Shown here: positions 1 to 1,617 of the stretch, in pieces | How positions within the stretch are numbered: the stretch's first letter is position 1 | How the letters are laid out: each line of letters starts with the position of its first letter | Origin: Naegleria gruberi | Lineage: Eukaryota | Length of the DNA: 1,617 bases | Assembly: GCA_000004985.1 (NCBI GenBank) | Contig: GG739370.1 | Direction: 5' to 3' (one strand) | The notes under the pieces: generated by a model | What the model was told of the DNA's origin: nothing | Database searches by the model: none | Seen by the model: the letters and a program-made list of their open reading frames with translations, nothing else | Position numbers and translations under genes: made by a program

Positions 1-328
1 CGTTTTGGAAGATAGTCTTTGCTGTTTCAAACTTCTCATTGAATAACATATAAAATCCTTGAAATTTGTTAAAGTACACAGAATATTTCTTCAACTCATT
101 ACTGGATTCTCCTTCTTTTACATTGAAAACTCCCTTATTACCAAACATGGTGTTGAACACATTCTTAATGTATAGCTCTGTATTATTCATGTCTTTAGAT
201 TCCATTTTGAGAATTTCTTCAAACTTGTCCTCGTTTGTTGCTAAGTGTTGGAAAAAGTTCAACACGAAAAATTCCTTTGGTTTTTCCTTTCTTTCCTTTG
301 TCAAAATCTTCTTTGTATTCGAAACATA
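1..328 (-). other. C-terminal extension beyond the kinase domain, at least 109 aa, continuing past the window edge. No recognisable domain.
   Basis: Same reading frame as the kinase. The translation is YVSNTKKILTKERKEKPKEFFVLNFFQHLATNEDKFEEILKMESKDMNNTELYIKNVFNTMFGNKGVFNVKEGESSNELKKYSVYFNKFQGFYMLFNEKFETAKTIFQN... It starts Lys/Glu-rich and then becomes Phe/Asn-rich. No stop occurs before position 1. Confidence 0.6.
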
Positions 329-1234
329 AAAGTAAAATTGAGCAAGTATTTCCTCCATAATTGCAACAGAAGGAATCCTCTTTGCATGATTCTGAAAACA
401 GGACCACAAGTATGGGACCATATAGCTATTCCTCAATCTTTTCTGATACAAACCATCTGTTACAACTTGATTCTCTTCATCAGTTCCATATAAATGTATT
501 CTTAATTGGTGAGGTTGCAATAGACGAAACGTGGTTGTTAAATCACCAGTTATCATTTGATAAATAATAGCTCCCAACTCCCAAACATCATAAGTTTCAC
601 TATACAATTCAGGTGGAGAAGTAACTTGACCTCCAGACGACAAGTCAATATCACCATCACACATTTTTGGCGGACCACTGTGCATTCTCTCAAAATCTGC
701 CAAAACAATTTTGAGAATTCCCTTTTCCTTATCAAATTCCTCTACTAATAGGTTTGCAAGTGAAATATCTCGATGGATGATTTTCTTTGTTTCGAGGAAA
801 ACAAGAGTATTGGTCAGTTGATAGGCAACCATAAAGATCAGATCCGTTGGAAGACATGTCTCTTCACTGGCAGTCTCATTTTGCAAGACTAGTTGTTCTA
901 AATCACTGAAATATTTTGGCATTTCAATAATCAAGTATTTTTCATAAGGTATTACCTTGTTGATTTTTACAATATTTGGATGATTAATATCTTTTACAAT
1001 TTTAGCAGCTTCATATTCCTTTTCGAACTCTGCTAGTACTTCTGGATCGAGATTTTCAACCATTCGAATTACAACTTTCTCTTTGGAATTGAGGTCTTTA
1101 AGAATTTCAGCCTCAAAGAGAGTTATTTTTATGGTGTTTCTTTCGCCTCTATCAGTTAATTTCTTTGGGGAGGAATAACCCAAAGACTTGAGAAGCTTTG
1201 TCGCTTTGCATTCTTTGGTTTCACTTTCTAACAT
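1..1234 (-). CDS. Eukaryotic-type (Hanks/ePK-fold) protein kinase-like protein. 5' end complete (ATG 1234..1232). 3' end truncated by the window edge, with no stop codon before position 1. Divergent catalytic motifs, possibly a pseudokinase.
   Basis: Manual translation of the minus strand, with codon high-ends at 1234, 1231, ... down to 4..2. The frame holds 411 codons with no stop. An in-frame TAA lies upstream at 1261..1259, so ATG 1234..1232 is the first start. The product begins MLESETKECKATKLLKSLGYSSPKKLTDRGERNTIKITLFEAEILKDLNSKEKVVIRMVENLDPEVLAEFEKEYEAAKIVKDINHPNIVKINKVIPYEKYLIIEMPKYFSDLEQLVLQNETASEETCLPTDLIFMVAYQLTNTLVFLETKKIIHRDISLANLLVEEFDKEKGILKIVLADFERMHSGPPKMCDGDIDLSSGGQVTSPPELYSETYDVWELGAIIYQMITGDLTTTFRLLQPHQLRIHLYGTDEENQVVTDGLYQKRLRNSYMVPYLWSCFQNHAKRIPSVAIMEEILAQFYFYVSN... 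The kinase subdomain landmarks are in canonical order and spacing: HPNIV (982..968), HRDISLAN (775..752), DFE (697..689), SPPE (619..608), DVWELG (589..572), and KRIPSVAIMEEILAQFYF (382..329). A 411-codon open frame in roughly 30% GC DNA is very unlikely by chance. The supplied ORF track misses it, apparently because no stop lies inside the window. Confidence 0.85.
   Translation of the reverse strand, partial: MLESETKECKATKLLKSLGYSSPKKLTDRGERNTIKITLFEAEILKDLNSKEKVVIRMVENLDPEVLAEFEKEYEAAKIVKDINHPNIVKINKVIPYEKYLIIEMPKYFSDLEQLVLQNETASEETCLPTDLIFMVAYQLTNTLVFLETKKIIHRDISLANLLVEEFDKEKGILKIVLADFERMHSGPPKMCDGDIDLSSGGQVTSPPELYSETYDVWELGAIIYQMITGDLTTTFRLLQPHQLRIHLYGTDEENQVVTDGLYQKRLRNSYMVPYLWSCFQNHAKRIPSVAIMEEILAQFYFYVSNTKKILTKERKEKPKEFFVLNFFQHLATNEDKFEEILKMESKDMNNTELYIKNVFNTMFGNKGVFNVKEGESSNELKKYSVYFNKFQGFYMLFNEKFETAKTIFQN
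329..1190 (-). other. Protein kinase catalytic-domain region of the CDS above, roughly residues 15-302 of the window-encoded protein.
   Basis: The region runs from a degenerate Gly-loop-like LGYSSP (about 1183..1166) to the C-terminal KRIP...FYF motif of the kinase fold, ending at 331..329. The residues in between carry ePK subdomain landmarks III through XI: an alphaC-like EFEKEYEAAK, HPNIV, hinge LIIEM, HRD...N, DF(E), (P)PE, D.WELG, and the subdomain XI Arg in KRIP. Confidence 0.75.
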
Positions 1235-1309
1235 TTTTTCTAATAGCTTGTTAGAAACTTATTACAATCTACAAGTTTAAATAGGTTATTATTCATCTCT
1301 TAAAAGACG

Positions 1310-1318
1310 TTTATAAAA
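1310..1318 (-). promoter_or_regulatory. TATA-like element (TTTATAAAA, which reads TATAAA on both strands) about 76-85 bp upstream of the kinase ATG. The start codon sits in an A-rich context (AGAAAAAATGT).
   Basis: Plus-strand tttataaaa lies at 1310-1318, and the minus strand reads TATAAA at 1315..1310. The start context, read on the minus strand, is caagctattagaaaaaATGTTA, with A at -3 and A-rich -1..-6. This is typical of AT-rich eukaryotes such as yeasts and protists. I see no Shine-Dalgarno-like GGAGG. Confidence 0.3.
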
Positions 1319-1361
1319 TATCTCATATTTAAAAGTTTAGAGATTATTGTAAAAGTTATTC

Positions 1362-1583
1362 ATGTTTTCCAATTCTAATTCAAAACTGTCAAATTATTTT
1401 CATTTGAAATATTTTTGTAAACGTGATTTCTATCTCTTGATGTTTTGCACAAATCACGTTGTCGAGATAACAGAATTTCTTCTTCATCATAAATTGCTAT
1501 CAATTAATCCAGCATCAGAGTCTTTGATTGCTTCCAAAAAAAATAGTCTGGAAAAATTCTTCCACTTAAAAATAGACATTTAA
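1362..1583 (+). CDS. Hypothetical small ORF (73 aa), divergent from the kinase gene. Weak evidence; probably non-coding.
   Basis: From the supplied track: MFSNSNSKLSNYFHLKYFCKRDFYLLMFCTNHVVEITEFLLHHKLLSINPASESLIASKKNSLEKFFHLKIDI. GC rises locally to about 32% over 1441-1560, against about 20% in the adjacent flank. The TAA stop at 1581-1583 is followed by aaaaaataaaataaaaaaaa, which contains AATAAA. The protein has no recognisable motif and is partly low-complexity. It overlaps the inverted repeat. Confidence 0.15.
   Translation: MFSNSNSKLSNYFHLKYFCKRDFYLLMFCTNHVVEITEFLLHHKLLSINPASESLIASKKNSLEKFFHLKIDI
1420..1460. repeat. Perfect 10-bp inverted repeat, AACGTGATTT (1420-1429) and AAATCACGTT (1451-1460), separated by a 21-nt spacer. 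A candidate palindromic regulatory site or hairpin in the 5' flank of the kinase gene.
   Basis: Direct read: 1420-1429 is aacgtgattt, and the reverse complement of 1451-1460 (aaatcacgtt) is aacgtgattt. The match does not extend on either side. Each arm carries an ACGT/CACGT core of the bZIP/bHLH (E-box/G-box) type. The repeat lies about 190-225 bp upstream of the ATG at 1234. Confidence 0.55.
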
Positions 1584-1617
1584 TTAAAAAATAAAATAAA
1601 AAAAATGCAGCTAGCAC

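Follow-up and report, generated by a model that had tools for sequence, protein, structure and literature searches.

An end-truncated gene of Naegleria gruberi coding for a kinase-like protein with altered catalytic motifs, a predicted pseudokinase

A gene of the protein kinase superfamily with substitutions at several catalytic landmarks almost certainly occupies bases 2 to 1234 of the minus strand of the analysed DNA, which is an entire unplaced contig of Naegleria gruberi with a length of 1617 bp (hereafter referred to as the window). The gene is nuclear and intronless, and the contig carries the first 411 of its approximately 465 codons, the remainder being lost at the contig end. The reading that best explains the observations as a whole, with a probability of roughly 0.6, is that this truncated but real gene codes for a kinase-like domain and a C-terminal helical tail, and that its product may serve as a pseudokinase docking or allosteric module.

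Translation of window bases 1–1234 confirmed the statement of an earlier note, made from the sequence alone, that the minus-strand frame starting at the ATG at 1234..1232 contains 411 stop-free codons up to the window edge. The same frame is open from base 1258 to the edge (419 codons), and Met1 is the first ATG past the upstream stop (Table 1). With a stop probability per codon of 0.084 at the composition of the window, 411 consecutive open codons have a probability of ~2e-16, and in 2000 shuffles the longest open stretch had a mean of 76.5 and a maximum of 171 codons. The G + C content by codon position is 42/26/33% in the coding sequence, compared to 23.5% in the intergenic region. That the frame is open merely by chance in AT-rich DNA, with no gene behind it, can practically be dismissed, since nothing but the missing in-window stop speaks for it, whereas the open-frame statistics, the significant Pfam and PDB kinase matches described below and the alignment of the N. 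gruberi paralog NAEGRDRAFT_67864 (P0161) over residues 70–465 with an E-value of 4e-63 all argue against it.

The absence of the gene from the mechanical ORF list on which the earlier note drew was also borne out: the list omits ORFs that run off an end, as this one does at the window edge. The ORFs that the list does contain in this region had rightly been regarded as shadows of the gene, those at 66–329, 245–493, 361–567 and 557–748 on the plus strand being antisense and those at 219–407 (offset 2) and 553–735 (offset 1) on the minus strand being out of frame; with 60–87 amino acids they are near the mean longest open stretch in the AT-rich shuffles. Other wording of the note applies in part. 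The gene is the sole substantial one but not the only real gene in the window, as a divergent neighbour gene begins at its opposite end; it is missing from the mechanical list, but already present in GenBank and RefSeq as a predicted protein of partial length, for which Pfam kinase domains were precomputed in the search database; the leftward extension proposed in the note would run past the end of the contig, all of which the window covers; and to call the gene large is generous for a full protein of about 465 amino acids. The practical consequence is that the only substantial gene of the contig stayed hidden because the ORF list drops ORFs that run off an edge, although public annotation covers that gene.

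Table 1. Coordinates of features in the 1617-bp window of N. gruberi
Feature	Position	Strand	Basis or remark
Partial CDS, 411 codons	2..1234	-	5' end complete, 3' end truncated; of codon 412 only the first base (base 1) is present
Upstream in-frame stop TAA	1259..1261	-	8 codons before Met1; bounds the ORF start
Protein kinase-like domain, approximately residues 13–300	335..1198	-	Pfam and PDB matches; family alignment through Arg286
Pfam Pkinase match proper, residues 49–232	539–1090	-	Pfam
Glycine-rich loop position, LGYSSPK instead of GxGxxG	1163..1183	-	CDK2/PKA and family alignments
Arg57 codon CGA, in the VAIK (beta3) lysine column	1064..1066	-	MAFFT alignment and phmmer column mapping
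Catalytic loop HRDISLAN	752..775	-	His154, Arg155, Asp156 and Asn161 kept
D180-F181-E182 in place of DFG	689..697	-	Metal-binding Asp kept, Gly replaced by Glu182; DFE invariant in the Naegleria family
SPPE (APE equivalent, residues 206–209) followed by DVWELG (subdomain IX, residues 216–221)	572..619	-	Alignment
KRIPS with subdomain-XI Arg286	368..382	-	Family alignment
Helical tail, residues 301–411 of about 465	2..334	-	Homologous to the NAEGRDRAFT_67864 tail; TPR-like character only suggested
Residues 372–411, 40 codons absent from the NCBI model	2..121	-	Aligns to paralog P0161
Intergenic region, 370 bp, 23.5% GC	1235..1604	.	Between two divergently transcribed genes
Start of neighbour gene, first 13 bases ATG CAG CTA GCA C (MQLA)	1605..1617	+	420-aa ORF in L001

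The gene is not new, but has already been deposited as XP_002668061.1 (EFC35317.1; "predicted protein, partial [Naegleria gruberi]"), whose 371 amino acids are 100% identical to residues 1–371 and begin at the same start codon. This model ends at window base 122, whereas another 40 codons of open frame follow before the edge. A metagenome contig (L001), which at the DNA level is 96.3% identical to the window over its full length, contains the full gene of 465 codons, with the stop codon located 54 codons beyond the end of the N. gruberi contig, and the 465-aa ortholog encoded there (P0010) aligns collinearly with the 411 residues throughout. On the minus strand, the bases just past the end of the NCBI model read GTAAAAG and look like a splice donor site. 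The end of the model implies an intron from base 121 onwards, but this was rejected because the frame stays open, running through another 94 codons in L001 (chance probability 2.6e-4), and because the stretch is homologous to P0161. The model XP_002668061.1 appears to end prematurely, by 40 codons. Two small corrections of the public record follow, one concerning the end of this model and the other the C-terminus, for which the metagenome contig supplies the further 54 codons and the stop.

Comparison with L001 also bears on the less favourable reading that this copy is a non-functional, decaying duplicate or an allelic fragment on a tiny contig, whose frame is open merely for lack of time. 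The contig of just 1617 bp would fit such a fragment, and the dN/dS ratio of 0.44 relative to L001 is not significantly below 1 (p=0.097), with substitution divergence outside a rearranged block being the same in coding (1.4%) and intergenic (1.5%) sequence (p=0.79). Intergenic divergence at first seemed higher than coding divergence (p=1.6e-5), but this was rejected as the product of a forced alignment of the rearranged block, the rates outside the block being equal. However, the 465-codon ORF is intact in this independent lineage, and no indels were found in 1233 aligned coding bases, whereas the 370-bp intergenic region has three indel events (Fisher p=0.012). The missing coding indels are weak support for constraint, to which the substitutions add nothing. 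Further points against decay are that the gene has kept every structural and C-lobe catalytic residue that is invariant in the family, that the protein collection contained no other copy within 90% identity, leaving this gene as the sole N. gruberi representative, and that the gene lies in a normal syntenic setting, next to a divergent neighbour whose start context is intact. Taken together, a decaying copy is improbable.

The affiliation of the 411-aa translation with the protein kinases, for which the earlier note had proposed an HMM search, is supported by both Pfam profiles concerned, each scoring above its gathering cut-off: Pkinase (PF00069) with 53.8 bits versus 31.7, covering only profile positions 22–195 of 263, and PK_Tyr_Ser-Thr (PF07714) with 50 bits versus 23.1. 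In the PDB, 1018 kinase chains were matched at E<=0.01, with CDK2 as the best (2.4e-11) and CDK2 and MARK3 chains at ~2e-11 to 6e-11. Together with ciliate CDPK-like kinases, these were the best matches among solved structures and database proteins, extending from alphaC to subdomain IX. We infer a bilobal kinase fold from these similarities. An AlphaFold2 model calculated from a nine-sequence alignment was too poor for a fold search (mean pLDDT 41.7, pTM 0.35). The product has HPNIV, HRD..N, D-F, PE and DxWxxG in common with the canonical Ser/Thr kinases, to which it is ~23–33% identical over ~37% of its length, and its matches assign it to no particular kinase group. In contrast, the GxGxxG loop, the VAIK lysine, the HRDxK lysine and the DFG glycine carried by these canonical enzymes are all altered in the Naegleria protein, and their alphaC glutamate possibly so.

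The state of each motif was determined by alignment with CDK2, PKA and the CDPK-like matches and by column mapping of 255 kinase-domain matches. At the glycine-rich loop only the first glycine aligns, which is not kept in the Naegleria relative P0016, and a 16-residue insertion follows. The beta3 lysine column holds Arg57, and arginine is also found there in P0010, P0016, P0018 and P0029, and in every family member whose alignment covers the column. For the alphaC glutamate, canonical spacing from HPNIV leads to Ala76, with Glu73 and Glu75 nearby, and one alignment places Glu73 at the position itself. In the catalytic loop the lysine of HRDxK is replaced by Ser158, and Ala160 means that no basic residue occupies the tyrosine kinase-type position either. 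The spacer between SPPE and DVWELG comprises 6 residues, as opposed to 11–12 in PKA and CDK2. The C-lobe residues that are kept, namely the HRD Asp156, Asn161, the DFx Asp180, the PPE glutamate, Asp216 and Arg286, occur in this order. Thus the earlier note, which had seen the full ordered set of eukaryotic protein kinase subdomain landmarks, was right about the order, but four to five of the landmarks are substituted.

In the column mapping, the combination of arginine in the VAIK column with serine, glutamate or threonine in the HRDxK lysine column was found only in the query, its ortholog, P0016, P0018 and P0029. DFE accompanies this signature in all of them except P0029, whose alignment ends before the DFG column. 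All signature-bearing relatives are from Naegleria, and the gene product belongs to a small group that was seen in this analysis only in this genus. The three relatives P0161, NAEGRDRAFT_70853 (P0016) and FDP41_008846 of N. fowleri (P0018) share the VAIK-column arginine, HRDx[S/T/E]LxN and DFE as well as an "LWSC(F/L)Q...R...ME" region in subdomain XI, although they are only 27–36% identical; at this level of identity HRD..N and D-F-E are invariant among the Naegleria family members. In the databases these three proteins are uncharacterised and annotated merely as "predicted" or "hypothetical", and a literature search found no paper that mentions these Naegleria loci. A search of proteins with a family profile recovered generic kinases only and missed the members of the family itself, and thus says nothing on family size. 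One group member comes from the pathogen N. fowleri.

On sequence grounds, the most probable functional consequence would be a reduction or loss of catalysis. Exchange of the beta3 lysine for arginine is the classic kinase-dead substitution, and the gene product is somewhat likely to be catalytically impaired. By sequence, a pseudokinase is a protein in which at least one of the VAIK lysine, the HRD aspartate and the DFG aspartate is absent (PMC13519141). Since the VAIK lysine is missing, the gene product falls under this definition, and it does so through Arg57, with the HRD and DFG aspartates being retained; it is therefore probably a pseudokinase in the sense of the definition, for which residual or atypical activity is possible. 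With the beta3 lysine lost, little or no phosphotransfer activity would be most likely, and the protein could function as a regulated docking or allosteric module whose kinase fold and helical, possibly TPR-like tail would bind partner proteins. Asp156, Asn161 and Asp180, the residues responsible for catalysis and metal binding, are invariant throughout the family; this counts against simple decay of the active site and would still permit nucleotide binding or catalysis of an atypical kind.

Two groups of known proteins resemble the Naegleria protein in part. KSR1/2 share with it the beta3 Lys-to-Arg exchange at retained HRD and DFx aspartates and may provide an analogy for its mode of action; in KSR2, in which VAIK has become VAIR, ATP and Mg are still bound and activity is low at most (PMC13519141). 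Unlike the Naegleria protein, however, KSR keeps the glycine-rich loop and DFG. Neither a specific sequence relationship nor a common domain architecture was found, and the Naegleria protein is not a member of the KSR family. The plant BSKs (brassinosteroid-signalling kinases) have a kinase-like domain followed by C-terminal TPR, an architecture that the Naegleria protein, with its possibly TPR-like tail, may share. BSK3, with a kinase domain and TPR, has been proposed to be a scaffold of doubtful catalysis (PMC6336344). BSKs differ from the Naegleria protein by retaining the beta3 lysine, which is the residue (K86) that was mutated in the BSK3 study.

The same retained residues can also be read in favour of a catalytically active atypical kinase, in which Arg57 or a relocated lysine (e.g., Lys24 or Lys25 in the beta1-beta2 loop) would position ATP as in WNK, and Glu182 of DFE could help to organise the site as in POMK. 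We regard such activity as possible, but as clearly the less likely outcome. It would explain why no family member departs from HRD Asp156, Asn161 and DFx Asp180 at such low identity. Moreover, in the CDK2/PKA alignment the column of the third G-loop glycine is occupied by Lys24, which P0016 shares, and this is exactly the position at which the WNK lysine sits. Both a relocated lysine and an acidic residue in place of the DFG glycine have precedents, as WNK kinases compensate for the missing beta3 lysine and as the acidic residue of POMK at the DFG-glycine position pairs with a relocated lysine (PMC13519141). However, Lys24 is replaced by methionine in P0018 from N. fowleri and lacks a counterpart in P0161, and the N-terminal alignment is uncertain because of the 16-residue insertion. 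An active enzyme would also have to dispense with the catalytic-loop lysine, which is missing with no arginine at the tyrosine kinase-type position, and with the glycine-rich loop, in addition to carrying an arginine in the beta3 column that classically makes a kinase dead.

Going beyond the pseudokinase reading of the single gene, the Naegleria group might tentatively be viewed as a conserved, undescribed class of kinase-fold signalling proteins in which the ATP-anchoring triad has been replaced as a set while the C-lobe residues are under selection, an idea that we consider doubtful at present. The triad in this sense consists of the G-loop, the beta3 lysine and the alphaC glutamate, and the replacements are Arg57, the remodelled beta1-beta2 loop and DFE. 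If true, this would imply either a pseudokinase scaffold that senses nucleotides and is coupled to TPR-type tails, or a kinase that positions ATP in a novel manner. The conserved Lys-to-Arg/DFE variant is of modest interest for pseudokinase specialists and possibly for N. fowleri biology; alone it bears on no open question.

C-terminal extensions differ among the Naegleria relatives: P0018 has a long canonical TPR array (TPR_1, 223 bits; TPR_BSK1_C, 45.2 bits versus a cut-off of 42.2), P0161 has a longer tail with TPR matches below the threshold (22.6 versus 24.4 bits), and P0016 has no tail. The tail of the gene product itself is similar to that of P0161 (BLASTP, E=2e-13). When searched alone it matched no Pfam family, and its comparison with the TPR region of P0018 gave a BLASTP E-value of 0.52 and an hhalign probability of 13%. 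From these comparisons the tail is possibly TPR-like.

Upstream of the gene, the region between the two divergently transcribed genes presumably contains both promoters. A plus-strand ORF at 1362–1583 (73 aa) was rejected as a gene, as it had no significant Pfam match and is broken in L001. A tRNA search of the window yielded none, and the sole Rfam match in the window, SNORA18, was far below the threshold (25 versus 70 bits). Repeats in the window are short and at chance level, except for a single intergenic inverted repeat of 10 nt.

The minus-strand frame starting at the ATG 1234..1232 remains open for 411 codons on translation of bases 1–1234, down to base 2, where it runs out of the window. 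An in-frame TAA at 1259–1261 lies upstream of Met1, with no ATG between the two. At the window's composition of 31.7% G + C, the per-codon stop probability is 0.084 and the probability of 411 open codons approximately 2e-16. Over 2000 shuffles, the longest six-frame open stretch had a mean of 76.5 codons and a maximum of 171. The open frame described in the earlier note is thus upheld, as is its absence from the mechanical ORF list, which lacks it because ORFs running off an end are left out. The overlapping ORFs that had been regarded as shadows of the gene are indeed each antisense, or on the same strand and out of frame, and their lengths of 60–87 aa are near the mean of the shuffles. The gene is nevertheless not unannotated but missing from the ORF track only. 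A search of 5.8 billion proteins found one essentially identical protein (NCBI XP_002668061.1 / EFC35317.1, “predicted protein, partial [Naegleria gruberi]”), seen on a single 1617 bp contig of the same extent as the window and carrying precomputed Pfam kinase domains in the search database. The deposited protein (371 residues) matches residues 1–371 of the window protein with 100% identity from the starting methionine on, which means that the public record already holds the gene. Because the contig ends with the window, the leftward extension suggested in the earlier note is not possible in that assembly. This is a real, ordinary, annotated gene, left off the ORF list by a tool artefact.

Sequence comparison indicates that XP_002668061.1 probably ends too early, 40 codons before the contig edge and 94 before the true stop, which is seen in the 4550-bp metagenome contig L001. 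The entire window aligns with L001 1723–3320 at 96.3% identity. The protein encoded there, P0010 (465 aa), is the second member of the 90%-identity cluster of the deposited protein; it is collinear with the window protein along the full 411 residues, differs from it at 11 amino acids, and reaches the stop after a further 54 codons. Window base 122 is the last one in the NCBI model; the minus-strand bases after it, GTAAAAG, are donor-like and were probably taken for a splice donor by the gene predictor. The extra 40 codons are considered coding because the frame is open in L001, for 94 codons beyond the model end (chance probability 2.6e-4), and because of homology to the N. gruberi paralog P0161, to which the omitted stretch aligns (tail alone, E = 2e-13; full-length alignment over residues 70–465, E = 4e-63). 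The corrected gene extent is of modest added value.

Features in the window and in the related metagenome contig L001
Feature	Position	Strand	Remarks
Codons omitted by the NCBI model	2–121	-	40 codons; open frame; homologous to paralog NAEGRDRAFT_67864
Intergenic region	1235–1604		23.5% GC
Start of divergently transcribed neighbour	1605–1617; L001 473–1735 (-)	+	ATGCAGCTAGCAC, MQLA
Rejected ORF	1362–1583	+	73 aa, ATG
Rearranged block	1442–1485		approximately 44 bp
Inverted repeat	1420–1429 / 1451–1460		AACGTGATTT / AAATCACGTT, perfect, 10 nt, 21-nt spacer
A-runs at start codons	1232–1242; 1597–1607		TAGAAAAAATG; TAAAAAAAATG
ORF downstream of kinase-like gene	L001 3664–4158	+	164 aa, no Pfam match

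By sequence, the window protein is a member of the protein-kinase superfamily, as the earlier note had proposed. It matched Pfam Pkinase with 53.8 bits (cut-off 31.7) and PK_Tyr_Ser-Thr with 50 bits (cut-off 23.1), and 1018 kinase chains in the PDB at E ≤ 0.01, the best being CDK2 (2.4e-11), followed by MARK3. The Pkinase match was limited to profile positions 22–195 of 263. Motif states were read from an alignment with CDK2, PKA, and eight CDPK-like matches, of which the CDK2 segment also appears in the PDB match, and from a second mapping in which phmmer placed 255 kinase-domain matches on the query columns. Of the full ordered set of kinase landmarks claimed before, one part is present, namely His154-Arg155-Asp156, Asn161, Asp180-Phe181, the PPE Glu209, Asp216/Trp218/Gly221, and Arg286. 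The set is incomplete: in place of GxGxxG the protein has LGYSSPK, with a 16-residue insertion after it; Arg57 occupies the VAIK lysine column, Ser158 the HRDxK lysine column, and Glu182 the DFG glycine position. The position of the tyrosine kinase-type arginine is Ala160, so that no arginine is found there either. At the canonical spacing the alphaC glutamate is Ala76, with Glu73 and Glu75 close by, and one alignment picks Glu73.

An exhaustive HMMER scan over 1.84 billion cluster representatives returned 3797 matches at E ≤ 1e-3 and 28 at E ≤ 1e-10; besides the window protein itself none exceeded approximately 37% identity, and none aligned past approximately residue 309. Among the matches listed, the Arg57-type and Ser158-type substitutions occurred together only in the window protein and its ortholog P0010, in N. 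gruberi NAEGRDRAFT_70853 (P0016; 325 aa, lacking the tail), in N. fowleri FDP41_008846 (P0018; 856 aa, with a strong TPR array, TPR_1 223 bits), and in N. gruberi NAEGRDRAFT_67864 (P0161, 658 aa, with sub-threshold TPR matches, and P0029, a 159-aa fragment ending before the DFG position). DFE accompanied them wherever the alignment covers that column, and HRD..L.N and D-F-E are invariant in the family alignments at 27–36% identity. These sequences place the gene in a small set of kinase-like proteins with the Arg-beta3 / DFE variant, seen in this analysis in Naegleria alone and probably pseudokinases; recognising its place there adds modestly to the existing record. A profile search to enlarge the family did not return even the family's own members and says nothing on family size, and a search of a literature library found no paper mentioning any of these Naegleria loci. 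The next-best HMMER matches (P0011, P0012) were very long metagenome proteins with 5–10 tandem degenerate kinase-like domains (one example has 2911 aa and 10 matched stretches), many of them without HRD or DFG residues; they do not bear on the present result.

A pseudokinase is defined by sequence as lacking at least one of the VAIK lysine, the HRD aspartate, and the DFG aspartate (PMC13519141), and the window protein is predicted to be one because Arg57 replaces the VAIK lysine. The missing glycine-rich loop and catalytic-loop lysine point in the same direction. The same lysine-to-arginine change (VAIK to VAIR) occurs in KSR2, which retains both HRD and DFG, binds ATP and Mg, and has at most low activity (PMC13519141). 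In plant BSKs, for which a scaffold role has been proposed, the kinase-like domain is joined by a TPR domain at the C-terminal end (PMC6336344). The best inference, drawn from sequence and these analogies, is that the window protein would have little if any phosphotransfer activity and would serve as a docking or allosteric module built on a kinase fold. That it is instead an atypical active kinase is the main rival and appears rather unlikely. All family members retain Asp156, Asn161, and Asp180, WNK and POMK provide precedents for relocation of the ATP-anchoring lysine and for an acidic residue in place of the DFG glycine (PMC13519141), and Lys24 sits in the third G-loop glycine column of the CDK2/PKA alignment; Lys24, however, is shared by neither P0018 nor P0161. 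An AlphaFold2 model (pLDDT 41.7) was too poor to inform the active-site question. The predicted pseudokinase and P0161 have clearly homologous C-terminal tails. That of the window protein had no Pfam match, and comparison with the TPRs of P0018 yielded E = 0.52 by BLASTP and 13% probability by hhalign; it is at most possibly TPR-like.

Both lineages compared, the window and L001, carry an intact ORF; between them, 1233 coding bases contain no indels and 370 intergenic bases three events (Fisher p = 0.012). Evidence from substitutions is weak (dN/dS 0.44, p = 0.097), and coding (1.4%) and intergenic (1.5%) divergence are equal when the rearranged block is excluded. That this copy is a decaying duplicate is thought very improbable.

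The kinase-like gene is not, as had been claimed, the sole gene to reach into the window, since a divergently transcribed neighbour starts at the window's right end. This 420-aa ORF, complete in L001, has only sub-threshold matches, to Rad51 (Pfam 16.1 bits, cut-off 22) and to RAD51 homolog 4 (RAD51D-like; PDB, E = 0.4); it holds a Walker-A-like stretch, ‘GNEGQGITQ’, without the lysine. The plus-strand ORF between the two genes can very probably be dismissed as a gene: no Pfam match was significant, and L001 interrupts the frame, leaving at most 41 open codons in a row. A tRNA search of the window found none, and no credible Rfam family was detected. The rearranged intergenic block is replaced or deleted in L001, with two 4-bp indels flanking it further out, and overlaps the inverted repeat, of which L001 keeps one arm only; it may represent a variable promoter element or a small insertion. 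Both divergent start codons are preceded by near-identical A-runs, which the repeat finder reported as an inverted repeat and which would fit a common A-rich context of start codons in N. gruberi.

Follow-up and report, generated by a model that had tools for sequence, protein, structure and literature searches.

Does a gene whose product resembles a protein kinase, yet departs from the canonical motifs of the catalytic core, encode a non-catalytic protein, an enzyme of unusual design or the remains of a decaying gene? This question is raised by a stretch of 1617 bp (hereafter the window) that constitutes one complete, unplaced scaffold of Naegleria gruberi and whose gene carries no annotation beyond 'predicted protein, partial' (EFC35317 / XP_002668061). 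An initial annotation of this DNA had singled out a catalytic loop devoid of Lys or Arg and a DFE in place of DFG, and had proposed a pseudokinase or scaffold, or else an enzyme that handles nucleotides or cations in an unusual way. We discuss this locus here from the points of view of its fold, its active site, its conservation among Naegleria relatives and its likeness to known systems.

The gene, its kinase fold and its C-terminal tail

The reading frame starts at an ATG (1234..1232, minus strand), runs for 411 codons with zero stops and is still open where the contig ends (base 1-2). The features recognized in the window are collected in Table 1; both promoters are presumably located in the intergenic region that separates the gene from its neighbour. 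Rfam and tandem-repeat scans of the 1617-bp window gave no matches, and a literature search on the gene identifiers found no papers.

Table 1. Features of the window, with amino acid numbering of the encoded protein
Feature	Positions	Strand	Remarks
Partial CDS of N. gruberi gene EFC35317 / XP_002668061	1..1234	-	Colinear with L001 2087-3320 and paralogue P0279
Eukaryotic protein-kinase-like domain, ~aa 10-300	335..1207	-	
Helical linker and start of C-terminal TPR-like domain, aa 301-411	1..334	-	Cut by contig end
Activation-segment end PPE (aa 207-209) and αF motif DVWELG (aa 216-221)	572..616	-	
R286, αH-αI arginine, partner of the APE Glu	377..379	-	R in 69/75 generic kinases and 5/5 family sequences
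LADFE, aa 178-182	689..703	-	Metal-binding Asp-Phe, then Glu for Gly
Catalytic loop HRDISLAN, aa 154-161	752..775	-	His, Arg, Asp and Asn kept; +2 Lys replaced by Ser
A76 at the αC glutamate position	1007..1009	-	Column E in 70/75 generic kinases
R57 (cga) at the β3 'VAIK' lysine position	1064..1066	-	Column K in 72/75 generic kinases
Gly-rich loop remnant DRGERN, aa 28-33, in the β1-β2 turn of an unusually long hairpin	1136..1153	-	
AT-rich intergenic region (23-27% GC), common to a divergently transcribed neighbour	1235..1604	.	Composition

The protein scores well above the cut-offs of both Pfam kinase profiles (PF00069, 53.8 bits for a cut-off of 31.7; PF07714, 50 bits for 23.1), and a bilobal kinase fold is assigned with confidence; in an alignment-based AF2 model, strands span residues 21-32, 35-47 and 50-61; a single-sequence AF2 model (pLDDT 36.7) was discarded. 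Residue columns were compared in an alignment of 80 sequences including 75 generic kinases, and the counts below are given per 75. P208, D216 and G221 are invariant across all 80 sequences, E209 and W218 nearly so, and the R-spine positions H154, F181, V80 and I91 are present along with D216 of αF. Among the conserved columns, H154, R155, D156, N161, D180, F181, E209, D216 and R286 all retain the expected residue. The protein retains an intact kinase fold, with its hydrophobic spine residues and the core of its C-lobe. HPNIV (aa 85-89), PPE, DVWELG and KRIP (aa 285-288), which the initial annotation had listed in support of a well conserved fold outside the catalytic core, are all found in the translation; this description holds for the C-lobe and does not extend to the N-lobe, with its R57, A76 and degenerate Gly-loop.

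Of the tail that follows, the window holds no more than the beginning, the contig stopping just where a TPR-like domain starts. Helices are modelled there by AF2 with low confidence, and this segment is colinear with residues 275-375 of the closest paralogue, P0279, and with the continuation, to ~4158, of a near-identical metagenomic copy (L001). In the Naegleria fowleri protein P0278 the TPR_1 match is strong (2e-67) and the N. fowleri relative also exceeds the Pfam TPR_BSK1_C cut-off (45.3 versus 42.2 bits); for P0279 and the continuation of L001 the TPR matches stay below threshold. Judging from these profile matches, full-length family members consist of a kinase-like domain and a C-terminal TPR or TPR-like domain. 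In L001, a frameshift of 1 nt and a TAG occur at ~3482, just past the part covered by the window. A short intron was considered as the cause of this frame change and rejected, the only GT..AG interval at this place being 9 nt long. We read the window as covering the N-terminal 411 residues of a putatively Naegleria-specific protein, in which a degenerate ePK fold would be followed by TPR-like helical repeats.

Active-site substitutions and their conservation in Naegleria

Translation of the minus strand places HRDISLAN (775..752) and DFE (697..689) exactly where they had first been reported. The catalytic loop is encoded by cat (775-773), cga, gat, att, tca, ctt, gca and aac (754-752). Its +2 position, a Lys in 69 of the 75 generic kinases, is occupied by S158, and its +4 position by the non-basic A160, leaving neither Lys or Arg at +2 nor Arg at +4. 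The codons of D, F and E lie at 697-695, 694-692 and 691-689, and the column of E182 is a Gly in 68/75 generic kinases.

The N-lobe is also affected. Arg57 stands at the β3 lysine position and Ala76 at the αC glutamate position, nine residues before His85 of HPNIV, a spacing identical to that of CDK2. The GxGxxG signature reads D28-x-G30-x-x-N33, in columns where Gly is found in 62/75, 67/75 and 40/75 generic kinases. These β3, αC and Gly-loop changes had been missed by the initial annotation, which undercounted the lesions. The protein therefore lacks five features of canonical kinases: the β3 Lys, the αC Glu, GxGxxG, the catalytic-loop Lys and the DFG Gly. Three lysines in β1-β2 (K24, K25 and K36) that might stand for a migrated lysine of the WNK/POMK type are confined to the window protein and L001 and are not conserved in the paralogues; a compensating role might fall to Arg57 itself. 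Hinge Pro106 was also considered as an ATP-binding lesion and rejected, since it aligns with the hinge Glu rather than with the NH-donating residue and is a Pro in 4/75 ordinary kinases.

Relatives were recovered only by an exhaustive HMMER scan combined with a cluster look-up. They comprise two N. gruberi paralogues (NAEGRDRAFT_70853 and NAEGRDRAFT_67864) and one protein of the pathogen N. fowleri (FDP41_008846), 25-38% identical, so that the family sample amounts to four independent sequences plus the near-identical copy L001. The latter, of independent metagenomic origin, shares 96.3% nucleotide identity across all 1617 bases and carries HRDISLSN and LADFE. The N. fowleri member is encoded at an ordinary single-exon locus without tandem paralogues. 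Word-indexed searches were far less productive: with the window protein as query they returned only itself and generic CDPK-like kinases, with paralogue P0279 only a Trichomonas CAMK (E=7e-4), and with the family profile they did not recover even the members of the query alignment. These proteins probably form a small amoeba-specific family restricted to Naegleria. 

Within this family, Glu182 is invariant in 5/5 sequences and the β3 position is an Arg in all four aligned members (4/4). The αC-Glu column reads A/A/I/A/A, the catalytic-loop +2 position S/S/T/E/S, without any Lys, and the +4 position A/S/K/D/H; the Gly-loop columns show no conservation. Five residues, R57, D156, N161, D180 and E182, are invariant throughout. 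Canonical DFG and HRDxK, whose presence in orthologues would have spoken for strain-specific mutation or sequencing error, are thus absent from the relatives, in which DFE and the missing Lys are conserved. Because L001 and the distant Naegleria relatives share the deviations at canonical positions, sequencing error and chance are excluded, and because the same changes are kept in paralogues only 25-38% identical, the substitutions represent selected features. DFE is in consequence a conserved trait of the family, common to N. fowleri.

Beyond Naegleria, a scan of JGI metagenomes with the family profile revealed no close relatives, the matches being limited to short stretches of at most 34% identity and consisting mostly of bacterial kinases that combine HRDISLxN with DFG. 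Some uncharacterised, eukaryote-like environmental kinases (L019) associate HRDISLxN with DFD and lack the αC Glu, with an intact Gly-loop and β3 Lys. A scan of viral contigs gave no matches, hence no sign of a giant-virus origin.

Competing readings of the substituted active site

Pseudokinases account for ~10% or more of kinomes, with new lineage-specific families regularly described, so that a predicted Naegleria pseudokinase would be an ordinary finding. The replacement of the β3 Lys by Arg is the classic kinase-dead substitution. Pseudokinases have been defined by the absence of at least one of three residues, the β3 Lys, the HRD Asp and the DFG Asp (PMC13519141). The window protein falls under this sequence definition by its missing β3 Lys (R57), the HRD Asp and DFG Asp both being present. 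The two lesions first noticed, those of the catalytic-loop Lys and of the DFG Gly, are insufficient alone since neither belongs to the three defining residues (PMC13519141), and DFE by itself proves nothing, as DFE or DFD is found in the active WNG1, MNK1/2 and LanKC. The initial proposal is supported, partly on grounds other than its own, namely the β3 Lys, the αC Glu and the Gly-loop.

We favour, with some reserve, a pseudokinase scaffold endowed with a conserved, charged pseudo-active site. The ATP-handling apparatus would have been rewired family-wide in five ways: loss of the Gly-loop, β3 Lys to Arg, αC Glu to Ala, catalytic Lys to Ser, Thr or Glu, and DFG Gly to Glu. The kinase-like domain would then act as a rigid docking or switch module devoid of catalysis, and the TPR-like tail as a partner recruiter, as in other kinase-fold scaffolds. 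R57, D156, N161, D180 and E182 may make up a salt-bridge or cation site of their own, in which an Arg57-Glu182 pair would take the place of the canonical Lys-Glu(αC) pair; by blocking the DFG flip, Glu182 could hold the two lobes together. Several observations speak against a scaffold. The catalytic Asp (D156), the metal ligands N161 and D180 and the additional E182 are all invariant, which is more than a purely structural role would need, and such a set of residues would suit the binding of nucleotides or metals, or even catalysis. Moreover, active kinases without a Gly-loop and with DFE (WNG1) or without the β3 Lys (WNK) do exist.

The most serious alternative, which we nevertheless consider rather unlikely, is an atypical but active kinase resembling Toxoplasma WNG1 or the kinase domains of class III lanthipeptide synthetases, in which Glu182 would provide an extra Mg2+/Mn2+ ligand, Arg57 would contact the phosphates and the long β1-β2 hairpin would replace the Gly-loop. 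The invariance of Asp156, Asn161, Asp180 and Glu182 in so divergent a family agrees with this view, as does a β3 Arg that is strictly conserved and not drifting, and the L019-type kinases hint that the combination of Ser and an acidic residue fits working enzymes. Precedents are available: WNG1 is active without a Gly-loop and with DFE, and loses its activity upon the E457G/A substitutions (PMC6442604); both acidic residues of the DFD of RNase L bind Mg-ATP (PMC6442604); MNK1/2 with DFD (PMC3326643) and ThurKC with DFE (PMC10604976) are active. However, WNG1, MNK and LanKC all keep the β3 Lys, the Naegleria proteins lack four more elements of catalysis or ATP positioning at once, and no conserved compensating Lys was found in β1-β2.

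The odd motifs might also be neutral drift in a paralogue that is decaying or was inactivated recently, or a quirk of assembly on so small an orphan scaffold. The gene is indeed incomplete and lies on an unplaced 1617-bp scaffold, and the frameshift and TAG at ~3482 in L001 point in the same direction. The comparison with L001, the only close pair, gives a dN/dS of 0.44 (11 nonsynonymous against 6 synonymous substitutions); with 17 changes in all, the ratio does not fall significantly under 1 (p=0.097). On the other hand, the 411 codons are free of stops and indels despite the AT-rich genome, and the coding part differs from L001 by 17 substitutions and 0 gaps in 1233 nt (1.4%), as against 20 mismatches (~5.5%) and 27 gap columns in the 383 nt upstream, so that divergence is about fourfold lower in the coding sequence than upstream of it (p=2.5e-5). 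The odd residues are in addition the consensus of the family, shared with N. fowleri, rather than private mutations, and an independent environmental assembly reproduces them. Decay is accordingly very unlikely, in keeping with the initial impression of a gene that is not decaying, for which the intact frame, the absence of coding indels and the lower coding divergence provide support, though not a strong one in view of the dN/dS test.

A kinase fold turned to other chemistry in the manner of SelO, SidJ or POMK (AMPylation, glutamylation, or phosphorylation of small molecules or glycans) appears the most improbable of all, for although the retention of an Asp/Asn/Asp/Glu cluster alongside the loss of the canonical residues that position ATP is a pattern that can mask alternative activities, and POMK is acidic at the DFG-Gly position (PMC13519141), the family shows no sequence or fold similarity to SelO, SidJ or POMK above that to generic kinases and no positive evidence at all was obtained.

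Returning to the pseudokinase scaffold, a bolder and more doubtful proposal is that the β3 Lys to Arg, αC Glu to Ala and DFG Gly to Glu changes constitute one coordinated rewiring that moved the lobe-bridging ion pair from β3-αC to β3-DFE. Were this true, the result would be an αC-independent kinase fold, permanently closed, with a DFG unable to flip, in which a cation or nucleotide could still be bound by D156, N161, D180 and E182, either as a cofactor for structure or sensing or to sustain residual catalysis. Taken with the partial versions found in the environment (HRDISLxN and DFD with the Lys kept), it would then represent a recurrent alternative design of the active site and not decay. 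A family that has lost the Lys/Glu pair, seems to have gained an Arg/Glu pair and has kept the catalytic Asp and the metal ligands would offer a clean natural test case for the replacement of the αC glutamate by an acidic DFG+2 residue, an idea supported so far only by WNG1/BPK1 and POMK; no open question is directly testable from the Naegleria finding alone.

Comparison with known systems

The closest matches by profile are Ser/Thr kinases of the ULK/CAMK-like type. The best matches of the family profile are ULK1 (9e-21), ULK2, STK33, CDPKs and MARK, and the single window sequence matches CDK2 and MARK at ~1e-11. With ULK/CAMK-like kinases the family has in common the HPNIV, HRDxxxxN, DxWSxG and R(αH-I) motifs. 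Two systems lacking the β3 Lys deserve mention. WNK is an active kinase without this residue. KSR1/2 is a scaffold pseudokinase in which it is replaced by Arg and which still binds ATP; KSR differs from the Naegleria family by a retained Gly-loop, DFG and αC Glu, by its membership of the RAF family and by its other accessory domains.

The same acidic substitution at the Gly position occurs in MNK1/2 (DFD), RNase L (DFD), POMK (DLD) and class III LanKC (DFE). The acidic DFG+2 residue biases the DFG conformation in MNK (PMC3326643), provides a further metal ligand in RNase L (PMC6442604), pairs with nearby basic residues in ThurKC (PMC10604976) and, as the DLD Asp of POMK, with a Lys of β2 (PMC13519141). 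MNK, LanKC and POMK differ in being active enzymes equipped with an ATP-positioning Lys, and none of MNK1/2, RNase L, POMK and LanKC combines DFE with a β3 Arg and the loss of both the αC Glu and the catalytic Lys, or carries a TPR-like tail.

The WNG family of Toxoplasma (WNG1/ROP35 and the pseudokinase BPK1) resembles the Naegleria family by the lack of a functional Gly-loop and the replacement of the DFG Gly by Glu, both families being moreover lineage-restricted and protist-specific. In WNG1/BPK1 the Glu of DFE forms a salt bridge with the β3 basic residue (PMC6442604), the type of contact that we propose for R57-E182. The differences are substantial: a helix replaces β1 and the Gly-loop in WNG, whereas AF2 predicts an elongated β1-β2 hairpin in the window protein; WNG1 is active and keeps the VAIK Lys, the αC Glu and the other catalytic motifs that the Naegleria family has lost; WNG proteins are secreted and lack a TPR tail. 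The best 60 PDB matches include no WNG or BPK1 chain.

In domain architecture, the nearest counterparts are the plant BSKs (RLCK-XII), in which an N-terminal degenerate kinase domain and a C-terminal TPR domain make up a scaffold (PMC6336344). The window protein, whose N-terminus reads MLESE, lacks their N-myristoylation Gly2, and the kinase domains bear no specific relationship, the family profile best matching ULK1/2, STK33, CDPK, MARK and CDK rather than the RLCK/IRAK clade. As the two groups belong to different eukaryotic supergroups, the architecture they share is most likely convergent, and the association of a kinase fold with a TPR tail appears to have arisen in Naegleria independently of the plant BSKs.

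Gene model and kinase motifs

The minus-strand ORF of the window begins with an ATG at 1234..1232 and remains open for 411 codons up to the contig end, in DNA of 23-40% GC, and its translation is 100% identical to a deposited 'predicted protein, partial [Naegleria gruberi]' (EFC35317 / XP_002668061). The window makes up an entire orphan scaffold of 1617 bp. The deposited model comprises 371 aa, terminating at Asn371 (AAT, 124-122) with GTAAAAG immediately after (window 119-124, minus strand); this end was apparently called by the annotators as a splice donor running off the contig. Because the ORF is colinear with the near-identical gene copy of metagenomic contig L001 and with the N. gruberi protein P0279, the sequence indicates that it reads on for at least 40 codons past this point. 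At the other end, the final 13 bases of the window (1605-1617, plus strand, ATG CAG CTA GCA C) open a neighbouring gene transcribed divergently, which in L001 is a 420-aa ORF (MQLAPELQ..., 473-1735, minus strand) with a degenerate Walker-A-like 'GNEGQGITQ' and, as its only Pfam signal, a match to Rad51 below threshold (E=0.0072, 16.1 bits versus a cut-off of 22).

Protein kinase is the sole Pfam domain of the window protein (Pkinase, 53.8 bits, aa 49-232). Its nearest solved structures are CDK2 and MARK (about 1e-11), and in the PDB the family profile scored best with ULK1/2 (9e-21) and then with STK33, CDPKs, MARK and CDK2. AF2 modelling with an 80-sequence alignment gave a confident kinase domain (pLDDT 78.3, pTM 0.77) with unusually long beta1, beta2 and beta3 strands (21-32, 35-47 and 50-61) and C-terminal helices at low confidence; the model made without alignment was not usable (pLDDT 36.7).

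Motifs were mapped by reading the columns of an alignment of the window protein, four relatives and 75 ordinary kinases.

Motifs and substituted positions in the window protein
Element	Residues	Window position	Strand	Site	Generic kinases	Family
HRDISLAN	154-161	775..752	minus	catalytic loop		
LADFE	178-182	703..689	minus	DFG position		
R57	57			replaces beta3 Lys	K 72/75	R 4/4 aligned
A76	76			replaces alphaC Glu	E 70/75	A/A/I/A/A
S158	158			replaces catalytic-loop Lys (+2)	K 69/75	S/S/T/E/S
E182	182			replaces DFG Gly	G 68/75	E 5/5
D28-x-G30-x-x-N33	28-33			replaces GxGxxG loop	G 62, 67 and 40 of 75	no conservation

The initial annotation had described the catalytic loop and the DFE motif, and both are present, with D, F and E at exactly the codons it assigned to them. 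These two active-site lesions are real, but five exist in fact. HPNIV, PPE, DVWELG and KRIP are present too. The rest of the fold had been considered well conserved, which does not hold for the degenerate N-lobe (R57, A76, Gly-loop), where a seven-residue insert follows the Gly-loop remnant. H154, R155, D156, N161, D180, F181, P208, E209, D216, W218, G221 and R286 are kept, as are V80 and I91 of the hydrophobic spine.

Naegleria relatives and the C-terminal tail

When 1.84 billion representatives were scanned exhaustively with HMMER, the hits were chiefly generic kinases, along with three sequences that share the odd motifs; relatives were then named by cluster look-up. They are P0061 (N. gruberi NAEGRDRAFT_70853, 325 aa, beta3 VVRVV, loop HRDIELDN, LADFE), P0279 (N. 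gruberi NAEGRDRAFT_67864, 658 aa, loop HRDITLKN, LADFE) and P0063/P0278 (N. fowleri FDP41_008846, 856 aa, beta3 VMLRVV, loop HRDFSLHN, VIDFE). BLASTP with the window protein gave 1e-26 for P0061, 7e-19 for P0074 (a fragment of P0279) and 5e-26 for P0063/P0278, at 27-40% identity. Family-invariant positions include H154, R155, D156, L159, N161, E165, D180, F181, E182, D216, G221, C279, Q281 and R286, together with a 'MPxY..DL' hinge signature. When orthologues were inspected for canonical DFG and HRDxK, the refuting condition named in the initial annotation, the Naegleria relatives were found instead to keep DFE and to lack a Lys at +2; since none displays the canonical motifs, the odd ones are a conserved family trait. 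No relative beyond Naegleria was found in the HMMER scan, a JGI metagenome profile scan or a viral contig scan, and a literature search on these gene identifiers returned no paper mentioning them. Among pseudokinases as defined by sequence, a well-known class, this is an undescribed and lineage-specific family.

The TPRs of N. fowleri P0278 are unmistakable (TPR_1, 2e-67; TPR_BSK1_C, 45.3 bits versus a cut-off of 42.2), the tails of P0279 and of the L001 product give sub-threshold TPR matches, and the final ~110 residues of the window protein align with the onset of this TPR-like tail. From these observations, the family architecture is read as a degenerate kinase fold followed by a TPR or TPR-like domain. 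By tblastn with P0279, the L001 gene is colinear to about 4158 (~690 aa). Within a TPR-like repeat at L001 3476-3490, outside the part covered by the window, which ends earlier, there are a 1-nt frame change and an in-frame TAG (gtt agc tag tca, about 3482), past which P0279 homology continues for 225 codons in a different frame; the cause is an error in the assembly or else a truncation of very recent date.

Other unusual kinases encountered in the searches

Six contigs of metagenome assembly JAESGV01 (L003, L012, L019, L060, L061 and L076) encode eukaryote-like kinases with HRDISL[C/S/D]N and DFD; here too, the catalytic-loop Lys and the alphaC Glu are missing together and the DFG+2 residue is acidic. 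L019, whose N-lobe is present, has a normal Gly-loop and beta3 Lys and a Gly in the alphaC-Glu column; L003 and L076 carry ~10 C-terminal 'GA(D/N)xWNxGL' repeats. Many bacterial-looking human gut contigs (L023, L036-L050) encode a HRDISLDN...LIDFG kinase with a second one, HRDISPDN...LIDFG, ~2 kb upstream; these look like Hanks-type kinases that recur as a tandem pair, neither with a catalytic-loop Lys. A 567-aa ORF of L069 (contig Ga0207055_1006, 1864-3564) has HRDISLPN, 'GDLE' for DFG, apparently an Arg at beta3 ('TACVRLEN') and a long unannotated N-terminal region ahead; it may be a further independent protein combining Arg-beta3 with an acidic DFG+2. Two further proteins from the HMMER scan are poly-(pseudo)kinase arrays: P0056 (2911 aa) has 10 tyrosine-kinase-like domains in tandem and P0057 (1305 aa) has 5, and several of these domains show degenerate loops (HLSFSARS, HGNLSAVK, HGNLTARN, HRYLSASN) and non-DFG motifs. 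The CDPK-like P0002 (Tetrahymena malaccensis ABPG74_015546) combines EF hands, DWG for DFG and HRDISLKN, with the basic residue at +4 in tyrosine-kinase fashion.

Probable function and known systems

The favoured reading, which we consider reasonably probable, is that the kinase fold forms a non-catalytic module to which a TPR-like domain for recruitment is attached. Its main rival, an atypical active kinase using Glu182 as an additional metal ligand, is favoured by the invariance of the catalytic Asp and the metal ligands, but the joint loss of Lys, Glu, Gly-loop and catalytic-loop Lys speaks against it and we regard it as unlikely. Decay or artefact is considerably less plausible. P0280 (465 aa), which shares a cluster with the window protein, comes from the 4550-bp ENA contig L001, 96.3% identical to the whole window at the nucleotide level; this copy keeps LADFE and reads HRDISLSN. 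The 1233 shared coding nt differ by 17 substitutions (6 synonymous, 11 nonsynonymous) and 0 indels; they are significantly less diverged than the 383-nt upstream region, with its 20 mismatches and 27 gap columns (Fisher p=2.5e-5). The comparison argues against sequencing error and, in line with the initial annotation, against advanced decay, but the estimate of constraint is weak (dN/dS = 0.44, binomial p=0.097). A different chemistry is the least probable reading of all.

In the field, a protein counts as a pseudokinase when its beta3 Lys, HRD Asp or DFG Asp is missing; WNK and POMK, in which a Lys has migrated, are cautionary cases (PMC13519141). By this sequence definition the window protein qualifies through R57, not through the two features cited in the initial annotation. 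In the non-catalytic module favoured here, strict conservation of R57, D156, N161, D180 and E182 with loss of the alphaC Glu would reflect an ion pair moved to Arg57-Glu182, or else a cation site, either of which would lock the two lobes. That the ion pair bridging the lobes was rewired by coordinated changes at three sites is rather doubtful; the environmental HRDISLxN/DFD kinases, also devoid of alphaC Glu (L019), show a similar pattern.

This ion pair or cation site, with its locking of the lobes, is suggested by analogy with two systems: in Toxoplasma WNG1/BPK1 the Glu at the DFG-Gly position forms a salt bridge with a beta3 basic residue (PMC6442604), and in POMK the Asp of DLD pairs with a beta2 Lys, taking the place of the alphaC Glu (PMC13519141). 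The DFE motif is rare but not new, being conserved in the kinase domains of class III lanthipeptide synthetases (PMC10604976). WNG1, devoid of a Gly-loop and with Glu for the DFG Gly, is active and is inactivated by E457G/A, and both acids of the RNase L DFD serve Mg-ATP (PMC6442604); MNK1/2, with DFD, are active (PMC3326643). Plant BSKs, which combine a kinase fold with TPRs, are scaffolds (PMC6336344).

Follow-up and report, generated by a model that had tools for sequence, protein, structure and literature searches.

The window analysed here is a stretch of 1617 bp of Naegleria gruberi DNA (32% G+C) whose sole long open reading frame, on the minus strand, specifies the first 411 residues of a protein with a eukaryotic protein-kinase fold. 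The question that it raises concerns the ATP-binding lobe, in which the original prediction, made from the letters alone, had seen no regular glycine-rich loop and two candidates for the position of the beta3 lysine of the VAIK motif, namely K36 in NTIKIT and R57 in VVIRM, with the second candidate, if correct, amounting to a KSR-like pseudokinase signature.

Gene identity and integrity

The partial CDS (positions 1..1234, minus strand) starts with an ATG at 1234..1232, contains 411 codons with no internal stop and runs off position 1. Its product is 100% identical to XP_002668061 (EFC35317, 371 aa), which it extends by 40 in-frame residues, and the existing annotation of the gene is merely "predicted protein, partial [Naegleria gruberi]". 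A missed exon further upstream with a true glycine-rich loop is excluded by an in-frame stop 9 codons before the ATG; in addition, GxGxxG is absent from all frames of the 383-bp upstream region, and the paralogue P0273, described below, likewise begins right at the kinase domain.

A copy of the window, 96.6% identical in DNA, is present on an independent environmental contig of 4550 bp, L001. The 1233 shared coding bases contain 17 substitutions (6 synonymous and 11 nonsynonymous) and no indels, with a dN/dS of 0.44 which, at 17 differences, is not significant (p about 0.1). All the indels between the two copies are confined to the AT-rich intergenic region (1235..1604) located between two divergently transcribed genes, and the comparison of the 383-bp upstream region includes 31 gap columns.

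Kinase fold and the beta3 position

The protein-kinase-fold domain occupies positions 335..1174 on the minus strand (about aa 21-300), starting about 20 residues from the protein N-terminus. It matches the Pfam model PF00069 (Pkinase) over aa 49-232 with 53.8 bits (cutoff 31.7), and the PDB sequence search with the window protein returned the kinases CDK2 and MARK, at about 1e-11; CDK/MARK/CAMK-type kinases rank best among both the sequence and the fold matches. The AlphaFold model used was based on a 58-sequence alignment, a single-sequence run having given a pLDDT of 36.7, and reached a mean pLDDT of 77 and a pTM of 0.75, with values of 80-96 in the kinase core. The bilobal fold is present, with beta1-3, alphaC, beta4-5 and a helical C-lobe, the N-lobe strands being predicted at aa 21-32, 35-47 and 50-61 and followed by a helix at 67-81.

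R57 (codon CGA, 1064..1066, minus strand) occupies the position of the VAIK lysine, which resolves the ambiguity between the two candidates by four independent lines of evidence: phmmer, MAFFT, a canonical profile and the AlphaFold strand order. When the N-lobe alone (aa 1-118) was searched against the PDB by phmmer, KVVIRMVE was aligned on MARK EVAV[K/R]IID, and the top two chains (2wzj and 1zmv) have VAVR at this position. In MAFFT, R57 fell in the Lys column of the canonical kinases shown, whether 18 or 57 other sequences were included. The profile alignment and the structure prediction, both proposed together with the original prediction as the means of deciding the matter, agree as well, since our HMM, built from the 53 canonical kinases of the larger MAFFT alignment, sets "kvAiK" on KVVIR in the top posterior class, and the model has R57 in the third N-lobe strand, right before alphaC. 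The beta3 strand (1052..1087, minus strand; aa 50-61, SKEKVVIRMVEN), with a pLDDT of about 92 over aa 51-60, is defined by the model together with the phmmer and profile alignments. VVIRM corresponds to aa 54-58, with V55 in place of the VAIK alanine, and the arginine is also found in the paralogues P0061 and P0272.

K36 (codon AAA, 1127..1129, minus strand) was correctly located by the original prediction within NTIKIT (aa 33-38) but is not the beta3 residue, as it sits by the hairpin tip, at the second position of strand 35-47, the second of the N-lobe, just past the turn N33-T34.

Glycine-rich loop

The absence of GxGxxG from the N-lobe is confirmed in the 411-codon frame. The proposed substitute, LGYSSP, does lie at aa 18-23 (1183..1166), but as a glycine-rich loop it is one of three equally weak placements in the degenerate region 1115..1186 (minus strand; aa 17-40), where LG19YSS competes with D28-N33 (containing G30) and I35-F40. 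MAFFT in the auto mode puts L18-G19 on the "xG" that opens GxGxxG, with a 16-residue insertion, while ungapped extension of the beta3 alignment brings I35-F40 (IKITLF) to the motif. MAFFT L-INS-i, applied to the N-lobes, aligns D28-N33 (DRGERN, G30 on the second glycine) with GKGNFG and the Willaertia GEGLFD, which is consistent with the AlphaFold turn at N33-T34, and the alignment of the canonical profile does not extend N-terminal of aa 46. The loop is not reliably placeable, with three methods giving three positions, and no more than one glycine is left under each of them. In the same alignment, at least two of the three loop glycines are present in 91% of 359 other kinase domains and none in 2.8%. 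The place of the glycine-rich loop is taken by the beta1-beta2 hairpin, with K36 adjoining its tip.

alphaC helix, catalytic loop and DFG position

The alphaC helix (992..1036, minus strand; aa 67-81) is taken from the AlphaFold model and its register from the alignments. The alphaC glutamate had been expected within EFEKEYEAAK (aa 69-78, 1030..1001), and this expectation did not hold, since the canonical Glu column falls on A76 (1007..1009). When the NHPNIV segment is used as an anchor, CDK2, MARK and the canonical profile each set the Glu column on A76. The neighbouring acidic residues E75 (1010..1012) and E73 (1016..1018), both on the minus strand, are displaced from it by -1 and -3, respectively. 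In HP-anchored kinases, the spacing between the glutamate and the histidine is 9 in 263 of 270 (97%) and 10 in 5 of 270 (2%), and a profile-free pattern search of HPN[IVL][IVL] sites found Glu at H-9 in 204 of 226, with Glu at H-10 alone, as in the window, in 10 of 226. A register shift by one residue, by which E75 could pair with R57, is possible, though it would be uncommon.

The catalytic loop, HRDISLAN (752..775, minus strand; aa 154-161), keeps Asp156 and Asn161, while Ser158 stands in place of the lysine and D+4 is not an arginine, so that neither the Lys of HRDxKxxN nor the Arg of HRDLAARN has a counterpart (S158 and A160). The DFG motif is represented by DFE (689..697, minus strand; aa 180-182), with Asp180 kept and the glycine replaced by Glu182. 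Among the 274 proteins compared, only the Naegleria sequences have a DFE with Phe here. A beta3 lysine in a normal Lys-Glu pair combined with a recognisable glycine-rich loop, which would have spoken for an ordinary N-lobe, was not found; the ATP-binding lobe is indeed atypical, as suspected, and bears a Lys-to-Arg pseudokinase signature, with R57 at beta3, no GxGxxG and DFE.

Frequency of the substitutions in other kinases

The rarity of these substitutions was estimated in 359 kinase domains from outside the family described below (up to 436 other domains in the per-column counts), aligned to the canonical profile. The beta3 column is occupied by Lys in 94% of the 359 domains and by Arg in 1% (365 and 4 of 436, respectively), and the alphaC Glu column by Glu in 85% and by Ala in less than 1% (355 and 3 of 436). 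The DFG glycine is kept in 75% of the 359 and replaced by Glu in 1%, the corresponding numbers at DFG+2 being 320 and 4 of 436. The catalytic-loop Lys column contains lysine in 302 of 436 other domains. The column of the VAIK alanine, which is Ala in 90% of the other domains, carries the bulky residues Val, Val and Met in the window protein, P0061 and P0272 of the Naegleria family, respectively. The beta3 Lys, the alphaC Glu and the DFG Gly are jointly missing from only two distinct proteins among the 359 non-family domains; judged by these counts, the degeneracy of the window kinase exceeds chance.

An unrelated environmental kinase, P0151, shows a beta3 Arg together with a non-Glu residue in alphaC and DYE.

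A Naegleria family with a TPR-like tail

Among 1.84 billion cluster representatives, searched exhaustively with HMMER, there was no close orthologue, and three sequences shared the peculiarities of the window protein. P0061 (N. gruberi NAEGRDRAFT_70853, 325 aa) has Arg at beta3, Ala in the alphaC Glu column, HRDIELDN, DFE and Val at the VAIK alanine; P0272 (N. fowleri FDP41_008846, 856 aa) has Arg, Ala, HRDFSLHN, DFE and Met; and P0273 (N. gruberi NAEGRDRAFT_67864, 658 aa) has Ile in the alphaC column, HRDITLKN and DFE, while its beta3 is not alignable and its VAIK alanine column is not aligned. The window protein itself combines Arg, Ala, HRDISLAN, DFE and Val. Its closest paralogue is P0273 (34% identity over 406 aa, tail included), which has DFE alone, whereas Arg, Ala and DFE occur together also in P0061 and P0272, both about 30% identical. 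The equivalents of Asp156, Asn161 and Asp180 are kept in all the paralogues, and the residues at the two catalytic-loop Lys/Arg positions vary (A/S, D, H, K).

The family was defined here by a beta3 Arg, an alphaC Ala, HRD[IF]xLxN, DFE, an MPxY hinge, a WSC(F/L)Q motif and a TPR-like tail, all of which are seen in the window protein, the tail putatively so, and consists of four distinct sequences, with P0273 included without a confident beta3 alignment. Scores on the family profile exceed those on the canonical one by 263-526 bits for the training members and fall below them for all other proteins. Since Arg, Ala and DFE recur in an N. gruberi paralogue and an N. fowleri relative at about 30% identity, they are a fixed trait of a small Naegleria-restricted family and not the decay of a single gene. 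A profile search with the family alignment against an index of 5.8 billion proteins returned generic kinases only and missed the known paralogues, so that it is uninformative on family size, and a scan of JGI metagenomes for the pattern [IVM]HRD[IF][SET]LxN[IL] gave 80 loci with no family member among them. The same scan picked up an unrelated group with HRDISLxN and DFD.

The nearest relative with canonical-looking residues is, judging by the alignments, Willaertia magna ABK040_003234 (P0111), which is 33% identical to the window protein and shares with it the EEFDKE...IKI(R/V)L.DF stretch between the catalytic loop and DFx. Unlike the window protein, it retains GEGLFD, VSVK, HRDIKLEN and DFG, and its score on the family profile is no better than that on the canonical profile.

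Downstream of the kinase domain there is a helical C-terminal extension (2..367, minus strand; about aa 290-411) with low pLDDT for its helices in the AlphaFold model, leading into a tail that runs past the window. This part aligns with P0273 through the TPR region of the latter. TPR Pfam matches are sub-threshold in P0273 and in the continuation of the gene on L001 and strong in P0272, which has seven strong TPR repeats; the TPR region of P0272 also exceeds the cutoff of the Pfam model TPR_BSK1_C (45.3 vs 42.2 bits), amid far stronger generic TPR matches. The sub-threshold matches and the homology to P0273 suggest that the tail of the window gene is TPR-like as well.

Pseudokinase scaffold or rewired enzyme

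Pseudokinases are defined by sequence as lacking at least one of the VAIK Lys, the HRD Asp and the DFG Asp (PMC13519141). By this definition the window protein belongs among them, as its VAIK lysine is absent (R57). The label "KSR-like" is justified for the change from VAIK to VVIR alone and not otherwise, since the DFG motif is DFE and KSR domains are absent.

We consider it probable, at roughly 0.7, that the gene encodes a member of a conserved Naegleria-restricted pseudokinase family joined to a TPR-like tail and acting as a scaffold. According to this proposal, the domain would have given up ordinary phosphotransfer and would serve as a conformationally stable interaction module, which, together with the C-terminal TPR-like repeats, may assemble partner proteins. 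Such a mode of action is assumed for other scaffolds of the pseudokinase type and for the BSK proteins, which are kinase-TPR proteins of plants. There are observations pointing the other way: the retention of Asp156, Asn161 and Asp180 could mean that nucleotide or metal binding, or even catalysis, has been kept; KSR2 carries the same Lys-to-Arg change and nonetheless binds ATP (PMC13519141); and E75 could reach R57 by the register shift mentioned above.

There is a different reading, in which the domain is a rewired active enzyme with R57 paired to Glu182 of DFE (or to E75 or E73) in place of the canonical alphaC Glu, and in which Asp156, Asn161 and Asp180 bind the metal-nucleotide complex for phosphotransfer or some other reaction that depends on a nucleotide, the substrate perhaps not being a protein; both parts seem rather unlikely to us. 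R57-Glu182 is the obvious candidate and may form an ion pair, and co-occurrence of the K>R, alphaC E>A and G>E changes in the family is what would be expected if the acidic partner had moved. The HRD Asp, the Asn and the DFx Asp are invariant among paralogues of about 30% identity, the unrelated P0151 shows a similar combination, and there are precedents in the POMK lysine that pairs with the Asp of DLD, in KSR2, whose VAIR binds ATP/Mg, and in WNK, which is active with a relocated lysine (PMC13519141). However, relaxed catalytic constraint would equally yield the joint loss of the motifs, and the domain has no glycine-rich loop for clamping the phosphates, no positive charge at Ser158 or Ala160, positions that vary among the paralogues, and a bulky Val or Met in the adenine-contacting Ala column. 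A bolder version extends this reading to the whole family as live enzymes, which would rely on an ion pair between the beta3 Arg and the Glu of DFE, the Asp/Asn/Asp triad and a charged beta-hairpin in place of the glycine-rich loop; it is quite unlikely, and so is its further suggestion of a non-canonical mode of nucleotide binding, substrate or chemistry regulated via the TPR tail. The functional ATP-anchoring lysine might instead be K36, either as a beta3 residue followed by an insertion of roughly 40 residues or, in the WNK/POMK style, from beta2. K36 does lie on the second strand of the model, WNK and POMK do employ a beta2 lysine, and the spacing from LG19 is roughly canonical, but the alignments, the order of the strands and the absence of conservation are all against it, which makes this explanation extremely improbable: none of the phmmer, MAFFT and canonical-profile alignments puts K36 in the Lys column, no equivalent lysine is seen in P0061, and a 40-residue insertion between beta3 and alphaC has no room because the strand 50-61 and the helix 67-81 run continuously, directly after the strand of K36. 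As a beta2 lysine it would be 3-4 residues off the WNK position (the third-Gly column) and, since it follows I35, the equivalent of the beta2 Val in the L-INS-i and AlphaFold placement, it would be expected from canonical beta2 geometry to face away from the pocket.

The odd motifs could also be random damage in a decaying pseudogene or an artefact of assembly on an orphan 1.6-kb contig, given that the contig is just 1617 bp long, the NCBI model is partial, the frame of the L001 copy is broken by a 1-bp shift downstream of the window and dN/dS is not significantly below 1. We regard this as very improbable, because the frame is free of indels in the independent L001 and paralogues with full-length frames in both N. 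gruberi and N. fowleri have these substitutions fixed as well, the comparison with L001 being weak on its own; besides, a 411-codon open frame is not expected by chance in DNA of 32% GC, and the kinase fold is confidently predicted.

With R57 assigned to beta3 and with K>R, alphaC E>A and DFE found fixed together in several Naegleria paralogues, what looked like a lone puzzling sequence becomes part of a small lineage-specific family of probable pseudokinases with a TPR tail. Pseudokinases are common, and the window adds a member and not a principle. The acidic residue at the DFG glycine combined with the lost alphaC Glu provides a testable case of ion-pair relocation outside POMK. Since N. 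fowleri causes lethal infections in humans, family members that the host lacks might be of interest as markers or targets, provided that they prove essential.

Comparison with known systems

Specific kinship of the window protein with KSR, TRIB or BSK is unsupported by either sequence or fold ranking, and the likenesses concern individual features. KSR proteins have a RAF-type kinase domain with accessory CA/C1 regions. The Pfam search of the window protein found kinase models only and no KSR domain, and in the PDB it matches CDK2 and MARK best, and not RAF/KSR. In common with the window protein, the pseudokinases KSR1 and KSR2 have Arg for the beta3 Lys (VAIR for VAIK) in a recognisable kinase fold and keep the HRD Asp, but KSR2 keeps DFG and binds ATP/Mg (PMC13519141), while the window protein has DFE, no glycine-rich loop and Ala in the alphaC Glu column.

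Tribbles pseudokinases (TRIB1-3) are scaffolds with a glycine-rich loop devoid of the canonical glycines and with a DFG position ending in Glu (SLE), and in TRIB3 the alphaC Glu is also replaced by Ala (PMC7586955), three sequence features that recur in the window protein. The remaining changes are the reverse of those seen here: the TRIBs keep the beta3 Lys and have lost the DFG Asp and the HRD His, whereas the window protein has lost the Lys and kept the HRD and DFx Asp.

In POMK (SgK196), the DFG Gly is likewise replaced by an acidic residue (DLD, compared to DFE), and the partner in the ion pair is the Asp of DLD and not the alphaC Glu (PMC13519141). Unlike the window protein, POMK is an active glycan kinase of the secretory pathway with its Lys on beta2 and MCD for HRD, and homology between the two beyond the shared fold is not indicated. 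The WNK1 lysine is located at the third-Gly column of the glycine-rich loop, whereas in the window that column is F40 or N33, depending on the alignment, and K36 lies 3-4 residues away. In WNK kinases the beta2 lysine stands in for the missing VAIK lysine (PMC13519141).

The architecture of the Naegleria family, a kinase-like domain followed by TPR repeats, is found in the plant BSK proteins (RLCK-XII), of which BSK3 has been proposed to be a scaffold and BSK8 has been described as a pseudokinase (PMC6336344). BSK3 differs from the window protein in keeping the beta3 Lys (K86), and the kinase domains have no specific relationship. The kinase-TPR arrangement most likely arose independently in the BSK proteins and in Naegleria.

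The 3′ end of the kinase-like gene and its environmental copy

The NCBI model XP_002668061 of the minus-strand kinase-like gene terminates at the residues NKGVFN, and the next bases, gtaaaag, were apparently taken for an intron donor. The reading frame past NKGVFN is uninterrupted up to the window edge and codes for 40 extra residues (window 2..121, minus strand), which have counterparts both in L001, an environmental contig carrying a close copy of the gene, and in the N. gruberi paralogue P0273 (NAEGRDRAFT_67864). Because of these sequence matches, the annotated 3′ end of XP_002668061 is probably wrong.

The environmental copy itself possesses a 1-bp frameshift past codon 465 (L001 position ~3480), beyond which a TPR-like reading frame homologous to the tail of P0273 runs about 225 codons further in a different frame. 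Two explanations fit the frameshift: a mistake in the assembly, or inactivation of the gene in the L001 strain not long ago.

The intergenic region and the divergent neighbour

When the window is aligned with L001, every indel (31 gap columns in total) is intergenic and located upstream of the kinase gene ATG. The bulk of the gap columns fall within one stretch of about 50 bp (window about 1440..1500), and the 210 bp closest to the ATG contain only two substitutions. A divergently transcribed neighbour gene starts at window 1605..1617 on the plus strand (ATGCAGCTAGCAC, coding for MQLA...). In L001 this gene is a 420-aa ORF, the sole Pfam match of which is a sub-threshold one to Rad51 (E 0.007).

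Related motifs in other kinases

The loci L003, L012, L017, L059, L060 and L070 (contigs JAESGV01...) code for environmental eukaryote-like kinases with HRDISLxN and with DFD replacing DFG. L017 retains GEGGIG and the β3 Lys, and in L003 and L070 the kinase is fused to a repeat tail, judged by eye to be putatively ankyrin-like. These DFD kinases do not belong to the Naegleria family, scoring 150 bits with the canonical profile versus 77 with the family profile.

The environmental 257-aa protein P0151, an apparently unrelated kinase, also combines a β3 Arg, a non-Glu αC residue (Asn) and DYE, with HRDIKIEN retained, and is a second case in which β3 Arg occurs in a protein whose DFG Gly is replaced by an acidic residue. 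Catalytic loops of the HRDISLKN/HRQLSLEN type (D+2 without Lys) are also found in ciliate CDPK-like proteins, for example P0002 from Tetrahymena malaccensis, and therefore, as judged from these sequences, HRDxSLxN is not exclusive to the Naegleria family.
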